Positions 1-64,000 of a DNA stretch of 64,000 bases are shown piece by piece. Under the pieces are notes generated by a model that was not told where the DNA came from, did no database searches, and saw only the letters and a program-made list of their open reading frames with translations. Numbering within the stretch: the first letter of the stretch is position 1; every line of letters starts with the position of its first letter. The position numbers and the translations under genes were made by a program. Source of the stretch: a virus. Its lineage: Duplodnaviria; Caudoviricetes. Where the stretch lies: positions 1 to 64,000 of IMG/VR virus record IMGVR_UViG_2871105481_000001; one strand, given 5' to 3'.

Positions 1-99
1 ATGGCTGACACATCTGATATGGATGAATTTAATTATGAACAATGGAATGATTGTCAAGATAGTATTGGTGATTATCCAAATACTTACCATGAATTATAA
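1..99 (+). CDS. hypothetical protein, 32 aa
   Basis: ATG at base 1, TAA at 97-99 (MADTSDMDEFNYEQWNDCQDSIGDYPNTYHEL); below the ORF-track cutoff. Confidence 0.4.
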   Translation: MADTSDMDEFNYEQWNDCQDSIGDYPNTYHEL

Positions 100-104
100 T
101 AAGC

Positions 105-296
105 ATGAGGGCATCAGAAGCAAATAACATGATTCAACTAATATTGAGTCAGTTAAGTGAAAAAGACAAACAACAACTAAAACTTCAAATGTCTGGGGAG
201 ACTGTAGAGGAAAATGTTGATGATGATGCTTTCATGCTTTTTAGAAAGAAACATTTTACAAAGTCAAAAAACATTAAGGTAATAATGAAAAAATAA
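105..296 (+). CDS. hypothetical protein
   Basis: ORF track, operon-like spacing; ATG at 129 is an alternative start. Confidence 0.5.
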   Translation: MRASEANNMIQLILSQLSEKDKQQLKLQMSGETVEENVDDDAFMLFRKKHFTKSKNIKVIMKK

Positions 297-368
297 CAAT
301 ATAAATATTACAAAAAGGCAACAATCATTAAACAAAACAACAAAGAACAACAGTATTTAGATTTTCTA

Positions 369-1139
369 TTGGATCTTAAAAAATCAATTGAAACAAATCA
401 AAGTATTAAACAATCAGATTTAGCTAAAAAACACAAAGTTAATATTCTATCATTTACTATACTGGCTAATAGTGGACTTATAAGAAATATTGGAACAACT
501 AAAATTCCAAAATACGAATGGATAACTATTCATCCAAATGTGAATATGGCGTCTAAATTAATCGCGAAGGTTTCAGTATTGCAACAAAGTTATTACAATG
601 CTTCAAAAACAAAAGTTTTAAAAAAGAAAACTACTACAATTAGAAGAAATAAGGAGCTTGTGAATATTGATGAATATAACAAATTATCAGAGAATGATAA
701 AAAAATATTCAAACTCTTAGTAGATATCAAAAATAAACTAAAAACTAACGGAAACTTATCATTGTCTGGTATTTGTTCAGAATACCAAGTTAATAGAATA
801 ATTGGAACTAAGATAAATTCCCTTGGTTACGTTAAAAATGTTGGTAATCATATTAAAACAAATTACAAGTGGAATACTGGTGATGTAAATATTCAAATGG
901 TATTTGCTTTAAAAGAGGCGGTAAAAGATGCAAATCTAAAACTAAAAAATGCACCAAAAGTAAATACGGTAGAATCTAATATAATACAAAAAAAGTCAGA
1001 AGTTAAATCTGAAACTGAAACTCCTGTTATTGAGAAATTATTTGCGTTTACTAAGCAAAACTCAATTCAAAATTACACAATGACTATTCCATTATTCTGG
1101 GGATTAATAAAACTAAATGTAAATATCAAAAATAAATAA
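369..1139 (+). CDS. hypothetical Lys/Asn-rich protein with two similar internal segments
   Basis: 256-aa ORF with a TTG start. Segments 'KIPKYEWITIHPNVNMASKL' and 'KTNYKWNTGDVNIQMVFAL' resemble each other. The frame stays open upstream to TAA 294-296. Confidence 0.7.
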   Translation: MDLKKSIETNQSIKQSDLAKKHKVNILSFTILANSGLIRNIGTTKIPKYEWITIHPNVNMASKLIAKVSVLQQSYYNASKTKVLKKKTTTIRRNKELVNIDEYNKLSENDKKIFKLLVDIKNKLKTNGNLSLSGICSEYQVNRIIGTKINSLGYVKNVGNHIKTNYKWNTGDVNIQMVFALKEAVKDANLKLKNAPKVNTVESNIIQKKSEVKSETETPVIEKLFAFTKQNSIQNYTMTIPLFWGLIKLNVNIKNK

Positions 1140-1140
1140 T

Positions 1141-1962
1141 ATGCAAAAAAATCAATTAGAAATAGTAAAAAAATTGGATCAATCTGTAGCCCTAGTAACA
1201 GCCTCAGAAGCTATTGTTGGATTTGAAAAGGCATATAATGTTGCTATTGCTATTGGACAACTTAAAGAACTTCTTACAAATGAATATATGAAGCCAATTA
1301 TGGCTTTACAAGGCAGTAGGTTAGGATTTAAGACAGATAAAGATAGTAAAGGAGGGTATCCATTAGAAGTAGTAAAACAATGTTTATTAGATGCAGTTTT
1401 AATGGGCTTACAACCATATAACAATGAGTTTAATATTATAGGAGGTTCAACGTATCCTACACGTGAAGGGTTCGGTGCCTTGCTTAAAAAGATCAAAGGA
1501 TTAAAAGAACAAATTACATATAAAGATGTTGTTATAGCTGCTGATAAACAAACCGCAACAATGACTGCTGTTATTAAATGGAGTTTAAATGGCCATGAAG
1601 AAGTTGTAGAAGTTCCTTTTAATATTAAGTCAAACGAATATGCTTCTGTAGATGCTCTTATTGGCAAATGTGAACGCAAAGCCAGAAAATGGCTTTATAA
1701 CAAAATATCCGGAACAGATCTACAAGATGCTGATGCTGATGATGTAGTCGAAGTAGAAATTATCAAATCTGAAAAAATTGAAGTTAAGGATGATGATGTA
1801 CTTATCGCAAGAGTTAAATCCGGTCTGACTAAAATCAATAATGTAGAAGATCTAAATAAATTCTATAAGGGCATCCAGGAGCCAACTGATACAATCAATG
1901 AGTTATTTAAACAAAAGAAAGAAGAACTAAATGCAGCAAAGACTAGTAAACCTAACAAATAA
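1141..1962 (+). CDS. single-strand annealing protein (RecT/Redbeta-like recombinase)
   Basis: Motif 'AVLMGLQPYNNEFNIIGG-STYPTREGF', acidic C-terminal linker, position next to an exonuclease. Confidence 0.7.
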   Translation: MQKNQLEIVKKLDQSVALVTASEAIVGFEKAYNVAIAIGQLKELLTNEYMKPIMALQGSRLGFKTDKDSKGGYPLEVVKQCLLDAVLMGLQPYNNEFNIIGGSTYPTREGFGALLKKIKGLKEQITYKDVVIAADKQTATMTAVIKWSLNGHEEVVEVPFNIKSNEYASVDALIGKCERKARKWLYNKISGTDLQDADADDVVEVEIIKSEKIEVKDDDVLIARVKSGLTKINNVEDLNKFYKGIQEPTDTINELFKQKKEELNAAKTSKPNK

Positions 1963-2119
1963 TGTTGAAAGCTTATGTTCTTTCTATAACAAACAAATGA
2001 AAGGAATAAGTATTAAAAACTTGGAAAAGAAAACAGAAGCTTTGTCACTATTAGAAACAGAATGTAATAAATCTAATATTAGCTTCACTTATGTAAAAAC
2101 CGTATTAAAATTAGACTAA
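1931..2119 (+). CDS. hypothetical protein
   Basis: 62-aa ORF overlapping both neighbours (TAATG junction at 2119). Confidence 0.55.
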   Translation: MQQRLVNLTNNVESLCSFYNKQMKGISIKNLEKKTEALSLLETECNKSNISFTYVKTVLKLD

Positions 2120-3174
2120 TGCAATTTAATCCAGAAACATTTGAATTTAGGTGTCATTACTTAGGCTTCTTCGCTGGGAGTCCACAAGGGGGGACTTCTA
2201 AAGATAAGTATGAAAAAATAGCTGGACAAATAGTTGAAACAAACGAAAAATATTCAAAACTAAAAAACAAGGATTGTGATCGTGGAAAAGGTTACCAAGA
2301 AGCTATAGTAGAATTAAAAAAGATTTTAACTGAACTTGAACCTTTCAAGGATATTGAAGAACTTTCAGATACTGCTATTTCTAAATGTTGGGATATTATA
2401 AATGAAAACGAATATGGCATTGTTGAAAACCTGGATAATAAATATGTTCAAAAAGGTCTGTTAACCGAAGATGATGGGATAACAATTATTGGAAACTATC
2501 ATAATGCCTTTCTTACAAAAAATGAAAAGCACTTTAGTAATGGCATAATTAGTGGAACTCCAGATTTAATACATGGAAAAACTAAAACTGGTTTTGTCAT
2601 TGATAATAAAGCTTCGTACAATAAACGTTCATATGATAAAACTAAAACATTAAAGAATATCTATGAATGGCAAGTTGCAGTTGGTTATTTATGGTTAACA
2701 GGTTATAATAAAGCACAAGTAATTCACACACTAGTTAACACTCCAGTAGAATTAATTAAAGCTGAAATGAGGGGTATTATATACCGTCATAAGCCTTTTG
2801 GAATGCCTACTGATGAATTTGAAATTACTGAAGAATTTTCAAGAGTAAAAACTCAAATATTTAGAAATCATATTTACTCTGATTCTGGATATATACAAAA
2901 CTTTGATGGTAGTATAGAATATTTAACAGAAGGATATTGGAAACATTTAGTTGCACTAGAAAACCTTGATGAAAATTTTATTTTCAAACCAATACCTGAG
3001 AATCAAAGATTAAAAATATTCCAGGCTGAACGTGATGATTCTAAAATAAAGCATATAGAAAAGCAATTATTAAAAGCTAGAGCATATATGTGCAGAATTA
3101 TGGAAAATCCGAGAACAGATGACATAGTTCATATCAAACGTACTATAAAAGAAATTACTAAAGCAGACGATTAA
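2119..3174 (+). CDS. PD-(D/E)XK exonuclease (YqaJ/lambda-exo-like)
   Basis: Motifs KG...E, 'SGTPDLI', 'IDNKAS', 'YEWQ...GYLWLTG'. Confidence 0.85.
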   Translation: MQFNPETFEFRCHYLGFFAGSPQGGTSKDKYEKIAGQIVETNEKYSKLKNKDCDRGKGYQEAIVELKKILTELEPFKDIEELSDTAISKCWDIINENEYGIVENLDNKYVQKGLLTEDDGITIIGNYHNAFLTKNEKHFSNGIISGTPDLIHGKTKTGFVIDNKASYNKRSYDKTKTLKNIYEWQVAVGYLWLTGYNKAQVIHTLVNTPVELIKAEMRGIIYRHKPFGMPTDEFEITEEFSRVKTQIFRNHIYSDSGYIQNFDGSIEYLTEGYWKHLVALENLDENFIFKPIPENQRLKIFQAERDDSKIKHIEKQLLKARAYMCRIMENPRTDDIVHIKRTIKEITKADD

Positions 3175-3175
3175 A

Positions 3176-3349
3176 TTGTACAAAAATCCAAATGGATTAC
3201 CTATTGACGGTCATATATTTCTGATCGGCAAAGAGTACTTTTATGCCATTATTGACCAAGAATGGTACAAATTAGAAGCTACAACATTCCAAAAAGCTTT
3301 AAAAGAAGTTCAATTAAAAGAAAAACAACTAAAAACAATTACAAAATGA
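3176..3349 (+). CDS. hypothetical protein, 57 aa (not in track)
   Basis: TTG start right after the exonuclease stop; TGA overlaps the next ATG (ATGA at 3346-3349). Confidence 0.5.
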   Translation: MYKNPNGLPIDGHIFLIGKEYFYAIIDQEWYKLEATTFQKALKEVQLKEKQLKTITK

Positions 3350-3498
3350 AAACAAACTTAGACAACATTCAGACAGTTATAATTTATGATAAAGCTGGTA
3401 TGGTAAAACATAGGTTTACTCCAAGTTCATTAAGTATACAAACTCATAATGATAAAAGTAAAACCTTAGCCATTAAAGAAGTTGATTTTAAAAGTTAG
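3346..3498 (+). CDS. hypothetical protein
   Basis: C-terminal part of track ORF 3262..3498; ATG 3346 is the coupled start. Confidence 0.55.
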   Translation: MKTNLDNIQTVIIYDKAGMVKHRFTPSSLSIQTHNDKSKTLAIKEVDFKS

Positions 3499-3501
3499 AC
3501 C

Positions 3502-4311
3502 ATGTACATAGAGAGCATTACGAAAAACTTTGACCCTTGTGTAGCTTGTAATGTTGGAACTGATGCAGCAATTATTCTAGCTAATATTGAAATATGGCAA
3601 CACCACGCTAAAATAAATGGTCTTAATATTTATGATGGGAAAAATTGGATTTACAACAAAATAGAAAGTTTTCAGAAACAATTCTATTACCTTACTGAAA
3701 AACAAATTTCCCTTTGCTTAAAAAAACTTGAAGATAATGGTTACCTATCTGTAGGTTGTTACAATGAAAATGTTTTTGATAGAACAAAATGGTATACCTC
3801 TGAAAGGCTTAACAAATCAGTTTTTGAACCAGTTAAACTACATATTGTAAGAAAGAATACTGATGATAAAAAACTTATAGAGGTTAATAAGCCAATAGAA
3901 AATGAAGATGCTTTGTATTTCTATATAGCAAAAAGCTATCATGAAACTTTCATATCAAAAAAAGGCCAAACTAGAACACTACTTAATGCAAGTTATAATG
4001 ATTGGATAAAAACTGTCCGGTTATTAATAACTACTGACGAAGTCACAGTACCTCAATTAATTGCAATTAAATTATACCTACAAGATGGAGTTAACGGAGT
4101 TGCAGGAGTAGATACTTTTTGGATTAATACAATTTCATCAATTCACGCATTAAGAAAGAAAAATAAAGATGAAGTATACTATTTCGATATGATTCGTGAC
4201 CATGTTCAGAAGTGGTTAAAAATAAAAGCTAATGAAATTCGTGTTTATAAAGCTGAAGAAAAATTAAAAAAACACATCGATAATTTAAATGACAATACAG
4301 GAAGCACATAG
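3502..4311 (+). CDS. replication initiator / replisome organizer with N-terminal winged HTH
   Basis: 'DAAIILANI...DGKNWIYN...F.YLTEKQI...LKKLEDNGYL..G.YN...DRTKWY' matches phage replisome-organizer N-termini. Confidence 0.75.
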   Translation: MYIESITKNFDPCVACNVGTDAAIILANIEIWQHHAKINGLNIYDGKNWIYNKIESFQKQFYYLTEKQISLCLKKLEDNGYLSVGCYNENVFDRTKWYTSERLNKSVFEPVKLHIVRKNTDDKKLIEVNKPIENEDALYFYIAKSYHETFISKKGQTRTLLNASYNDWIKTVRLLITTDEVTVPQLIAIKLYLQDGVNGVAGVDTFWINTISSIHALRKKNKDEVYYFDMIRDHVQKWLKIKANEIRVYKAEEKLKKHIDNLNDNTGST

Positions 4312-6091
4312 CAATTTACTTGAAAAAGGAATAAAAACTTTGCCTACTCAGAAAAATAAAGCTCCATTACCGAAGCTTAAATGGCAAGAAGAAGTTCCTA
4401 GTTTCATGTTTGATTTAGCAGAAGGTATTGGTATTAAATGTGGTAAAGCTTCAGGAGGTATAGAATGTTTAGATTTTGATAATCATTTGGACAATGCTAA
4501 AGAAATTTTTGAAGATTTCATAAATATTGATGGTGTTGGTGAAATGATGATGCAGGATAAATTCTATATTGAATATACCCGTAGTGGTGGATATCATTTA
4601 GTTTTTAGATCTGAATATTATGAAGGAAATCAGAAATTAGCTTTACAACCTAATGAAAATAAAAAAACAGATCGGTATCCTGATGGTAAGCCTGAATGTG
4701 TAATTGAAACAAGAGGTGAAGGTGGTTATTTCTGTTGTGAACCTACTGAAGGTTATGCTTGGGCTAAAAGTCCTTATACTTATGACATTCCATTACTATC
4801 TAAAGAAGAAAGAGATTTATTATTTAGAGCTGCAAGATCTTTTAATACTTTTTTCAAAGAAGAAGTTGAAGTTTTCTCTAATACAAATATATCTTCAGAA
4901 AAGGCAGGTGATGTTTATAACGATGATTTAAATTCTATAGAAGAAGCAAAACAAATTCTTAGAACTAATGGTTGGACTATAAACGGAAAATATTGTACTC
5001 GACCTGGTAAAAATCTTTCTGATGGCTTCTCTGCTACTTTTGGCAAAGTTGCCCATAATGTGTTCTATGTTTTTTCAACAAATGCACATCCTTTTGAAGA
5101 TGGTAAAGCATACAAACCTTTTCAAATAAAAGCTTTATTAGATCATAATGGTGATTTTAAATCTTGTGCAAAGGAATTAGCTCAAAGATATGGATTAGAA
5201 AGAAGACCAGATACATTAATTGCTCAATATAAAGATAAAGTTGCGTTTACTAATACTGAAGAAGAAAATATAGAAAAGAAAACATCACTACTTTATAAAC
5301 TCTCTTCTTTAAAAATTGATACTTCAAAAGAATTAGTAAAGCCTCCAGTTGCATTAAGTATTATTGAATCATCCGGAACCCAAACAAAAGAAGTAGTTAT
5401 TCAAACTAGAGGTGATTTTTCAGTTTTAACAGGGCAACAGAAAGCTAGAAAAACATACTTTATTTCTACACTAGTTGGTGCAATGGCATCAAGTGGAAAT
5501 GTATTTCTTGATAAACTAAAAGGATATCTCCCTTTTAACAAACAAGGAGCAGCAGTATTTGATACAGAACAAGGTAACTGGTATGCACAGAAAACAGCAA
5601 TAAGAATTAAAAATGCAATATCAAGTTCTGCAATATTTGATTACTTCTTTCTTAGAGATTCAGATCCATATGAAAGACGAGAATTAATTGAAGCTTACTT
5701 AGAAGAAAATAACAATAAAATAGGCTTTATAGCAATTGATGGAATCGTTGATCTTGTATATGACTTCAATAACCAAGAAGAATGTTCAAAATGTGTACAA
5801 TGGATTATGAAGATATCTTCTAAATATGATGTGCATATTACGGTAATTATTCACCAAAATAAATCTGATGGAAAAGCTAGAGGTCACTTAGGTACTATGC
5901 TCGCACAAAAAGCAGAAACAGTAATTGAAATCAATAAACATGGTGAACGAGGTAATACTTCTTCTATTATTTCAGCAAGAGATACCAGAGGTAAAGGATT
6001 TGAAGACTTTTTAATAACAATTGATGGTAATGGAAATCCATTCTTTGAAGATGAATACAAACCAAAAAAAAAAAAACAACCAATATTCTAA
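4289..6091 (+). CDS. bifunctional primase-polymerase fused to RecA-like (AAA_25-type) helicase
   Basis: Prim-Pol motifs 'IGIKCG...GIECLDFD', 'TRSGGYHL', 'IETRGEGGY'; Walker A 'GQQKARKT', Walker B 'FIAIDG', 'IIHQNK...ARGHLG'. Confidence 0.9.
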   Translation: MTIQEAHSNLLEKGIKTLPTQKNKAPLPKLKWQEEVPSFMFDLAEGIGIKCGKASGGIECLDFDNHLDNAKEIFEDFINIDGVGEMMMQDKFYIEYTRSGGYHLVFRSEYYEGNQKLALQPNENKKTDRYPDGKPECVIETRGEGGYFCCEPTEGYAWAKSPYTYDIPLLSKEERDLLFRAARSFNTFFKEEVEVFSNTNISSEKAGDVYNDDLNSIEEAKQILRTNGWTINGKYCTRPGKNLSDGFSATFGKVAHNVFYVFSTNAHPFEDGKAYKPFQIKALLDHNGDFKSCAKELAQRYGLERRPDTLIAQYKDKVAFTNTEEENIEKKTSLLYKLSSLKIDTSKELVKPPVALSIIESSGTQTKEVVIQTRGDFSVLTGQQKARKTYFISTLVGAMASSGNVFLDKLKGYLPFNKQGAAVFDTEQGNWYAQKTAIRIKNAISSSAIFDYFFLRDSDPYERRELIEAYLEENNNKIGFIAIDGIVDLVYDFNNQEECSKCVQWIMKISSKYDVHITVIIHQNKSDGKARGHLGTMLAQKAETVIEINKHGERGNTSSIISARDTRGKGFEDFLITIDGNGNPFFEDEYKPKKKKQPIF

Positions 6092-6207
6092 ATTGATAAA
6101 CAATATGAAACTAATTTATCAAAAAAGCAGGTTAGAAAAAGAATATATAAGAAATGGTACAATAGAAAAATATCTTAAAGTGTTTTCAAATAACTAATAA
6201 AATAACA

Positions 6208-6666
6208 ATGACTAAAAAATACATAAAAGACTTAGGAGATAATGAAGTTATTCATGCACCTACTGAAAAAGAAAGGAAAATTATTTTGTTAAAATTAAAA
6301 TCATTAGACATAAACATCCATGAAAAATATTTAGATAAAATAAATGAATTTGAATCTAATACATGTTTCTGCCCTAAACATAAACTAGTACTGAATAAAG
6401 AAATGTTACCACTTCAAACGAAGATATATACAATTGAAAATCTATTTGATTTTTCTGAGAAAAGTCCACAACCTCACTATGATAATTCAAATGGTAGTTT
6501 ATATAAGCTAGCAACAGAATTAAACTTAAATCACTGGGAATTTGACATATTAAAAAGATTGGTAAGATGTCGTAAAAAAGGACAATTCAAACAAGATTTA
6601 CAAAAAATTAAAGACACAATAGATATTTATATTAATGAATATGATGATGAACGCAACATATACTAA
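6208..6666 (+). CDS. hypothetical protein with C-terminal DUF3310-like domain
   Basis: 'PQPHYD...FDILKRLVRCRKKGQFKQDLQKI' resembles the DUF3310 pattern. Confidence 0.6.
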   Translation: MTKKYIKDLGDNEVIHAPTEKERKIILLKLKSLDINIHEKYLDKINEFESNTCFCPKHKLVLNKEMLPLQTKIYTIENLFDFSEKSPQPHYDNSNGSLYKLATELNLNHWEFDILKRLVRCRKKGQFKQDLQKIKDTIDIYINEYDDERNIY

Positions 6667-7324
6667 AATACCATTCAGCATTAAAAACATAGCTTATGAC
6701 AAAGTAAAAGCTAAAACCGCATCTCAATACTTAGGCGTAAATAATGTTCAATTTAAAAAAGATTTTCATCCTAAAACTCCACAACATATTCTTGTTAATA
6801 TGCAAATTATATCATTTTTATCAAGAGATATATTTATGGACATTGATTGGTTTGTAAAGAAAAAATATATACCAGCATTCAATTCAATTAACATCCTAAA
6901 AGATATTTCAAAAGATGAAGAAAGGTGGGTAAAAGAAGAATATGAAAGACAAGGTAAAAACGAAGATATTTATAATGATAATTATATTAAAATAACAGAT
7001 TACTTCCGGAGTTTATCTTCTAAGTTATTATCCGATTTCCAGAAGCAAGCAGATGATGAGTTAGAATCAATGTTATATTGTATTCTAGCAATAAGATATA
7101 TTCATTCAAACCTTAAATATACAATTACAAGCCCAACTCAGGGTATTCAAACTACTCTACTTAATAAACTAATAGGAATCAGTAATCAGATTCAACTTCA
7201 ATTTTTACAAAGGCACTCAAAGGTTAGTAATTCGACTATTGATTTATCAATTTATGATGAATTGTTTGATAAAATGAGAAGAATGGACGCAGAAAAATTA
7301 ACAGAATTAATACTACAAAAATGA
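6635..7324 (+). CDS. hypothetical protein
   Basis: 229-aa ORF overlapping both neighbours. Confidence 0.7.
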   Translation: MNMMMNATYTKIPFSIKNIAYDKVKAKTASQYLGVNNVQFKKDFHPKTPQHILVNMQIISFLSRDIFMDIDWFVKKKYIPAFNSINILKDISKDEERWVKEEYERQGKNEDIYNDNYIKITDYFRSLSSKLLSDFQKQADDELESMLYCILAIRYIHSNLKYTITSPTQGIQTTLLNKLIGISNQIQLQFLQRHSKVSNSTIDLSIYDELFDKMRRMDAEKLTELILQK

Positions 7325-7716
7325 ACGATTTAAGAATGTCGACTAGTCTGTATAAAGAAACTACAGATAATGGATTTAAGAATAATATAAACAAGTTTGT
7401 CAACCACTGTTATAATCAATCAAAAGAAGCAGGATGGCATGATAAGCAAAGGGAAATAGGAACAATGCTAATGCTTATTGTTTCTGAAATATCTGAAGCT
7501 ATGGAAGGGGATAGAAAAGATCTTATGGATGATCATTTACCACATAGAAAAATGATAGAAGTTGAACTAGCAGATGCAATGATAAGGATTGGAGATTTAG
7601 CAGGTAAATTAAATTTAGATTTAGGTGGAGCTATTGATGAAAAATTAAAATTCAATAAAAATAGGCCAGATCATAAAATGGAAAATAGAGCTTTAGATGG
7701 AGGTAAAAAATACTAA
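7321..7716 (+). CDS. MazG-like nucleotide pyrophosphohydrolase
   Basis: 'LIVSEISEAMEG' and 'EVELADAMIRIGD' ExxE/ExxD motifs. Confidence 0.85.
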   Translation: MNDLRMSTSLYKETTDNGFKNNINKFVNHCYNQSKEAGWHDKQREIGTMLMLIVSEISEAMEGDRKDLMDDHLPHRKMIEVELADAMIRIGDLAGKLNLDLGGAIDEKLKFNKNRPDHKMENRALDGGKKY

Positions 7717-7906
7717 ACTAGAAATACAGGATATAAATATTTCAAAACTACCAGTTGTTGTAAACGCAATTGATAATAAAACAACAATTACTGTTAGTGC
7801 AGGTACGAAAATATTCTTTACTAATAATGAAGGGGATACAGAAGCATTAATGCCAGTTGTAAATTTTAAATACCAAGAAAATAATAATTACATAACCTCA
7901 ATATAA
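7697..7906 (+). CDS. hypothetical protein
   Basis: 69-aa ORF within the operon. Confidence 0.55.
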   Translation: MEVKNTKLEIQDINISKLPVVVNAIDNKTTITVSAGTKIFFTNNEGDTEALMPVVNFKYQENNNYITSI

Positions 7907-7909
7907 TTT

Positions 7910-8278
7910 ATGGAACTTACAGGAATAATAAAAAAAATCAACCCTACACAAACATTTCAATCAGGATTCACAAAACGTGAACTTATCATTTTGACTACGG
8001 AACAATATCCACAACCTATTAGTATTGATTTCTTCAAAGAAAAAGGTGAATTACTTGATTCGTTAAATGAGGGTGACCAGGTTAAAGTTGGAATAAATAT
8101 AAATGGTAGAGAATGGCAAGCACCAGATGGACAAGTCCGATATTTTAACTCAATTGTTGGATGGAGAATAGAAAAAACTAATGAAAGTAATTTTCAGCAA
8201 GATACTTTTAAGCCACCATTACAAGATGACATAAAAAATGTATTTGGTAATGATGACGATGATGATCTTCCATTCTGA
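7910..8278 (+). CDS. DUF3127-family OB-fold single-stranded DNA-binding protein
   Basis: 'GFTKRELII...QYPQPISIDF...GININGREW...YFNSIVGWRIE' and acidic tail 'DDDDDLPF'. Confidence 0.9.
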   Translation: MELTGIIKKINPTQTFQSGFTKRELIILTTEQYPQPISIDFFKEKGELLDSLNEGDQVKVGININGREWQAPDGQVRYFNSIVGWRIEKTNESNFQQDTFKPPLQDDIKNVFGNDDDDDLPF

Positions 8279-8289
8279 TATAAATATGT

Positions 8290-8311
8290 AACCCTCCAAT
8301 TTAGGAGGGTT
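8290..8311. terminator. bidirectional intrinsic terminator
   Basis: AACCCTCC-AATTTA-GGAGGGTT hairpin between convergent genes. Confidence 0.8.
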
Positions 8312-8317
8312 TATTTG

Positions 8318-9403
8318 TTAAAAGAAATACTCGTGTATAGCTTTTCTATTCTCATAATAATTGAAGAATATAAACCCCCTTTGTCCTTTTTGAAAATTCG
8401 TCTGAACCCAATTAGAGCTAGGGCTTAATGCTGGGTAATTATAGTATTTGAACAAATCACTGCTCGCAGAATCAAATAAGTATTGATGCGAATCTCCTTT
8501 CTCTACAATAATATCATAGCCTTTATTTAATAAATTATTAGCTGTTAGATAGCCTACTATTTTATTGATTTGATTAGGATCTATTTTTGGTTTAAATCCA
8601 TGTTTCATATGTTGAGAGTCCTTACCATGAGTAGTAACAAAGTAATAATTACCAACAATACTATAATCAATGAATTTAAGCTGGTTTACTACAGTAACTT
8701 TACTAGGATAAGCCTTGTGCATTAAGACCTCAAATGCTTTGTTTAAACAGTATGCAAATGAGCCAGAGTGGTTGTCATTATTAATATTATGAAAGTGAAT
8801 TTTATCGTAATATGGAAGTAGTGATTCAGTTAATTTTACTTTAAACTCAAAACCAACATCAAAGGCTTCCTCATTCGTCATATTCTGAGGTAAATGATGA
8901 CCACCTCTTGTTGTTTGTCCATTGAACCCATCTAACATATCACCCAGATCTTTAATGTAAAGTAGATTAGACTTTTGATTTTGAATTGTAAACGCAACAA
9001 TTTGGTTTAATGTTTTGAAAATATCATCCTTTGTCCATGTATGGTTATATAAACTTCTACCACTATCTGAAGCATCCATACCAATATGTACATCAGTAAT
9101 TACTAATTTATCAAAATCGGCTTCTATGTTATTTTTTAAATTATTTTTATTAACAATTAATGGCTTTATATTTCTAAAAGCATATTCAAAGTCATAATCA
9201 TCAATATTGAAACCTATATCATCATTAGGTCTAATTCTTAGAGAAAAATCCTTGGTTTTATCCCAGTATTCAATGACTGACTTATCATCTATTCCTCTTT
9301 CTTTACAGTGTTCTTCAAATTTTGATTGATTTCGTTTTGATTCCCGGTACTGAATCAGTAATTCTTCCTCGTCTTTCTTTAATCGGTATCTATTACTACC
9401 CAT
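8318..9403 (-). CDS. calcineurin-like metallophosphoesterase
   Basis: Motifs DVHIG, DLGDMLDG, NDNH, THG, GDSH; probable ATG at 9403 (track start 9457). Confidence 0.85.
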   Translation of the reverse strand: MGSNRYRLKKDEEELLIQYRESKRNQSKFEEHCKERGIDDKSVIEYWDKTKDFSLRIRPNDDIGFNIDDYDFEYAFRNIKPLIVNKNNLKNNIEADFDKLVITDVHIGMDASDSGRSLYNHTWTKDDIFKTLNQIVAFTIQNQKSNLLYIKDLGDMLDGFNGQTTRGGHHLPQNMTNEEAFDVGFEFKVKLTESLLPYYDKIHFHNINNDNHSGSFAYCLNKAFEVLMHKAYPSKVTVVNQLKFIDYSIVGNYYFVTTHGKDSQHMKHGFKPKIDPNQINKIVGYLTANNLLNKGYDIIVEKGDSHQYLFDSASSDLFKYYNYPALSPSSNWVQTNFQKGQRGFIFFNYYENRKAIHEYFF

Positions 9404-9542
9404 GAGAAAAATAAATTTAGGTGTTATGTACGACCAATAAAGTATCAGTGAACGCAAAACATTGGTTTGCTAGAACCAAAAATCCCTGCCAAATTTATGA
9501 CAAGGATTAAACACCTCATTTTATTTTTATGGTTAATAGATT

Positions 9543-10160
9543 TTATGCGGACTTAATTTTATTGTACCAGTTTAAAACTTCTTTAATGCCAAATGGATTT
9601 GCTGAATAATTACCTGCAATTACTTGACGTGTTGCCAATAAAGAAGGCTTTGCTGATAGGTTGTGCTTTTTCCAGTAGTACAAAGCTGAAATAAAGTTAA
9701 ATGGAGGTTTTTCCAGCCATTCTGGATGTGAAATAAAGTCGATACCAGTATCTTTTGAAAGCTGAGTGTAATTGTTCCTGCCAGTGGTTTGAATAGCACC
9801 ACGGCCAATGAATTTAGATCCATCTCCGTCATAGATATTACCTAAACCTTTAGGAAACTTTCGGTCATCATATACTAGGTTAGCAAGTTTTTCAGAATCT
9901 CGCAGATAATCGTTTGGTTTGTACTTTGATCTAAAAGCAGAAGGAAATACCGCAACCAATCTTGAAGGGGTAGTGTAAAATAGATTCTCTTTGAATACCT
10001 TAAATCCACCAGTTTCATTCAGACAGTTTGCAAGGAACCGAAATTTATCTTCATCTGTTTTAAGTCCATATTTTTCCATTTGCTCATATAAATCATCTGG
10101 AATATTGGATAGTGTTACATTTAATTTATTGAATTTAGTGGTCAATTCTTGCTTAGACAT
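9543..10160 (-). CDS. glycoside hydrolase family 19 endolysin
   Basis: 'FLANCLNETGGF...ENLFY' and 'GDGSKFIGRGAIQTTGRNNY'; ATG at 10160. Confidence 0.9.
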   Translation of the reverse strand: MSKQELTTKFNKLNVTLSNIPDDLYEQMEKYGLKTDEDKFRFLANCLNETGGFKVFKENLFYTTPSRLVAVFPSAFRSKYKPNDYLRDSEKLANLVYDDRKFPKGLGNIYDGDGSKFIGRGAIQTTGRNNYTQLSKDTGIDFISHPEWLEKPPFNFISALYYWKKHNLSAKPSLLATRQVIAGNYSANPFGIKEVLNWYNKIKSA

Positions 10161-10273
10161 TACTTCTGTTTTGACCACAAAATAATAATAGAAGTAGGAA
10201 AATTTATTTTGCTAAATAAATTGTTTTTATTTTAAAATTTCTTATTTTAGTATATAAAGTTAATTCATTAAAA

Positions 10274-10906
10274 ATGAAAAAAATAGCCATAATAGGTTCA
10301 GGCCATTTAGGTCAACAAATAACTCATCATATACATTCAGATACTAGTAATATTGTGGTTGGATATTTCGATGAATATCAAACTAAAGGAACAATTATTA
10401 AAGATATACCTATAATTGGAGGAAATAATGATATTATTACTTGCTATAAAAATGGAGAGTTTGATGAGATATTAATTGCTATTGGTTATAAACATATGAA
10501 TGTTAGAAAACTCTTTTATGATAAATTAAAAAACGATGTACCTTTTCATACATTTATTCATTCAACAACATTTATTGATCCATCTGCAAATATTGGATCT
10601 GGAACTATTATTTATCCTGGTTGTATAATAGATCAAGATGTAATTATTGAAGAAAATGTATTAATAAACATATCAAATACTATTTCTCATGATTCTAGAA
10701 TTGGTAAGCATTGTTTTTTATCCCCAAGTATTGCAATAGCAGGATTTGTGAGTATAGGAGAACAATGTAATATTGGTATAAATACAACAATAATTGATAA
10801 TATTATTATTTCAGATAATATTCAAACTGGAGGAGGAACAGTCGTAATAAAAAATTTAAATAACCAAGGTCTTTATGTTGGAAATCCAGCAAGGTTTATA
10901 AAATAA
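10274..10906 (+). CDS. NeuD/PglD-family sugar O-acetyltransferase (left-handed beta-helix)
   Basis: N-terminal 'IAIIGSGHLG', 'IAIG', hexapeptide repeats, 'ISHD', C-terminal 'YVGNPAR'. Confidence 0.9.
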   Translation: MKKIAIIGSGHLGQQITHHIHSDTSNIVVGYFDEYQTKGTIIKDIPIIGGNNDIITCYKNGEFDEILIAIGYKHMNVRKLFYDKLKNDVPFHTFIHSTTFIDPSANIGSGTIIYPGCIIDQDVIIEENVLINISNTISHDSRIGKHCFLSPSIAIAGFVSIGEQCNIGINTTIIDNIIISDNIQTGGGTVVIKNLNNQGLYVGNPARFIK

Positions 10907-10938
10907 AAAAATCTCGGAAACTGATTCCGAGATTTTTT
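10906..10938. terminator. bidirectional intrinsic terminator
   Basis: AAAAAATCTCGGAA-ACTGA-TTCCGAGATTTTTT. Confidence 0.85.
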
Positions 10939-11120
10939 CAAATTTCTATTTTTTTTATTTCACAATACACGACAGTAAATATGATCGCAATAAGTATAGT
11001 AACTAGAAAAAACAAAAGTGTATAAGTAAGCGTTGTCAAATTATAATATAATGAAGGCAAAAGTCCTGCTATAATTATTAGTAGAACCATGAATAATGGC
11101 GCTAAAATTCCTATTCTCAT
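10938..11120 (-). CDS. small two-TM membrane protein
   Basis: 60 aa, two hydrophobic stretches, inside the lysis cassette. Confidence 0.6.
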   Translation of the reverse strand: MRIGILAPLFMVLLIIIAGLLPSLYYNLTTLTYTLLFFLVTILIAIIFTVVYCEIKKIEI

Positions 11121-11125
11121 ATATA

Positions 11126-11555
11126 CTATTTAAGTTCAAAATGAGGGGGGGGCAAATGGGCTTTTCCAATATCCACCCCATGTTATTGCAATACCCAATT
11201 CTTTTGCAACTTTTTTAATGTGATCAGATATAAACTTCAGGTTCTTAATGGTGTCTTTATGATTAACCTGAACCTGTCCCAAAAAGAATGGATATAAATC
11301 TACTGCATGTCCAAATCCGTCTAGTTTCGCTTGGTGATTAGATTTATTCCTAACTCCGTCTGCATTGGTTACTTTTATGCCGGGTTTTGTTCTTCCTTGT
11401 GCATACAGATCCTGTAGCCTTTTTAAAGCACGAACTCCTTCAGTGATTGTGAAGTCTACCGGAGAATTTACAATTGCAGCTTTCATTACTTTTACTAAGT
11501 TTGGATGAATACCTTCTAAGTTCTTAAGGCTTCTTTCTCCTAATTTATATGTCAT
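11126..11555 (-). pseudogene. M15-family L-Ala-D-Glu peptidase endolysin, frameshifted near the C-terminus
   Basis: Motifs 'EGVR...LYAQGRT', 'SNH...GHAVD', 'ITWGG.W'. The expected 'PHFELK*' is out of frame behind a C8 run (G8 at 11145-11152 on +). Confidence 0.8.
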
Positions 11556-12157
11556 TACTTTCTTATTTTATCAATTATACTTTTTATGAATGTAGATTTC
11601 CGGAAATAGACTATTAATCCCATAATAATAATTATGGCTAATCCCCACCAGAAAAACACCGCATAGGCTCCAAACTGAAGTCCAGTACTCTTTACTTTTT
11701 CTGCCAGATCTTTAACTTCATTGGCGGCTTTAGAAATTGTTTCCTGAGATACAGCCTCCCGAGAAAGCTTCTGAAGCTCATTTAGATTTTCTTTTTTGTC
11801 TTCCTTACTATTACTCTTTTCAGTATTTATTGATTTAGCCCTATAAGTAACTTCTGCATTACCGGTAACTTTCACACTGGAAATAGTATCTCCGTTTTCT
11901 ATTTGATGAAATTCTATAGGCTTTCCGGATTCAGCTTTACCTTTTATTTCAATTTCTGAATTCTTGATTTTATCTAATTGCGTATCTTGGTATTTTGATT
12001 CCGATTTTTCAACCTGCTTCACAACAGAATCCTTCTCATCTTCTTTAACAACCTTTTCATAAGATTGTTTTATTTCAGAAGTAATTCGCCTATCTAACTT
12101 TCTGGATCTACACCCAAATATTAAAAAACAACTAAGTATTATCAGTATTGGTTTCAT
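11555..12157 (-). CDS. unimolecular spanin (u-spanin)
   Basis: N-terminal lipobox 'LIFGC', C-terminal TM 'FFWWGLAIIIIMGLIVYF' plus basic tail, in the lysis cassette. Confidence 0.75.
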   Translation of the reverse strand: MKPILIILSCFLIFGCRSRKLDRRITSEIKQSYEKVVKEDEKDSVVKQVEKSESKYQDTQLDKIKNSEIEIKGKAESGKPIEFHQIENGDTISSVKVTGNAEVTYRAKSINTEKSNSKEDKKENLNELQKLSREAVSQETISKAANEVKDLAEKVKSTGLQFGAYAVFFWWGLAIIIIMGLIVYFRKSTFIKSIIDKIRK

Positions 12158-12674
12158 TTGATTTGGTTTTAAGTGAATTTAAATCTGCTGTCTTCTGGAA
12201 ATTATCAAGCTTACTCATCCACCCTATAGGGGGGAACTTTCCACGGGTAATTATTGAAAGGTTTCCAAGAGCAGAACCTCCTGGATAAAGGAATACCATA
12301 GTTTGTATTAGCATCTTCATATAGATGGCAATAAAGTCTGCATCTTTTACGATCTCACGTAACATTTCAAGAACCACATAACCAGCAATACAGCCTCCTA
12401 CTTTTGTTATTAATCCTAAATAGTTCTTTTTAAAGACAAAATCACGTTTATAAAAAAGATGTACAACTGTGCCAAGCGCATGATCTACCAGAATAGCAGC
12501 CATAACCATTATTATGAAAAATGAATTGTCCATATACCATCCGGTTACCTTTTCATTAAATGCAAATGCAACAGCCGGAATCGTCCCCAGTTTAAATAAT
12601 GCTGGTAGAATCACATGTAGATCCTTTCCCGAGTGCAAAACGTTTAGGTTTTTAATTAAGAATTTAAGTATCAT
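12132..12674 (-). CDS. holin-like multi-TM protein
   Basis: Several hydrophobic segments, directly upstream of spanin/endolysin; probable ATG at 12674. Confidence 0.65.
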   Translation of the reverse strand: MILKFLIKNLNVLHSGKDLHVILPALFKLGTIPAVAFAFNEKVTGWYMDNSFFIIMVMAAILVDHALGTVVHLFYKRDFVFKKNYLGLITKVGGCIAGYVVLEMLREIVKDADFIAIYMKMLIQTMVFLYPGGSALGNLSIITRGKFPPIGWMSKLDNFQKTADLNSLKTKSNETNTDNT

Positions 12675-12675
12675 A

Positions 12676-15069
12676 CTATTGGCATTCATTAAATAAGAAA
12701 TCATCAAGAAGCCCATCAGCATACATTAAAGATCCCATTGTACCCATATGTACAACATCATTTACAGTATATTCAATTGTAGTACTTCGCGTATTCTGTG
12801 TATATTCATCATAAGAATATCCATTATCAACATCAAAAGAACTAGCACAATCAACATATCTAACAAATGAGCTAAGCGCAACTCCTTTATATGACTCATT
12901 TTTAATCGCAGATTCGTATAAATTATAGTGTTTAGTCCACAATCTACGTTGTCTAGAACAACTGAATCCATCATCGAATGTATGACCTGAATTAAGAGGA
13001 TAATATTGATGGTTTACCAATAAAATTTTGACATCAGAGCTTCCACCTGCTATCGTATCACAAGCTTGCTTAATTCTATATAATACACGCTTTAGTCTCT
13101 CTTTTATGGATGGTATATTGTTTTCATTCCATCCACCCGCAATTATATCATTAACTCCACAAGCGAAATAAATGTATTTTGGATATTTACCGGTTCCACA
13201 TACGCTTTGTATAAACCAAGGAAAATCCATTTGTTTGTTAATCCCATCATCGTCTAATTCATTTGGCATGCCAGAATCTGGTCTGAAAAATGGATTCCCA
13301 GAAGTTCCATTATTATATGGGATAGTTGTCTCCATTATTATCTCTAGACTATTTGCTATAGTATATTTGTTTGTTGAATCACCTTGCATACCAACTAATT
13401 CTATTCTACCAGCTCCCATATTATATGCAGGTTTATATAAAATATTACCATCAGTAGATCCAGGACTATTTGTATTTAACATTCTTAGCCACTCTTTGCC
13501 AATCTTATTTTGATTATAATGCCATAATGAATCTCCTATAATCATAACTTGCAAAGTTCCACTCCCTAATGGTAACTTTTTTATAGTAGTAGGCATAGTA
13601 GCTTTATATATTGTAGTAGTTTTACTTGCTATTTCAATCCTGTTTAAATCAAACACTCTTATAGTTAAAGATCCATTATCATTCAATAATATAAAACGTC
13701 CTTTATTTCCATCTCCAGCCATAACTTGATTTCCAGTTGCTTCTATATTATAATTTTTTCTGGGTTCAAATCCTGAAAATAAACTTTCTATATACAATCT
13801 CTTTTCAATAATATCAATTGAGTAAATTTTTTCCGAAAGCATTATTTCACCACTATTATTAGTCTTAATTATAGTGTTCTGAAGACTTTGATCTCCAACT
13901 ATTTTATTAATTTCATTGGTATTGAATAAAATAGAATCCGTTGAAAAATTTACTTTATTAGTGTTTTTAGTCCTCGCATTGAAATATATTCTGGCTGCAT
14001 TAGCAGGTATTTTAACATTTGTTAAGTTTGAACTTGTTCCAGAAATTCTAGCAGGAGTACTATCTGCAAATTGTAAATAAGTAAAACAAGAAAAATTACA
14101 ACTACTTATATATTTAGCACCTATTGGTATGGAAATCCATCCTACTTTATCTCCAGAAGAGTTAGGCACATATATACCTCCATCCATCACAGTCCCATTT
14201 TGTAAGTTAGGATCATCTAAGCCAGTATATTTACTTATAGGCACAGAAATTATATTAGGATCAGGAGAGTCAAATGATATTTTAGAATCAACATATTTTT
14301 TTACAGAATCTTGTTGAACTTGTTCATATGAAGCTAACATATTTACAATTGGAACTGATATTCCTACTTTTTGCCATACTACATATATAAATTGAGCGCC
14401 ATCTGGAATAGAAACTGTTGTTTCAATTGGTTGTGTCGGATTTGGTAAAGTATTAATTGCTGAATCAAGTAAACCCGTCAAAACATTATTAATATCTCCT
14501 GACATTATAGTAGGATACTTTGATTGTACACCTAGTAGAGTTAATGGTATTATTCCATTAAAATAAACATTTTTTTCTCCTGATTGAAGATTTATTTTTT
14601 GATATCTATAACCAGAATCAGAAATAATAGTACCAGTATTTACATCAATAAGTCCTTCAGTTACAGAATTCATTTCAACATTTCTAATCAATGAAGGTCT
14701 TGTAAATGAATCTAAAACTTTAGCTAAAACAGTAGCTCTTTTATTTGCAATTGCATTTGATGAATTTGCATTAAAGTCTTGATCAACTTGTACCTTCGGT
14801 TTTTCGCTTAATTCTTTATAAGCTACACCATTCTTAACTAATACATATACATAGTTATTATCTAATTCAAGCTGGGTAACTGTAATATTTGGAGTGACAT
14901 TTGTGTAAGTTCCTGCATTAAACACATCATACTTATAGTATCCATTTGTAGGTATATCTGAAGCTAAAACTTTACTTAAATCACCATTAATTCCTGTTAC
15001 TGCAATTTTTCTTACATCATTAAGTTTAGCATCTGTTTCTACTTTTGTATAGTGGATTGTATCTGCCAT
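12676..15069 (-). CDS. tail spike / receptor-binding protein with C-terminal SGNH (GDSL) esterase domain
   Basis: SGNH blocks 'IIGDSL', 'CGVNDI', 'DVVH'; lies at the end of the tail gene cluster. Confidence 0.75.
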   Translation of the reverse strand: MADTIHYTKVETDAKLNDVRKIAVTGINGDLSKVLASDIPTNGYYKYDVFNAGTYTNVTPNITVTQLELDNNYVYVLVKNGVAYKELSEKPKVQVDQDFNANSSNAIANKRATVLAKVLDSFTRPSLIRNVEMNSVTEGLIDVNTGTIISDSGYRYQKINLQSGEKNVYFNGIIPLTLLGVQSKYPTIMSGDINNVLTGLLDSAINTLPNPTQPIETTVSIPDGAQFIYVVWQKVGISVPIVNMLASYEQVQQDSVKKYVDSKISFDSPDPNIISVPISKYTGLDDPNLQNGTVMDGGIYVPNSSGDKVGWISIPIGAKYISSCNFSCFTYLQFADSTPARISGTSSNLTNVKIPANAARIYFNARTKNTNKVNFSTDSILFNTNEINKIVGDQSLQNTIIKTNNSGEIMLSEKIYSIDIIEKRLYIESLFSGFEPRKNYNIEATGNQVMAGDGNKGRFILLNDNGSLTIRVFDLNRIEIASKTTTIYKATMPTTIKKLPLGSGTLQVMIIGDSLWHYNQNKIGKEWLRMLNTNSPGSTDGNILYKPAYNMGAGRIELVGMQGDSTNKYTIANSLEIIMETTIPYNNGTSGNPFFRPDSGMPNELDDDGINKQMDFPWFIQSVCGTGKYPKYIYFACGVNDIIAGGWNENNIPSIKERLKRVLYRIKQACDTIAGGSSDVKILLVNHQYYPLNSGHTFDDGFSCSRQRRLWTKHYNLYESAIKNESYKGVALSSFVRYVDCASSFDVDNGYSYDEYTQNTRSTTIEYTVNDVVHMGTMGSLMYADGLLDDFLFNECQ

Positions 15070-15953
15070 TATATTATTCTATGGTTATATGTTATTATTA
15101 TTTTATCATTAACTCCAACAATTGGAAGTATTTTTATTTTATTAGGTAACTCAATATCATATTGAGATGTATCTAATCTTAATCCCTTATGAAATATTCC
15201 AATAAAACTAGTTGGTTCAAAATGTAATGTAATGTTGCTGATCCCTGTGAATTCTTCTGAATATGTAGATGTACCTAACATTATGTCATTATTATTTAGA
15301 TATAATGTATCATCTGGGGAATTTGTTATTGAACCTATATCCGTTCTCCATTGTAGTTTCTCAACAGAAGATAATGAAGTAGGAGTTTTAATAAAAATTG
15401 TTTTAAATGATGCTTTTGAGATATCACCTTCATTATTTAAAACCATAAATGCAGAATACGAAATATCTGATGACTTATCTTTAAGATTCTTAATTATATA
15501 GTCGTTTCCATTTGTATCCCAAATAAATTTAGCACCCTGTTTTAATCCGCTATTAACGGTTGTAGTTCCAGAATAATTGAAAATATTTCTACCTATATTA
15601 CTTGATAGTATTTTTACTGAATTTCCTGTAGCATCTATTAATGGTAAATATTTAAAGTCTGCATTTGGTTCTATTAATTCAGAATTTGGTTTTGATATCT
15701 TTTTATTTAATTCTAAATTAACTTGTGTTTTTGAATATACATTACCTTGAACTGTGGGTGAATCAATATATCCAATCCATTCTTTATCAAGACTATCTTT
15801 AATTATTTCATCAATATTAAAATTATCATCAATAATGTATTTCATGAAATCATCATAGCGGATTCTTCTAACGCAACCATGAATAGTCAACATGATTTGA
15901 TCATCATGTGCTAATTTTTTTACTAAATTTTTATTTGAATTTATATCACCCAT
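15069..15953 (-). CDS. tail-associated protein
   Basis: Position between tail fibre and spike; 'KLQWRTDIG' motif. Confidence 0.6.
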   Translation of the reverse strand: MGDINSNKNLVKKLAHDDQIMLTIHGCVRRIRYDDFMKYIIDDNFNIDEIIKDSLDKEWIGYIDSPTVQGNVYSKTQVNLELNKKISKPNSELIEPNADFKYLPLIDATGNSVKILSSNIGRNIFNYSGTTTVNSGLKQGAKFIWDTNGNDYIIKNLKDKSSDISYSAFMVLNNEGDISKASFKTIFIKTPTSLSSVEKLQWRTDIGSITNSPDDTLYLNNNDIMLGTSTYSEEFTGISNITLHFEPTSFIGIFHKGLRLDTSQYDIELPNKIKILPIVGVNDKIIITYNHRII

Positions 15954-15960
15954 CAGATTA

Positions 15961-18120
15961 TTATAAAGCCGATTTAAATACTTGATAAGAATTATTAATA
16001 AAATAAATGCTATATTTTCCTCTTGTATTTAAATTAACTGAAGTATTTGTTGTTGAATCAAAAGTTATATTCTTAGTTGAATTTAATGTAACTGTGTTAC
16101 TGTCTAGTTTTAGTAATGTTATTTCCATACTATAAATAGAATCATTTAAACTCGGAAGAACTAATGTAGTATTTGCACTACTATGTGCTATTAAACCTGT
16201 ATTAGGCTGTATATTAACTGTTCCTGAGTTTGTTATATTATTTCCTGAATAGTATATTGAAGTAACTAATAACTTATCAATATACCCACCATACATCTTA
16301 GAGTCTAAATCTGTCTTACCTTCTATATTTTCACCTGCAATACCAACAAACTTATCTCTAAAACCTCCTGGATTACCTCCTGATTTATTATAATAACCAT
16401 AAATTGCAGTATTACCAGTTTGAACACTACCTATATCTCCGCCTAAATATTTTGTTGCAAATCCTATATCGAAGGCACTAGAAATGATTCCATTAGTTCC
16501 AATGCCAGCAGATGATACAATCGTATTTGCCGATGTTCTACCAGTAACATTTATAAACGCACCATTCACATATTCAGTACTGCCTGAGTTTAGTGATGTA
16601 AGCCTAATTGCTGGACTTACTAAACTTCCAGAATAAAATGAAAGTGAATTATCTGATTCATTTATTTCTAATCTTGTTCCTGAATCATTGGTTTTTAAGT
16701 TTCTAACACCTAGATTTTCAATATAAGCAGCTTCTGCTAAAAAAATTCCTGTAGCTATAAAATCAAAAGTTCTATCTGCTACATTCCAATATTGAGGATT
16801 TGTTGGTAAAGTGCCTATTGGAATAATTCCTGCATCTGTTCTTGATACATACCATACTCCATTATAAATTACAGCTTCAACTCTTTTAGAATCTCCTATA
16901 TATTGCACTGTGTTTTTCCAAGAACCTCTTGGTGCTACAAACAAATCTGAAACTGGGCCTGTATCACCCTTATCGCCTTTCGGACCCACATCCCCTTTCG
17001 GACCCGGAACCCCTTGATCTCCTCTTTCTCCAGTTGACCTTACGGGTACACTCCATGTTCCTATCAATGAATTATCACTACCTTTTTTAGTTGCAATAGT
17101 CATCCAAAGAATTTCTAATGAATTTAACGTTGGAGGTTTAATTGTCCATCCACTAGGAACACTCTGATTTACATCTATTTCTGGTGGAGTTGTGTAAGAA
17201 CCATTTTTCGCAAATCTTTGTTCTGGATAATTACCTTTTTCCCCTTCTTCTCCCTTCTCCCCTTTTATTTTACTAACACTCCAACTACCCCAATTACCAT
17301 TAGAAAACTTTCTAATAGCCATCCATATAGAATCTTCTCTTGCATCATTGTACCAATTCTCTGGATTTAAAGTTGGATCACTTGGATTTAATAATAATGA
17401 AGAAAATTCAAAATCAATATCTTTAGTATCTGATAATAATCTTGGTATAGACCATAATGGCTGTTGAGGACTTTCACCATTCATTGTGAATATCCTAGTA
17501 GACATATAAATTGGTTTATTACCTGAAGGGATACCATCACTCCAGCCATTTGTTGTAGGTATTGGACTATTCCAACTACCACCAGTAGGAATACTTGGTA
17601 TACTATTACTTCTTATAAACGCAATTGATTTTAAAGCTCCATTACTATTGTCTCCATTTTCGCCATTAGTTCCAGCTTTTACTTTAGTAATAATATATGA
17701 AGTATACAAAGGACTATTACCTCCCTTTTCAGCAATAATATCTACACTACCATTATCTCCAGTCAATATTGATACATTTACATTCCCAGATAACGAATCT
17801 ATACTACCAACACAATTATAAAAAGTAGCTTTAAATGTCCATTGAGATTCTAGATTACCATCTTTATAAACATTAGCCTTAGTAGATGGAATTGGACTTG
17901 TAATATCTCCATTACTTTTTGATGGAATTAGAGAAAATTCTTTTGTTAACTTTAAAGAATAATTATCTATTTCTCTATTTTTAACTTTTACTCTAGTTCT
18001 ATTCTTATCAACAATAAATAATTCGCACTTTTCTGAATCAAGTGGCAATATATATAGCGAATTTGGCTTTATAGCCTCATTCTCGTTTTTAATTATTTCA
18101 ACATTTTTAAATTGTTTCAT
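15961..18120 (-). CDS. tail fibre protein with collagen-like repeats
   Basis: G-X-Y runs 'GEKGEEGEKG' and 'GERGDQGVPGPKGDVGPKGDKGDTGP'; repeated 'W(S)xP' modules. Confidence 0.8.
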   Translation of the reverse strand: MKQFKNVEIIKNENEAIKPNSLYILPLDSEKCELFIVDKNRTRVKVKNREIDNYSLKLTKEFSLIPSKSNGDITSPIPSTKANVYKDGNLESQWTFKATFYNCVGSIDSLSGNVNVSILTGDNGSVDIIAEKGGNSPLYTSYIITKVKAGTNGENGDNSNGALKSIAFIRSNSIPSIPTGGSWNSPIPTTNGWSDGIPSGNKPIYMSTRIFTMNGESPQQPLWSIPRLLSDTKDIDFEFSSLLLNPSDPTLNPENWYNDAREDSIWMAIRKFSNGNWGSWSVSKIKGEKGEEGEKGNYPEQRFAKNGSYTTPPEIDVNQSVPSGWTIKPPTLNSLEILWMTIATKKGSDNSLIGTWSVPVRSTGERGDQGVPGPKGDVGPKGDKGDTGPVSDLFVAPRGSWKNTVQYIGDSKRVEAVIYNGVWYVSRTDAGIIPIGTLPTNPQYWNVADRTFDFIATGIFLAEAAYIENLGVRNLKTNDSGTRLEINESDNSLSFYSGSLVSPAIRLTSLNSGSTEYVNGAFINVTGRTSANTIVSSAGIGTNGIISSAFDIGFATKYLGGDIGSVQTGNTAIYGYYNKSGGNPGGFRDKFVGIAGENIEGKTDLDSKMYGGYIDKLLVTSIYYSGNNITNSGTVNIQPNTGLIAHSSANTTLVLPSLNDSIYSMEITLLKLDSNTVTLNSTKNITFDSTTNTSVNLNTRGKYSIYFINNSYQVFKSAL

Positions 18121-18136
18121 CGTTTTGGATATCAGT

Positions 18137-18343
18137 TTATTCTGTTGTTAAGTTTTCTGGAGTAAAGCTTCCAATATCTTCAAATGATTGCTCTATAACC
18201 TCACCCAAATCAATATCACCAAACACTACATCTTTTAGTATGTCAAACTTGGTTATTCTTCTCTGGCATCCATCTATTAGAATGACAACTTCATCTGTCA
18301 TATACATTTCAGAAACTTGTTCAGCAGTTGATACACTTCCCAT
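18137..18343 (-). CDS. small tail-associated protein, paralogous to the N-terminus of 15069..15953
   Basis: Shared pattern 'D(E/Q)(V/I)...I(D/H)GCxRRI' in both proteins. Confidence 0.6.
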   Translation of the reverse strand: MGSVSTAEQVSEMYMTDEVVILIDGCQRRITKFDILKDVVFGDIDLGEVIEQSFEDIGSFTPENLTTE

Positions 18344-18372
18344 TTCAATTATTATTTTACCTAAAAATAGTT

Positions 18373-18765
18373 ATGCAGATAAATGAAATAGAGTTTGCTA
18401 AGCCTTTACCGTTTTCTGTAAGATTCACTTTAGCACTTAAATTGACAAGACAAAAATTTTATAAAGGAAGAACATTAGAATCTGTGATAATGGACTTAAT
18501 AACAGATGGTAAGCCTTCATATGAAGAAATACAGATACTTAATAGAGTTTTCAGGTTTGGGCATAGTGGAAATCAAAAACAGGATAACATAAGGAGGTTT
18601 TTTGTTGAAGTTTTTAATGATGAAGATTATTTACTTGATGTAATAAATAAAAAAGCTACTTACAAAGCTTTTATCCCTTCTAAAACAGATACTGATTTAG
18701 TTTCAAATACTCTTAATTCTATATTCAATGAAACATTTAGCAAACTAGGTATTAATGGTGTATAA
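18373..18765 (+). CDS. hypothetical protein, first gene of the packaging block
   Basis: ATG 18373 within track ORF 18328..18765. Confidence 0.65.
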   Translation: MQINEIEFAKPLPFSVRFTLALKLTRQKFYKGRTLESVIMDLITDGKPSYEEIQILNRVFRFGHSGNQKQDNIRRFFVEVFNDEDYLLDVINKKATYKAFIPSKTDTDLVSNTLNSIFNETFSKLGINGV

Positions 18766-18782
18766 GGCTATATTAGTCGTAC

Positions 18783-19352
18783 ATGGCAAAAAGACAATCT
18801 TTTACAGAACAAGCTAAAAGTGAAATGCCCTCTTTTATTAAGAAGGCAATAGATGACTTATTGGATGTAATGGATAGTAATATTGTTTATCCTAAAAACA
18901 AAAATGGACAGGTTTTAGAAAACAAACTCCTAACTATTGTCAAAGCTAGGGAGGATGTTTACAATGAACTATGTGGATTAATGGATTTAATCAGTATTGA
19001 CAAATCTTCTGACACAAAATACAAATCAAAAATTATACAGGGATTAAAAACAACTTGGCATGAATTAACAAGAATTACATGTAGGAGTATTGGTGGTGAA
19101 AGTACTGTTGACTTTACTAATTATACCCAATATGATGAGCCTGAAGAAGATTTAGAATGTTATGGTTCTCGACAATTCACATCTGACGATAATCTTTCAT
19201 CTATTGCAAAATCAAAAGGGCTTTCTGCTAGAGTTGCAACAAAAATAATTGAACGTATAGAATTACTAGAAGATAAGGAATCAGTACAGAGGCAAAAGAT
19301 TGAAAATAAGAAAATAGGAGGAATACCAGAGCGTTTTGCAAAAGTTAGATAA
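18783..19352 (+). CDS. putative terminase small subunit
   Basis: Helical 189-aa protein immediately upstream of and overlapping terL; positional call only. Confidence 0.5.
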   Translation: MAKRQSFTEQAKSEMPSFIKKAIDDLLDVMDSNIVYPKNKNGQVLENKLLTIVKAREDVYNELCGLMDLISIDKSSDTKYKSKIIQGLKTTWHELTRITCRSIGGESTVDFTNYTQYDEPEEDLECYGSRQFTSDDNLSSIAKSKGLSARVATKIIERIELLEDKESVQRQKIENKKIGGIPERFAKVR

Positions 19353-21573
19353 ATCATATAGAAAAAGTATACATCGTATTGTCCATAACTATATTCCTGA
19401 TGAAGTTATAAAAAAAAGGAATAAAGAAAAGTCATGGGATTATGGCTACCATTCTATTGAAGATATGGTTGTCATTTCTAAAGATGGAACTATAGGACAT
19501 GTTATTGAAATCAATGATTTATTAATTGCATTACCATCTCAAGTTAATAATATTAGAAATGAACTTGTTAAATCACAAAACCAAAAATGGGAACGATATG
19601 AAGTACCAACTGATTTAAAAGATTTTGATACTTTATATAATGAAGATAGTGCATCTTATGAACAAGCTTTAGAAGATATTTACAATATCCATGAAGATTT
19701 TATAATTAATGATTACAAACGAATTAGTGATGGTGATTGGGTTTATATAGATGGTGAAGCTGTATACATACCAGGAGGTTATTACTTCTTCTTACAACAC
19801 TATTTGTTGGTATCAGAAAAATATCCAGATTATAGGGAACCTCAAAGAGATTATTTTATATGGTTAGAAGCTTGTTATGCAGATAATAGATGTCTAGGAA
19901 GTCTTTTTCTTAAATCAAGACGTTTTTCTTTTTCAACATCTGCTGGTAGTGAATTACTAAGAGATGCTATAATTACTGTAAACGGTTTTTATCCAATTGT
20001 ATCAAAAAAGGATGATGATGCAAATACTTTATTTTCTCAACATATTGTAAGACCATTAATAAAACTCCCAAAACATTTACAACCTAAGAGAAGTGGAGAG
20101 GCTAATCCTAAGAAGGAATTATACTTTGGTACCGTTCAAAGGAAAATGACTGTTAATAATAAAGGAGTTAATAGTGATACTGGTCTTAATACAAAGATTA
20201 AACCTTATGCTACTACAGTCGATGCTTATGATGGTACACAGGTTACCAAATCTATCAATGATGAAATAGGTAAAATGAAGGGGAATCTTGATATTAATGA
20301 ATATTGGGATCAAGCTCATAAAATGTGCCATATTATTGGTAGTAGAGTTGTTGGAAAAGCAATATGTGGTTCAACAGCTAACCCACCTAATAAAGGTGGA
20401 AAGAACTATGAAATATTCTATAACAATTCTAAATTATCAACTAGAGATAAAACCGGAAAAACTTTAACTGGTCTTTATGCAATATTTATTGCTGCTGATT
20501 ATTCTTTAATGGGATTCTTTGACGAATATGGTTATGTTATATATAATGACCCAAAGGAACCAATAAAAAATGAATTAGGTGAAATAGTAGCAATTGGATC
20601 AAAAACATACTTAGACGCACAAGAAAACTCATGTGGCGATGATATACAAAAACTAAATTCACAAAAACGTAATAACCCAAGAGTTGATACTGATGCTTTT
20701 CTGGATGAAGATGCTTCTTCTATGTATGGAACTCCAGGTGTTATAGATAGAATTCATGTCATAAGAGACTTTAAGAAAACAGAAGCTTATAAAGAACAGT
20801 ACTTCAACTTTAATCTAGTTTGGAGAAATGGTATTAAAGATACAGAAGTTGATATTGTTAGATGCGATGAAGGGAGATTTACAGCGTGTTGGCTTCCTCC
20901 AGTTAGTGAACGCAACAAGTTTAAATTAGTAAATGGTAGAAAAGAACCTATCAATAGTCATTATGGTTCATGGTCTTGTGACCCTTATCAAGTTTCAAAG
21001 GTTGTTTTTGGTAAAGGATCAAAACAGGCTTTGGGGTTATTAACTAAAGAAGGAAATGAAGGTGTTCCAGAAAACACATTAGCTGTTTATTATAACTACC
21101 GTCCAGAAAGTGTTGATACTGCTGAAGAAGATGTGATAAAAGCAATTGTATTTTTCAGTATTCCAATTCTAGTAGAAATAAATAAAGATTCTTTAGTAAA
21201 GAAATTATATGACAGAGGATATAGAGGTTATTCTCTAGAAAATCCATTAAAGAAAAGAAGTGAGTTATCAGATACTGAAAAAAAATATGGAGGTATTCAT
21301 GCAGTTGAAAAGAATATAAAAGAAATGGAAACTTTTCTTGAAACATATTTAGTCAATAATCTTACTATTGATATAGATGAAAAGGATCTTAAAATTGGAA
21401 TATTAGAGGTTCTTGAAAGCCTTACAACTTATTCTACTGATACTCGTAAAAAACATGATATAGTTGCCATGCTTCAAATGGCTGTAATAGCTAACTCTAA
21501 GGTTAATAAAAAGAAGGAAATACCTAAGCAAACTCAACATGAAGACATCTATGGTTATTTTAAAGTAGGTTAA
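19336..21573 (+). CDS. terL: terminase large subunit (crAss-like)
   Basis: Walker A-like 'LKSRRFSFST', Walker B 'INDEIGK', 'GSTAN', RNase H 'CDPY', C-terminal 'KHDIV'. Confidence 0.9.
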   Translation: MQKLDKSYRKSIHRIVHNYIPDEVIKKRNKEKSWDYGYHSIEDMVVISKDGTIGHVIEINDLLIALPSQVNNIRNELVKSQNQKWERYEVPTDLKDFDTLYNEDSASYEQALEDIYNIHEDFIINDYKRISDGDWVYIDGEAVYIPGGYYFFLQHYLLVSEKYPDYREPQRDYFIWLEACYADNRCLGSLFLKSRRFSFSTSAGSELLRDAIITVNGFYPIVSKKDDDANTLFSQHIVRPLIKLPKHLQPKRSGEANPKKELYFGTVQRKMTVNNKGVNSDTGLNTKIKPYATTVDAYDGTQVTKSINDEIGKMKGNLDINEYWDQAHKMCHIIGSRVVGKAICGSTANPPNKGGKNYEIFYNNSKLSTRDKTGKTLTGLYAIFIAADYSLMGFFDEYGYVIYNDPKEPIKNELGEIVAIGSKTYLDAQENSCGDDIQKLNSQKRNNPRVDTDAFLDEDASSMYGTPGVIDRIHVIRDFKKTEAYKEQYFNFNLVWRNGIKDTEVDIVRCDEGRFTACWLPPVSERNKFKLVNGRKEPINSHYGSWSCDPYQVSKVVFGKGSKQALGLLTKEGNEGVPENTLAVYYNYRPESVDTAEEDVIKAIVFFSIPILVEINKDSLVKKLYDRGYRGYSLENPLKKRSELSDTEKKYGGIHAVEKNIKEMETFLETYLVNNLTIDIDEKDLKIGILEVLESLTTYSTDTRKKHDIVAMLQMAVIANSKVNKKKEIPKQTQHEDIYGYFKVG

Positions 21574-21578
21574 AAGTC

Positions 21579-23921
21579 ATGAATAATACACAACATTCAT
21601 TTATAAATAATTTCCCACCAGAATTTGTTCCTAATTCTGAGAAAAAAACTATTGAATATGGGAAGAAATATGCTATGGCTATGTGGCAAGAATGGACAGC
21701 TACTTATAGCTCTAGAGCTTTAAAATTTGAAAAACTTCGTAAATATGCCAATGGTAAACAGGATTTAGAAGATTGTAAGAAGAGATTATATTCAATGGAT
21801 TTTGTTAATCAAGATATGTTAAATGTTGATTTTAACAAAAGAATTCCAATACTTCCACGACAGCTTAGAAAAGCATATAATGGAATTAATATGGATGAAT
21901 TTTCTATTAATGTATTTGCACTTGATCCAACGGCTTTAGAAGAAAAGCAAAATAGAAAAAAAGAAAAAGAAAAATTATTAAACGCTAAAGATTTCATTAA
22001 TGATCTAACTCAATTAACTGGGCAAGAAATTGTTCCACAAGAAGCTATTCCGCAAAGCCAAGAGCAGATAGATCTTGAAGAAGAAACAGCAGAACCATTG
22101 AAGATAGAACGTTCTGAACAATTAGGTATAAAAGCTGTTTTAATGGATAATAACTTCAGTAATATTCAAGAGCAGTTAAAGAAAGATTTATTAATTGTTG
22201 ACCTAGGTATTGTTTCTGTATGCACAGATAAAAATTCAGGCATTAAAATTAATTATGAAAAACCAGAATCATATATTTATGAACCTGGATGCTTAGCTGA
22301 TTTATCAAAATCAAATTATCATGGAGTTAGGAAGAGTATTACTGTTAGGGAATTAAGAAGAATAGCAATTAATAATGGAATAGAATTAGATGATGATATA
22401 GTTAACAAAATATGTAGAACCGATAAAATTCATGATGACAGGTATGTAGATGTTTTATTCTTTTCATTTAAAACTTCACATAATGATATTTTCAAGAAAA
22501 AGATAAACCGTAAAACCAGAAAGGTTTCATTTATTGAAAGAGAAAATTATGATCCTAAACAACCTTCTGATATATCACAGAAAATTACTCAAAGTTACGA
22601 TGTTTGGTATGAAGGTGTAGTTACATTAGATTCTACATATACAGTAATAAAATATAACTTAATTGAAAATTTACCAGAATATAAAGGCGAAATACTACCA
22701 CCATTTATTGGATGTTCTCCTAGATTAGGAAATTCAATTATTGAAGAATGTATCGGTTTTATAGATGAAATACAAGCATTAGATTTTAAACGTCAGCACC
22801 TGGAATATGAATTAAGGGGCAATATTACAGAAATCGATTCAGACACAATTGCAGATATATCGCTTGGTGAACAGGCATTAAAACCAAAAGAAGTATTAGC
22901 ATTATATTTTACCCGGGGACTTTCTTTTAGAAAAACTAGAGATAAAGATGGTGAAGATTTAAATTATAGTACAACTGCAATTAGAGAACAACCATCAGCA
23001 ATACCATACGCATTAAGAGAAACTGTAGATCAGCTAACTCTACAAATAAATTTCTTAAAAGAACAGTTTGGGTTTGCAACAAATGATGAAACAAAACCAG
23101 CAGACCAAACATTACTAGATGGTGAACCTTATCGTTTATCTGATAATTTATCAATGAAAGATATTGTAGACGCAAACTTTAAATTAAGTCTAGATGTTTG
23201 TAGAACTGTAAGTGCAAGATTAAATGATATATTTAAATACTCTGATATTAAAAATAAGTATATCAATATGATTGGAAGTGATGATATTGATACTATTGAG
23301 AAATATAAAAAGAATAGATCTTCTCATTACTTTGGTTTAGATATGGATTATATACCTACTAGGAAAGAAAGAATGCAGTTAATTACTGATTTGAATTTCT
23401 ATGTACAACAGGGTATGTTAGATCCTATTGACGCACAGGAATTACGTTGGACTAAAGATATAAAACTAGCTTATAAAATTGCTAGACTTCGTATTAATGA
23501 AAGACAGAAAAAGGCTCAACAGTTCGAAATGGATAAGCAATCTCAAGCAACAAATGGCAATGTTGAAGCTTCTAGGATTTCTAATGAGGAGAATCGCAAA
23601 ACTTTACAACTTGAACATGATTTAGCACTTGTAAGAGATCGATTAAAATTTGAAGACCAAGCTAAACTTACAGAGATTGATGGTAATTATAAACTAGAAA
23701 TTGCAAATGTTGGAGCCGAAAACAAAATAAACCTAGATAAATTCAGAAAACAAATTGAAGTAAATCTAACTGAATATAAAAAAGATAGAGATGCCGAATT
23801 AAATAAATATAAACAAGATACTTCCTTTAAGAACCAAGCTGATTTAATAAAACTAAGACGTGGAGAAATTCAAGATATAGGAAATAATCAGTTCCAAGAA
23901 GTAAACCTAAATAAAAATTAA
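21579..23921 (+). CDS. portal protein (crAss-like, ~780 aa)
   Basis: Follows terL; 'KLRKYANGKQD', long helical body, coiled-coil C-terminus. Confidence 0.8.
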   Translation: MNNTQHSFINNFPPEFVPNSEKKTIEYGKKYAMAMWQEWTATYSSRALKFEKLRKYANGKQDLEDCKKRLYSMDFVNQDMLNVDFNKRIPILPRQLRKAYNGINMDEFSINVFALDPTALEEKQNRKKEKEKLLNAKDFINDLTQLTGQEIVPQEAIPQSQEQIDLEEETAEPLKIERSEQLGIKAVLMDNNFSNIQEQLKKDLLIVDLGIVSVCTDKNSGIKINYEKPESYIYEPGCLADLSKSNYHGVRKSITVRELRRIAINNGIELDDDIVNKICRTDKIHDDRYVDVLFFSFKTSHNDIFKKKINRKTRKVSFIERENYDPKQPSDISQKITQSYDVWYEGVVTLDSTYTVIKYNLIENLPEYKGEILPPFIGCSPRLGNSIIEECIGFIDEIQALDFKRQHLEYELRGNITEIDSDTIADISLGEQALKPKEVLALYFTRGLSFRKTRDKDGEDLNYSTTAIREQPSAIPYALRETVDQLTLQINFLKEQFGFATNDETKPADQTLLDGEPYRLSDNLSMKDIVDANFKLSLDVCRTVSARLNDIFKYSDIKNKYINMIGSDDIDTIEKYKKNRSSHYFGLDMDYIPTRKERMQLITDLNFYVQQGMLDPIDAQELRWTKDIKLAYKIARLRINERQKKAQQFEMDKQSQATNGNVEASRISNEENRKTLQLEHDLALVRDRLKFEDQAKLTEIDGNYKLEIANVGAENKINLDKFRKQIEVNLTEYKKDRDAELNKYKQDTSFKNQADLIKLRRGEIQDIGNNQFQEVNLNKN

Positions 23922-23932
23922 AAAACATTACC

Positions 23933-24049
23933 ATGAAAAAAGTATTAAATCTAAAAGTATTAAGAGATATTCCTAAAAATATTAAAATGGAGATCCAACA
24001 AACTGTTCGAAATAAAGTTAAAAGTTGTAAAACATGTAATAAAAGATGA
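23933..24049 (+). CDS. hypothetical 38-aa basic protein with CxxC
   Basis: ATG 23933 to TGA 24049 (...KVKSCKTCNKR). Confidence 0.4.
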   Translation: MKKVLNLKVLRDIPKNIKMEIQQTVRNKVKSCKTCNKR

Positions 24050-24146
24050 TAACTAAAATTCAATTTTTATTGAATATTTAGGTTTATGGGGGTGTGGGCA
24101 GAAATGTCTGCACTTTTTTGTCAGATAAATATTAACTAATTCAGAT

Positions 24147-24185
24147 AAAAATAGGCATCTATTATGTAGTATAGATGCCTATTTT
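24147..24185. terminator. bidirectional terminator between the portal block and the giant gene
   Basis: Perfect 12-bp stem ATAGGCATCTAT / ATAGATGCCTAT flanked by A and T runs. Confidence 0.85.
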
Positions 24186-24186
24186 A

Positions 24187-27100
24187 CTACTTTTTATTCT
24201 GCTTTATAACATTTTCGTACTCAGAAAATACTGCTTTTGATAATATCTTTTGAGATTGTAGTTGTTCAAAAAATCTTCTTTTTTCTGTTGATGACATACC
24301 TTCTGAGTATGTATAAATAAGCAATGCTTTATTCTTAACATTATTATTTGTTCCATATTTCACATCAAATACCATAGATGAAATACCATCTTTTTTGACA
24401 AGTGATTTAATTCGGTTAACTAAATCTTTTTGTATAACTGGATCTTTAGAATATCCTTCTATATCTGCAATTAAAGATTTTTCGTTTTTCAACAATTCAT
24501 TTACTGAACCATATTTACTTAATATCTGTTTAGCTTTATTACGAGTTTCACCATATTCATCAGTATTTTTATCTAACTGTTCTTGAACCAATGCTTTTTT
24601 ATTTAGTTGTCTATTAAAATCTGAAGTTTCACTTAAGATCCTTTTTATAAATGAATCATAAATTACTCCTGCCCTTTTCTTAGCATCTACATCTGTTACT
24701 ATAGCATCTGCTCCACCATACATTATACCAACAAATGGATTGGTCTGGGGGGATGTTATGATACTTTCAACTAATGCTTTCAATCTTACTGGTGAATCAT
24801 CTAATGCTTTTCCTAATTCCTTATAGAACTCTTCTACATTTGCTTTATCAGCACCTTCATATTTCCGGCTAACCTTACCAATATCAAAAGATAATGGTTG
24901 TTCTCTAAATGTATCATACCCAGTGTAATATTGTGTTAAACCTTTACTTGCAGGATTACTACCAATTAATTTAAATGCAGCATCAAAGTAACTTTGTGAT
25001 TTACTAGGATCTTCTAATGCTGATGCTAAATGTGTTGGATCAATATTATCACCTAATGCTTTTGTAAAATTCTTCCAGGTATTTTTTATACTTCCTCTTT
25101 TAGTCATCCCAACTGAACTACGGATATGATCTTCATAAGCCCCTTCAAATAGAATTGATATTGGTGTTAATTGTTGGGCTTTTGCAATTCTTAAAACTTT
25201 CCATTGTTTTTCTTCTTTATCCCATCCTACAGGAATATTCCAATAATTCATTTTTTGAGAAGGAGAAATTCCATCAAGGAAATCTGCATATGATTTATTT
25301 ACAGGTTCATCTTCTTTTTCTGGAGGTCTAATTAATCCCATAATGAAATTAATCATTAAATGCATTCCTAATACAGGTAATCCAGCTGCTTGGATTATTC
25401 TCACTGAGGTATCAAGTGGATTTCTTTTTATAGCCTCCACCATTACTCTTGTACCTTGCGTTGCAGCGTTTAGATATGGAATAACAGCTTCAGCAGATTT
25501 TGTAAATGTTCCACCCTGGTTGAAATCTAATAACCCTCTTGATGAGGCAACAGCTTCATAATACATATTATTTTTGTCTTCATTAGATAATTCTTCAACA
25601 GATTTGTAAGATGTATTATTTAGCTTATTATATACTTTCAGTTGGTTTTGAAGTGATCTATCAAATACTGCAACTCTAAACATTGTTTCACTATAATTTG
25701 ATAAAGACTTTAATCTTGCGAAATTGAATAAAGTACTTAATGTTTTTTTAGATTTTGGATCAATTCTACTATCAAAATAATTCCCAATAGTTTTATTAAG
25801 AGATGTTAAATCTTTAATTTCACCTTGTTGATTAAGCCACTCCATTCCTCCACCATACTCTAAATATTTAGTTAATAAAGTTGTTTTATTACTATTACGA
25901 TGTTTATAAATCTCACCAATAGCTTTTATTGAATCTTTAGTTAACTGTGCTCCTGCCCTCAATAAAAAACTATTATATTCAGGCGAGAATAATAATGCAT
26001 GAACAAAGTCTCGTGGTGTATTTGTAAATACAAAACCTGGGTTGTTTCCAGTTGCAAATGCTTTAACAAGTCTACTTCCAGACCATGTAGAAATAGTCTT
26101 AGCTAAATCTGAATTAACTAACTTGTCCATAGTGTCATGCCACATTTTATGAAATTCTTCTTTCATGAATACCTGTTGACGAACACCATTCTCATAATAG
26201 TAAGCAATTTTATAACCTTCTGGTGTTGTAGATTCATACTTAGGCTTACCACTTTCAGTAAATCCAATTATTCTATTTTCTTTAATATTACTTTGTAATT
26301 GTTTGAAATATTTATAGAACTTCTTATCACTCTCTGCAATATTATCCGAATTAATAGATTCATACTTTGCTTTAGCGTCTGGGTAATACTTAGTAAAGAA
26401 TGTTCTATTTATTTCATTCATCCCAATAGCCTTATATCTACTGGCTAATGTTGATTGAATTAACCATTTAGAATCCATTAACATATCAGATGCATCTCCT
26501 TCTGATAAACCTATAATTTGCTCTTTAGATAAATTTCCATTTTCATTTCTAAACATGGTTCTATCTGATGACATTAATTCTCCATCAGCATCTAATATAT
26601 AACGTAGGAATTTTCTTGGTTGGTAGTCTACATCTTTTAATTCTTTATATACTTCATTACTTATAAGCCCACTTTCTTGCATATCAGATAAGATGGTTTT
26701 AAAAGCATCAAAATAAGCATCAGCCCTTTTATTAAGTTTTGTAAACGCATCTTCTCCAATTTCAGATTTATATGCATCCAATGCTTTCTGTGCTGTACTT
26801 GCATCTTGGTATCCTGGATGATCTATAACTGGTAATCCCTTTTCTTCACGATTTTTATCAATTGCAAGAAATCTTTTTGCAGCTATTATTTTATCTAGTA
26901 ATTCTAATTCTGATCTGTTAAGTCCATCATATACACTTTTTTGAACTTTATCAAATTTTTCTTTGGCAATTGTAGAAGATCCTGCATAAGCAATCATTCT
27001 ATTTGAAACTGCTTTTGCACCAATGTTTTCTAAAATTCTCTTTGGTATAAATTGTCTATCAACACCAGATACTATTCCACGTTCTACTTTATTTTTCAAC

Positions 27101-30100
27101 CAGGCTCTAAACTTTTGATTAAATGACATAACGTTACCATTTTCATCTTTAAACCTTTTAGTTAAAACTTCTTTCGAAGATTTATAAGAATCATCTAGTT
27201 TTTTTCTTGCTTCTTCAGGCGAAATAGTTTTATTAACTAATCTATTATAAGCTGACTCTACCATTCTTTGTTCATCAATAGAATTAAAAGAATCTTTAAT
27301 TTCCTGTAATGATTTACCAGAATTAAATTGTTGTTCAACAGTTTGGCTTACTTCATTATATTTATCAGTCGTTCTCTCTATTTGAGTTTTATTTCGTTCT
27401 TCTGCTTTCGTATTAATTTTATTAAATAATTCTGTAAACTTGTTGAAGTTTGAAATTGAATTACGGGTGCTTAGAATTCCAGTTGCAGCTTTTAGTAAAC
27501 GCGAAACTTCAGTTGGAGTTATCTTCCCACTAATCATATTTTGATTAAGGAAAATTACAGTGTTATCATATGCTTCTTTTGCTTGCCTTTTTCTTTCTGC
27601 GACCTTTTCTCTATATGATTTATTAGATTTCCTTAATTCTTCAATTTTATTTTTATAATTCTCATGTATCTTCTCAATTTTATTGAAGGCAATTTCTTTT
27701 TCTTTTTTAGAAGTTTGTTCTTTTACTTTTTCAACAGCAGTTTTTTTCTTATTAATCTGATCTTCACGATGAAGAATAACTTGCTCTTGCATAAGTTTTG
27801 TTATTCCTTCACTGTCAATTAAAGCTTTCTGTTTATCAGATAAACTTTTATAAAATGCAGACTCTTTAAATTTAGCTAACCCAGCCTCAATACCATTTGT
27901 TTCAGTTTCATTTAATACTTCTTGAATAGTTGATACTGGCATAAGTTTTTTAATCATAAATCTTACACCAGAATATGCTTGAAGATTAATTGAACCATCA
28001 GCTTCCTTTAATCTATTTATATGTTCATCAATAGACTTCTGTAATTGAAACTCTTGTTTTAATTCTGTGTTGTTTTTAAAACCAAACAATCCTTTTATAT
28101 ATTCTACAATTCTTGTTAATAAAGGTTTTGGTTCAGGATTATTCAAATAGTCTAAATAATTATCAACTTCTGATTTAAAGTTGTCATTGGCAATATATTC
28201 AGCTATGAATTCATAATTATTAGAATAGCCATAAGCATTTGTTTTATTCGGATTCTTTAATGCTTCTTCGTAAGCTGAACGTGCTTCATTTCTAAATGTA
28301 AGTTCTTGTTCATTTAATTGTGAAGAGTCTATATTATCAGCTAGGTAGTATGAAGTGAAAACATGTGCTAATTCATGTTGTACTAATTTTGTTTTAAGAA
28401 AATTATTTAAATCTGTAGCTCCTTCTTTGATATAAATTGAATTTCCTTTCGCCTCACCTATTGCATCATTAAAAACTTGGGTAACAATGCCATCTAAAAG
28501 CTCTTGTCTTAAATATGATTCTTGATAAGTACCATTATCTATTAGAACTTGATAATCCTTCAATAAGCCATCAACATATGAGTTTATTTCTTTTTCTGAT
28601 TTATTGAATAAATTTTCATTTATAACATAAATTTTAGTATCAAATTTTCTTGCAAGATTCGCTATATCGTCTGAAATATTATATCCTTTTGCAATTAATT
28701 CATCTATACTAGTAGTATTATCTCCAAAGAAATTTGATAATTCAACATCATCTTTTATCTTTAGCTTATTTGTATTATCTGTCCTAATAGAGAAATTAAC
28801 ATTATTTATACTAGGATTTTTAAATCCATTAATTAGGTCTATAGTTTCTTTTAAGAATTTAACATTGTTTGAATTTATATCTTCAGTTAATAATTTGATA
28901 GAATCTGTATTTTTATCATATCTAATTTTAACAATAGAATCACCAATATTTATATTATCTCTTAGTACTTCAATTATTCCCTGCTTATTTATATATTTAA
29001 TACCATCATAATTATTTAGTAATCTCGCTCTTAATCTATTAATATTATTTAATGCAAATCCTGTTTTTATTGTATTTATTTTATCAGATGAGTTCTCTTC
29101 ATTTAATGAAAGTATTAAAGCAATATTTTTATTATTAGAATTCTTTAAAGCAGTTAAAAATTCTAACCTATCCTTAGTTTTTTTACCGTCTTCATAATTA
29201 TCAAAAACGGCAACTGGATCTTGAATATTATCTACTATATTTCTTAAATTCTGAATATCTGAAATTTCATGTTTACTTTGTTTAATGATTTTATTAAATA
29301 AATATGATAAATTAACATTCATTTCATTATCAGAAACCCCTATTGATTTAAGTAAAGTACTTGGTCGCCCTAAATCAATTGTATAATTCTCATCATTAAA
29401 TCTGCTTTCTTTTACAATTCTAATTGTATTTTCATTAGTTAGTTCTCCATTTTTTAACTTCTCCTTATTTTTAAGGAATGTACTGTATTCTTTAATATGT
29501 CTTTTAGTAGATTCTGCAATATTATTAAGCTCATTACTCCCTAAACTATAATTAATATTAGATGATTTTGAATTTTCAGAACTTAATATTTTTTCATTCA
29601 TTAAGTCACCTAAAACTTTATTTGTAAAGTTATTTAAAGATATATTTGGATTTAAATTACCAATACCTAATACATCACCTATCTTATTGAAAAAGGCTCT
29701 AAACCACTGTACAAATTCAGCCATTTTCCCCCTAGCCTGACGTTCTTGAAATTGCCATTCTCCATAGTTACCTATATGAGTATTTAATGCTTCATTCCAT
29801 AATTCGTTATCAGATAAATTATTATAATTACCTTCATATTTTAATCTATTGAATATTTCTTTTCCGGTTTTAGTCTGTTTTAATAGTTCAACTCCATTTT
29901 TAAATCTACTTGGCATTAACTGTTCCCATAAATGGGAAAACTCATGTATTGGAGTATTAGCATTTAGATATTCAGGGTTAATATAAATAGTACCATCTGG
30001 TAACTTTGCTCCATAAATAGTACCATTATTTTGCATGAATTTTATATCATTATCACTTACAACTACATTGTTTGAACTTAGTTCATCTAAATTATTAATA

Positions 30101-33100
30101 CCATCCAAAGTATTTTTATTTTTAATAAACTCATTCCAATCAGTAGTTATTTTTAAATTCTTAAATGTTTTTGAAAATGGTTTTTTAAGCTTTTCAATTA
30201 ATGAATCAAATTCTTCTTGAGATATAGGAGTAAAGTTTTCTGATGATTTTTGTAATTGAATTGGATTACCTGATTCATCTTTTAAGTTCTGAACTAATGG
30301 AGATCCTGTGAAATATGTTTTACCATCATCACCTTTAATAGTTAATCTACCTTTATTTTCTGATTCAACAACTCCACTTCTAGTATCACCAAATTGATTG
30401 AATGAAACTCTTTTGCCTATATAATTGGAGGATGATGTACTTTCTGTAACCGGAACTTCAGTTTTAATTTTAGATTGTTTAGATAAACTAAACCCTCTTT
30501 GCTTCTGATTTATGAACTTGTCAACTTCAGTTTGATCAGAAAAATCAAATTCACTGTCTCCATTTCTATCTTCTATTAAATTTCCATTATTATCAGTTAC
30601 AGTTACTCTATAGCCATTATCTCCATCTGGCAATCTAATTTCTTTAGTTGTAGCTATTACATTTTCTGATAATCTAGTTTTATTTGGATTTAGCTCATTT
30701 GATACGGATGTTTCTTGTGAACGCAAATCATTCGGATTTACTTCAACTTGGTTAGTACTTCCTGGTAATTCATTGGCTTGTACTGTTTCACTATTTGAAG
30801 TTTGTTGTTCCTGATTGATATCAGGTGCATATTGAACTCTTTCATTAGAGTTAGTACTACTTCTCGTTTGGTCATCAGATATTTTATTTATTCTAGCTAA
30901 TAAATCATCAAAATTTACTTCTTCGGAAATGTTGGAAGTTTGGGTATTTTCATTTTGCCTAATGGCTTCAGTGGGTGAATTTGTAGATTCGACAGATGCG
31001 TTTTCATTGATAGAAGACTGTTGTTCCGGTTGTTGTGTATTTTGTCGAATATCGTTTTGTGGGTTACCTTGTTTTTCATTTTTATTTTTAGTTGTTTGAG
31101 CGTTTTTTTCATCTATTTCATTTGCAACTTTTAATCCTTCAGAAAATTTATTTATTGAAAGGTTTGGAAATCTATTTTGAAGATCATTTAATAATTCAGG
31201 ATATTCTTCAACCAATCCATCATTAACTAAAATACCTTGTACTTGATTAATATCTTTTATTTCTGGATCTGTAGATATAAGCATAAAACTTCCATTTGAA
31301 TATGCTGCCCCTGCACCAATTCCAGATGAAGCAGCACCAGACCCTTCTAGAGGAGCTGTATATAAAAATCCATTACCTCTATTCTTATCAATACCATTAT
31401 CAAAAAGATTTAAAAGTTCCTTAAGGCTTCCTCCTAATCCTGATTTACCCATTCCATGAGCAAAAAATCGGTTCTGAAGTCCTGCATTTAAAATATCTTT
31501 CATAGTCTTTGGAAACATTCCATATCCTAATGTTAGAATACTTCCATCTCTATTTTGAAAATATATTTTTCTCCAAAGAGCTTCTAATGCTGATTCACTT
31601 ATTTTTGTTTTATTATTTTCATCGGGGTTAACTGTATTGTTTTCTGTTTCTTGTCCTTGTGTTCTTTCTGATGTTTGTTCTGTTGATGTGGTATTCTCAT
31701 TAGTAGGTTTTTGATTTAATATTTGGTCAACTTGTGATTCTAGTGATGAAATTTCAGATTCTATTCTAGGTTTGAATGCAGCATCTGCTTGATTTAAATC
31801 ATTACGTTTCGTCTCTAATTGTTGAAGTACTTTTATTGCACTATCTAAATAATCAGTAGAATAATTCTGTGAATCTGGAATCTTATTGATATATTTTTGC
31901 CTTGTTAATACTTCATTTTTAACATCATCTAATGTATTTGAAAAACTATCAAAACTAGAATCATTTGACATTACTTTTAACATATTATTAGCCCCATCAA
32001 ATCGAGACAATTCTGTAAGTAATTGGCTTCTATTATAGTTAGATAAGTTTATTTCATTATTACCTAATTTAATATTTCTAGAACCTGAACCTCCCATTAA
32101 AGATGCTATTGCGGAAGGAACAATTGTTCCAACAACTACATCTTTATATCCTTCACTATCTGTTAATTTAAAATCTGATCCATAAATAATATTAGTAACA
32201 TAATTAGTCATGTCACCAACAACTTGCTGAATTAATTCTTCTTTAGTTTCTCCAACTACATTATCTCCTATTTTTGAAAACAATGATTTTGCATTAGCTA
32301 AAATTCGCTCTCCATTACTAGTGCTTAATGAAGAAAGTAGTTGTTTGTATTCATTATTAAACCCGGAAAGAAATTTACTGTCTGGATTAATTCTTTGAAT
32401 TAATGATTGAATAAATGAATTTACAGTAGCATATACTGTTTTGCCTGCTGTGGATGAAATTCCTGAGTCTTCAGCACTTTTATAACTATCATTATACATT
32501 TGAACAAACCAGCCTGATACTGATTTGTTTTCAATTGAATTAGCACCTTGAGCATATCTTGCAAAATTTCTAGCTTGTTTTGCAATTTCACTTTCTGCAC
32601 CAAAAGCTTGAGTTGTTTTTGAAGCAAGGCTTATTGCGTTATTAGTTATTGTATTATTTATTAATCCACCAACTTCATTTGTTATTAAGATATCTCCAGC
32701 CATCTTACCTGTTAAGAAAGCCATACCTGAAGGATTATATTCTGAATCTTTTCCAGTTTCTTTTAAACCGGATATATTACTAACAGGTTTATAAATTCCA
32801 TTTTCAATCTGGAATAATTTACCATTTCTTTCTTCAAAAACTCTACCTGAATTATCACTATATTTTGTAACATTTGTTCTTAATGGTGATATCTCAATAT
32901 TACCAAGCTTTAAAGGTTCACTTAATTGATCAGCTGAATCTTTTACATCTTGACTAAAGGGTGTAGTAAGTATTCTTAAAATACCTGAACTAGCATCTAT
33001 TGCTGATTGCCCTAATCCTAAAACTACTTGGCCTAAAATATTCTGTGTTCTTGCAATACCATCACCATTTAATACTCTTGCTTGGAAATCTTGTGCTTCG

Positions 33101-34731
33101 GAGTCTTCTTTATTTACTCTTGTAAATATTTTATTTACATCAGATGTAATACTATCATTTTGTTGTACATTTTTTATATTATTCTGAATACTATTCTGAA
33201 CAGTATTTATTTGATTTACATACTGATTTACTAAATTAAAATCACCAGTTTCTGCTGCTGACTGGACATTATATTTTAGATTATATATATTATTTTGTTT
33301 AGCTTCAATATCTAATAATTCTTTCTGATTAGTCCAGTTAGAAAATGCATTCCAAATATTCTTTCTATTTCTCTGTCCATTTGTATTATTTCTAATACTC
33401 TGATCTGTTCTAGTGTACAACTGGCCTTCTTCACTATCTAAAAATTCCCCAAATAGTTTTTTAAGATCATAGTTCTTTTCAACTTCTAAATAGAATTTAT
33501 TCTCCGCAACATCATCTGGCATGATTTCATTATCTGAACCCAATCTATTACTAAAGTCATCAAAGGCGGTTTGTTTTTGATTATCCATCATCGAAGACAA
33601 TACACTTTGAGCTTTATCTAAATAAAATTCATCTGGCTTATTATAACGTCTACTTACCATATCATATACTTGTTGGTAAGTTGCATTTGGATAAGATCCT
33701 AATTCTTGTTGTGTTTCAAGCGTAATTTGAAGTTCTTTTCTTCCTTCTGGTGTTTGAAGATAATTTGATCTATCTTCTTCTGTTACTAGATATCCGTATT
33801 TATCAAAAAGTGAATTTGTGTATTTTTCAAGATCAGTTAATTCCGGTTTATCAGGTGATAACTTTTGTTTAGCAGCTTCATAGTTATTTCCTTCAACATA
33901 TTTTTCAGATTCTTTTGTGAAATATTCTGCACCATTCTTAGTTATTTCAAAAGCAGGCAAACCATTTTCTAAAGTAGCTCTTGTACCATCTTTGAGATAT
34001 GAAGGCTTTATGTATCCTTTCGATTCTAGATCTTTTGCATATGATTCTGGATCATTAATATTAGCTCCTGTAAAATCCTGATAAGAATAATCTAATAGTT
34101 CTCCAGGTTTATATTGTCTTGGAGATAAATAATTTTTTGGTAATTGAGTAAAATCTACTTTAGATTCATATGGTAAATAAATATTAGGAACAGTTACACC
34201 ACTATTAAAAGTAGTTGTATTATTATTTGGATTATCATTTGGAAAACTAATCGTACCTACTTTACTTTTAGCATTACCATTTTCATCCAAAACTAGATTA
34301 TCCATATTACCTTTATAGGATAATGGATTCTGAGTATTTATAGGTAAATTAGTTGTAAACGGAGTGCCATTATTTCCAGACGTTAAAGCTGATTCTGAAT
34401 TTGAATTTACCAAGTTGGAAACTCCATTCTGTTGATCTAATTGATTCTGATTTAGGTCTAATTGTGAATCTATTGGAACACTTAATGTTTCTTGTTGTGT
34501 ATTTTGCCCTATTGAAATAGGATTTATATTTTCTCTGTTGTTGGATGTTGACAAGCCTTGTGAGCTTAATAAGCCTGTATTTGTATCGTCTTTTTTTTTT
34601 AATGAAGTTGTATCTTGAATTAAAGCTGAGAAATCATTAGGCTCAAGATAGGACTGCATGTTTAAAAAGTCTTCTAATGATAAGTTACCACCATTACTTT
34701 GGTATTGTAGATAAAGTTCTTCTGGATTCAT
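24187..34731 (-). CDS. giant polyvalent virion ejection protein (ART-like, two HExxH metallopeptidase-like, PBECR/MuF-C-like and LPD38-like domains)
   Basis: 3514 aa. 'IHEFSHLW' (29932-29946), 'QHELAHVF' (28363-28377), 'DLGRPS...IQDPVAVFD...IKTGF', C-terminal 'LDFNQGG...IPYLNAATQG'. Confidence 0.8.
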   Translation of the reverse strand: MNPEELYLQYQSNGGNLSLEDFLNMQSYLEPNDFSALIQDTTSLKKKDDTNTGLLSSQGLSTSNNRENINPISIGQNTQQETLSVPIDSQLDLNQNQLDQQNGVSNLVNSNSESALTSGNNGTPFTTNLPINTQNPLSYKGNMDNLVLDENGNAKSKVGTISFPNDNPNNNTTTFNSGVTVPNIYLPYESKVDFTQLPKNYLSPRQYKPGELLDYSYQDFTGANINDPESYAKDLESKGYIKPSYLKDGTRATLENGLPAFEITKNGAEYFTKESEKYVEGNNYEAAKQKLSPDKPELTDLEKYTNSLFDKYGYLVTEEDRSNYLQTPEGRKELQITLETQQELGSYPNATYQQVYDMVSRRYNKPDEFYLDKAQSVLSSMMDNQKQTAFDDFSNRLGSDNEIMPDDVAENKFYLEVEKNYDLKKLFGEFLDSEEGQLYTRTDQSIRNNTNGQRNRKNIWNAFSNWTNQKELLDIEAKQNNIYNLKYNVQSAAETGDFNLVNQYVNQINTVQNSIQNNIKNVQQNDSITSDVNKIFTRVNKEDSEAQDFQARVLNGDGIARTQNILGQVVLGLGQSAIDASSGILRILTTPFSQDVKDSADQLSEPLKLGNIEISPLRTNVTKYSDNSGRVFEERNGKLFQIENGIYKPVSNISGLKETGKDSEYNPSGMAFLTGKMAGDILITNEVGGLINNTITNNAISLASKTTQAFGAESEIAKQARNFARYAQGANSIENKSVSGWFVQMYNDSYKSAEDSGISSTAGKTVYATVNSFIQSLIQRINPDSKFLSGFNNEYKQLLSSLSTSNGERILANAKSLFSKIGDNVVGETKEELIQQVVGDMTNYVTNIIYGSDFKLTDSEGYKDVVVGTIVPSAIASLMGGSGSRNIKLGNNEINLSNYNRSQLLTELSRFDGANNMLKVMSNDSSFDSFSNTLDDVKNEVLTRQKYINKIPDSQNYSTDYLDSAIKVLQQLETKRNDLNQADAAFKPRIESEISSLESQVDQILNQKPTNENTTSTEQTSERTQGQETENNTVNPDENNKTKISESALEALWRKIYFQNRDGSILTLGYGMFPKTMKDILNAGLQNRFFAHGMGKSGLGGSLKELLNLFDNGIDKNRGNGFLYTAPLEGSGAASSGIGAGAAYSNGSFMLISTDPEIKDINQVQGILVNDGLVEEYPELLNDLQNRFPNLSINKFSEGLKVANEIDEKNAQTTKNKNEKQGNPQNDIRQNTQQPEQQSSINENASVESTNSPTEAIRQNENTQTSNISEEVNFDDLLARINKISDDQTRSSTNSNERVQYAPDINQEQQTSNSETVQANELPGSTNQVEVNPNDLRSQETSVSNELNPNKTRLSENVIATTKEIRLPDGDNGYRVTVTDNNGNLIEDRNGDSEFDFSDQTEVDKFINQKQRGFSLSKQSKIKTEVPVTESTSSSNYIGKRVSFNQFGDTRSGVVESENKGRLTIKGDDGKTYFTGSPLVQNLKDESGNPIQLQKSSENFTPISQEEFDSLIEKLKKPFSKTFKNLKITTDWNEFIKNKNTLDGINNLDELSSNNVVVSDNDIKFMQNNGTIYGAKLPDGTIYINPEYLNANTPIHEFSHLWEQLMPSRFKNGVELLKQTKTGKEIFNRLKYEGNYNNLSDNELWNEALNTHIGNYGEWQFQERQARGKMAEFVQWFRAFFNKIGDVLGIGNLNPNISLNNFTNKVLGDLMNEKILSSENSKSSNINYSLGSNELNNIAESTKRHIKEYSTFLKNKEKLKNGELTNENTIRIVKESRFNDENYTIDLGRPSTLLKSIGVSDNEMNVNLSYLFNKIIKQSKHEISDIQNLRNIVDNIQDPVAVFDNYEDGKKTKDRLEFLTALKNSNNKNIALILSLNEENSSDKINTIKTGFALNNINRLRARLLNNYDGIKYINKQGIIEVLRDNINIGDSIVKIRYDKNTDSIKLLTEDINSNNVKFLKETIDLINGFKNPSINNVNFSIRTDNTNKLKIKDDVELSNFFGDNTTSIDELIAKGYNISDDIANLARKFDTKIYVINENLFNKSEKEINSYVDGLLKDYQVLIDNGTYQESYLRQELLDGIVTQVFNDAIGEAKGNSIYIKEGATDLNNFLKTKLVQHELAHVFTSYYLADNIDSSQLNEQELTFRNEARSAYEEALKNPNKTNAYGYSNNYEFIAEYIANDNFKSEVDNYLDYLNNPEPKPLLTRIVEYIKGLFGFKNNTELKQEFQLQKSIDEHINRLKEADGSINLQAYSGVRFMIKKLMPVSTIQEVLNETETNGIEAGLAKFKESAFYKSLSDKQKALIDSEGITKLMQEQVILHREDQINKKKTAVEKVKEQTSKKEKEIAFNKIEKIHENYKNKIEELRKSNKSYREKVAERKRQAKEAYDNTVIFLNQNMISGKITPTEVSRLLKAATGILSTRNSISNFNKFTELFNKINTKAEERNKTQIERTTDKYNEVSQTVEQQFNSGKSLQEIKDSFNSIDEQRMVESAYNRLVNKTISPEEARKKLDDSYKSSKEVLTKRFKDENGNVMSFNQKFRAWLKNKVERGIVSGVDRQFIPKRILENIGAKAVSNRMIAYAGSSTIAKEKFDKVQKSVYDGLNRSELELLDKIIAAKRFLAIDKNREEKGLPVIDHPGYQDASTAQKALDAYKSEIGEDAFTKLNKRADAYFDAFKTILSDMQESGLISNEVYKELKDVDYQPRKFLRYILDADGELMSSDRTMFRNENGNLSKEQIIGLSEGDASDMLMDSKWLIQSTLASRYKAIGMNEINRTFFTKYYPDAKAKYESINSDNIAESDKKFYKYFKQLQSNIKENRIIGFTESGKPKYESTTPEGYKIAYYYENGVRQQVFMKEEFHKMWHDTMDKLVNSDLAKTISTWSGSRLVKAFATGNNPGFVFTNTPRDFVHALLFSPEYNSFLLRAGAQLTKDSIKAIGEIYKHRNSNKTTLLTKYLEYGGGMEWLNQQGEIKDLTSLNKTIGNYFDSRIDPKSKKTLSTLFNFARLKSLSNYSETMFRVAVFDRSLQNQLKVYNKLNNTSYKSVEELSNEDKNNMYYEAVASSRGLLDFNQGGTFTKSAEAVIPYLNAATQGTRVMVEAIKRNPLDTSVRIIQAAGLPVLGMHLMINFIMGLIRPPEKEDEPVNKSYADFLDGISPSQKMNYWNIPVGWDKEEKQWKVLRIAKAQQLTPISILFEGAYEDHIRSSVGMTKRGSIKNTWKNFTKALGDNIDPTHLASALEDPSKSQSYFDAAFKLIGSNPASKGLTQYYTGYDTFREQPLSFDIGKVSRKYEGADKANVEEFYKELGKALDDSPVRLKALVESIITSPQTNPFVGIMYGGADAIVTDVDAKKRAGVIYDSFIKRILSETSDFNRQLNKKALVQEQLDKNTDEYGETRNKAKQILSKYGSVNELLKNEKSLIADIEGYSKDPVIQKDLVNRIKSLVKKDGISSMVFDVKYGTNNNVKNKALLIYTYSEGMSSTEKRRFFEQLQSQKILSKAVFSEYENVIKQNKK

Positions 34732-34794
34732 TTAACAGATGTTATGTATATAAAAATAAGATCTGAGTATACTTTTAGTGGTATTGCTACAATA

Positions 34795-34820
34795 ATAAAG
34801 CTCCAATTAAGGAGCTTTAT
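34795..34820. terminator. intrinsic terminator / attenuating hairpin
   Basis: ATAAAGCTCC-AATTAA-GGAGCTTTAT perfect 10-bp stem. Confidence 0.7.
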
Positions 34821-34821
34821 T

Positions 34822-36372
34822 TTATTTTTGTAATTCTTTTAATAAGCCTCCACTCAAATTATAATTATATGTATAATTACTTTTAGGTTTTATAGGTGAG
34901 AAGTCTACATTGAAGTTATCATTGAACTGTATAAACTTATTATTTTCACTTTTCAAATTCGGATCATTTATAATAGCTGATGACATACTTGATAGTATTG
35001 ATTGGGGATTTTTAACTTTATTAGATGAAAGTATTTGTATTACTCTTGATAAGTCAGCTTTTTCCATTACTACCCTTTTCCCATCTTTTGTTGGTAAATT
35101 AACACCAAAATTTACAGCACCTGTACCTTGACTTCCTCCTACTGGATTCCAAAAAGCTGTAACACCAACCCTAGATTGTTTACCGGCATTTGAATTTCCA
35201 TTTACGAAATAATTCACTGCTTGCATTTCATAACTTCGCTTTCCATCTTTTTGTTGTGTATTCCAAATTACTGGACTCACAGATAAAGTTCCATTACCTA
35301 ATTGTTGTGATCCTCCACTTCCTCCACTTGGAGTATTTAAAGATTTTATCTTTTGTTGAGTAGTTAATTTTGCGTTTACTAATCTCTGATTATCTAATGC
35401 TAATTGTGTATCTGTTTTACTACGTTTTACACTATCTACTTCTTTTGCTCCAGATTCCATAATATTAGCTGCTAAATTTATCGCAGTATCTAAATCTGAA
35501 CTATTTTCAATATTACGTTTATTAGTTCTAAAAAATAATTGATTGAAATTTTGTGGAACAGAGTTTATATTGAAATCTTCAGGTGAAGAATATCCAATAG
35601 ATGATTTTAAATAGTTTATAGCTCTATCACGATCAAATTTAATTGTTTTATATGTTGTAACACCATTTGTATTTCGCTCTTGTTGTACAACCATATCTTT
35701 CCCTGACTTATTTAAACTTGTAATTAATCCCTTATCACCATCTAATAAATTGTTTTCTAATCCAGATGTTAGTAAATTTTTTGCTTCACTAAGTTTCATT
35801 ATTACAGCTTGATCTCCCATTTTTGAATCTGGTGATCCTGCAAACGCAACTGCTATATCTCCATCCTTATCTCTAATTAATTGCGCATTTGATGTTGCTA
35901 ATGATTGCATTAACCCAACTCGGTTATCTCCTTCAAAATAATCTCCACTATTTAGCCTATCGATATTTTTTCTAAATGCTTCCTGGTCATCTTTAGAAGT
36001 CATAAATGTTCCTAACATCTTAACATCATTACTAAACTTCTGAGCCTTTTGTAATTCTGCTACTCTTTGTTCATATGGAATTGAATAATCTAAGGCTCTT
36101 GATTTAGCTGTAGAAACCATGTCTATACCTTGTCCAACAAAATCATTATAAGCATTCTGAAATGGTGCAACTGTCTGTAAAGGATCTAACTTTATATCCT
36201 TATACATATCATATAGGTTCTTACCTTGCTCTTGTTGCATCTTTAATTTTGCAGCTTTCTGAGCTTCTCCTCTTTGAATCATATAATTAATAGATTGAGA
36301 AACTAAATCCCCAACTTTTAATTCTGTTGGCTTTAAAGGCTGATAAGCAATAAACGTCCCTTGTCCTGCCAT
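34822..36372 (-). CDS. internal virion (ejection) protein
   Basis: 516 aa, helical, located between the other ejection-type genes as in podophages. Confidence 0.6.
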   Translation of the reverse strand: MAGQGTFIAYQPLKPTELKVGDLVSQSINYMIQRGEAQKAAKLKMQQEQGKNLYDMYKDIKLDPLQTVAPFQNAYNDFVGQGIDMVSTAKSRALDYSIPYEQRVAELQKAQKFSNDVKMLGTFMTSKDDQEAFRKNIDRLNSGDYFEGDNRVGLMQSLATSNAQLIRDKDGDIAVAFAGSPDSKMGDQAVIMKLSEAKNLLTSGLENNLLDGDKGLITSLNKSGKDMVVQQERNTNGVTTYKTIKFDRDRAINYLKSSIGYSSPEDFNINSVPQNFNQLFFRTNKRNIENSSDLDTAINLAANIMESGAKEVDSVKRSKTDTQLALDNQRLVNAKLTTQQKIKSLNTPSGGSGGSQQLGNGTLSVSPVIWNTQQKDGKRSYEMQAVNYFVNGNSNAGKQSRVGVTAFWNPVGGSQGTGAVNFGVNLPTKDGKRVVMEKADLSRVIQILSSNKVKNPQSILSSMSSAIINDPNLKSENNKFIQFNDNFNVDFSPIKPKSNYTYNYNLSGGLLKELQK

Positions 36373-36373
36373 T

Positions 36374-37114
36374 TTATCCTATTCTTCTTGGGTTAAATAT
36401 AGATGCATTATCAATTATTCCAGGATTATAATAGAATAAAGGTGAGTTTGGAAATAATGTATTTTGATTCACATTATAATTGGGTAACATTGGATTTGGA
36501 ATATTATTAATTCTCTGTACTTCTGCTCCTGGCAAAACTGTTGTTAACCCCAGAGGATTATTTGAATTGATATTTGAATTATTTCCCGTAACACCACTAA
36601 ATACACCACTTGCTGCTGCATTTGCAAGTCCTAACCCTGATTGAACCATAGTATTAATACCATTTGTTCTTTCCTGTATTGCATTGTTTAGCTCATTTCC
36701 AAGGCCTAACAAATCAGATTGTTCACGTTGTTCTTGCATTTGTTGAACCATAGCATTCCCTTGAGCTTTCATATTCTGGTTTTGAATATATTGCTGATCT
36801 AGATTAGCTGCTATTTGTTGTTCTGCTGCAACTTGTTGAGCCATTAAATTTGGTAAACCTCCAACTAATCCTCTGCTACCACCCATTGAAAGTAAATTAG
36901 CATTTGTTGCCATTGACCTTGCTAAATCTTCACGCTGAAGATCAGACCCTAATGTTGAAACCTGTAATGTGTTATATGGATTTTGTAATGTTTGACGTTG
37001 GTAATTATCAATTTGCTCCTGGATTCTTTTTGCTCGTCTGCCTGCTCCAATACTTTGTGCTAATCCGGAACCTATTCCTACTACCCCTCCGACTACGGCT
37101 GCTGCTGCTGGCAT
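36374..37114 (-). CDS. internal virion (ejection) protein, Gly/Ala/Gln-rich
   Basis: Hydrophobic 'AAAAVVGGVVGIGSGL' N-terminus and Gln-rich coiled coil. Confidence 0.65.
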   Translation of the reverse strand: MPAAAAVVGGVVGIGSGLAQSIGAGRRAKRIQEQIDNYQRQTLQNPYNTLQVSTLGSDLQREDLARSMATNANLLSMGGSRGLVGGLPNLMAQQVAAEQQIAANLDQQYIQNQNMKAQGNAMVQQMQEQREQSDLLGLGNELNNAIQERTNGINTMVQSGLGLANAAASGVFSGVTGNNSNINSNNPLGLTTVLPGAEVQRINNIPNPMLPNYNVNQNTLFPNSPLFYYNPGIIDNASIFNPRRIG

Positions 37115-37117
37115 ATG

Positions 37118-37522
37118 TTATATGAATTTGGTTATTAGTTCTGATACTTTGTTTGAGGTTTCGGAATATCCTAAATTTTTGAAATCATCTATCAAAAACT
37201 TATTATCTGTCCATGTAATAACATGTGTAAAACCTAATCCTCTACTATACGAAGATAAATCTGCAATGAATTTTTCTCTTGTTTGCTTAGGTAACTTATT
37301 TTTGTAATTTGGGTTCCTGGTAATAAAACCTATCATTGCCATTTTAGAATTACTGCACCATACAAAACCCATGTATATACCTTCTTTTGTAAACGCATCT
37401 TGAAGTACTAAGCCAGTATCAGGATACATACCTTCATCTAACTTATTTAGTTTCCACTGTTCTAACCAATTATTTACAATTGGAATATCAACAGATTCAA
37501 TTTCTCTTAGTTCTAATTCCAT
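37118..37522 (-). CDS. GNAT-fold acetyltransferase-like structural-module protein
   Basis: 134 aa, pattern 'LREIESVDIPIVNNW...MAMIGFITRNP...LGF...FKNLGY'. Confidence 0.55.
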   Translation of the reverse strand: MELELREIESVDIPIVNNWLEQWKLNKLDEGMYPDTGLVLQDAFTKEGIYMGFVWCSNSKMAMIGFITRNPNYKNKLPKQTREKFIADLSSYSRGLGFTHVITWTDNKFLIDDFKNLGYSETSNKVSELITKFI

Positions 37523-40500
37523 TATAAATATGATTTTTTGACTTCGGTGGTTGTTGATGCTATATAAACATATTCATTAGAAGTTTTTGAAAGTTCCACT
37601 TCTAACCATTTACCTCTCATAGGACTTCCATTAGGATTATATTCCAAAGTTCTTTGTGGGGTTGTAAACGCAAATTGCCCAATAATAAATCCAGTATTAT
37701 TTGATACTGTTATAGTATTGCCATTTATATTTGTTATTGCCGAACTTATATTACCTTCAATATTTAAATCATCACCAACATTAATACCATCAGGCATATA
37801 ATTAAAAGTAACTTCATTGCCATTTACATGTGATATTTCTCCAACGCCTTGTGCATTATTGATCCCTATTGTATCTCGATATATTTCAGTGTAATAAAAG
37901 CTTTCTTTGTATTTATAATTTGATTCGGGTATATTGGATTCTGTAAGATTTGTTTTAAATGAAGTATTCCACGAAACATTAGATTGTAATGAATGAGCTT
38001 GATAAATAATATCAGTATTCATCTCAACATTCACATAGTATTTTAATTTACCAGTTTTAGTCCCCTGGTTTGCGAATAAACTATAATCATTTCCTTTTTC
38101 AGCTTCATATAAAACACCTTTGTAAGATTGGAATAACTTACCATTGGTTCCATGTAAATAATCGAAATTATAAGTCATAATGTGACTAAAGCCTTTATAA
38201 TTCTGATTAAAACTATAAGTTAATTTGTTATTAAAACCTAAAACATATTCATCATGAGCCTCATCATAAGTACCAATGAATGTTGAATTTGATTTTAATA
38301 GATCAATAGTTTCTTTAAATACTCCACAATTCTGTCCATTTACTTCTACAATTTGATTCCCGGATAATGCTAAAATTCTGGTTTTATTTTTATCTGTAAA
38401 ATATAATATATTACTATTAACAGCTATTGATTCAGGATTATATGAAATTCCATAATCATAATCTAATTCAATTATATCTCCAAGTACATCATTTGTTGTA
38501 GCCAAACTTTCATTTCCACGTAAATCAAGTATAACTGACTTACCAAATAATACTCTAAATATTTTATTCGGATTAAATACAACTAAATCTGAATCAGTAG
38601 AAATAATTCTCTGTCCTTCTCCATATTTTATGGGTAAAGTTTTCCAATTGGCTAATGTTGAATTGAAAACTGGTAAATTATTTATTCCTAATTCATAATT
38701 GAAAATTCCTCCATATGAAATATCATTCTTCCGGTGGACTTCTTTGTAACCTCTTAATAATACTGAATTTGGATGGAAACTATTTTCTAGTTTTTTCCCA
38801 TTGAATTGATCTTTAATTTTATAAGATTCTATTCCATTACCCCAACAATAACCATTATAAAATTCAATATCAAATGTTGGCATTCCTGCTTCTATTCTAT
38901 CAGGAATAATATTACCATTTTCAACTTTATAAGTTTTATATGTTGGATAATATATATTGTTTAATTCTTCTTTATTTTTAGTTCTAAAGCTAATTGGGAT
39001 AATACCTCTTTGTAGTTTAACTTCTGATCTAACTTTAACTTCTGCATATTCAGGTGGAACTGCTGTCGAATTTACAGCCCAATTGTACATTCTTGGGATC
39101 TGTTCTTTTACATAATCTGGAAAATTACTATTAGTAAATAATGATACTTCATTTAATGTATTATTACCAACAACATTTAAGAAAGGTGTTTTTAAGTTAT
39201 CTTTTAATAATTCATAAATGCTTGGATATTCTTTCGTTGCAAATATTTGTTCTGAAATATTAATTGATCCATATTCATCACCAGTTCTACCATAGTGAAA
39301 GTCTACACTAAAACTAAATAAGTCGCCTTCTTTTATGACTCCATAATCACTTTTTAAAAAGTCAGCTCTGTTATTTGTAGAATTATAAATTATACTTCCT
39401 ATTTGTCCAGAATAAAAGCTAGTAGCATCATATCGTTTAGGATTTGTACTTTGTTGCACTGCATCTATTGTCCTCCAACCACTTTCATTTACCTTAGAAG
39501 GTATATCAACTCCATTAGCTGTTAGAATAAAACTATCATCAACTTCAATAACCGCATATACTCCATCTCTTACAACTCCATCTTTTATACCATATTGTTG
39601 AACTTCTGAAACCTTATATTCTTTGTAAACGGAACTGTCACTACGAATAATAACATCATCTTTCCGGATTCTGTTAATATTATCACCAGTGATACTTAGG
39701 AAAATTTTATTCCCTACTTTCCGGGCATAAGTAATATAAATGTTTTCATAGTTTAGCTTTTGTGATAAAACTGCGAACTTTGCTTTCGTTGCCCAACTTG
39801 GAGCATTAGAAACCATTTTAACAAATAAACTATTTATGGTATTCTTGTCTTCAAAACCTATTGTAGCTTCAGATACATTTTCATTTTGTGGAAGTAATAT
39901 TGAGGTTCTTTCATTGTAATCATTATAGAAAATAACTCCAATTTTATATTTGAATAATGATACAGCAGTATTGTTTTTAATGCTTGATGAATATGGAGTA
40001 TTTTTAACTCCTACATAATAATAAACATCAATATCATCACCATTAATATCTTTTAAATCCCTATCTTCTTTGTAATTGTAATACACTAATCTGTTTCCAA
40101 CTAACTCCTGAGACTTAGGGAATCTTGGCATGTTTGAATAAATATATTTAGTTTCATCATCTGTTAAAACTTCATAGTTAGAAGAATAGCTATAATCAAC
40201 TAATATTTCTGAATCATCATTAATACTAGCTTTTTTCTTATTAACATTATAAATTCTATAAGCTGTATTACTTAATTGTTCCCTGGCATAAACTTCTACA
40301 TCAGTAACATTATGACCTCCTGAATTAATAGATAACTGAAGCTTATTAAATTTGTTAACCATTGCTTTATTCAGCCTATCTTCATCAACTTCAAAAGTAC
40401 CATCAGTCTCAAATGAGCAATCAGAATAAAAAGATAGTGGTGTATAATCTCCATCTTTGTATTTATATCTGTAAGCAAACGCAACGAATCGGTCTTTGTC

Positions 40501-41076
40501 AACATCACTTACAGTATTACTATTTTTACTCTTATTTTTTATTATAGGAGCATCATATGGAGGTTTCTTGATTAAGGTAATATCATCAATTGTAAAACCA
40601 TTATAATAATCTTCTAATCGGCTTAAATTAATTACTCTTGGGTATTCCCAAACTTCATTACTAAAAATAAGTAAGTCGCCAATTTGATTAATACTTAATA
40701 AAAATTTTAAAGGGAAAATTTCAGCTCCTTCTTTCCAACGAATTAGATCAAATCTTAGAACTTGAGTATCTTCAATAATTAATCTACTGTTACCTGAAAT
40801 AATATCATATTCAATAATCTTACTCAATCCGGTTTTAGCTGCTAAGAAATAAAATAATTTATCATTAAAGCCTTTATAAGATCCAATCAAAACCATTTCT
40901 TCATTAGAAAAATCACTAATTTTTAATGATGATTTTATTGACTTAAAAGCTCCGTTATCTCCTTCGCCTGATAAACGCAAATTCTCCGCTCTTACATAGC
41001 CTTTATTATCAGTAAAAGTAGGATGAACATCACTATCCATCCTACCTTGTGTAAAAATATTTTGTATTGTTGGCAT
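37522..41076 (-). CDS. tail stabilization / nozzle protein (P22 gp10-like, crAss muzzle)
   Basis: 1184 aa, beta-rich; N-terminal 'FTQGRMDSDV...AENLR' and C-terminal 'GSPMRGKWLEVEL'. Confidence 0.75.
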   Translation of the reverse strand: MPTIQNIFTQGRMDSDVHPTFTDNKGYVRAENLRLSGEGDNGAFKSIKSSLKISDFSNEEMVLIGSYKGFNDKLFYFLAAKTGLSKIIEYDIISGNSRLIIEDTQVLRFDLIRWKEGAEIFPLKFLLSINQIGDLLIFSNEVWEYPRVINLSRLEDYYNGFTIDDITLIKKPPYDAPIIKNKSKNSNTVSDVDKDRFVAFAYRYKYKDGDYTPLSFYSDCSFETDGTFEVDEDRLNKAMVNKFNKLQLSINSGGHNVTDVEVYAREQLSNTAYRIYNVNKKKASINDDSEILVDYSYSSNYEVLTDDETKYIYSNMPRFPKSQELVGNRLVYYNYKEDRDLKDINGDDIDVYYYVGVKNTPYSSSIKNNTAVSLFKYKIGVIFYNDYNERTSILLPQNENVSEATIGFEDKNTINSLFVKMVSNAPSWATKAKFAVLSQKLNYENIYITYARKVGNKIFLSITGDNINRIRKDDVIIRSDSSVYKEYKVSEVQQYGIKDGVVRDGVYAVIEVDDSFILTANGVDIPSKVNESGWRTIDAVQQSTNPKRYDATSFYSGQIGSIIYNSTNNRADFLKSDYGVIKEGDLFSFSVDFHYGRTGDEYGSINISEQIFATKEYPSIYELLKDNLKTPFLNVVGNNTLNEVSLFTNSNFPDYVKEQIPRMYNWAVNSTAVPPEYAEVKVRSEVKLQRGIIPISFRTKNKEELNNIYYPTYKTYKVENGNIIPDRIEAGMPTFDIEFYNGYCWGNGIESYKIKDQFNGKKLENSFHPNSVLLRGYKEVHRKNDISYGGIFNYELGINNLPVFNSTLANWKTLPIKYGEGQRIISTDSDLVVFNPNKIFRVLFGKSVILDLRGNESLATTNDVLGDIIELDYDYGISYNPESIAVNSNILYFTDKNKTRILALSGNQIVEVNGQNCGVFKETIDLLKSNSTFIGTYDEAHDEYVLGFNNKLTYSFNQNYKGFSHIMTYNFDYLHGTNGKLFQSYKGVLYEAEKGNDYSLFANQGTKTGKLKYYVNVEMNTDIIYQAHSLQSNVSWNTSFKTNLTESNIPESNYKYKESFYYTEIYRDTIGINNAQGVGEISHVNGNEVTFNYMPDGINVGDDLNIEGNISSAITNINGNTITVSNNTGFIIGQFAFTTPQRTLEYNPNGSPMRGKWLEVELSKTSNEYVYIASTTTEVKKSYL

Positions 41077-41867
41077 TATCGTGATTTCATTAGAAGTATA
41101 GAATCAATATCTGCCATAGAAAGTCCATTTTGACTTTTGCTTAAAACATTCCTAGCACTTTTGAATTCTTTCTTAAATGCTTGAGAAATACTTAATGTAT
41201 CCTGTCCTCCTTCTAATAATTTATATTTTGTGTAATAAACCAATGCATCTTCATATTCATCCGGAATATTGATTGCACATTCATCAATATCATTAATTTT
41301 ATTGCTTACATATTCTATGATCACATTTTGCTCTTCAAGATCAGCACTAAATTCAAAGTATTCATCTCTAACTGAAATCGTACTATTAGAATATTTAACT
41401 AAATCATCTAATAAAGATCTTAATGGTTCTGGTACATATTTACCTTTACCACAGCATACTTCACATGATATATCTTTAATTTTATTATCAACAGAATTAC
41501 AACTAATACATTCCTGGTATAAGTCTGTTCCATCGCAATCTGTTAAAATTGATCCGTCACAGTCAATTAGGAAATTGAAAATGGTTTCTGGTAATGTTAA
41601 ATCTTTAGCTAATTCAATAGTTTTACCATCACAATTAATGATATAAGCACGAATAAATCTAAGATAATCTTGTGGTTTATATAATTTACAAGAAGATGGT
41701 ACTGTACCATTCATCCCTACTATACTCCTACCAAATGTCAGATTTAATTTCTTAAGTGCTTCTTTAAAGTACTTTGTCATCATGAATCTAGTCTTAACTC
41801 TAAATAAGCTATCTGGAGTTTGGGATTCTAATTCAAGTTCATCAATTAAATCTTTCAGTGTAGGCAT
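41076..41867 (-). CDS. tail ring / tubular adaptor protein
   Basis: Position; C-terminal 'IPDEYEDALVYY' typical of P22 gp4-like adaptors. Confidence 0.6.
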   Translation of the reverse strand: MPTLKDLIDELELESQTPDSLFRVKTRFMMTKYFKEALKKLNLTFGRSIVGMNGTVPSSCKLYKPQDYLRFIRAYIINCDGKTIELAKDLTLPETIFNFLIDCDGSILTDCDGTDLYQECISCNSVDNKIKDISCEVCCGKGKYVPEPLRSLLDDLVKYSNSTISVRDEYFEFSADLEEQNVIIEYVSNKINDIDECAINIPDEYEDALVYYTKYKLLEGGQDTLSISQAFKKEFKSARNVLSKSQNGLSMADIDSILLMKSR

Positions 41868-41869
41868 AG

Positions 41870-42070
41870 TTATTTTTTCATTTTATCCATCCAGTTACAA
41901 TAATCTGCATGTGTTACTTCACGTTTTCTATCTTCATAACATGGAATGTTTTCATTATCTTTATTAGTTTGTTTTATAGAATTTTCTCTTTCTTCAGAAA
42001 GCAAGTAGTTACCAAATGAAACTAAGTCTTTCTTATTAAAATTAATTACCATTATTCTTGAATTTTTCAA
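41870..42070 (-). CDS. hypothetical protein
   Basis: 66-aa ORF directly after the tRNA. Confidence 0.55.
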   Translation of the reverse strand: MKNSRIMVINFNKKDLVSFGNYLLSEERENSIKQTNKDNENIPCYEDRKREVTHADYCNWMDKMKK

Positions 42071-42115
42071 TGGTTTATTCCTACTCTATAAGCTTTTCGG
42101 ATTCCGCTATATTTG

Positions 42116-42186
42116 CACGCCTGAAAAGATTCGAACTCTTACTAAATGGTTTGGAATCATTTGTGCTACCATTACACTACAGACGC
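42116..42186 (-). tRNA. trnW: tRNA-Trp (CCA)
   Basis: Cloverleaf GCGTCTG-TA-GTGT AATGGT AGCAC-A-AATGA TTCCAAA CCATT-TAGT-AAGAG TTCGAAT CTTTT-CAGGCGT-G; one A-C mismatch in the anticodon stem; CCA not encoded. Confidence 0.85.
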
Positions 42187-42187
42187 A

Positions 42188-42871
42188 TTATTGATTATTA
42201 TACATTTCTTCTTGCTTTAATCCATTAGCATAAGCTTCTACCTCTTGCTCTCTAACATTCAATCCAGCCATTGATAAAACTTCAGTAAGTAACTGTGTAA
42301 ATAATGCTTCTGGAATATCAATATCCTGGAAGTCTGTTGCAGAAGGATTAAACATTTCAATGCCTTGAACAATATGAAATGTGTATTTTGGTGTTTTAGT
42401 TTTTCGAATGTAATCTAACTCTACACTTGTTTTATTAGAAGATATTCTAACTTCATTATTATTGAGTGTGAATACAGGTAAACATTGGCTTGGGCGCATT
42501 CTTTTAGTCCTACTCAAACTATTGAATGTTTTAAGCTCAACCTTTTCATACTCATTATCACTATCGAAAACTGACTCAACATATAAAACATCTGGTGGTA
42601 ATTGCGCCTTACCACCATTAATGTTTATTTCTTTACTGGTTACATAGAACTCTATTAATTGTTTTTGTGTAAACGCATCATTACCATAATTGTTAGCCAA
42701 CTGCATTCTCATTTCTCTGTAACTTGTTTTCTTAAATACAGAGAATAATTCTGAAACAACTTTTAACTGAGCATTTCCAACAATGCTGTTAAACTCCATT
42801 ACAGTTATTTTACCACGCTGGTCTTTGTTTAACAAAACATTTATTAGAGTATATAACCGATCTATGTACAT
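42188..42871 (-). CDS. tail ring protein (crAss-like)
   Basis: 'LINVLLNKDQRGKIT..EFN....AQ' and 'VELDYIRK...PKY' patterns of crAss-like ring proteins. Confidence 0.7.
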   Translation of the reverse strand: MYIDRLYTLINVLLNKDQRGKITVMEFNSIVGNAQLKVVSELFSVFKKTSYREMRMQLANNYGNDAFTQKQLIEFYVTSKEININGGKAQLPPDVLYVESVFDSDNEYEKVELKTFNSLSRTKRMRPSQCLPVFTLNNNEVRISSNKTSVELDYIRKTKTPKYTFHIVQGIEMFNPSATDFQDIDIPEALFTQLLTEVLSMAGLNVREQEVEAYANGLKQEEMYNNQ

Positions 42872-43611
42872 TACTTATCAGCCTTGTCTGTAGCTGTTGT
42901 TTTTTTAGTAGTTACTTTTTCAATAGTATCTTCGCGCATCTGTTCAGCTAGAACTGTAGCTACTTTTTTACCTTCAGTCGTTTTTAAGAAATCTACCATT
43001 TCTTCAACAGGAGTTTTACCTCTTGGAATTGTAGTTATTAACTCATTATTAGATTTCCATCTAACTTCAGATCCGGCAACATCTTGAATAATGATTTCTT
43101 TTGCAAACGCAACTGTTACAAAAAGTTTTTCCTTATTTTCAGATTCATCTAACATCTTGTTGATTTTATCTGGATCTTCTTGTACTTCATTTACAATATT
43201 CAATCTTAATACAGGAATACCTTGTTGCAGAGCTGAGAAGCCAAATAACTCAATACCTAAAGCTCTAAGATTTACTTCATCAAGCTTAAACACTTTATCA
43301 AGTACTTGGCTTGCATTTTCAACTGCTTCAAGATGTGCAACTGCATTAGCTTCTGGATCATAAACTTTAATTAAATCACCAAATCTAGGGTGACCTTCAA
43401 GCCATTTTTGTTCAACAGGATTACTGAATGACATGATTTGAGAATTCACATAGATTCTTTGTCCTTTTGCTTCCTTTTCCTGTTTTTTATATTCGAGTTC
43501 TGAATCATCTTCAACAAGCCTGATCTTCACTCTCTCTTTATTTACATAAACTGGATTTAAATGAGCTTTCCAATATTCACTATCGAAAATGTATGTTTTA
43601 GTTTCTGACAT
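42871..43611 (-). CDS. conserved capsid-operon protein
   Basis: 246 aa, directly downstream of the capsid gene; 'WLEGHP' motif. Confidence 0.6.
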   Translation of the reverse strand: MSETKTYIFDSEYWKAHLNPVYVNKERVKIRLVEDDSELEYKKQEKEAKGQRIYVNSQIMSFSNPVEQKWLEGHPRFGDLIKVYDPEANAVAHLEAVENASQVLDKVFKLDEVNLRALGIELFGFSALQQGIPVLRLNIVNEVQEDPDKINKMLDESENKEKLFVTVAFAKEIIIQDVAGSEVRWKSNNELITTIPRGKTPVEEMVDFLKTTEGKKVATVLAEQMREDTIEKVTTKKTTATDKADK

Positions 43612-43632
43612 ATTTAGGTTATGTGTTTAAAA

Positions 43633-43658
43633 TCAAGCAGGGATTTCTCCCTACTTGA
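43633..43658 (-). terminator. intrinsic terminator after the capsid gene
   Basis: On - strand TCAAGTAGGGA-GAAA-TCCCTGCTTGA-TTTT. Confidence 0.75.
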
Positions 43659-43676
43659 CTGTATTTAAAATGATTA

Positions 43677-45047
43677 TTAGTTAATACCTACGATGAATTT
43701 CTCAGGGAAGAAGATAACTGGTGCAAACTTGTTCACATATTCAATTTTGAACTTGTCACAATTTGCAATTCCATTATCAACTCTTAGGTTTTTATAAACC
43801 TTTCTTTCGTTTCCGAACCATGCAATGTTAGCATAACCAACTTCAAATGATTGACCTCCTACTGTTCTTTTTAATTTACCCATTGGAGTAATTAAGAAGT
43901 TGTATTTTTTAGCAAGATTTTGTGATGCATGTTTACCTGTAAATGCATTCCATTTAGTGAAAATCAACTTAACTCCATTAACATCAATTCCTTTGTATCC
44001 TAGATACATAAGATCATTTTGATGATTTACAAATGGATCCCACTGATAATTAGTTCTTGGAAGCAAATCCATTAATGCCGTATACTGTTCCGGAGTACAG
44101 TGAAGTGCTGCTTCATATACACCTTCTTTTTCAAGCAATGCTGCGATATCAGATAGATCAGAAATTGCAGTAATTTTACCCTGGAATTTAGTTGCTCTGT
44201 TATCTAAGATTTGGAAGATACCCATTGTTCCTCTTGGTGAACCTTTTGCAGTAGCCTGAGCTGCTGTAAGTCTTCTTGCAAAGGCAAGTGCATTATCAGT
44301 CATATCAGATAGTTCAGTCATTTTTCTATCAAGATTTGTATCTAACCAATATTCACCATCTTTGGTTTTATATGGCTCATAAGATCCACCTCCTGTTGCA
44401 ATAACTTCTTCATCACACCATTCAAGACAAACTCCTGTTTTGAAGAAAGATTGTTCTCTTGCAGGAGAATAATCTTTATATCCAATACATGGAGGACATT
44501 CACAATGATCTAAGTTGTAACCTGTAAAGATGATTTCAAGATCAACTAAAGCAATGTCCCAATCTGTATCTGTATCAACTCTATCGGCTGTAATTACAGT
44601 ACTGTCAGCATTAATTGCAGTAATTTTTCCATAGTTCATTTTTCCAGTGGCATCGATTGCCATAAACTCCATTCCTACTTCTACAATAAATTGAAGTTTT
44701 GTAGGTCTACTGGAATCAAAATCATATGGATCAGTAGGAATTTTAGTAGCATCGATTGAAAAATCTTTTGCTGTTCTTTTTACTACCTTTCCTGTGATTG
44801 ATAAAGGAATATTAGTTCCTTCAGATTCGTTATATCTGAACTGATCAATTGCTACAGTGATTTCATTTCCTTGTGCTAATAAGAAACCTAAATAGGTGTT
44901 CTTAGCTATTTCTGGCAACACTACTTCACCAATAAATTCTGGTGCGGTAGCTGCTGCAATTTCCATAGAAGATACTAGAGGTTTTCTTCCTCCTGTACTC
45001 TTCTGTAAAAGATATTGTTTATCTACTGTTGGATTTACGATTGGCAT
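43677..45047 (-). CDS. major capsid protein (HK97 fold, crAss-like)
   Basis: 456 aa, follows the scaffold gene and precedes a terminator; 'GTMGIFQIL', 'GYKGIDVNGVKLIF' patterns. Confidence 0.75.
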   Translation of the reverse strand: MPIVNPTVDKQYLLQKSTGGRKPLVSSMEIAAATAPEFIGEVVLPEIAKNTYLGFLLAQGNEITVAIDQFRYNESEGTNIPLSITGKVVKRTAKDFSIDATKIPTDPYDFDSSRPTKLQFIVEVGMEFMAIDATGKMNYGKITAINADSTVITADRVDTDTDWDIALVDLEIIFTGYNLDHCECPPCIGYKDYSPAREQSFFKTGVCLEWCDEEVIATGGGSYEPYKTKDGEYWLDTNLDRKMTELSDMTDNALAFARRLTAAQATAKGSPRGTMGIFQILDNRATKFQGKITAISDLSDIAALLEKEGVYEAALHCTPEQYTALMDLLPRTNYQWDPFVNHQNDLMYLGYKGIDVNGVKLIFTKWNAFTGKHASQNLAKKYNFLITPMGKLKRTVGGQSFEVGYANIAWFGNERKVYKNLRVDNGIANCDKFKIEYVNKFAPVIFFPEKFIVGIN

Positions 45048-45077
45048 TTTTAATTTGTGTTTTTGGTTTTTAGTTTT

Positions 45078-46166
45078 CTATTTTAGAATCGACTTATGAG
45101 CGCCATGTCGTAGACCTTCAAGTTCTTCTCTTGGATTTGAATTTTGAGTAGTAACCTCACGATTATTGAATGAAATATTTCTTTGTGCTTTATCACGTTG
45201 TTCCATTCCAGCAGCAACTCCTTGTTCATAAATGAAATCAAATACTTGTTGCTTAAACTGTGGACTTCTCCATGCTGCAAAGTCTTCGTATAACGATTTT
45301 GCATTTGTTACTTGAGTATAGTCAGCATTGAAATAGTCCTTAACTGTTTCGCTGATATTCTCAACAAATGGTCTTATACTTGATTTAACTTCATCTTCCA
45401 TCGTGAAAAAAACTGTCTTACCTCCAATATTCAATGGAATATCAGACACTTCTTTTTCTACTTTATAAATTTCATTGAGATAGTTTGCACGAACTTCTTG
45501 TGCATATACTTGTTGTTGTTTAATCAAATCATCATTTGATAAATTATTATCTGATTGTGAATTTGATTCAAACGATAATTCTGAATTAACTTTTTCAGTA
45601 TGAAAAGCTTTTGCTTTGGCTAATAGTTCCTCACGTTTAGCCTGCTTCTCTAAGTTTCGTTCATTAATCTGATCGATGTCTTTCTGCGAAACTTCTCCAA
45701 AGTCATCATCAAAATCTTCATCAGACATTTCAGGGACTTGTTCTAAAGTCATCCTCTTCATTTCCAATTCGATCCCAGCCTTTTGTTTTCCTTCTTTTTC
45801 AGAAAGATATTGGCGAATTAAATCGTCTTCAGGAATTGAATTAATGTCTTTTGTAAGTTCGTAAAAGTCGTTAACGTTTTTAGACGGGTTTTTTTTAAGA
45901 AAATTATTAATCTTTGCAACTTCTTCAGAAGCAAATACATCTTCGTTTTTTGACCCGTTTCTGTTATCGACAGGAGCAATATTAACTTGAGAGTCTACTT
46001 CTTGTGTAGAATTAATTTGAGGAGCTACCTCATTGTCTACATTTGAAGGCTCAATATTTTGTTCAACTGTTTGTTCTGTTTGATTATCAACTGAAGTAAC
46101 TTGCGAATCAACCTCTGAATGCTGACTTGCTTGTTCTTGCAATAATGTTTTTAATCGTTCACTCAT
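45078..46166 (-). CDS. putative scaffolding protein
   Basis: Acidic low-complexity N-terminus, helical body, upstream of the capsid gene. Confidence 0.6.
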   Translation of the reverse strand: MSERLKTLLQEQASQHSEVDSQVTSVDNQTEQTVEQNIEPSNVDNEVAPQINSTQEVDSQVNIAPVDNRNGSKNEDVFASEEVAKINNFLKKNPSKNVNDFYELTKDINSIPEDDLIRQYLSEKEGKQKAGIELEMKRMTLEQVPEMSDEDFDDDFGEVSQKDIDQINERNLEKQAKREELLAKAKAFHTEKVNSELSFESNSQSDNNLSNDDLIKQQQVYAQEVRANYLNEIYKVEKEVSDIPLNIGGKTVFFTMEDEVKSSIRPFVENISETVKDYFNADYTQVTNAKSLYEDFAAWRSPQFKQQVFDFIYEQGVAAGMEQRDKAQRNISFNNREVTTQNSNPREELEGLRHGAHKSILK

Positions 46167-46697
46167 AATTTAGGTTTATGGATTTACCCCAAAATACAAG
46201 CACACATTCCCTAAACAGGATTTGCTAAAACGATTTACTTGAGCCTACATGTTTTTACTTTAAATGTTAATATTTACGTTAAATGCAAATTTTTATTTTG
46301 ATATTAATTTTTTTTTATTTATTTTTTCTAATATGAACTATATACTCGTATATCTAAAGATATACTCGTACCTACTGCGTACGTTTCTCTACCGCAATAT
46401 TTCCCCATTTTATTTCGCTCGCTACGCTCACTCATAAAATAGAAAAATATTGCTCGTTCGATCAAAAAATAAAAATCTTATTTAGAATAAGTATTATTGA
46501 TTATCAGCTAGTTATGAAAACTAGTAAATAAATGTTCATTACAGAATTATTTGTGAAAAACGCAAAAACAACATTCTAACTCCCTATCGACCGAATTTAC
46601 CATTAAGTAAAATGCAATCCGCAACTTTATAAAAAACAATGAAGACGAGACTAAATAACGTTTAATGTAATTTAATTTGCTTTTTGAGTATTTTTAA

Positions 46698-46729
46698 TTT
46701 GCTTTTAAAGTAATTTTATCGTAAATTTG
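46698..46729 (+). promoter_or_regulatory. Bacteroidota sigma70-type promoter
   Basis: TTTG (46698-46701), 20-nt spacer, TAAATTTG (46722-46729): consensus match. Confidence 0.75.
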
Positions 46730-46749
46730 TGTATATCAAACGATGAAAA

Positions 46750-47205
46750 TTGGCAACACACGAAGAAATAGAAAAAATACTTTATGAACCTGTAAGAGAA
46801 ATGACTTTTGGTTCTTATTCAGAAATGCGCAAAGCAGGGTGGAATAAAAAAGAATTAGTCTCTTTTATCAAAAATGTAATGTCAGCATTTGAAGAAGCAG
46901 TTTTAGAAGGGCACTCAATTTCTTTTAAAGAATATGCAGTAATTGAAAGGCGACCAAAATATGCAGGTGGATATAGAATTGGAAACTGGTTTAAGAAAGA
47001 TACATACAGACTAGGATTATATGCCACCAAAGTTGCAAAAGTTCGTTCTGAAATGAGAAAGTTGTTTGAACGTGATATGCAAGCCGGAATTCAGCCAGAC
47101 AACATGCCATTATACATTGCTAAATGGAAAGAAAGAGAAGCTCTTAGAAAACTAGAAAAAGAAAAATTGGAAAGTGATGATTCCAAGAAAGAAGAAGATC
47201 TGTAA
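46750..47205 (+). CDS. HU/IHF-like DNA-binding protein
   Basis: 'KKELVSFIKNVMSAFEEAVLEGHSISFKEYAVIERR' matches the HU/IHF core. TTG start; ATG 46743 is one base out of frame. Confidence 0.55.
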   Translation: MATHEEIEKILYEPVREMTFGSYSEMRKAGWNKKELVSFIKNVMSAFEEAVLEGHSISFKEYAVIERRPKYAGGYRIGNWFKKDTYRLGLYATKVAKVRSEMRKLFERDMQAGIQPDNMPLYIAKWKEREALRKLEKEKLESDDSKKEEDL

Positions 47206-47560
47206 AAGTTGTGAAACTGAAAAATATCTTTTTGGAAAAGGATTATGTAAACCGTGTTACTTACGTATAAATAACAAGCCGATAAATAAAATATCCCAAA
47301 AACACAAAGAACTATTAAGTGAGTACACGGTTATACGTAAAGAGTTTTTAGAAAGCTGTAATTATATATGTAAACCTAATCTAGAAAACTGCACAAGAAA
47401 AGCAACCGAAGTACATCACATGAAAGGAAAAGTATCTAAAGAACTTTATTTAAATCCAAAATACTTTCTTCCAACTTGTTCATCATGTCATAAATATATA
47501 GAGGAACATCCAGAATTTGCTTATGAAAATGGATTCTCAATTAAAAGAAACATAAAATAA
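47174..47560 (+). CDS. Zn-finger HNH endonuclease-like protein
   Basis: CxxC pairs, 'ATEVHHMKG', 'PTCSSCHKYIEEHP'. Confidence 0.75.
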   Translation: MMIPRKKKICKSCETEKYLFGKGLCKPCYLRINNKPINKISQKHKELLSEYTVIRKEFLESCNYICKPNLENCTRKATEVHHMKGKVSKELYLNPKYFLPTCSSCHKYIEEHPEFAYENGFSIKRNIK

Positions 47561-47561
47561 A

Positions 47562-47635
47562 GGCTATTTAACTCAGTTGGTAAGAGTGCTGTTCTCATAA
47601 AACAGAGGTCATAGGTTCGAATCCTATAATAGCCA
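47562..47635 (+). tRNA. trnM: tRNA-Met (CAT), elongator-like
   Basis: GGCTATT-TA-ACTC AGTTGGTAA GAGT-G-CTGTT CTCATAA AACAG-AGGTC-ATAGG TTCGAAT CCTAT-AATAGCC-A; perfect stems. Ile2 (lysidine) identity not formally excluded. Confidence 0.9.
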
Positions 47636-47898
47636 CATAAATTAACCACCACACGTATAGTTGTTTAGTTATAAGCCAGTCTTACAAAGTTGTTTTCATA
47701 GTTTTTTCATATTTATTATTTGGTTTTTAAAGTGTGGTGGTATTTTTTTTTAATCAATTATCCATTATTATTCTCTTCGTGCAAGAGTGAGTTAATTTAA
47801 AAACAATATAGGGTGCTAAATGCTGCACAAGGGTGAACTTACCATATGTCACATCCTATTTACCAAGCTGATAATAATGGATTTTAAAATAACACCTT

Positions 47899-48192
47899 AT
47901 GAAAAAAGTAGTAGAAATTATTACAGCATATTATCGCCTACTTATATTAAAACTGTTTGGTGGAATAACTGTAGAAGAAAAATTAGAACAACAAAGAAGA
48001 CTTGAAATTTGTGAAACATGCCTTTTAAGAAGTAAAAATTGGTGTGACAGCAAAAAGACAATTGTCATGATTGATGAAGAAAAGTCAAAGAATAATATTA
48101 GACATCTGAAAAATGTAACTGGATGTGGATGTTACTTACCTGCAAAAGCTTTAGTAGAATCAAAAGAAGAATGTCCGTTAAATAAATGGTAA
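47899..48192 (+). CDS. Cys-rich zinc-binding protein
   Basis: 'RRLEICETC', 'GCGCYL.AK', 'CPLNKW'. Confidence 0.7.
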   Translation: MKKVVEIITAYYRLLILKLFGGITVEEKLEQQRRLEICETCLLRSKNWCDSKKTIVMIDEEKSKNNIRHLKNVTGCGCYLPAKALVESKEECPLNKW

Positions 48193-48193
48193 T

Positions 48194-48860
48194 ATGAACT
48201 TTGTAGAAAATGTATATCAATATTTATTCTATTCTCCAGAAGAAATAAAATTCAACTGGTATCAAGATGATGTACTTTACTTTAATGGTTTCAAATTCCA
48301 TAGTGATAAAGTTGAATATATGAATATTTACACTTTTGATACTAAGGACTATTACAACCCTGAGTACTTAGATGTAACCTTTGCGTTCACAAAGTATAAG
48401 AAAAAAGTAAACCCATACCACTTAACCCATATAATTAATGATTGCTTGAAAAAGTATCATAGAGAATCTGAATTTACTGAAAACCACACCCCAATCCTGA
48501 ATAACTTCAATGAACAATTCAAACCAAAACGTCATTACCAAATCAATAAACACAGAGGAAGACACCTCAAGTTTATTACAAGCGACAGGGATTTCATTCA
48601 CAGATGGTGGAATAATATACTTTGTAGAGCCATTGAAGAAAGATTGTATTCTTCGCCCTTTGTCGGACATTTTAATGAAAGACCTAATTCTATGTTTTTC
48701 CCATTTTCGTAAAGGCGAAACTCAAATAAAGTTTAAAACTAATGATTTCGCAACAAGAACATACAAAGATCTTATTGATCATGATATAAATAACGAACAG
48801 TTACAAAATAGCATTTATAAACCAGGAGAATTTATAGCAGAAATTTACCATGAATTCTAA
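48194..48860 (+). pseudogene. hypothetical gene split by a +1 frameshift at ~48500
   Basis: Track ORFs 48194..48712 and 48510..48860 overlap by ~200 nt. Removing one A at 48500 joins them (...HTPIL-ITSMNNSNQ...). Confidence 0.55.
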
Positions 48861-49494
48861 CTTCAGTCGTAAAATATGGTGGAAAATACAACGTCATAAT
48901 AACGGCATTGAGAAAAAGAAATTTGAAGTTGTAAATAAAAATGGTGTTAAGAAATATAATTTTCTTATTGGTGAAAGCGAACAAGTTAAAAATATCATTA
49001 ATGAAAGGCTTAATGAACTTGGATGGACGTTTCCTTACTTTCAAAGTCAGATGTACAAAAAATACCGGACACTTAAAAAAGATAGTGAAAGGTACTTAAA
49101 AGGAGAAATGTCAATTCCATTATTTGAATTCTTTAATATGATGGAAGTTTTAAACATTGAAATTTCTTTAAAACCAAAAGATAACTTATTCACTTCATCC
49201 TATGAAAGAGGTATAGTTATTATTAACCGCAATTATTTTCCAAGATTCTACTTATCATTTCCATTAAAAAAAGTAACTGACTTTCATGTACACTTTCAAG
49301 ATAATTTAGAAGAAAACATTAAGAATAAATCTCTTGAATACTATACAGTAATGCATGAAGCTATACGCTGGTATTTCACTGGTAAAAAGAATGTATACAA
49401 GCCTATGGAACTTAAAAGAGAATTTATGAAACAATATTTCAAGAATGATCAAAATATATTATTTGATACAAAAGAAATTGACAGAACAAAATAA
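48850..49494 (+). CDS. protein with central XRE-like HTH
   Basis: 'INERLNELGWTF...SERYLKGEMSIPLFEFFNMMEVLNIEI'. Confidence 0.55.
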   Translation: MNSNFSRKIWWKIQRHNNGIEKKKFEVVNKNGVKKYNFLIGESEQVKNIINERLNELGWTFPYFQSQMYKKYRTLKKDSERYLKGEMSIPLFEFFNMMEVLNIEISLKPKDNLFTSSYERGIVIINRNYFPRFYLSFPLKKVTDFHVHFQDNLEENIKNKSLEYYTVMHEAIRWYFTGKKNVYKPMELKREFMKQYFKNDQNILFDTKEIDRTK

Positions 49495-49505
49495 AATATT
49501 ACAAA

Positions 49506-49961
49506 ATGAAACAACTAAAGATTGAAATTCCTGAAGGATTTAAAGTAGATGAATTTAATCCAGAATCAGGTATTATTAAATTCAAACCTATACCACAGAA
49601 TATTAAAGATATAATTAAAACACTAGATGATGTTTATAACTATCATGATATAGATAAAGATGAATTTAACAGAAGGTTCAAATCATGTACTGAAGATGAA
49701 ATTGCCTATAAACATCTAAAGTTAATAACTTCTGCTTTAAACGAAGGTTGGGAACCAGATTGGGGGAATGGACAATGGGATAAGTGGTTCAACTGGTTCA
49801 ACATGCCATCAAAAAATGGCCGGTTCTCGTTCTGCGACTCCTTTAATCGGTACTCGTTTTCGCATTGCTCTGCCCGCCTTTGCTTTAAATCCAAAGACCT
49901 TGCTCAGTACGCTGCAAAGCAATTCTTAGAGGTGTATGAGAAATATATGGTTATTAAGTAA
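49506..49961 (+). CDS. putative DGR target protein 1 (C-terminal variable region)
   Basis: C-terminus 'ALNEGWEPDW...FSFCDSFNRYSFSHCSARLCFKS' is shared with 63583..>64000. Confidence 0.8.
   Translation: MKQLKIEIPEGFKVDEFNPESGIIKFKPIPQNIKDIIKTLDDVYNYHDIDKDEFNRRFKSCTEDEIAYKHLKLITSALNEGWEPDWGNGQWDKWFNWFNMPSKNGRFSFCDSFNRYSFSHCSARLCFKSKDLAQYAAKQFLEVYEKYMVIK
49734..49891 (+). repeat. 158-bp repeat copy 1 (DGR variable region VR1)
   Basis: 144/158 identical to 63841..63998 by manual alignment. Confidence 0.9.
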
Positions 49962-49973
49962 ACTCTTAGTTTT

Positions 49974-50198
49974 ATGAAGCATATATTATACATAGTAATT
50001 TGTTTAGCAGGTATAATTTCATTAATATTTTTTTTGGAATCAAAATCTAATAAAGTAAAAAGTGCAAAACTTCAATGTGAATTAGGAATGAATCTATACA
50101 AACTATAAATAACTAAATATAAAGGAAATTTTAAAAAGTCAGATTCAGCATATAATTCAGATATAGATAGAATACTAAATGATATTTATAAAAAATAA
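49974..50198 (+). pseudogene. small membrane-anchored protein gene with internal TAA
   Basis: ATG 49974, in-frame TAA 50106-50108; the frame continues to TAA 50196-50198, which abuts the next ATG. Confidence 0.55.
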
Positions 50199-50606
50199 AT
50201 GAATCCAATAGTAACATTTGACTTCGACAAGACTTTATCCAGAACTGATGTTCAACAATATGCTAAACAACTTATTAAAAGAAATATAACTGTTTGGGTT
50301 GTTACTGCAAGATATGATGAACTACAAAAACATAGATGGGTCGCAAATCCATGCAATGAAGATCTTTATAAAGTAATTGAAGAAGTTGGAATACCAAGAC
50401 ATAAAGTTAGATTCCAATGTATGACACCAAAGTATGATTACTTAAAACATACAAAAGTACTTTGGCACTTAGATGATAATGAAGATGAACTTTATAGTAT
50501 TAAAATGAATAGTGACGTAAATCCGATTGATGTTAATTTTTCAACATGGAAAGAAGAGTGCGAAGCTTTATTGGAAAAACACATGAAACAAAATAAAAAA
50601 TTATGA
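50199..50606 (+). CDS. HAD-superfamily phosphatase
   Basis: Motif I 'FDFDKTL', 'VVTAR', motif IV 'HLDDNEDE'. Confidence 0.8.
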   Translation: MNPIVTFDFDKTLSRTDVQQYAKQLIKRNITVWVVTARYDELQKHRWVANPCNEDLYKVIEEVGIPRHKVRFQCMTPKYDYLKHTKVLWHLDDNEDELYSIKMNSDVNPIDVNFSTWKEECEALLEKHMKQNKKL

Positions 50607-51226
50607 CTTTTCTTGAACAATTAAAATATATAAAATCAATTCTTGAAAATCCAGATCAAGAAAGTTTAAATATGTCATTAGCTGATACTCATCATACAAA
50701 TATATTTTCATTAGTAATAAAAGGAAATAGTCTAGGTGAGTTAACTAGAGTTTTTATTTCTTCAAAAAAATTAAAACCATTTGAAGTTCAATTACATTCG
50801 CACAGGTATCCCATTAAATTAACTGTTATAAAAGGTAATATTAAACATTTTATTGCTGAAGAAGCATTATCATATGATGAAAAAAGTATTCAATTATCAC
50901 AGTTTGAATATAAAAGTCCATTAAATGGTGGGTCAGGATTAAAATATATTAATGATTTTAATTTTAACATAAAAGAATACCCAATTCCTATTGGATCTAT
51001 AATAAAAATGAGCCAAAATGATATTCATACTATGTCATGTTCAAAAGGGTCTATATGGATAGTAGAGGAACAAGGCTTCAAAACAGATAGCAGTATAGTT
51101 TTAGGAGTGCCATTTATTACTGAAGGACTTTATAATACCCCTAAGCAATTTCAAATTAATGATAATTATCAACTACTAAAAAAAGAAGTAAATAATTTAA
51201 TTAACAATTATGAAAAAGTAATTTAA
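50603..51226 (+). CDS. cupin-fold (double-stranded beta-helix) protein
   Basis: 'LHSHRYP..LTVIKG' and 'NDIHTM' metal-binding His pattern. Confidence 0.55.
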   Translation: MTFLEQLKYIKSILENPDQESLNMSLADTHHTNIFSLVIKGNSLGELTRVFISSKKLKPFEVQLHSHRYPIKLTVIKGNIKHFIAEEALSYDEKSIQLSQFEYKSPLNGGSGLKYINDFNFNIKEYPIPIGSIIKMSQNDIHTMSCSKGSIWIVEEQGFKTDSSIVLGVPFITEGLYNTPKQFQINDNYQLLKKEVNNLINNYEKVI

Positions 51227-51227
51227 T

Positions 51228-51623
51228 ATGAGAATAATTATAGCAGGATCAAGGGATTTTAATGACTATGAATTTCTTAAAAATAAGTTGGATGAAATTG
51301 TAGCAACTAAAAATAATGTAGAGATAGTTTGTGGTATGGCAAAAGGCGCAGATTTATTAGGTAAACGATATGGAGAAGAAAGAAACTTTTGCGTTCACGA
51401 ATATCCTGCCGAATGGAATAATATAGAAGATAAACATCCAGGAGAAATTAAATCAAATCAAAATGGAAGATACTGGATAAGAGCCGGAATAGTTAGAAAT
51501 GAAACTATGGCACAGAATGCAGATATGTTAGTAGCATTTATAGTTAACAAATCTTCTGGAACTTCTAACATGATTGAATTAGCTAAAAAGTATAAGTTGA
51601 AAACAATTGTAATAGATATTTAA
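51228..51623 (+). CDS. SLOG / YspA-like (DUF2493) protein
   Basis: 'IIIAGSRDF', 'IVCGMAKGAD', 'AGIVRNETM', 'SSGTSNMI'. Confidence 0.85.
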   Translation: MRIIIAGSRDFNDYEFLKNKLDEIVATKNNVEIVCGMAKGADLLGKRYGEERNFCVHEYPAEWNNIEDKHPGEIKSNQNGRYWIRAGIVRNETMAQNADMLVAFIVNKSSGTSNMIELAKKYKLKTIVIDI

Positions 51624-51626
51624 GAT

Positions 51627-52070
51627 ATGAAAATATTAGCATTAGATATTGCCACAACTTCGGGTTATTCATCATCATCAGGAGAATCAGGAACTTTTAA
51701 TTGTTCTTTCAAAAAAGGAGAATCAGGATCTATTAGATTACTCCGTTTCAGAAATAAAGTGAATGAACTATTAGATTTAATAAAACCAGAAGTTGTTGCC
51801 TATGAAAGATCAGCAGGAAGAAATACACACTCAATAAAAACACAATCTGAAATGATAGGAGTATTAACTTTAATGTTGGAAGATAAAAATATACAATATG
51901 CATCCTACTCCCCTTCTGAGGTTAAGAAATTTTTTACAGGAAAAGGAAATGCTTCAAAAGAATTAATGGTTGAAACTGCTAAAAAAAAATATCCTGAAAT
52001 TGAGATATTAGATGATAACCACGCCGATTCATTAGCTATTTTAGAACTAGCTCAGTCTGATTTATTGTAG
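51627..52070 (+). CDS. ruvC: RuvC-like Holliday junction resolvase
   Basis: 'ILALDIATTSG', 'VAYE', 'VKKFFTGKGNASKE', 'NHADSLAI'. Confidence 0.8.
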   Translation: MKILALDIATTSGYSSSSGESGTFNCSFKKGESGSIRLLRFRNKVNELLDLIKPEVVAYERSAGRNTHSIKTQSEMIGVLTLMLEDKNIQYASYSPSEVKKFFTGKGNASKELMVETAKKKYPEIEILDDNHADSLAILELAQSDLL

Positions 52071-52126
52071 CTAACCATCAGTTGCGTTCACCAACCATAT
52101 CTTAGTAAAACAAAAAAGCCCATGAT

Positions 52127-52480
52127 ATGGTAATTGAAAAAGGCATTATTATTCCAGCCTTCTTATTAGAAGAAGAGTATGAACTAGATAATATCAATGA
52201 AGAAGATGATGAATTTGAAGATGATATTGAAAGGCTAGTTAAAAACTCACTAAATGAAAAACCGGAAGAAAAAATTCCATTCTTCCAATCAGAATTAATC
52301 AATATTCTTTTCTACGATATTTCAAATATAACACCGGCTTCAGATAAATTCTATGGTGATAATTGCAGCATTATTTTATCAGGAGGAAAAGAATACTTCA
52401 CAAACTTACCAATAGAAAGTATTCAAAATAAAATATATAACCTAAAAAGAGAAGAAAATCTTTTATACATATCTAATTAA
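52127..52480 (+). CDS. hypothetical acidic protein
   Basis: ORF track. Confidence 0.6.
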   Translation: MVIEKGIIIPAFLLEEEYELDNINEEDDEFEDDIERLVKNSLNEKPEEKIPFFQSELINILFYDISNITPASDKFYGDNCSIILSGGKEYFTNLPIESIQNKIYNLKREENLLYISN

Positions 52481-52481
52481 G

Positions 52482-52691
52482 ATGACAGATAAAAAAGCGA
52501 AAAAACTGGGATTCACTCATAAAGGTAGAATGTACGGTGTACCAGTTTATTTTTTCAATAATGGAAATTATCACATACATTCTAAAAACTTTTTTTGGAG
52601 AGTTTATTTAGATATGCTAATATTTTTAGATATAAAAGTATTCAAAATAAATTATTCATTTGAGATTGATTATGTACATGAATTAGATTAA
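52482..52691 (+). CDS. hypothetical protein
   Basis: ORF track; 'GFTHKGRMYGVPVY'. Confidence 0.6.
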   Translation: MTDKKAKKLGFTHKGRMYGVPVYFFNNGNYHIHSKNFFWRVYLDMLIFLDIKVFKINYSFEIDYVHELD

Positions 52692-52718
52692 TAATTACCA
52701 TTTACAATATAAAACCAC

Positions 52719-53213
52719 ATGAAAATTTTCTTAATAAATACAGATCTTGAACATGAAACATTAAGAGACTTTATAAACTTCTATAACTCTACTGATGAAT
52801 CTGAATATGTACAAATAATTATTAAATCCGGAGGTGGTTATTGTTATGTTGCTGATGAAATACTTGATATAATCAATAGTGATCCTGAAAGATTCACTCT
52901 AATAGCTACCAGATGGATTTATTCTTCCGCATTCGATTTATTCATGAAGGCAAAATGTAAAAGAATATTAAAGCCTAATACAGTCGGAATGATACATGAA
53001 GCATTACATGACATAACTTTTTCATTGAACGGTAGATCACACCCGGAAACTAAAGTCTTACAAGAAACATATAAATCAAATCTTAAAGAATACATGGATT
53101 ATCTAACTAACTTTCTAAAATTAAGTAAGCAAGAAATAAAAGACTATAATAATCAAAAAGATGTTTACTTCAATTACACCAGACTTTTAGAAATACTAAA
53201 CAACACAATCTAA
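52719..53213 (+). CDS. ClpP-like protease subunit
   Basis: 'IIKSGGG', 'YSSAF' (Ser), 'MIHE' (His). Confidence 0.75.
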   Translation: MKIFLINTDLEHETLRDFINFYNSTDESEYVQIIIKSGGGYCYVADEILDIINSDPERFTLIATRWIYSSAFDLFMKAKCKRILKPNTVGMIHEALHDITFSLNGRSHPETKVLQETYKSNLKEYMDYLTNFLKLSKQEIKDYNNQKDVYFNYTRLLEILNNTI

Positions 53214-53217
53214 TAAA

Positions 53218-53607
53218 ATGAAACACCTCCTATCAATCCCAAAAGAATTCAAACAAATGCATATCGATAAATTCAAACAATTCCTAGATGAAGGTTATGA
53301 AATTATCGAAGAAACACAAGTGAATGATTTTAAATGTTATGTGTTTGAAAAGAAATTTGAATCTGTTGTTGACCAACTTAAAAATGATATGATGTCAAAA
53401 CGAATTGAAGAAGTTAACAAAGTTTATCAAGATGCGTTTACTGAAGGAATTAATTATAGGACTATATTCCAAACTACACCAAGTATTTCAACTAAAAATT
53501 ATCATGTTTTAACAGATGAAGAATTAGGCCAGAGTAATGCTTGTAAAATAAAATTAAGTGAAATAATGAGCAAGTTAATAAATGATAGAAAAGAAAATGG
53601 AAGATAA
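53218..53607 (+). CDS. hypothetical protein
   Basis: ORF track. Confidence 0.55.
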   Translation: MKHLLSIPKEFKQMHIDKFKQFLDEGYEIIEETQVNDFKCYVFEKKFESVVDQLKNDMMSKRIEEVNKVYQDAFTEGINYRTIFQTTPSISTKNYHVLTDEELGQSNACKIKLSEIMSKLINDRKENGR

Positions 53608-54007
53608 ATTCACTTTACCTGAATTTGATTCACCAAAGAATTATCCAGAAGATTATGTTGATGGCCATAATCAATATGTATGTAAGTGCTATAAATGCAA
53701 AGAACATTTCTACGGATATAAGCGTAGAATCATCTGTAAAGAATGTTTAAATACTGAAGATAAAACATTAGATAATTTTGATTTTCTTCATAACAAAGTT
53801 GCTGATATTGTAAATAATAACAATACTGGTAATAATGAATTAATAGAACTTCTTAAATCTTATGACAATCAGTTCAGTGACAGGGGTACATTAAGAACAT
53901 TACTTATGAGTATAAAACCTATACTTAAAGATAATGAAGAGTTAAAATATTACTATAATAAGTTAGCTGAAAGACTAAGAGAAGGAAGTAACAGTAAGAA
54001 AATTTAA
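53582..54007 (+). CDS. hypothetical protein with Cys4 zinc ribbon
   Basis: 'CKCYKC...ICKEC'. Confidence 0.6.
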   Translation: MIEKKMEDKFTLPEFDSPKNYPEDYVDGHNQYVCKCYKCKEHFYGYKRRIICKECLNTEDKTLDNFDFLHNKVADIVNNNNTGNNELIELLKSYDNQFSDRGTLRTLLMSIKPILKDNEELKYYYNKLAERLREGSNSKKI

Positions 54008-54139
54008 ATAAAAAAATATAATATGAATCAAGACATTATTATTGGAAGTGAGTATGATGGTATTTAATGACCTTATCTTATCACAATTTAATCAATTCCC
54101 ACATCTTTTCGGTGTGGGTTTATTTAACAAATAATAATT

Positions 54140-54469
54140 ATGAATATATTTAAAAAATACAGAATTAAACTTTGGGCAATTTCCATTTGGTGCTATATCT
54201 GGTATAAACCTCACTATGTACTTCATGTAGAAAAATATGAAGATGATGACGAAGAATATGAGGAACATAGATACTACGTTAAAAAACGAGTCATTCCGTG
54301 GATTTTACTTTTCCCTATAGTAGCTATACCACTATTTATTTATGGAGGTTTGAAATCTCTATTTGATTATTTTGCCTTTATATTCACGTGGTATCAGAAC
54401 TGGATAACAGTACAAAAAAAAGAAATTGATTTTAAAACCAAATTAGATATTGCAAGAAGACTATTGTAA
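54140..54469 (+). CDS. hypothetical membrane protein
   Basis: TM segment 'WILLFPIVAIPLFIYGGL'. Confidence 0.6.
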   Translation: MNIFKKYRIKLWAISIWCYIWYKPHYVLHVEKYEDDDEEYEEHRYYVKKRVIPWILLFPIVAIPLFIYGGLKSLFDYFAFIFTWYQNWITVQKKEIDFKTKLDIARRLL

Positions 54470-54562
54470 TAATATAAATCCTATATTTGCATTGAAATGA
54501 TACTCCATTTCTAACAACTGTTTCCATAGTAATGACATTTGGTTCTATGGTTAACAAAAATT

Positions 54563-54596
54563 AAAGTTCTTGAATTGCAATTCAAGAACTTTTTTT
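54563..54596 (+). terminator. intrinsic terminator
   Basis: AAAGTTCTTGAA-TTGCAA-TTCAAGAACTTT followed by a T run. Confidence 0.85.
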
Positions 54597-54741
54597 ATTT
54601 AACACAAAAACAATCGTAAAATCTACTCAATTTAATTTCACAAACACTTATACCAAAAATAATTTTAAATACAAATATCGCACATTAAAATACGTAATTA
54701 GGTATATTTGCTATATTAATTATTATTACAATGTTATTAAA

Positions 54742-54939
54742 TTGAATTTATACCCAAAAACTAAACCCTATTACTCAGGATACTTTCTTATAATTATTAA
54801 AAAAGAAGATTATAAATTTAACTATGTAGCTCAATATAATCACAGAACAAATAAATGGTTTAGATTTAACCCATTTAATCATCAAGAAAATATAATTGAA
54901 ATTGATATGGAAATAAAACAATGGAGCGAAATTGAATAG
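54742..54939 (+). CDS. hypothetical protein
   Basis: TTG start; ATG 54731 is one base out of frame. Confidence 0.45.
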   Translation: MNLYPKTKPYYSGYFLIIIKKEDYKFNYVAQYNHRTNKWFRFNPFNHQENIIEIDMEIKQWSEIE

Positions 54940-56051
54940 AACTAACAATAGGTTGTGAATTTATAAATGAAAATTAGAAAGTGATATAGTTGAATGTCCA
55001 GTATATTTTGAGAGGGGGCGAAAAAAAATTGCAATAAAACTCAAAAAAAAATGACCTGGCACTCTAGAAATAGGCAAATGATTTTCTGATTTCAAACTCG
55101 ATTTTATATAGATCATAATACTATTGGATAAGTATTTCAATTAAACATATTGCCATACACAAGGATATCTAAAATCATTTATAATAAAAGGTTGGTATAC
55201 GTAGGTAGTAAGGGGTATATAAAAATATTTTCTATGGTAAATATTAGTTGCGTCTTCTTTATGGAGACGGCACACTAAATATAGTTACAAAGGGTATATA
55301 AATTATTAATACTGTAATACAGTACCCACAAAAACAAAGACACCATTCAATAAATACCAATAAATACACTAACTATTGATAATAAAAACTTATTTTATTT
55401 ATTGATTTAATAATACAAGAGTAATATATTATAAGGTGTAAATATATTCTTCAGCTTATTCTTGTATATTAATCTAATTCACTCCTAATACATAATGTAA
55501 ATAATTCAATAAAATAATATATATATTAATGAATACATAGTGAAAACCATATAAAATACTAAAAAGGCAGTCTCCACCCTATTACACTTGTTGCATTATT
55601 CGTAAAAGTGAATGAAAAAGTATCAGTTCAAAAACTAGAATAAATACTATATTTTTAGAATATTCACTATTTTAAATAGAATATAAGGTTAAATAAAGGT
55701 TATATATATAATATACTGAATAAACAGCTTTAATTCAGGTTAAAATGATTGGGTAATATAGTAAGATGAAAATTAAGTATTATTGTCTGTATGGTGATAA
55801 AATAAGCTTGCAAGTTTATAATAGTCTTACATAATACTAATCTTTATTCATTGCTTTAATAGTTGTTTATAGTGAATATCTGTTTTACTGTTAGATATAT
55901 CTATTTAGCTTCTTATATACTACTTATGCCCTTCGGGCTTCTTAACTCTTCCTCCTTATTATCTCTTACTCTTTATGTAGTTATTCTCTTAGTGTGGTGT
56001 TCTTCTGTTAGTAAACGCAAAAGATTATAATTTACTATCTTTAAAACAAAA

Positions 56052-56306
56052 ATGACTTTATATTTATGTATTAAAGATTTGGATACTTTGATAATAGATT
56101 GGAACCTTATAAGAATACCACAAATAGGAGAACAAATTTATATTAAAGACTTTCTTTCAGATCCTGATAAAGATAAAATCCTTCAAGATATCATGACTGT
56201 AAAATATATACAATGGATAAAGTTAAATGATATTATTTATCCTGTATTATTCTTAGAATATGGCGAAAGCAATTTACCCGAAATAGATATGCCGAGTATT
56301 AACTAA
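56052..56306 (+). CDS. hypothetical protein
   Basis: ORF track, A-rich initiation region. Confidence 0.55.
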   Translation: MTLYLCIKDLDTLIIDWNLIRIPQIGEQIYIKDFLSDPDKDKILQDIMTVKYIQWIKLNDIIYPVLFLEYGESNLPEIDMPSIN

Positions 56307-56573
56307 ATAAAAAATCCCTAACATTTAAGCTGGGGATTTCTTTTGGTATTTACTTACAACTTGTAATATCATGGCCGAAAACCAAAAAGCTGTAATAATT
56401 AATTAGGCTGCAACTAGGAGTTAATTCTTCTGGTTGTTTTGTTGTATACAAATATAGTGTATTTAGTATTATAGTTTTGTCTGCTGGTGTTGGCTTTTAT
56501 TTGTAAACGCGAATTATTCTATTTGGCACATCATTTGAAAAATAATTATATATTTACTACATAAATCAAAATC

Positions 56574-56981
56574 ATGAAATATTATAAACATTTACTCATT
56601 CTTTCATTTGTATTTTTTGCGTTTACTGCCTTATTTTCTTGCAGTAGTAATAGAGATGATAATAATATAAACAATAGATCTGTTGACATAGTTACATATA
56701 CTGAGTTACCAGATAAACCCTATTTACTTATAGGGAAAGATTTTTCTATTGAAACAAAAGGAAAATGGGAGAAGAAGGGCATTCATTTAGGCAATAATGT
56801 AGACCCATTTAACTTACAGGTCCGTTATCCTAATGGTAATTTAAATGCTGATTATGTTATTATATTAGAGATGTACGAAAATGGTAAACAGATTTATAGA
56901 ATTGGCGGAAAAGGAAAAATAGATCTAGAATTAAAAGAAGGTAATATTAGTCTTAAGTCTAATTATATTTTACCAAAATAG
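56574..56981 (+). CDS. lipoprotein (moron)
   Basis: Signal peptide with lipobox 'LFSC' followed by 'SSNRDD'. Confidence 0.75.
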   Translation: MKYYKHLLILSFVFFAFTALFSCSSNRDDNNINNRSVDIVTYTELPDKPYLLIGKDFSIETKGKWEKKGIHLGNNVDPFNLQVRYPNGNLNADYVIILEMYENGKQIYRIGGKGKIDLELKEGNISLKSNYILPK

Positions 56982-56998
56982 ATTAACACTATTAAACC

Positions 56999-57337
56999 CT
57001 ATTCTTTGTCTTCCTTGATATCATCTATCTGATTTTTAATGTTCTCATTTTCGTATTCTAAATCATCTATTCTATCAGAATTGTCATCATATTTATAATT
57101 AGGTATGTTAGGTTGAGTATTATTATCCTCTAAATCTAAAATTTTATTTTCCAACTCTTCAACACGATAATTTAGATCATCCACTTGATCATTTAGTTGA
57201 ATAGTATTTTTTATTAGCTTCTTAATAATATCTTCATCTCTAATATGTTTCTTTGGAAATATTAATTTTGTTGATCCATAATAAGCAAATGAAATATAAG
57301 CTATAAAAACTAATGATATAAAAATACTCTTTTTCAT
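56999..57337 (-). CDS. membrane-anchored coiled-coil protein (moron)
   Basis: N-terminal hydrophobic anchor and heptad repeats. Confidence 0.65.
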   Translation of the reverse strand: MKKSIFISLVFIAYISFAYYGSTKLIFPKKHIRDEDIIKKLIKNTIQLNDQVDDLNYRVEELENKILDLEDNNTQPNIPNYKYDDNSDRIDDLEYENENIKNQIDDIKEDKE

Positions 57338-57540
57338 CTTCTTGGAGCTCTTCTAGTATAAGGTTGAACATAAGTTCCATTTTTTCTATAATACCCTTTA
57401 ACATGAACTGTTCCAGAGCTATATCCACTAGAATACCCAGAACTAGGATAACTTGAATTATAATATACATCATTATTATAGCTGCCACATGAAGCAAAAA
57501 CAATAAATACGATAAAAAGTAAAAGTTTTTTCATAAACAT
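57334..57540 (-). CDS. small lipoprotein with 'VKGYYRKNGTYVQPY' basic motif
   Basis: Lipobox 'FASC', SGYS repeats. Confidence 0.7.
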   Translation of the reverse strand: MFMKKLLLFIVFIVFASCGSYNNDVYYNSSYPSSGYSSGYSSGTVHVKGYYRKNGTYVQPYTRRAPRR

Positions 57541-58094
57541 TATTTTACATAATCTTTAGCAAGATAATTTAAAAATTCCCTAAACTCTTTAAATGTGCTT
57601 TGTTTTTTAAACATTTCTGTTATCCTTTTTTCAGAATACAAAGTATTATTTACTAAAAAATTCATTAAATCGTCAAAAGCTACAAACTTGTAATTTTCTT
57701 TTGTAATATATATTTTGTTTTCCTCTATATCATCTAATAATAATTTATAATAACGTGAAAGATTTTCTTCATATTCATTCATAGTATTTTCAATTTTTCC
57801 ACACCATATTATACGTTTACTTTCTTCTTCAATCCTTGGAATCATTTCTATATTACTCTCAATAGCTTTAAGTTCAATTTTATTATTATCATTTATGAAA
57901 TTCTTCCTATAGATCCACTTATTAGATAAATTAATAGTATTAATAGAATTGACTTTTGCTTCAATTTTTCTAGTTTCCTGCTTAAGGATATTTAATCTTG
58001 AATATAAAGTTTCCATTTTTTTTGTCCCCTCCAATGTTTGACTATATAATATTGAATTAAACAATAAAAAAACTACCTTAATAAGCTTGATCAT
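57540..58094 (-). CDS. secreted/periplasmic hypothetical protein (moron)
   Basis: Signal-peptide-like N-terminus 'MIKLIKVVFLLFNSILYSQ'. Confidence 0.6.
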   Translation of the reverse strand: MIKLIKVVFLLFNSILYSQTLEGTKKMETLYSRLNILKQETRKIEAKVNSINTINLSNKWIYRKNFINDNNKIELKAIESNIEMIPRIEEESKRIIWCGKIENTMNEYEENLSRYYKLLLDDIEENKIYITKENYKFVAFDDLMNFLVNNTLYSEKRITEMFKKQSTFKEFREFLNYLAKDYVK

Positions 58095-58170
58095 AAAATT
58101 TATTTTAGCTAAAATTAACTTTAAACTCTTTATGCAGCTTAAAATTTAACAAACTTTAACGCTTCCATGT

Positions 58171-58201
58171 ATTGTGCAAATAAAAAACATGCGTAAATTT
58201 G
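58171..58201 (+). promoter_or_regulatory. Bacteroidota promoter of the antirepressor locus
   Basis: ATTG, 19-nt spacer, TAAATTTG (58194-58201). Confidence 0.65.
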
Positions 58202-58268
58202 AATTGTTCAAATCAGTGCATTAAGTGTTTATACTTATTGCAATAAATTTAAAGTATAAAAATATTAA

Positions 58269-58346
58269 GCCCTGGAGGTGTCGTATGGTCGTAATACTAT
58301 ACAATCTTTTGCGTAAGCACTGATTTGAACAGCACCCACCCAGGGC
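58269..58346 (+). ncRNA. c4-like antisense RNA candidate
   Basis: Closing stem GCCCTGG-A-GGTG / CACC-CAC-CCAGGGC; inner hairpin GTATGG-TCGTAATA-CTATAC; contains GCACTGATTTGAACA, complementary to boxes at 58205-58219 and 58382-58393. Confidence 0.6.
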
Positions 58347-58380
58347 GTTTTATGTTTAAATAATTTTAAATTTAAATATT

Positions 58381-58747
58381 ATGTTCAAATCAGATTCAAG
58401 CACTAACAGTGCGCAACAAAAAAATGTAGAAATTGATGACGGTTCAATCAGTCATATTTTTGAAGATCCTACACCTATAAAATCAGGATATTCAGATAAC
58501 TACTTGAAAAAAACACGCAACAATAGGCGTAATTAAAGACCTTTTACTAATCACCCGATTAGAAGAACTCCTAAAACAGACAATTGAATTCAACTGCTTT
58601 AACACCCTTTTCTTTATTATTGGTGTTACTCCATTTTCTGAAGAAGCGAATAAAATTGTAGATGTATTCCTGAAATACAAATACGATAAAGTTCAAGACT
58701 GTTTAGCCGAATATGTGTACACTAAAATTAGTGATGCACTAGTATAG
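58381..58747 (+). pseudogene. icd/ash-position ORF interrupted at an A7 run
   Basis: Frame 1 stops at 58536. Deleting one A at 58507-58513 gives a 121-aa ORF ending TAG 58747. Confidence 0.5.
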
Positions 58748-58777
58748 TTATAGTATAACGTTATAAAATTTACAATC

Positions 58778-59545
58778 ATGTTAGAACAATTCAACTATAA
58801 CGGAAATAACGTGTCTTTTCTTGTAGAAAACGACATTGTGATGGTAAACGCAACGCAAATGGCTAAACCGTTCAGTAAACAACCTTATGAATATTTACGC
58901 TTACCTACTACAAATGAGTTAATTAGAGCCATTACGGGAAAATCCCGTATTGCTGAAAATCAAGTAGTTAAGACAATACGCGGAGGATTAAATCCGGGAA
59001 CCTGGTTAAATGAAGATCTTGCGATTGATTTTGCACAATGGTTGTCTGTTGATTTCAAACTTTGGGTATCTGACCGGATCAAAGAATTAATGAAATACGG
59101 ATTTACAGCAGACAATAAAACATTAGACGCTTTAGTTTCAAATCCAGATCTTTTAATTTCATTGGCAACACAACTTAAACGGGAGCGAGAAGAGAAAGAC
59201 GTTTTGAAGCGCGAGAATGAAAGAATGAAACCCCGTGATAAATTCGTGAACATTGTTTTTGATTCCAGTAGTTTACTTACTTTATCACAAGCTGCAAAAG
59301 CATTACAACTACCCTATGGACGTAATAAGATGTGCCAGAAGTTAAGAGAAAAAGGTGTATTTATGAAACGAGGTACAGAGCCTAAACAGATATATGTTAA
59401 TAATGGTTATTTTGTAGTAAAAGAAGCTTCGTTTGTAAACGCAACTAATACCTATTTACGACCCCAGACTTTTGTATCACAAAAAGGATTAGGATTTATT
59501 GCTCGTACATTAGGAGTAATTGAAGTCCCTAAACTATTACAATAA
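58778..59545 (+). CDS. phage antirepressor, KilA-N plus C-terminal ANT/KilAC domain
   Basis: 'MVNATQMAKPF', 'GTWLNEDLAIDFAQWLS', 'KAL..PYGRNK..QKLREKG', 'QTFVSQKG'. Confidence 0.9.
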   Translation: MLEQFNYNGNNVSFLVENDIVMVNATQMAKPFSKQPYEYLRLPTTNELIRAITGKSRIAENQVVKTIRGGLNPGTWLNEDLAIDFAQWLSVDFKLWVSDRIKELMKYGFTADNKTLDALVSNPDLLISLATQLKREREEKDVLKRENERMKPRDKFVNIVFDSSSLLTLSQAAKALQLPYGRNKMCQKLREKGVFMKRGTEPKQIYVNNGYFVVKEASFVNATNTYLRPQTFVSQKGLGFIARTLGVIEVPKLLQ

Positions 59546-59566
59546 GCTTATTACATAACAACTACT

Positions 59567-59597
59567 AAGAGTTTCCAAAACGGAGACTCTTTTTTTT
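59567..59597 (+). terminator. intrinsic terminator
   Basis: AAGAGTTTCC-AAAAC-GGAGACTCTT followed by a T run. Confidence 0.85.
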
Positions 59598-59712
59598 GCT
59601 TTAAAAGTAAATTAAATTACTTTTTATGACAATATACAAACGTAAAATGATAAACTTTTATGATTGATTTTCTGATACTTACATAATTTATATACTTTTT
59701 ACGCATCTTTTA

Positions 59713-59743
59713 TTTGCGTATTATGTAACTTTTTGTAAATTTG
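59713..59743 (+). promoter_or_regulatory. Bacteroidota promoter of the early operon
   Basis: TTTG (59713-59716), 19-nt spacer, TAAATTTG (59736-59743). Confidence 0.75.
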
Positions 59744-59851
59744 TAACAGATAAGAGAAGACGAAACAAACACAACTTTAAATATTAAGATTTGAACCAAC
59801 CTGAGCAAGTTGTTAAAAGGCTTTCTTTAAGATAACTAAATAATAAAAGCT

Positions 59852-60088
59852 ATGAATTATTTCGGTCAAACATTTAATGAAAAAGCGAGTATAGAAATTA
59901 AGGCACAATGGTATGTAGATAACTATGGAACTAATCCAAAATTTAAAGAATCTGTTTCTACTGGTTTAGAAGATATTTCTAAAAGGATTGAGTTAGTAAA
60001 TGAAAATAAAATCTGGTTAAGTAATGAATTAATACAGAGTTTAAATGAAGCTAAAAGAATACATGAAATAATCTTAACAATTATATAA
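59852..60088 (+). CDS. hypothetical early protein
   Basis: ORF track. Confidence 0.6.
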   Translation: MNYFGQTFNEKASIEIKAQWYVDNYGTNPKFKESVSTGLEDISKRIELVNENKIWLSNELIQSLNEAKRIHEIILTII

Positions 60089-60089
60089 A

Positions 60090-60326
60090 ATGAAAACAAC
60101 TACACTAACAGAAGAACAAAAGGCAGATATAGTAACGATTACTTTTTTATCTATTGGAGTAATACTATTAATATCCTTCGTTGCTTTTATACTGCCTAAT
60201 ATAACATTAGATCAACAGGTTGAAGCTTATAAACGCAACATGCAGCAAAAAGAAATAAAAGAAGCTCATGAATTTCATGAAAAAATGATGTTGGAGGAAA
60301 ATAAAAAATACATTTCAAATCATTGA
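60090..60326 (+). CDS. hypothetical single-TM early protein
   Basis: TM 'IVTITFLSIGVILLISFVAFIL'. Confidence 0.65.
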   Translation: MKTTTLTEEQKADIVTITFLSIGVILLISFVAFILPNITLDQQVEAYKRNMQQKEIKEAHEFHEKMMLEENKKYISNH

Positions 60327-60333
60327 TTTATTA

Positions 60334-60403
60334 ACTCGACTAAGCGAGTATAAAAAGGTTTTAAGCTTAGAGCGTTGATAGTTATAAAAACCTATCAGGT
60401 AAC
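60334..60403 (+). ncRNA. pistol self-cleaving ribozyme
   Basis: P1 ACTCG/CGAGT with loop ACTAAG; ATAAAAAG; P2 GTT/AAC; TTAAG; pseudoknot CTTAG; GCG; P3 TTGATAG/CTATCAG; GT cleavage dinucleotide at 60399-60400. Confidence 0.9.
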
Positions 60404-60425
60404 AACAACTAAAAAATATTACAAA

Positions 60426-61085
60426 ATGAAAACAACATTTTCTTTCACAGACAAAAACAAAAACCTTATAACTATTAAAGCAGAAATAACATTTAGGAAT
60501 AGTTATGCTGAATTTACAATTTAAGGTGATAAAGGTAATAGTTGCGGACAAATTGATTTTTCCCCAAAGAATGAACAACAACAAGAGCTTAAAAATATTT
60601 GGGATAAGTACCACCTACAAAAAATTGATGATCAAGAAAAATTTTGGAACAAGTTTTTAAAATTAACAAAAGAAATAGAAGCTTTTGAATTAGAAGAAAA
60701 AGAAAGAAAAGTAACTGAAGAAGATATAGAATTGTTTGAAGATTTCGACGAACCTGAAAAAGCATTAGTAATAGCATTGATGCTTGATTTATCAATTAAC
60801 GAAATTGAAGACATTTCAAATACATATGATAATTGCTGGGAAGTACAAGGTATATCATATTTATTTGGGACTGATGATGAAATGGATGAAGAATGGGATA
60901 CTGATTTAGATAATTATATAGATGATTGCTTAGAAATACCTAAAGACTTAGAAAGATATTTTGACAGGGAGTTGTGGAAATCGGACGCTAGAACAGACGG
61001 CAGACCGCATTCTCTTGGTAGATACGACGGAAGAGAAATAGAGTTTAAATATGAGAGTACATGGTACTATGCATATAGACAATAA
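60426..61085 (+). pseudogene. early gene with in-frame TAA at codon 33
   Basis: ATG 60426 is in frame with track ORF 60732..61085; only TAA 60522-60524 interrupts it (EFTI*GDKGNSCGQI). Confidence 0.7.
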
Positions 61086-61098
61086 TTAATAGTAAACC

Positions 61099-61145
61099 TT
61101 CCTTTGAACGTGTAGGCGTTATTTGGAGCAATACCAACAAAGGAA
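61099..61145 (+). ncRNA. tRNA-elbow-like three-way junction candidate
   Basis: TTCCTTTG/CAAAGGAA closing stem, AACG-TGTAGG-CGTT, TTGG-AGCAATA-CCAA. Confidence 0.55.
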
Positions 61146-61171
61146 CAAACAAAACAACTAAAATTTACAAA

Positions 61172-61630
61172 ATGAGAACTAACAAATACACTTACTTAAA
61201 AGTAATTCAACAAAATTACAGTGGCAAATGGAAGGATATAGAAGAAGTGGAAGCTAATAGTATTTATGTACCTAAATGCGGAGATAGTATTTTTAAAACT
61301 CTTGTTTCTGGTTATAAATTATTGGGAGTAAGCACTAAAACTATTAACAGAAGGATTATAAACGCAAAACCTTCATTAAGACAAAATTTTAAAGACTGTG
61401 ATGATTTTGCAAACTATGTTTTTGACAGTGTTTTAGATTATGGCGAAATCATAACTAATGAATTTAATCAATTAACCGGATTAAACATAAAAGTCGGTTC
61501 AGACATTAAAACAATTGAATCATTGCCATGCCTGGGTATTAATTACATTGAATTCGGATCTTTAAAGTCAATGCTTTATGATTTATATTACTTCCTAATC
61601 AAAGAAAATAAAATAAACACACTTAACTAA
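61172..61630 (+). CDS. hypothetical early protein
   Basis: ORF track. Confidence 0.65.
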   Translation: MRTNKYTYLKVIQQNYSGKWKDIEEVEANSIYVPKCGDSIFKTLVSGYKLLGVSTKTINRRIINAKPSLRQNFKDCDDFANYVFDSVLDYGEIITNEFNQLTGLNIKVGSDIKTIESLPCLGINYIEFGSLKSMLYDLYYFLIKENKINTLN

Positions 61631-61642
61631 AAATCACAAATC

Positions 61643-61834
61643 ATGTTTGAAGAAAAAATTATAGCATGCGCAACGTATGTTACAGGGATTGCATTGCTTT
61701 TTAACCCAGCTCCTGAGCTTAAATATATAGGTGGAATTATTACGGTTACTTTAATGGTAGTAGGTATTCCAGTAGTATATCAACTCGCTAAAGCCTTTGT
61801 TAGTAAACGCAAAAGATTGAAAAATGCAAAATAA
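61643..61834 (+). CDS. small two-TM protein
   Basis: Two hydrophobic segments and a basic tail. Confidence 0.6.
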   Translation: MFEEKIIACATYVTGIALLFNPAPELKYIGGIITVTLMVVGIPVVYQLAKAFVSKRKRLKNAK

Positions 61835-61910
61835 CATTTCACTAATAGCATATTTCAATGGAGACATTGACAAAATGATAAAAATATTAATTCACTTAAA
61901 ATAAAGTATT

Positions 61911-62228
61911 ATGAAATAAAAGATTGACAACGAAAAAATATTTAAAGAATTTAATCCTTTACCTACTTTAAGTCCAAAAGGACATTGGACTATTAAATCC
62001 GGAAAAATAGGTACACCAGTAGCAATGTTACCAATACCGCAAGGAGGTATTAATGGAAAAGAAAGAATAGAACTTTATACAGATTTACTTGTACAAAGCA
62101 AAGTAATAGCAAAAACACTAATAGAAGTAAATGATTTTCTGTATAACTACAAATATAAAAGTATAGAAGATGCTTATAAATTACAAAGTAAGGTTTTAAC
62201 ATTATTAAAAAAGCTAACTACAGAATGA
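61911..62228 (+). pseudogene. early gene with TAA at codon 3 (or restarting at ATG 62025)
   Basis: ATG AAA TAA at 61911, then an open frame in register with track ORF 62025..62228. Confidence 0.5.
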
Positions 62229-62326
62229 AAACTATTTTACTCCTGTCAATTTTTGCTGTCTTAGCGATAATATCAATTTTTATAGTTAAGCCTTACAATT
62301 TTATAATAAGAATGTTAAATAAATAA
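62225..62326 (+). CDS. 33-aa hydrophobic peptide
   Basis: ATGA overlap with the previous stop; MKTILLLSIFAVLAIISIFIVKPYNFIIRMLNK. Confidence 0.45.
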   Translation: MKTILLLSIFAVLAIISIFIVKPYNFIIRMLNK

Positions 62327-62333
62327 TATCAAT

Positions 62334-62483
62334 ATGATCACCTTATTAAAAATATTCAGAAAGAAAATACAGGAAGAAATACAACCCTGTGGAGTAATTC
62401 AAATCGGAAAATATCCGGAAAATTACAATGATCTAGGCACAAAATTTATGTCTCATCAAAGAAACATTCGTGCAAGGGCATAG
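62334..62483 (+). CDS. hypothetical 49-aa protein
   Basis: ATG 62334 to TAG 62483. Confidence 0.4.
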   Translation: MITLLKIFRKKIQEEIQPCGVIQIGKYPENYNDLGTKFMSHQRNIRARA

Positions 62484-62538
62484 AGAAAAAATATAACTAT
62501 TAAAAAAACAAAGCTCCCCGAAGGAAGCTTATTACAAA

Positions 62539-63576
62539 ATGAAAACAACCATTTATGGAAGTCTTCAAAACAACTATAACAAAGATATGAATTATTTAGA
62601 ATTAAAACAAGACACTACCCTTTCTCATAATTCGGAAATGCAATATTTCAATTCATTTTTCCAGGATCTTTTAAAAGGGTTACAGAGTGGTAAATACATT
62701 ACGGACAAGGGTACTAAATATTCTCTTACCACAATAAGACATTATAAAAATGCTTACGACTGGTTTGTTTTTTGGGAAGCTCACATTGGTATTCAATTAC
62801 AAATGAATGAGGTAATATACAATACTGTTGAAATGTTTAAAACGTTTCTTAGCCATTATCACCTAACATTAAATAGTGTATCAGTTATTATCTCTAAAAT
62901 TAAATCTGTCCTAAACTTTGCTTTTAAGTCGGGTAAGCATTTTTGGAATGGAACAGGAATAAAGATTGTAAAGGAAAAAAATCCAAAAACGTATTTAACA
63001 ATTGAAGAATTAAAGCAAATGCGTTCATGTAAATCTTTAACTGCTGCTGAAGAAATGGTTTTAGACAATTTTACAATTCAGTTTTATATTGGTCAAAGGT
63101 ATGAAACAACACAAAGATTCTTAAAGCAACCTTTTGCGTTTACAAGACAACATGGAGAATTTTCATATATAGAAATTGAAGCATATAAAACTGGAACCGT
63201 TTCATATATCCCATTAGGAGAGATAGTTAAGGGTATTATACAGAAATATAATGGTTTAGTGCCTGTTTATTCTAGGACTTACATTAATCGGATAATTAAA
63301 GTGGTTGCGTTTAAAGCAGGATTAATTCAATTAATTGCAACTCGTGAAACGCGTAATCAAAAAGTTGTTAGAGAGTTTATTCCAAAATATTCTCTTATAT
63401 CTACACACACTGCAAGAAGATCCTTAGTATCAAATCTTAAACAATTAAATTTTTCAAATCAATCAATAATGGGAATTACATCTCATGGTACAGAAGTACA
63501 GTTAAATGACTATAACAGGTCACAAGTAGAAAAAATAAAATCAATATTAGGTCACGAATTTTTCCTGAAAATATAA
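62539..63576 (+). CDS. int: tyrosine recombinase / integrase with SAM-like N-terminal domain
   Basis: Catalytic pattern R ('GQRY'), K ('KTG'), HxxR ('THTARR'), H ('TSH'), Y ('NDY'). Confidence 0.9.
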   Translation: MKTTIYGSLQNNYNKDMNYLELKQDTTLSHNSEMQYFNSFFQDLLKGLQSGKYITDKGTKYSLTTIRHYKNAYDWFVFWEAHIGIQLQMNEVIYNTVEMFKTFLSHYHLTLNSVSVIISKIKSVLNFAFKSGKHFWNGTGIKIVKEKNPKTYLTIEELKQMRSCKSLTAAEEMVLDNFTIQFYIGQRYETTQRFLKQPFAFTRQHGEFSYIEIEAYKTGTVSYIPLGEIVKGIIQKYNGLVPVYSRTYINRIIKVVAFKAGLIQLIATRETRNQKVVREFIPKYSLISTHTARRSLVSNLKQLNFSNQSIMGITSHGTEVQLNDYNRSQVEKIKSILGHEFFLKI

Positions 63577-63582
63577 AATCTC

Positions 63583-64000
63583 ATGAAGAATTTAGAAATC
63601 ACTCAAGAAGCAGCAGTAAAAGCATACTCTGAAGCTTCAAAAAATGGAAAACTATTACTAGAAAATCTTTTTGGAAAAAATGTATTTCTTGTAGATATTA
63701 AAGAAAGAATTAAATCTATTGAAGATGCAATTAATGAACTTGGAGAAAATGATGATGAAGTAATTGTATTAAGAGCCTTAGAAGTAGCTGGTATAAGTAA
63801 TCATATTTTATATACACAATGGTTAGTAGTTATTACCAAAGCTCTAAACGAAGGTTGGGAACCAGATTGGGGGAATGGACAATGGGATAAGTGGTTCAAC
63901 TGGTTCAATATGCCATCAAAAAATGGCCGGTTCTCGTTCTACTGCTCCAATTATCAGTACTCGGTTTCGGTTTGCGCTTCCCGCCTTTGCTTTAAATCAA
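63583..64000 (+). CDS. putative DGR target protein 2 (runs off the window)
   Basis: Open from ATG 63583 to the window end: ...ALNEGWEPDW...FSFYCSNYQYSVSVCASRLCFKS. Confidence 0.8.
   Translation, partial: MKNLEITQEAAVKAYSEASKNGKLLLENLFGKNVFLVDIKERIKSIEDAINELGENDDEVIVLRALEVAGISNHILYTQWLVVITKALNEGWEPDWGNGQWDKWFNWFNMPSKNGRFSFYCSNYQYSVSVCASRLCFKS
63841..63998 (+). repeat. 158-bp repeat copy 2 (DGR variable region VR2)
   Basis: 144/158 identical to 49734..49891. Confidence 0.9.

What the first reader, a model, noticed from the sequence alone, without database searches (positions are those of the whole stretch)
49506..49961. Remote second DGR target in the middle-gene operon: diversified proteins are small, cytoplasmic and non-virion
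Seen: both target genes are short (one is 151 aa) with different N-termini, no signal peptide or TM segment, and lie in early/middle operons (beside HTH, HAD and integrase genes), 14 kb apart and far from the tail genes. The tail spike and fibre show no such repeat. Established: the best-studied phage DGR (Bordetella BPP-1 Mtd) diversifies a receptor-binding protein through a C-terminal CLec-type VR. Inference: one TR feeds two intracellular binding proteins, possibly anti-defence or host-takeover adaptors rather than tropism determinants.
Basis: partly seen in the sequence, partly recalled or inferred. Interest (0 to 1): 0.8.

Follow-up and report, generated by a model that had tools for sequence, protein, structure and literature searches.

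The report
Remote DGR target: small hypervariable phage protein
A prophage of Elizabethkingia uses one mutagenic reverse-transcriptase cassette to keep rewriting a short stretch in three small soluble paralogous proteins, one of them 14 kb away. This is real and still active, but it is a further example of a published kind of phage system whose protein function is still unknown.

Summary
Gene 49506-49961 (151 aa) carries a 65-nt variable repeat (VR-A, 49818-49882). VR-A matches a template repeat (TR, record 64492-64556) that lies just past the window end, upstream of a DGR-type reverse transcriptase (64620-65624). All 16 mismatches fall on TR adenines.

There are three targets, not two: A, B (63583-64068) and C (64080-64451). 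No tail gene carries the repeat.

The remote target is in current use. In two related E. anophelis prophages its VR follows that genome's own TR variants, and orthologues differ almost only at the variable codons.

The proteins belong to phrog_11581, with 4258 clusters at 50% identity. They are soluble, with no signal peptide or membrane segment. The AlphaFold models are confident but match no solved fold, the C-type lectin fold included. Across Mu-like and other phages the family sits among early, replication or methylase genes.

The idea is not new. Benler 2021 described a remote non-structural DGR target in Quimbyvirus. I show that the LoVEphage homologue is such a target. Roux 2021's 'Phage_other' PC_00007 fits this family.

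'Non-virion' is supported by gene context only, and an anti-defence role is untested. This scan had already noted the DGR on an overlapping window of the same genome.

The parts
49506..49961 (+). Target gene A (151 aa), the remote DGR target; member of phrog_11581
   Evidence: ORF. phrog_11581 E 1.7e-16. No Pfam, NCBIfam or PADLOC hit. AlphaFold pLDDT 88.
49818..49882 (+). VR-A, codons 105-126 of protein A (GRFSF......RLC). The variable codons are 110, 111, 113-116, 118, 120, 122 and 123.
   Evidence: 16 of 16 mismatches to the TR fall on TR adenines. The orthologous VRs in two other genomes track their own TRs.
49737..49927 (+). About 190-nt tract around VR-A that is kept nearly identical to paralogue B: 81 nt upstream at 98% and 45 nt downstream at 91%. 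This is a gene-conversion tract.
   Evidence: In a third genome the same tract copies paralogue C instead.
63583..64000 (+). Target gene B, cut by the window end. The whole gene is record 63583-64068 (161 aa).
   Evidence: phrog_11581 E 2e-25. AlphaFold pLDDT 88.
63925..63989 (+). VR-B
   Evidence: 15 of 15 mismatches fall on TR adenines.
63990..64000 (+). Marker for the parts that lie beyond the window end. Record numbering equals window numbering. The parts are gene C 64080-64451 (123 aa) with VR-C 64308-64372, the TR 64492-64556, the RT 64620-65624 (334 aa) and a 98-aa ORF 65611-65907.
   Evidence: - Locus L004 = record 62000-72248.
- Gene C: phrog_11581 E 1.8e-27.
- VR-C: 16 of 16 mismatches at TR adenines.
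- RT: RVT_1 E 2.6e-20, phrog_1423 E 3.5e-118, IGNYLSQ and YADD motifs.
- 98-aa ORF: phrog_19665; its homologue follows the RT in 40 of 47 related loci.

Best explanation
This is a diversity-generating retroelement (DGR) of a temperate Elizabethkingia phage. Its only targets are three paralogous small soluble proteins of family phrog_11581.

Shown:
- One TR next to the RT matches a 65-nt VR in genes A, B and C with adenine-only mismatches. Seventeen adenines in seven AAY codons, one CAG, one ACT and one ACC allow about 1e10 peptides.
- The remote gene A, 14.6 kb upstream of the TR, is rewritten as often as the proximal genes.
- The 81 nt before and about 45 nt after VR-A are repeatedly homogenised by gene conversion with a cassette-proximal paralogue.
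- The VR ends in the conserved CGC-CTT-TG (R-L-C) boundary, which in the TR always reads CAC-CTA-TG.

Inferred:
- The conversion of the flanks keeps the remote VR competent for homing.
- The TR transcript is reverse-transcribed with adenine mutagenesis by the RT, perhaps helped by the 98-aa ORF in place of Avd.
- The cDNA replaces any of the three VRs, with the conserved VR 3' boundary acting as the IMH (the site where mutagenic homing starts).
- The proteins are non-virion ligand-binding proteins made together with early or accessory genes. Their hypervariable loop lets them bind changing partners inside the infected or lysogenic cell, in phage-host or phage-phage conflict.
For: DGR anatomy.

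Ongoing use of the remote VR:
- Among nine VRs from three genomes, 17 of 21 TR adenine sites vary.
- The only three non-adenine sites that vary are exactly where that genome's own TR differs. In GCA_032911765 the TR has ACC-ACT, and all three VRs, the remote one included, have GCC-GCT. In GCA_025196745 the TR has a new adenine (TCA), and the remote VR alone has TCC there.
- Orthologues of A at 78-91% identity differ mainly at the variable codons.

Gene conversion of the flanks.

The architecture recurs:
- 47 of 80 IMG/VR loci have 2-3 family genes, then TR, RT and a ~99-aa ORF.
- There, 94 of 104 family genes are adenine-specific targets, with 1292 of 1316 mismatches on TR adenines.
- Remote targets occur at 4-8 kb within these loci.
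- In three further records the family gene has no RT within 10 kb, yet it matches the TR beside the record's RT: G002, G007 and G009, about 38 kb apart in G002.

Non-structural context:
- Here, the + strand block from 46750 onwards holds HNH, SLOG, RuvC, Ant and integrase-like genes.
- Elsewhere, the neighbours are a repressor, MuA/MuB transposase genes, DnaB, DnaC, a helicase and a methyltransferase.
- In phage Versailles the neighbours are recombination and replication genes.
- In LoVEphage they are methyltransferases, RtcB and a nuclease.

Solubility: no membrane or signal segment in the family; 2 of 157 and 2 of 117 members exceed the hydropathy threshold.

Precedent: Benler 2021; Roux 2021 class PC_00007 'non-structural/unknown'.
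Against: - There is no direct evidence on location or timing. Virion proteins also lack signal peptides, and small accessory virion proteins can be encoded outside the structural module.
- In LoVEphage the same TR also feeds a tail collar fibre, so the two VR scaffolds tolerate the same peptide. A receptor-related role cannot be excluded.
- The target proteins have no hit to any defence or anti-defence model.
- The VR stretch itself is modelled with low confidence (pLDDT 53-68), so surface exposure is not shown.
- No Avd and no conserved hairpin after the VRs were found, so the homing signals are inferred.
- CheckV rates the record 63% complete, so a further target outside it cannot be ruled out.
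Confidence: 0.6

Rival explanations
1. The small proteins are virion-associated: tail or baseplate accessory proteins, or detachable receptor-binding adaptors. On this reading the DGR still serves tropism, as in BPP-1, and the genes simply lie outside the structural module.
For: - In LoVEphage one TR feeds both a tail collar fibre and the phrog_11581 member.
- The VR stretch of the LoVEphage and Versailles members hits the C-terminus of 'tail protein' phrog_5302 (E 1e-6 to 1e-7).
- Lack of a signal peptide is equally expected for virion proteins.
- Tandem and fused two-copy forms would suit an oligomeric fibre tip.
Against: - In every context examined the family sits on the early, replication or DNA-modification strand, far from head and tail genes, in at least three unrelated phage architectures.
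- In this prophage and in 47 IMG/VR loci no structural gene lies in the cassette.
- Roux 2021 report only 1.6% of PC_00007 predicted as structural, if that cluster is this family.
- The phrog_5302 hit covers only the ~45 residues encoded by the shared repeat.
Confidence: 0.2
2. The proteins are made by the prophage in the lysogen and act as diversified sensors or blockers of incoming phages. That would be superinfection exclusion or defence, not counter-defence by the infecting phage.
For: - The cassette lies next to integrase-like genes and near the prophage end.
- The family is mostly found in temperate or Mu-like phages and proviruses.
- Intracellular DGR-diversified sensors are discussed for cyanobacteria (cited in Benler 2021).
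Against: - There is no effector domain: the minimal form is 123 aa.
- There is no PADLOC hit.
- The genes are co-oriented with lytic early genes, not with the repressor, which is divergent in related loci.
Confidence: 0.15
3. The shared 3' end of A and B is only a relic of a duplication or gene conversion, and the remote copy is no longer a DGR substrate.
For: A and B share a ~190-nt tract that is 91-98% identical outside the variable sites, while their 5' halves are unrelated.
Against: - VR-A differs from VR-B at 12 sites, all TR adenines.
- In two other genomes the remote VR carries that genome's TR-specific non-adenine changes, and it shows mutagenesis of a newly arisen TR adenine.
- Orthologues vary at the variable codons.
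- Conversion is recurrent and uses different donors.
Confidence: 0.03

Closest known systems
Quimbyvirus / LoVEphage DGR (Benler et al. 2021, PMC8008677; LoVEphage MW660583.1)
   Same: - One TR serves a remote, non-structural target on a different transcription unit.
- The LoVEphage remote target is a phrog_11581 member (E 3.6e-47). It lies 15.5 kb from the TR, with adenine-specific mismatches.
- The authors already proposed a role in phage-host conflict.
   Different: - There the primary target is a tail collar fibre next to the RT, and the small protein is the secondary target. Here all three targets are small proteins and no structural gene is targeted.
- The host is Elizabethkingia (Weeksellaceae), not Bacteroides.
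- That LoVEphage equals Quimbyvirus is inferred from the matching published description, not tested.
Roux et al. 2021 target cluster PC_00007 ('Phage_other', non-structural/unknown; PMC8144416)
   Same: - PC_00007 is viral, with FCB-group hosts.
- Its VR lies at 0.72-0.77 of the protein length (0.74 here).
- It is often a 'Secondary' target beside a structural one, and is rarely predicted as structural.
   Different: Equivalence could not be proved because no sequences of the cluster were available. That survey could not see remote targets on short contigs.
Bordetella phage BPP-1 DGR (Mtd, Avd, bRT)
   Same: - A TR next to the RT.
- Adenine-specific mutagenesis of in-frame AAY codons.
- A VR in the 3' part of the gene, with a fixed VR/TR difference at the 3' boundary.
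   Different: - Its target is a C-type lectin tail-fibre protein with the VR at the extreme C-terminus. Here the targets are 123-161-aa proteins with no C-Lec match and an internal VR followed by two helices.
- There are three targets instead of one.
- No Avd is present. A conserved ~98-aa ORF follows the RT.
Multi-target and remote-target cellular DGRs (surveyed by Wu et al. 2018, PMC5758913)
   Same: Several paralogous VRs are served by one TR, some of them far from the RT.
   Different: According to Roux 2021, cellular DGR targets are mostly membrane-anchored or signal-peptide-bearing proteins. These targets are phage-encoded and lack any export signal.

Membership tests
Diversity-generating retroelement (DGR) | Reverse transcriptase of the DGR type (RT domain with [ILV]GxxxSQ and YxDD motifs) | tested here: met
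   RVT_1 E 2.6e-20. phrog_1423 E 3.5e-118. IGNYLSQ and YADD are visible in the translation. Scores are far below the NCBIfam cut-offs for group II intron, retron and Drt RTs. That the motif is diagnostic rests on my own knowledge of the DGR literature.
Diversity-generating retroelement (DGR) | TR/VR pair whose mismatches fall on TR adenines | tested here: met
   16/16, 15/15 and 16/16 mismatches fall on the 21 adenines of the 65-nt TR; P 3e-11 to 3e-10.
Diversity-generating retroelement (DGR) | VR inside a protein-coding gene, with TR adenines at codon positions 1 and 2 (AAY codons) | tested here: met
   The TR reads in frame with seven AAC/AAT codons, and all three VRs are in the same frame.
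Diversity-generating retroelement (DGR) | Evidence of activity: VRs follow their own TR and vary between close relatives | tested here: met
Diversity-generating retroelement (DGR) | Accessory protein Avd and an IMH with a downstream hairpin (common in DGRs but not universal) | tested here: inconclusive
   There is no ORF between gene C and the RT. The 98-aa ORF after the RT has no Avd hit in Pfam, NCBIfam or PHROGs. A fixed VR/TR difference exists at the 3' boundary. No hairpin is shared by the three VRs.
C-type lectin-fold DGR variable proteins (Mtd, TvpA, TaqVP type) | The VR-bearing domain has the C-Lec fold | tested here: inconclusive
   Models of A and B (pLDDT 88) give no Foldseek PDB match (A only; best E 1.4) and best VIA Z scores of 3.7 and 4.4, none to a C-Lec chain. 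No FGE-sulfatase or DUF1566 hit appears in 117 members at E <= 1. A profile search against PDB sequences finds nothing. The VR stretch itself is poorly modelled.
C-type lectin-fold DGR variable proteins (Mtd, TvpA, TaqVP type) | VR at the extreme C-terminus of the protein | tested here: not met
   VR-A spans residues 105-126 of 151 and is followed by two helices at 130-148. The median VR centre is 0.74 across 94 targets.
phrog_11581 (PHROGs v4, unknown function) | Significant match to the family HMM | tested here: met
   E 1.7e-16 (A), 2e-25 (B) and 1.8e-27 (C). A profile of the family finds 4258 clusters at 50% identity at E <= 1e-3.
Roux 2021 PC_00007 'Phage_other' | Sequence membership in the cluster | not testable with these tools
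   Only tables are held, not sequences. VR position, host group and viral origin agree.
Known anti-phage defence or anti-defence families | Match to a PADLOC model or a named anti-defence family | tested here: not met
   No PADLOC, Pfam or NCBIfam hit for A, B or C.

The most novel reading that the evidence does not exclude
phrog_11581 is a second, non-lectin scaffold for DGR hypervariation. On this reading, phages with a DGR dedicated to it carry an intracellular, antibody-like repertoire of small binders. The repertoire is kept homing-competent at several loci by gene conversion, and it is used against host defence proteins or rival phages, not for adsorption.
Probability: 0.3. Interest if true: 0.8.

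Novelty: new member of a known kind. Interest (0 to 1): 0.45.

Why it matters
Phage DGRs are usually read as tropism devices. This family is large: 4258 clusters at 50% identity, mostly viral. It is routinely DGR-targeted, often in two or three copies and at remote loci, and it is encoded among early, replication or DNA-modification genes. It has no assigned fold or function.

Elizabethkingia strains can be grown in the laboratory, so this prophage offers a host in which to ask what non-structural phage DGR targets do.

Two results here may be of general use. The first is tracking of TR variants across related prophages as evidence that a remote VR is in current use. The second is recurrent gene conversion of the VR flanks between remote and proximal paralogues. 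Both bear on how a DGR recruits and keeps distant targets.

Tried and rejected
- Fold assignment. Foldseek against the PDB (model A) and VIA-align against 48,161 chains (models A and B) gave nothing above Z 4.4. BFVD returned only uncharacterised gut-virome and crAss-like proteins, and the ESM Atlas only 'hypothetical protein' clusters.
- Sequence families. Pfam on 117 members at E <= 1, a profile against PDB sequences, NCBIfam and PADLOC all gave nothing for the targets.
- A conserved hairpin after the VRs. A and B share one only because they are near-identical there, and C lacks it.
- The alignment A4 was too diverse for the search for related loci, so I used A3.
- My first TR/VR scan of related loci was confounded by paralogue-paralogue matches and was redone with a cleaner TR window.
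- Cultured phages with virion proteomics carrying the family: none found. Only LoVEphage-like, Versailles, BT-TP2 and partial crAss-like hits appeared.
- In one 154-kb record (G001) a DGR-type RT exists, but the family genes did not match the region fetched around it.

Full report
**1. What is in the sequence**

Window 49734-49891 and 63841-63998 form the only long direct repeat in the window: 158 nt at 91% identity, 14,107 nt apart. The first ~100 nt are nearly identical. The differences then cluster in about 14 codons.

The first copy lies in ORF 49506-49961 (151 aa). The second lies in an ORF that starts at 63583 and runs off the window.

The window is the first 64,000 nt of a 72,248-nt IMG/VR provirus record. 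I fetched record 62000-72248 as L004. It shows the following, in order:
- gene B, ending at 64068 (161 aa);
- a third paralogue, gene C (64080-64451, 123 aa);
- a non-coding repeat copy rich in AAC/AAT (64492-64556);
- a 334-aa reverse transcriptase (64620-65624) 63 nt further on;
- a 98-aa ORF overlapping the RT stop.

The RT has an RVT_1 domain (E 2.6e-20) and matches phrog_1423 (E 3.5e-118). It carries IGNYLSQ and YADD motifs. It scores far below the NCBIfam cut-offs for group II intron, retron and Drt RTs.

**2. It is a DGR with three targets**

Over 65 nt the non-coding copy has 21 adenines. VR-A differs from it at 16 sites, VR-B at 15 and VR-C at 16, and all 47 differences are at adenines of that copy. 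The probability is 3e-11 to 3e-10 per pair. So the non-coding copy is the template repeat (TR).

The TR reads in frame with the genes as seven AAC/AAT codons plus CAG, ACT and ACC. That gives 17 mutable adenines and about 1e10 possible peptides.

Four further adenines are always replaced in the same way in all VRs: AGC-CAG becomes GGC-CGG at the 5' end, and CAC-CTA becomes CGC-CTT at the 3' end. The 3' pair coincides with the family's conserved R-L-C motif. It is the likely boundary between the IMH (the site where mutagenic homing starts) and its TR counterpart IMH*. This last point is inference.

No other copy exists in the record, and none in the tail-fibre-like gene 15961-18120.

**3. The remote target is in current use**

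Related prophages in E. anophelis GCA_032911765.1 (L005, L006) and GCA_025196745.1 (L007, L008) have the same layout, with the A orthologue about 16 kb from B, C, the TR and the RT.

Among the nine VRs, 17 of the 21 TR adenine sites vary. Only three non-adenine sites vary, and each is explained by that genome's own TR:
- Where the TR of GCA_032911765.1 reads ACC-ACT instead of ACT-ACC, all three of its VRs carry the matching change, the remote one included.
- Where the TR of GCA_025196745.1 has gained an adenine (TCG to TCA), the remote VR alone shows TCC.

Orthologues of protein A at 78-91% identity differ mainly at the variable codons.

**4. Concerted evolution of the flanks**

In each of the three genomes, the 81 nt before VR-A are 98-100% identical to a paralogue in the same genome. 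The donor is B in two genomes and C in the third. Yet the A orthologues differ from one another there by 14% and 47%.

In the two genomes where B is the donor, the ~45 nt after VR-A are also 91-100% identical to B. In the third genome that stretch is closest to B (84%), not to C.

So gene conversion repeatedly renews a ~190-nt cassette around the remote VR, and DGR homing then re-diversifies each VR independently. I infer that this conversion keeps the remote copy competent for homing.

**5. The proteins**

A, B and C match phrog_11581, a family of unknown function (E 1.7e-16 to 1.8e-27). They match nothing in Pfam, NCBIfam or PADLOC.

Close homologues are in Elizabethkingia, Chryseobacterium and Soonwooa. 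A profile search finds 4258 clusters at 50% identity at E <= 1e-3. Most are 120-165 aa, and some are fused two-copy forms. The ESM Atlas clusters are mostly viral.

The shared core starts near residue 33 of A. A adds a beta-hairpin at the N-terminus, B adds helices, and C adds nothing.

Hydropathy shows no signal or membrane segment in A, B or C, and in almost none of the family.

AlphaFold models of A and B are confident (pLDDT 88, pTM 0.78 and 0.76). The VR stretch is the exception (block-mean pLDDT 53-68). The models show helices, then a Trp-rich irregular stretch or hairpin, then the VR, then two C-terminal helices.

No solved structure resembles them:
- the best Foldseek hit has E 1.4;
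- the best VIA Z scores are 3.7 and 4.4, with no C-type lectin chain listed;
- Pfam on 117 members and a profile against PDB sequences give nothing.

The VR is internal, with a median centre at 0.74 of the protein. In Mtd-type targets it lies at the extreme C-terminus.

**6. Context here and elsewhere**

In this prophage the virion genes lie at 12-46 kb: a tail-fibre-like gene, terminase, portal, a 3514-aa protein and virion structural proteins. From 46750 onwards, one + strand block holds HNH, gene A, SLOG/YAcAr, RuvC, an Ant-like antirepressor, an integrase-like gene, then B, C, the TR and the RT. The 'HTH' and 'HAD' labels for the immediate neighbours are not supported.

I examined 80 IMG/VR loci holding relatives:
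- 47 have the order family x2-3, TR, RT, and 40 of those 47 also have a ~99-aa ORF right after the RT.
- There, 94 of 104 family genes are adenine-specific targets, with 1292 of 1316 mismatches at TR adenines.
- 39 loci have two or more targets, and several loci have targets 4-8 kb from the RT.

Of ten records with no RT within 10 kb of the family gene, five have a DGR-type RT elsewhere in the record. In three of those (G002, G007, G009) the distant family gene matches the TR with 10-15 adenine-only or nearly adenine-only mismatches. One complete 299-kb phage has the family but no RT.

The recurrent neighbours are a divergent repressor, MuA/MuB transposase genes, DnaB, DnaC, a helicase and a methyltransferase.

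In Bacteroides phage Versailles the member lies among recombination and replication genes. It is annotated 'tail protein' there, but that label rests only on a 45-residue hit to the C-terminus of phrog_5302.

**7. Published precedent**

Benler et al. 2021 (PMC8008677) describe Quimbyvirus. Its one DGR has two targets. One lies by the tail fibres. [quoted passage not shown] The authors conclude that it takes part in phage-host conflict.

I found the same arrangement in LoVEphage MW660583.1:
- A phrog_11581 member (33613-34197, E 3.6e-47) lies among methyltransferases, RtcB and a nuclease.
- It carries a VR that matches the TR at 49393-49500, next to the RT.
- The other VR is in the tail collar fibre gene.

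Roux et al. 2021 (PMC8144416) list a viral, FCB-host target cluster PC_00007, 'Phage_other'. Only 1.6% of it is predicted as structural, its VR lies at 0.72-0.77 of the protein, and it is often a secondary target. This fits the family, but I could not test it by sequence. The same paper says its method misses remote targets.

**8. Verdict**

The reading 'small, soluble, encoded outside the virion module' is supported. 'Non-virion' is probable but rests on gene order alone. An anti-defence or host-takeover role is an open hypothesis that others have already raised for a homologue.

What differs here from the published cases:
- a DGR dedicated entirely to this family, which turns out to be a common architecture;
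- a host outside the gut Bacteroidaceae;
- direct comparative evidence for ongoing homing at a remote site;
- recurrent conversion of the VR flanks;
- two confident models with no lectin-like match.

I rate it a new member of a known kind, of moderate interest. An overlapping window of the same genome had already been noted by this scan.

Noticed in passing
record 65611-65907 (L004:3612-3908), just beyond the window end: A 98-aa ORF (phrog_19665) overlaps the RT stop codon. Its homologue follows the RT in 40 of 47 related IMG/VR loci, and no Avd-like gene is present. It may be the accessory factor of this DGR class.
   Followed up: partly
L090:6863-7444 (Bacteroides phage Versailles ON453897.1, 10181-10762): The gene is annotated 'tail protein', but it is a full-length phrog_11581 member (E 1.3e-78) among recombination and replication genes. 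The label seems to come from a 45-residue VR-like hit to the C-terminus of phrog_5302.
   Followed up: yes
IMG/VR record behind L035 (G001, 154 kb, direct terminal repeats), 26733-27665: A DGR-type RT (57% identical to this one) has six in-frame TAG codons, so this phage probably reads TAG as a residue. The family genes in L035 did not match the region fetched around that RT.
   Followed up: no
L050, L055, L057, L059, L065, L067 and others, versus L058, L060, L066, L073, L078: Loci with the same 129-aa plus 169-aa family pair either have or lack an RT about 450 nt downstream. The RT may have been lost, broken or replaced in part of this phage group.
   Followed up: no
window 49974-50108: A 44-aa ORF with a hydrophobic N-terminal stretch lies directly after gene A. 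It may be a small membrane protein in the same operon.
   Followed up: no
L006:826-1365 (E. anophelis GCA_032911765.1): In a related prophage an ArdA anti-restriction gene lies about 2.6 kb upstream of the B-C-TR-RT cassette. No ArdA was detected in the corresponding part of this window.
   Followed up: no
window 51228-51623: A YAcAr/SLOG-domain protein (PF10686, E 1.2e-17) with a weak PADLOC ShosA hit (E 3.4e-5) lies 1.3 kb downstream of gene A, followed by a RuvC-like resolvase.
   Followed up: no

Follow-up and report, generated by a model that had tools for sequence, protein, structure and literature searches.

A canonical pistol ribozyme between two cistrons of an integrated phage, and the interrupted reading frame that follows it

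What does a self-cleaving RNA do when it lies between small, co-oriented reading frames of an integrated phage, and which of the two transcript ends made by its cut would matter? The question is raised by a 71-nt element at 60334-60404 (+) of the window, the whole 64,000-base stretch analyzed here. The window corresponds to positions 1-64000 of an IMG/VR record of 72,248 bases, a provirus by classification with an estimated completeness of 63%. The pistol class, to which the element belongs, counts hundreds of known members, and its biological role is still unproven; Weinberg et al. 2015 is said to be the reference for it. Pistol chemistry and the association of these ribozymes with phage genes have already been published (Harris 2015, PMC4604425), and a pistol from Alistipes (Bacteroidota) is among the constructs in the methods of that study (PMC4604425). 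Self-cleaving ribozymes of bacteria and phages have also been suggested to process polycistronic transcripts into pieces that differ in stability or translatability, a published idea that is unproven (PMC6765202).

The element is a genuine, canonical and ordinary new single-copy instance of a common class. The full reading, in which a canonical pistol on the sense strand between two integrated-phage cistrons would cut the transcript at 60399/60400 and uncouple the two halves of the operon, is very probable. Beyond the earlier note on this DNA, which had been made from the sequence alone, only the broken downstream frame and the quantified spacing of stop, ribozyme and ATG are new.

A full-length pistol on the sense strand

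An Rfam scan of the whole window with 4227 families returned Pistol (RF02679) at 60334-60404 (+), a 71-nt match that covers model positions 1-68 of 68 and scores 65.1 bits (gathering score, 34.5; E 1.3e-9). The earlier note had assigned the sequence to the pistol class and had proposed a covariance-model search as a check; the match is significant and runs the full length of the model, which bears the assignment out. It recurs in a genome search of the record, where it is the sole pistol. No other ribozyme family was found in the window by a permissive Rfam scan (E up to 1), and a core-motif search of both strands found no second or circularly permuted pistol core in the window. The idea of a second or permuted pistol in the window was rejected, as neither a further core motif nor a ribozyme match at E up to 1 was present.

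All the sequence and structure features of the class were found in the element. It opens with P1, a 5-bp hairpin in which ACUCG (60334-60338) pairs with CGAGU (60345-60349) around the 6-nt loop ACUAAG, as seen in both the sequence and the model alignment. Within this loop lies the 5' strand of the pseudoknot, CUAAG (C60340-G60344), which can be read from the sequence to form 5 bp with the 3' strand CUUAG at 60366-60370. The A-rich linker AUAAAAA (60350-60356) matches the model's conserved AUAAA.A and leads into P2, whose strands GGUU (60357-60360) and AACA (60401-60404) are placed by the model alignment; G60358-U60360 pair with A60401-C60403, and G60357 stands opposite A60404. The conserved UUAAG (60361-60365) aligns to the model consensus UUAgG, and its A60364 and G60365 correspond to A32 and G33 of the env25 pistol. 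It is followed, beyond the pseudoknot strand, by AGCG (60371-60374), an exact match to the consensus GAGCGU that contains G60372, the equivalent of the general-base guanine (G40 of env25). P3 is a 7-bp hairpin with a 10-nt loop, formed by UUGAUAG (60375-60381) and CUAUCAG (60392-60398) in both the alignment and the fold; its outer pair is U.G, and an inner U.C mismatch is flagged by Infernal. The predicted scissile G-U (60399-60400) occupies the unpaired linker that joins the 3' strand of P3 to that of P2.

The helix-by-helix mapping in the earlier note proved correct, with every element that it listed present where it had been placed. Its cut site, G60399/U60400, agrees with the model, as the alignment puts these bases on the model's two-base unpaired 'GU' linker, where the cut is predicted, and its naming of G60372 as the general-base equivalent holds, since AGCG matches the consensus. 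In class membership, structure, position and layout the element is a typical pistol; its chemistry and its site of cleavage are presumably those of the family. Two features were counted against the canonical reading: P2 has just three standard pairs, and the sixth pseudoknot pair, which adjoins the catalytic G, is an A.A combination, one that is common in relatives.

It is scarcely credible that the locus resembles a pistol by chance, with no ribozyme fold behind it. The sequence is AT-rich and its energy fold is unremarkable: a nested-only minimum-free-energy prediction (z -1.0) contains P1 and P3, with a competing hairpin at 60358-60373 in place of P2 and the pseudoknot. However, folds of this kind cannot represent or score a pseudoknot. 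An E value of 1.3e-9 over 64 kb and 4227 families argues against chance, as do the presence of all invariant bases and the complementarity of the two pseudoknot strands. The latter is independent support because the covariance model does not score the pseudoknot; by the authors' estimate, the chance of five standard pairs in this fixed register is about 0.007.

Variation and covariation among viral pistols

A conserved-core pattern search of IMG/VR viral contigs returned at least 116 stretches, and the matches listed come to 124 when the window and its duplicate locus (L001) are counted. Eighty-three of these 124 listed matches, the window's included, keep the register and have both a perfect 5-bp pseudoknot and a P1 with 4-5 bp. 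The sample was chosen by a fixed-spacing core pattern and an author-made pairing filter, so the proportions drawn from it are indicative rather than a census. When 17 of the sampled loci were scanned with Rfam, 34 other pistols were confirmed at 40.6-76.5 bits, a range in which the window's 65.1 bits falls near the middle.

Column counts against the 64 unique elements among the matches listed revealed no rare base in the 5' half of the window's pistol. A60339, the base behind the A.A state of the sixth pseudoknot pair, is also A in 20 of the 64 listed elements. The base equivalent to A23 (60356) is invariant in the elements among the matches listed (64/64), the AUAAA itself being fixed by the search pattern. 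At the outer position of P2, a G.A combination such as G60357.A60404 is the commonest state (40/53 among the matches listed).

Covariation was assessed in an alignment of 23 Rfam-confirmed pistols, the window's included, with four helices counted and the pseudoknot among them. Standard pairs form in 96.7% of cells, versus 33-44% when the 3' partner is slid by 1-3 columns. Changes on both sides were found in 16 of 18 pairs, across all four helices, and the P1 pairs and all pseudoknot pairs covary. The scissile G and U are invariant in this alignment, and P3 closes with U.G in every one of the aligned relatives (21/21). Ten of the 23 lack the sixth pseudoknot pair; its absence from the window's pistol is thus shared with about a third or more of relatives. 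Compared with the class as a whole, the window's copy has the same element order, conserved bases, pseudoknot, G-U cut site and 71-nt size, lies likewise near phage genes, and shows no structural difference.

The transcription unit and its interrupted frame

From 58778 onward, every gene of the window lies on the + strand. The first of them (58778-59545) is identified by family matches as a KilA-N/ANT anti-repressor-type gene, and 3' of it a consensus match marks a terminator-like hairpin (59567-59591) plus T-run, ending at 59600, which would set this gene apart from the unit that holds the ribozyme. Next comes a promoter-like site at 59712-59743 (TTTG, 20 nt, TAAATTTG), a match to the Bacteroidetes-type consensus only; it is the only + strand copy of TAnnTTTG between 59600 and 64000. 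Together these signals suggest that transcription of the ribozyme's unit begins near 59750, separately from that of the KilA-N/ANT gene. The name 'early operon' used in the earlier note is a label and not a result; the one signal present is the promoter-like site at 59712-59743 following the terminator-like hairpin.

The presumed unit begins with two small + strand ORFs of 78 codons each and without family matches, at 59852-60088 and 60090-60326, the second with a predicted hydrophobic segment. The ribozyme starts 7 nt past the stop of the second. Behind the predicted cut, an A-rich leader of 26 nt (60400-60425) in which no Shine-Dalgarno motif can be read separates U60400 from the ATG at 60426, the same distance that had been claimed before. 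No intrinsic terminator-like site occurs on the + strand between 59600 and 62500, and the operon gaps at 61086-61171 and 61835-62024 fold no better than shuffled sequences (z -1.45 and -0.56). The remaining + strand genes are further small ORFs, a tyrosine-recombinase-like gene (62539-63573) and an ORF that runs from 63583 onward. Just upstream of the recombinase-like gene there is a GC-rich palindromic hairpin at 62511-62530 (AAGCTTCC TTCG GGGAGCTT, - strand), scored as a terminator for the - strand only. Elsewhere in the window, a DUF805b RNA (RF02914) matches at 42078-42110 (-) with 45.7 bits, above its cut-off of 35.6; 4 nt separate it from a phage tRNA-Trp(CCA) gene (42115-42186, -) on its upstream side, and it precedes an ORF that ends at 41867.

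The host appears to be Bacteroidota-like, judging from a G+C content of 29%, the TAnnTTTG motif and the absence of Shine-Dalgarno sequences from leaders. A blastn search of 58700-63600 against phage records gave one weak 212-bp match, a tblastn search with a 456-aa ORF of the structural region gave none, a 41-nt stretch was matched exactly in none of the species genomes searched, and a protein-pattern scan of species genomes gave three uninformative MAG matches.

The earlier note had treated the ATG at 60426 as the start of the downstream gene. The frame is present on the + strand at 60426-61088 (220 codons to 61085), as its translation and the alignment of its homologues show, but it is interrupted: codon 33 (60522-60524) is an in-frame TAA that the note had missed, at a position where ten aligned homologues have Ser, Thr or Ala. 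The translation beyond this stop has matches to twenty proteins in the databases; the top ones measure 216-228 aa and share 50-64% identity. The TAA could have arisen from a TCA serine codon by a single base change. Genome-wide recoding of TAA was rejected: no suppressor tRNA was found in the window, where the only tRNAs are tRNA-Trp(CCA) and tRNA-Met(CAT), and long ORFs stay uninterrupted under code 11. For the same reasons the TAA is best read as a nonsense mutation or an assembly error; local readthrough at codon 33 is possible. An in-frame TTG at 60732 could still yield the acidic C-terminal 117 residues.

The protein encoded after the stop is acidic (pI 4.25), and searches with the window's own copy returned no Pfam match (E up to 0.1) and no PHROG match. 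Weak matches were obtained among its family: to ArdA (PF07275) in 8 of 11 members, with a best E of 1.2e-4, and to PHROG 2059, 'anti-restriction protein', in 5 of 15. For a structure model of the homologue P0001 (64% identical, pLDDT 89.6), Foldseek ranks ArdA (2W82) first at an E of 0.2, which is below significance, and the comparison of the model with 2W82 by VIA (Z 2.8, rmsd 4.3, 84 residues aligned) is likewise below significance. A sequence-profile search of the PDB with the downstream protein did not return ArdA. The protein may thus be described as weakly ArdA-like, a relation that is unproven: it shares with ArdA its acidity and, through its homologues only, weak family matches, but it differs in a beta-rich N-terminal domain and in a frame broken by the stop.

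Across the viral loci searched, the ribozyme is not tied to this gene. Relatives of the downstream protein are encoded at 64 viral loci, 60 of which were scanned with Rfam in 1.5-kb flanks, and a pistol was found in none of those 60. Conversely, none of the ORFs that flank 83 pistol-like elements among the matches listed fits the downstream protein's profile; these flanking ORFs encode mostly unrelated small proteins (92 of 161 are singletons among the matches listed). A conserved pairing of pistol and ArdA-like gene was therefore rejected. Three of the 60 scanned loci carry a type II hammerhead on the gene's strand, shortly downstream of the ArdA-like relative (L006:2599-3063, L028:2914-2976 and L033:2414-2476).

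The broken frame makes a present-day benefit of the cut in this provirus doubtful, since the gene that would benefit has a stop at codon 33. It also raises the idea that the ribozyme, intact in sequence and perhaps still able to cut, is a leftover in a decaying provirus in which the downstream gene has become a pseudogene. The in-frame TAA at a position where the homologues have Ser, Thr or Ala speaks for this, as does the origin of the window in an incomplete record classed as a provirus. However, no conserved position of the ribozyme deviates, the window's other large ORFs are uninterrupted, and the TAA may have arisen recently or through faulty assembly; in addition, same-strand genes further downstream would still benefit from a cut. 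On this evidence decay is improbable.

Spacing and the proposed action of the cut

The position of the window's pistol can be compared with that of its relatives. Fifty-three of 63 unique sampled elements among the matches listed lie on the strand with the greater ORF length. The element begins between -20 and +15 nt from the upstream stop in 44 of 62 unique cases among the matches listed, the window's value being +7. Where both a cut site and a downstream ATG ORF could be located, the distance from cut to ATG is 15-45 nt in 34 of 52 elements and peaks at 25-26 nt (12/52), all among the matches listed; it is 26 nt in the window. The window's 7 nt and 26 nt are the modal arrangement of the sampled pistols. 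Many of the sampled leaders among the matches listed are, like that of the window's copy, A/T-rich and without a Shine-Dalgarno motif. Within the broader range of starts, pistols among the matches listed usually begin 0-12 nt past the upstream stop.

Self-cleavage of a polycistronic mRNA would be the likeliest action of such an element. Established pistol chemistry (PMC4604425) predicts a cut of this kind, with a 5'-OH left on the downstream piece, and the co-oriented, tightly packed ORFs on either side fit it. The unit would be transcribed, probably from about 59750, through both 78-codon ORFs, and the RNA would fold into P1, the pseudoknot, P2 and P3. The 2'-oxygen of G60399 would then attack the neighboring phosphate and the transcript would be severed between G60399 and U60400. 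The upstream piece, with the ORFs 59852-60088 and 60090-60326, would have at its 3' end a fold made of 66 of the ribozyme's 71 bases and bearing a 2',3'-cyclic phosphate, and the downstream piece would begin with a 5'-OH on U60400, followed by the 26-nt A-rich leader that precedes ATG 60426. The two halves of the operon would thereby be uncoupled in stability and translation. That both halves are co-transcribed as a single mRNA, and that the cut has a physiological effect, we infer.

Which end of the cut would be under selection is a separate matter. One proposal places the effect on the upstream piece, where the folded ribozyme body with its cyclic phosphate would act as a 3' stabilizer or terminator substitute for the two small ORFs. 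The 66 of 71 bases left on that fragment are consistent with such a role, as are the start of most sampled pistols, among the matches listed, no more than some 15 nt from the upstream stop and the lack of an intrinsic terminator-like site on the + strand at 59600-62500. However, the spacing to the next ATG is equally tight and peaked, which argues that the downstream end matters too, and effects on the upstream piece and on the downstream leader are not mutually exclusive. Selection on the upstream piece is possible, if on the unlikely side.

A second proposal, rather doubtful at present, joins the ribozyme and its A-rich leader of about 25-26 nt without a Shine-Dalgarno motif into one portable module. 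Selection would favor that module because it provides the next cistron with a defined 5'-OH leader, unstructured and constant in length, from which phages of Bacteroidota-like hosts could initiate translation independently of a Shine-Dalgarno motif. It would, if true, account for the sharp 25-26-nt peak, to which the window's copy and one in four sampled elements belong. Whichever end proves important, the tight spacing from stop to ribozyme to ATG, with its mode at 25-26 nt, could guide functional tests. The present locus is a clean test case for the effect of cutting on the flanking cistrons because it combines a single copy and a simple operon with a stop 7 nt before the ribozyme and a start 26 nt after the cut.

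To the known class the window's pistol adds one instance. Its layout fits the idea of mRNA processing (PMC6765202) and the known association with phage genes (PMC4604425). As in other ribozyme-punctuated operons of phages and prophages, in which arrays of hammerhead, twister and pistol ribozymes lie between small genes (PMC6765202), it occupies a sense-strand site between cistrons, just past a stop and shortly before a start; it differs in that only one boundary of the window's operon bears a ribozyme. The window has its pistol once; in some viral contigs three to six follow one another. Such Rfam-confirmed arrays, placed between small same-strand ORFs of IMG/VR contigs, hold six pistols at L131:306-4313, four at L158:4604-6659 and three at L089:359-2041.

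Follow-up and report, generated by a model that had tools for sequence, protein, structure and literature searches.

An apparently complete diversity-generating retroelement with three targets in an Elizabethkingia prophage

A prophage of Elizabethkingia (Weeksellaceae, Bacteroidota) very probably carries a complete diversity-generating retroelement (DGR) that acts on three target genes and, within the record, lacks Avd. The window analyzed here is the stretch of bases 1-64000 of a 72,248-nt record (IMGVR_UViG_2871105481_000001) that IMG/VR classes as a provirus (incomplete); record coordinates continue the numbering of the window, and locus L004 denotes record positions 63000-72248. The cassette runs in the order T2, T3, TR, a 105-nt spacer, RT, and a 98-aa ORF, and T1 is a remote target 14.5 kb upstream of the TR (Table 1). 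Because the closest proteins to T2 come from assemblies of Elizabethkingia anophelis, E. bruuniana, and E. miricola, we take the host genus to be Elizabethkingia.

Table 1 Features of the element in record coordinates (the window ends at 64000)
Feature	Position	Strand	Basis and remarks
T1, target gene, 151 aa (P0001)	49506..49961	+	ORF, translation, phrog_11581 match
Block of ~190 nt containing VR1	49730..49925	+	Sliding identity; near-identical to T2 63837-64032
VR1	49817..49882	+	Pattern match; mutagenised tract 49833-49872
T2, target gene, 161 aa (P0002)	63583-64068	+	ORF, phrog_11581 match; cut by the window end at 64000
VR2	63924..63989	+	Mutagenised tract 63940-63979
T3, target gene, 123 aa (P0003)	64080-64451		ORF; own VR; beyond the window
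VR3	64307-64372	+	BLAST of VR against the record; beyond the window
Long-range RNA helix	64460-64471 with 64570-64580		Covariation in 40 loci
TR, 66 nt, intergenic	64491-64556	+	A-to-N pattern; 491 nt past the window end
Rfam RT-17 match	64577-64660		Above gathering score
Hairpin, then A-run	64581-64594		Comparative RNA folding
DGR reverse transcriptase, 320 aa (P0004)	64662-65624		RVT_1, phrog_1423, motifs
98-aa basic OB-like ORF (P0005)	65611-65907		Homologs, model; overlaps the RT stop

One template and three variable regions

The initial annotation, made from the window alone, had aligned 63841-63998 with 49734-49891 and read the pair as the variable regions of a DGR, and every detail that it described was reproduced. 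The alignment is gap-free over 158 nt. Its first 99 nt contain 2 differences, both synonymous (CTA/TTA, Leu; AAT/AAC, Asn), and the next 42 nt contain 12, all at codon position 1 or 2, which change 9 of 14 residues; identity restarts at CGCCTTTGCTTTAAATC. At 7 of these 12 sites, A is present in one of the copies. A degenerate pattern built from the bases shared by the two copies matched the window at the VR1 and VR2 places only, and had no match in 100 shuffles. The same annotation had argued that neither copy is the template and had placed a third, A-rich copy and an RT gene past base 64000, to be sought by extending the contig. Both are present downstream, the template being the separate TR. 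The TR sequence that it had predicted agrees with the real one at 54 of 60 positions; of the six misses, five are extra adenines, which the prediction had allowed for ("possibly with more A"). It had counted two variable regions; both are real, but the total is three, since T3, with a VR of its own, sits between VR2 and the TR outside the window, and the element accordingly has three targets. With the TR, the RT, and adenine-only mismatches all present, the DGR interpretation is supported.

The A-to-N pattern of the TR occurs at exactly four places in the whole record (the TR and VR1-3), all on the + strand, and the reversed control gave 0 matches. Over a 64-nt core, the TR differs from VR1, VR2, and VR3 by 16, 15, and 16 mismatches, respectively. 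Every one of these 47 mismatches is at a TR adenine, and the 43 non-A positions are the same in the TR and all three VRs. As adenine occupies 21 of the 64 positions, the probability that all 47 would fall on A is ~2e-23, which excludes chance as the source of the adenine-only pattern. Third codon positions of the VRs never vary. At adenine sites 64492, 64496, 64550, and 64554 one base is common to every VR, and these sites bound the rewritten tract. Between them, within 64507-64546, are the 17 mutable adenines, in seven AAY codons plus CAG, ACT, and ACC; computed from these codons, ~1e10 protein variants per target are possible, without stop codons. The TR is short (66 nt with a 40-nt mutable tract). 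In T1, T2, and T3 alike the VR ends 25-29 codons ahead of the stop, with the seven AAY codons in frame.

The 3′ end carries a fixed difference, CCCACCTATG in the TR vs. CCCGCCTTTG in the VR, the latter being the same in all eight VRs examined (three near-identical prophages included, see below). Judged by sequence, this difference is consistent with the expectation for an IMH*/IMH boundary. No BPP-1-like hairpin or cruciform was found 3′ of the VRs, and DNA folds of the 64 nt after each VR were similar to those of shuffles (z about -0.2).

Strain-to-strain turnover and recombination among targets

We compared the record with three near-identical Elizabethkingia prophage loci, which are 98.5-99.3% identical in the compared stretches. 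A 75-nt TR region is identical in all four genomes, while the eight VR copies from these genomes are all mutually different at adenine-templated sites. The initial annotation had held that variation spread evenly in related genomes would speak against a DGR; the eight VRs vary at A sites, with only 2 non-A changes. Since the TR is invariant while every VR differs among near-identical prophages, we conclude that the DGR was recently active, and turnover of this kind supports the conclusion strongly as far as sequence comparison can. The T1 and T2 orthologs in other Elizabethkingia are near-identical save for the VR, and because the T1 orthologs vary in the same way, T1 also appears to be rewritten in spite of its 14.5-kb distance. 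Elizabethkingia includes opportunistic pathogens, so these hypervariable prophage loci are relevant to strain typing.

The same comparison bears on the possibility that the cassette is a fossil, which once diversified three genes and is now inactive, so that the VR differences are historical. Dead copies do exist: in a near-identical prophage from another assembly (L088:3869-4266), only the first 58 residues of the RT remain, yet the TR and the two VRs next to it are intact, and this locus is a natural dead copy of the same DGR and a model of the fossil state. In the record studied here, however, the RT frame is intact with all catalytic motifs, as are the TR, the RNA helices, and the 98-aa ORF, and prophages with 99% identical surroundings carry completely different VRs, which implies very recent turnover. 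We consider a fossil unlikely.

The target genes also exchange sequence. The 5′ halves of T1 and T2 are only ~45% identical in DNA, vs. a near-identical block of ~190 nt around the VR. In addition, T1 of the window has a T2-type segment ahead of its VR (GNGQWDKWFNWFNM), whereas its orthologs in other strains (P0276 and P0277) have a T3-type segment (SNWDERKYYPWFEM). Block sharing and swapped pre-VR segments indicate that VR cassettes are shuffled among the paralogs by recombination, and this accounts for the 99 nt with just two synonymous changes between the copies. Recombination, with the recent exchange of the ~190-nt block between T1 and T2 and the swapped segments in the T1 orthologs, is also what one would expect if the paralogs had simply diverged under diversifying selection, or by gene conversion, without any reverse transcription. 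Selection, however, cannot explain why 47 of 47 differences fall on the adenines of a fourth copy that is non-coding, and it leaves unexplained both the invariant third codon positions and a DGR-signature RT 105 nt from the TR. The adenine-only pattern effectively refutes divergence of this kind, to which we attach almost no probability.

Reverse transcriptase, flanking RNA, and a putative accessory protein

The P0004 protein matches Pfam RVT_1 (73.5 bits) and phrog_1423 (E 2.6e-117). It carries IGNYLSQ and YADD, which are invariant across an alignment of 35 relatives; I/LGxxxSQ is the typical signature motif of DGR RTs. With the RT as query, and one genome per prokaryotic species, 80 loci were recovered, and 70 of them have an adenine-biased TR/VR pair ahead of the RT; for most of the others, the fetched stretch includes little upstream sequence. 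It is hardly credible that the RT comes from a different kind of retroelement (a retron, a group II intron, or a defence RT such as DRT/Abi) and is close to the repeats by coincidence: the NCBIfam matches to group II RT/maturase, Drt3a, retron St85, and Drt2 that would suggest it are far under curated cut-offs (122 vs. 300, 69 vs. 200), the signature motif is DGR-typical, there are no intron RNA domains and no msr/msd, and the TR/VR pair recurs upstream of the related RTs. Among the relatives, the RT frames of L023:4001-4459, L054:4001-4126, and L060:4001-4165 meet early stop codons; these could be pseudogenes, assembly errors, or products of another genetic code.

For 40 loci, the 243 nt preceding the RT start were aligned, and the alignment was folded with RNAalifold. 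In the consensus, a segment 19 nt upstream of the TR pairs over 12 bp with one lying 13 nt downstream, and the TR is looped out; directly after this helix come a 4-5-bp hairpin, a nearly invariant adenosine run, and a bipartite stem. Over the 24 pairs of the consensus, 95.6% of cells are paired, vs. 39-47% when the partner is slid by 1-3 columns, and double-change cells number 214 vs. 21-61; the observed covariation was reached by no shuffle. The structure is seen by comparison alone, the single-sequence MFE fold of the whole spacer being not significant (z -0.75). At record 64556-64573 (L004:1557-1574), the TR is directly followed by a 7-bp hairpin, GTTTTTAATATAAAAAC, which folds significantly when taken with the next one (z -3.1). 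It was dropped as a general element because it is not conserved in the 40-locus alignment.

The TR-RT spacer is matched end to end by the Rfam family RT-17 (RF03020; 41.4 bits vs. a gathering score of 40.4), the only family listed by an Rfam E-value scan of record 63000-72248. Three relatives score 45.5-54.8 for RT-17 at the equivalent place, and a fourth is matched by RT-18. None of the 16 closest loci reaches the gathering threshold of RT-17, although their sequences align and covary with the copy in the record. RT-1 to RT-19 were described only as motifs near RT genes, with a DGR role proposed for RT-10, which in BPP-1 is found between the TR and brt (Weinberg et al. 2017, PMC5737381); here RT-17 lies between a verified TR and an RT. 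The hairpin and the bipartite stem are common to the RF03020 model and the Elizabethkingia spacer, and both covary in the 40 loci. The TR-enclosing helix is absent from the model, and the 5′ end of the RT-17 match abuts that helix in the record.

This layout resembles the cPRT Stop of BPP-1, for which cryo-EM shows an 11-bp duplex (given as 11-13 bp in the description of the element) between upstream and downstream segments, a stem-loop, and adenosines that dock in G:C pairs of the duplex, and which is needed to start and stop cis-primed cDNA synthesis in the Bordetella phage (bioRxiv 10.1101/2023.10.23.563531). In the Elizabethkingia RNA, likewise, a duplex encloses the TR and is followed by a stem-loop and then by adenosines. 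The cPRT Stop survey covered Avd-bearing DGRs only (bioRxiv 10.1101/2023.10.23.563531). The element described here places the orphan family RT-17 in a verified DGR and, with the TR-enclosing helix, extends the cPRT-Stop architecture to Avd-less DGRs.

Avd is present in about 74% of DGRs, and is not strictly defining; its gene normally sits between the target and the TR. PF05635 (Avd) had no match at E<=1 across the 72-kb record, an incomplete provirus, and the cassette contains no helical ORF of Avd size. Instead, the RT is followed by the 98-aa ORF, whose homologs adjoin the RT in 64 of 81 loci, usually overlapping its stop codon. The homolog is fused to the C-terminus of the RT in three loci (L033, L043, and L046), and in Bacteroides-type loci (L044, L047-L050, L063, and L068) it is located between the target and the TR. 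No Pfam family matches the ORF, and its only match is phrog_19665, of unknown function. The family is basic, with a median pI of 8.9 (9.4 for the copy in the record), and in this it resembles Avd, for which Wu et al. (2018, PMC5758913) give a pI of 9.5. Their accessory classes are avd, HRDC, MSL, and the acidic CH1 of 160-169 aa, besides the rare PAG1-4, and a lineage without avd is noted; the basic 98-aa protein fits none of the first four classes.

The AlphaFold model of the 98-aa protein has a pLDDT of 89.7. In VIA-align, OB domains make up nearly all of the best-scoring neighbours (RuvBL2 domain II, SSBs of bacteria and mitochondria, PriB, and Teb1), with Z of 4-6.3 (in the middling range) and rmsd of 2.2-3.0 over 61-70 residues. 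Foldseek hits are weak, with E-values of 0.01 or worse, and the ESM Atlas offers one lead, Phi29_Phage_SSB in one neighbouring cluster. Because the Z-scores are moderate and the Foldseek E-values weak, we hold the OB fold of the model to be probable, and the role of the protein to be a matter of inference: it is most likely a nucleic-acid-binding accessory subunit in the place of Avd.

Taken with the known DGR mechanism, these parts would work as follows. The adjacent RT would make cDNA from an RNA that covers the 66-nt TR along with its structured flanks, placing random bases opposite the 17 template adenines. The cDNA would then replace the homologous tract in any of the three targets, two of them in tandem just upstream of the TR and the third 14.5 kb away, and the 3′ limit of rewriting would be set by CCCACCTATG in the TR (as IMH*) vs. 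CCCGCCTTTG in the VR (as IMH). The long-range helix, the hairpin, and the A-run are laid out as a cPRT Stop, which positions and terminates cis-primed reverse transcription in the Bordetella phage DGR, and the 98-aa protein would serve as a nucleic-acid-binding accessory.

Small targets, a recurrent cassette, and known systems

The cassette recurs far beyond Elizabethkingia. About 45 Bacteroidota loci, spanning Flavobacteriia, Sphingobacteriia, Chitinophagia, and Bacteroidia, have VRs in two or three tandem members of the T1-T3 family together with a TR, an RT, and the 98-aa ORF. Among the 31 ORFs tested from the record's final 14 kb, T2, T3, the RT, and the 98-aa ORF alone recurred widely (34 to 80 loci); two others match one locus each, and the remaining flanking genes match none. 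As only these four genes recur while the flanks differ, we take the cassette to move as a unit. This four-gene module with a basic OB-like protein is a concrete candidate for how the Avd-less DGRs (~1/4) work. In some loci (L028:2936-3793 and L039:2928-3788), two target-family domains are fused into a protein of ~285 aa with two VRs, and many target-family members of 250-305 aa in the databases show two matched stretches (e.g., P0126 to P0141).

Directly upstream of T2, at 62539-63576, is a 345-aa ORF resembling tyrosine recombinases (phrog_1, E 4e-11; a faint Phage_int_SAM_5 match), which is kept in Elizabethkingia prophages and absent from other cassette-bearing loci. A second, stronger integrase lies on the minus strand at record 71019-72248. 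ARAGORN found no tRNA-like gene downstream of the DGR in record 63000-72248, and scans for sigma-70 promoters and terminators gave nothing informative.

The targets belong to a very large family with no known domain or fold. T1, T2, and T3 match phrog_11581 only, whose function is unknown; they have no match in Pfam or NCBIfam, and a PDB profile search gave chance-level hits only. None of 198 T2 homologs has a Pfam domain. The family comprises 3,751 representatives at 50% identity (E<=0.001) and is mostly viral by ESM Atlas records, the clusters found being unnamed. The AlphaFold model of a target (pLDDT 80.5) is helical at residues 8-89 and 140-158, and its Trp-rich segment and VR have pLDDT <50. 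Foldseek against the PDB gave no hit at E<=0.001, and the best VIA-align Z was 4.0, to helical proteins. These comparisons did not reveal the C-type lectin scaffold that is usual for DGR variable proteins (Mtd, TvpA, DUF1566, and FGE-sulfatase types); the small scaffold may be a reduced form of it or a new one.

RTs more distantly related to this one act on large proteins, mostly of 280-470 aa and without a Pfam match. By inspection, the C-termini of these proteins (…GGSAxxGAxAG…GSRLCF or GFRLCR) look similar to variable regions of the Mtd type; the VRs of the small targets end in ASRLCF. When the small targets were aligned by hhalign with Mtd-like targets of related DGRs, 24 VR columns alone were aligned, at 43% probability. 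Because only VR columns align, the VR with its SRLC-encoding boundary looks like a portable unit that has been grafted on unrelated scaffolds.

The T1-T3 proteins have a pI of 5.3-6.8 (acidic to neutral) and, by inspection, no evident signal peptide. Their genes sit outside the structural genes, in a + strand arm with HNH, RuvC-like, antirepressor, and integrase-like genes, and with ArdA in relatives. We put forward the hypothesis that the targets are intracellular or virion-internal binders. A broader reading, which we offer tentatively and consider somewhat improbable, is that this large lineage of Bacteroidota and phage DGRs has exchanged the Avd pentamer for a small and basic protein with an OB fold, which some members fuse to the RT, and aims mutagenesis at small acidic early-arm proteins without an evident signal peptide, which would be diversified intracellular binders and not receptor-binding tail proteins. 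If true, it would mean an accessory subunit and a functional class of DGR target that are both new, and variable host defence proteins or proteins of rival phages are examples of possible partners. The targets are not tail proteins, and learning their partners would widen the uses known for targeted hypermutation in phages.

Our literature search, which is weak evidence, found no description of the 98-aa partner, of a link of an OB fold or RT-17 to DGRs, or of Elizabethkingia DGRs; large DGR catalogues almost certainly hold such cassettes among unannotated viral targets (PMC8144416).

Compared with the prototype BPP-1 (mtd-avd-TR-brt), the Elizabethkingia DGR shares a 3′ VR, an intergenic TR next to the RT, adenine-only mismatches, an AAY-rich TR, and an RT with IGxxxSQ and YxDD. 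It differs in having no avd in the record, with the 98-aa basic OB-like ORF after the RT instead, and in having three targets, one of them remote, vs. one in BPP-1. The targets are proteins of 123-161 aa, acidic and encoded in a non-structural arm, vs. a tail fibre, and no C-type lectin fold of the Mtd type was detected in them; no hairpin flanking the VRs was seen, and the TR is about half as long.

Likenesses are also found among the Avd-less DGRs, which Wu et al. (2018, PMC5758913) describe under Architecture A and "Lineage 3", of which 3A occurs in Bacteroides and relatives only. They share with the present element a TR-RT core without avd, HRDC, or MSL, Bacteroidota hosts, and multiple tandem targets; two tandem targets occur in 13% of the set reported there.

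The closest annotated phage RTs are those of the crAss-like phage DGRs (crAssphage LMMB, cr56_1, and others), with 63-70% nucleotide identity over the RT and, for LMMB, identity over part of the upstream spacer as well; crAss hosts are also Bacteroidota. In LMMB a 93-aa hypothetical ORF directly follows the RT (L006:4394-4675), a possible member of the accessory family of the 98-aa ORF. The targets in crAss-like phages, however, are large proteins of the tail fibre or tail collar that carry Mtd-like or sulfatase-like annotations, in contrast to the small proteins here. The Elizabethkingia element bears a textbook DGR signature, and it validates the reading of such footprints from raw sequence; set beside these systems, it is a known mechanism in an under-described variant.
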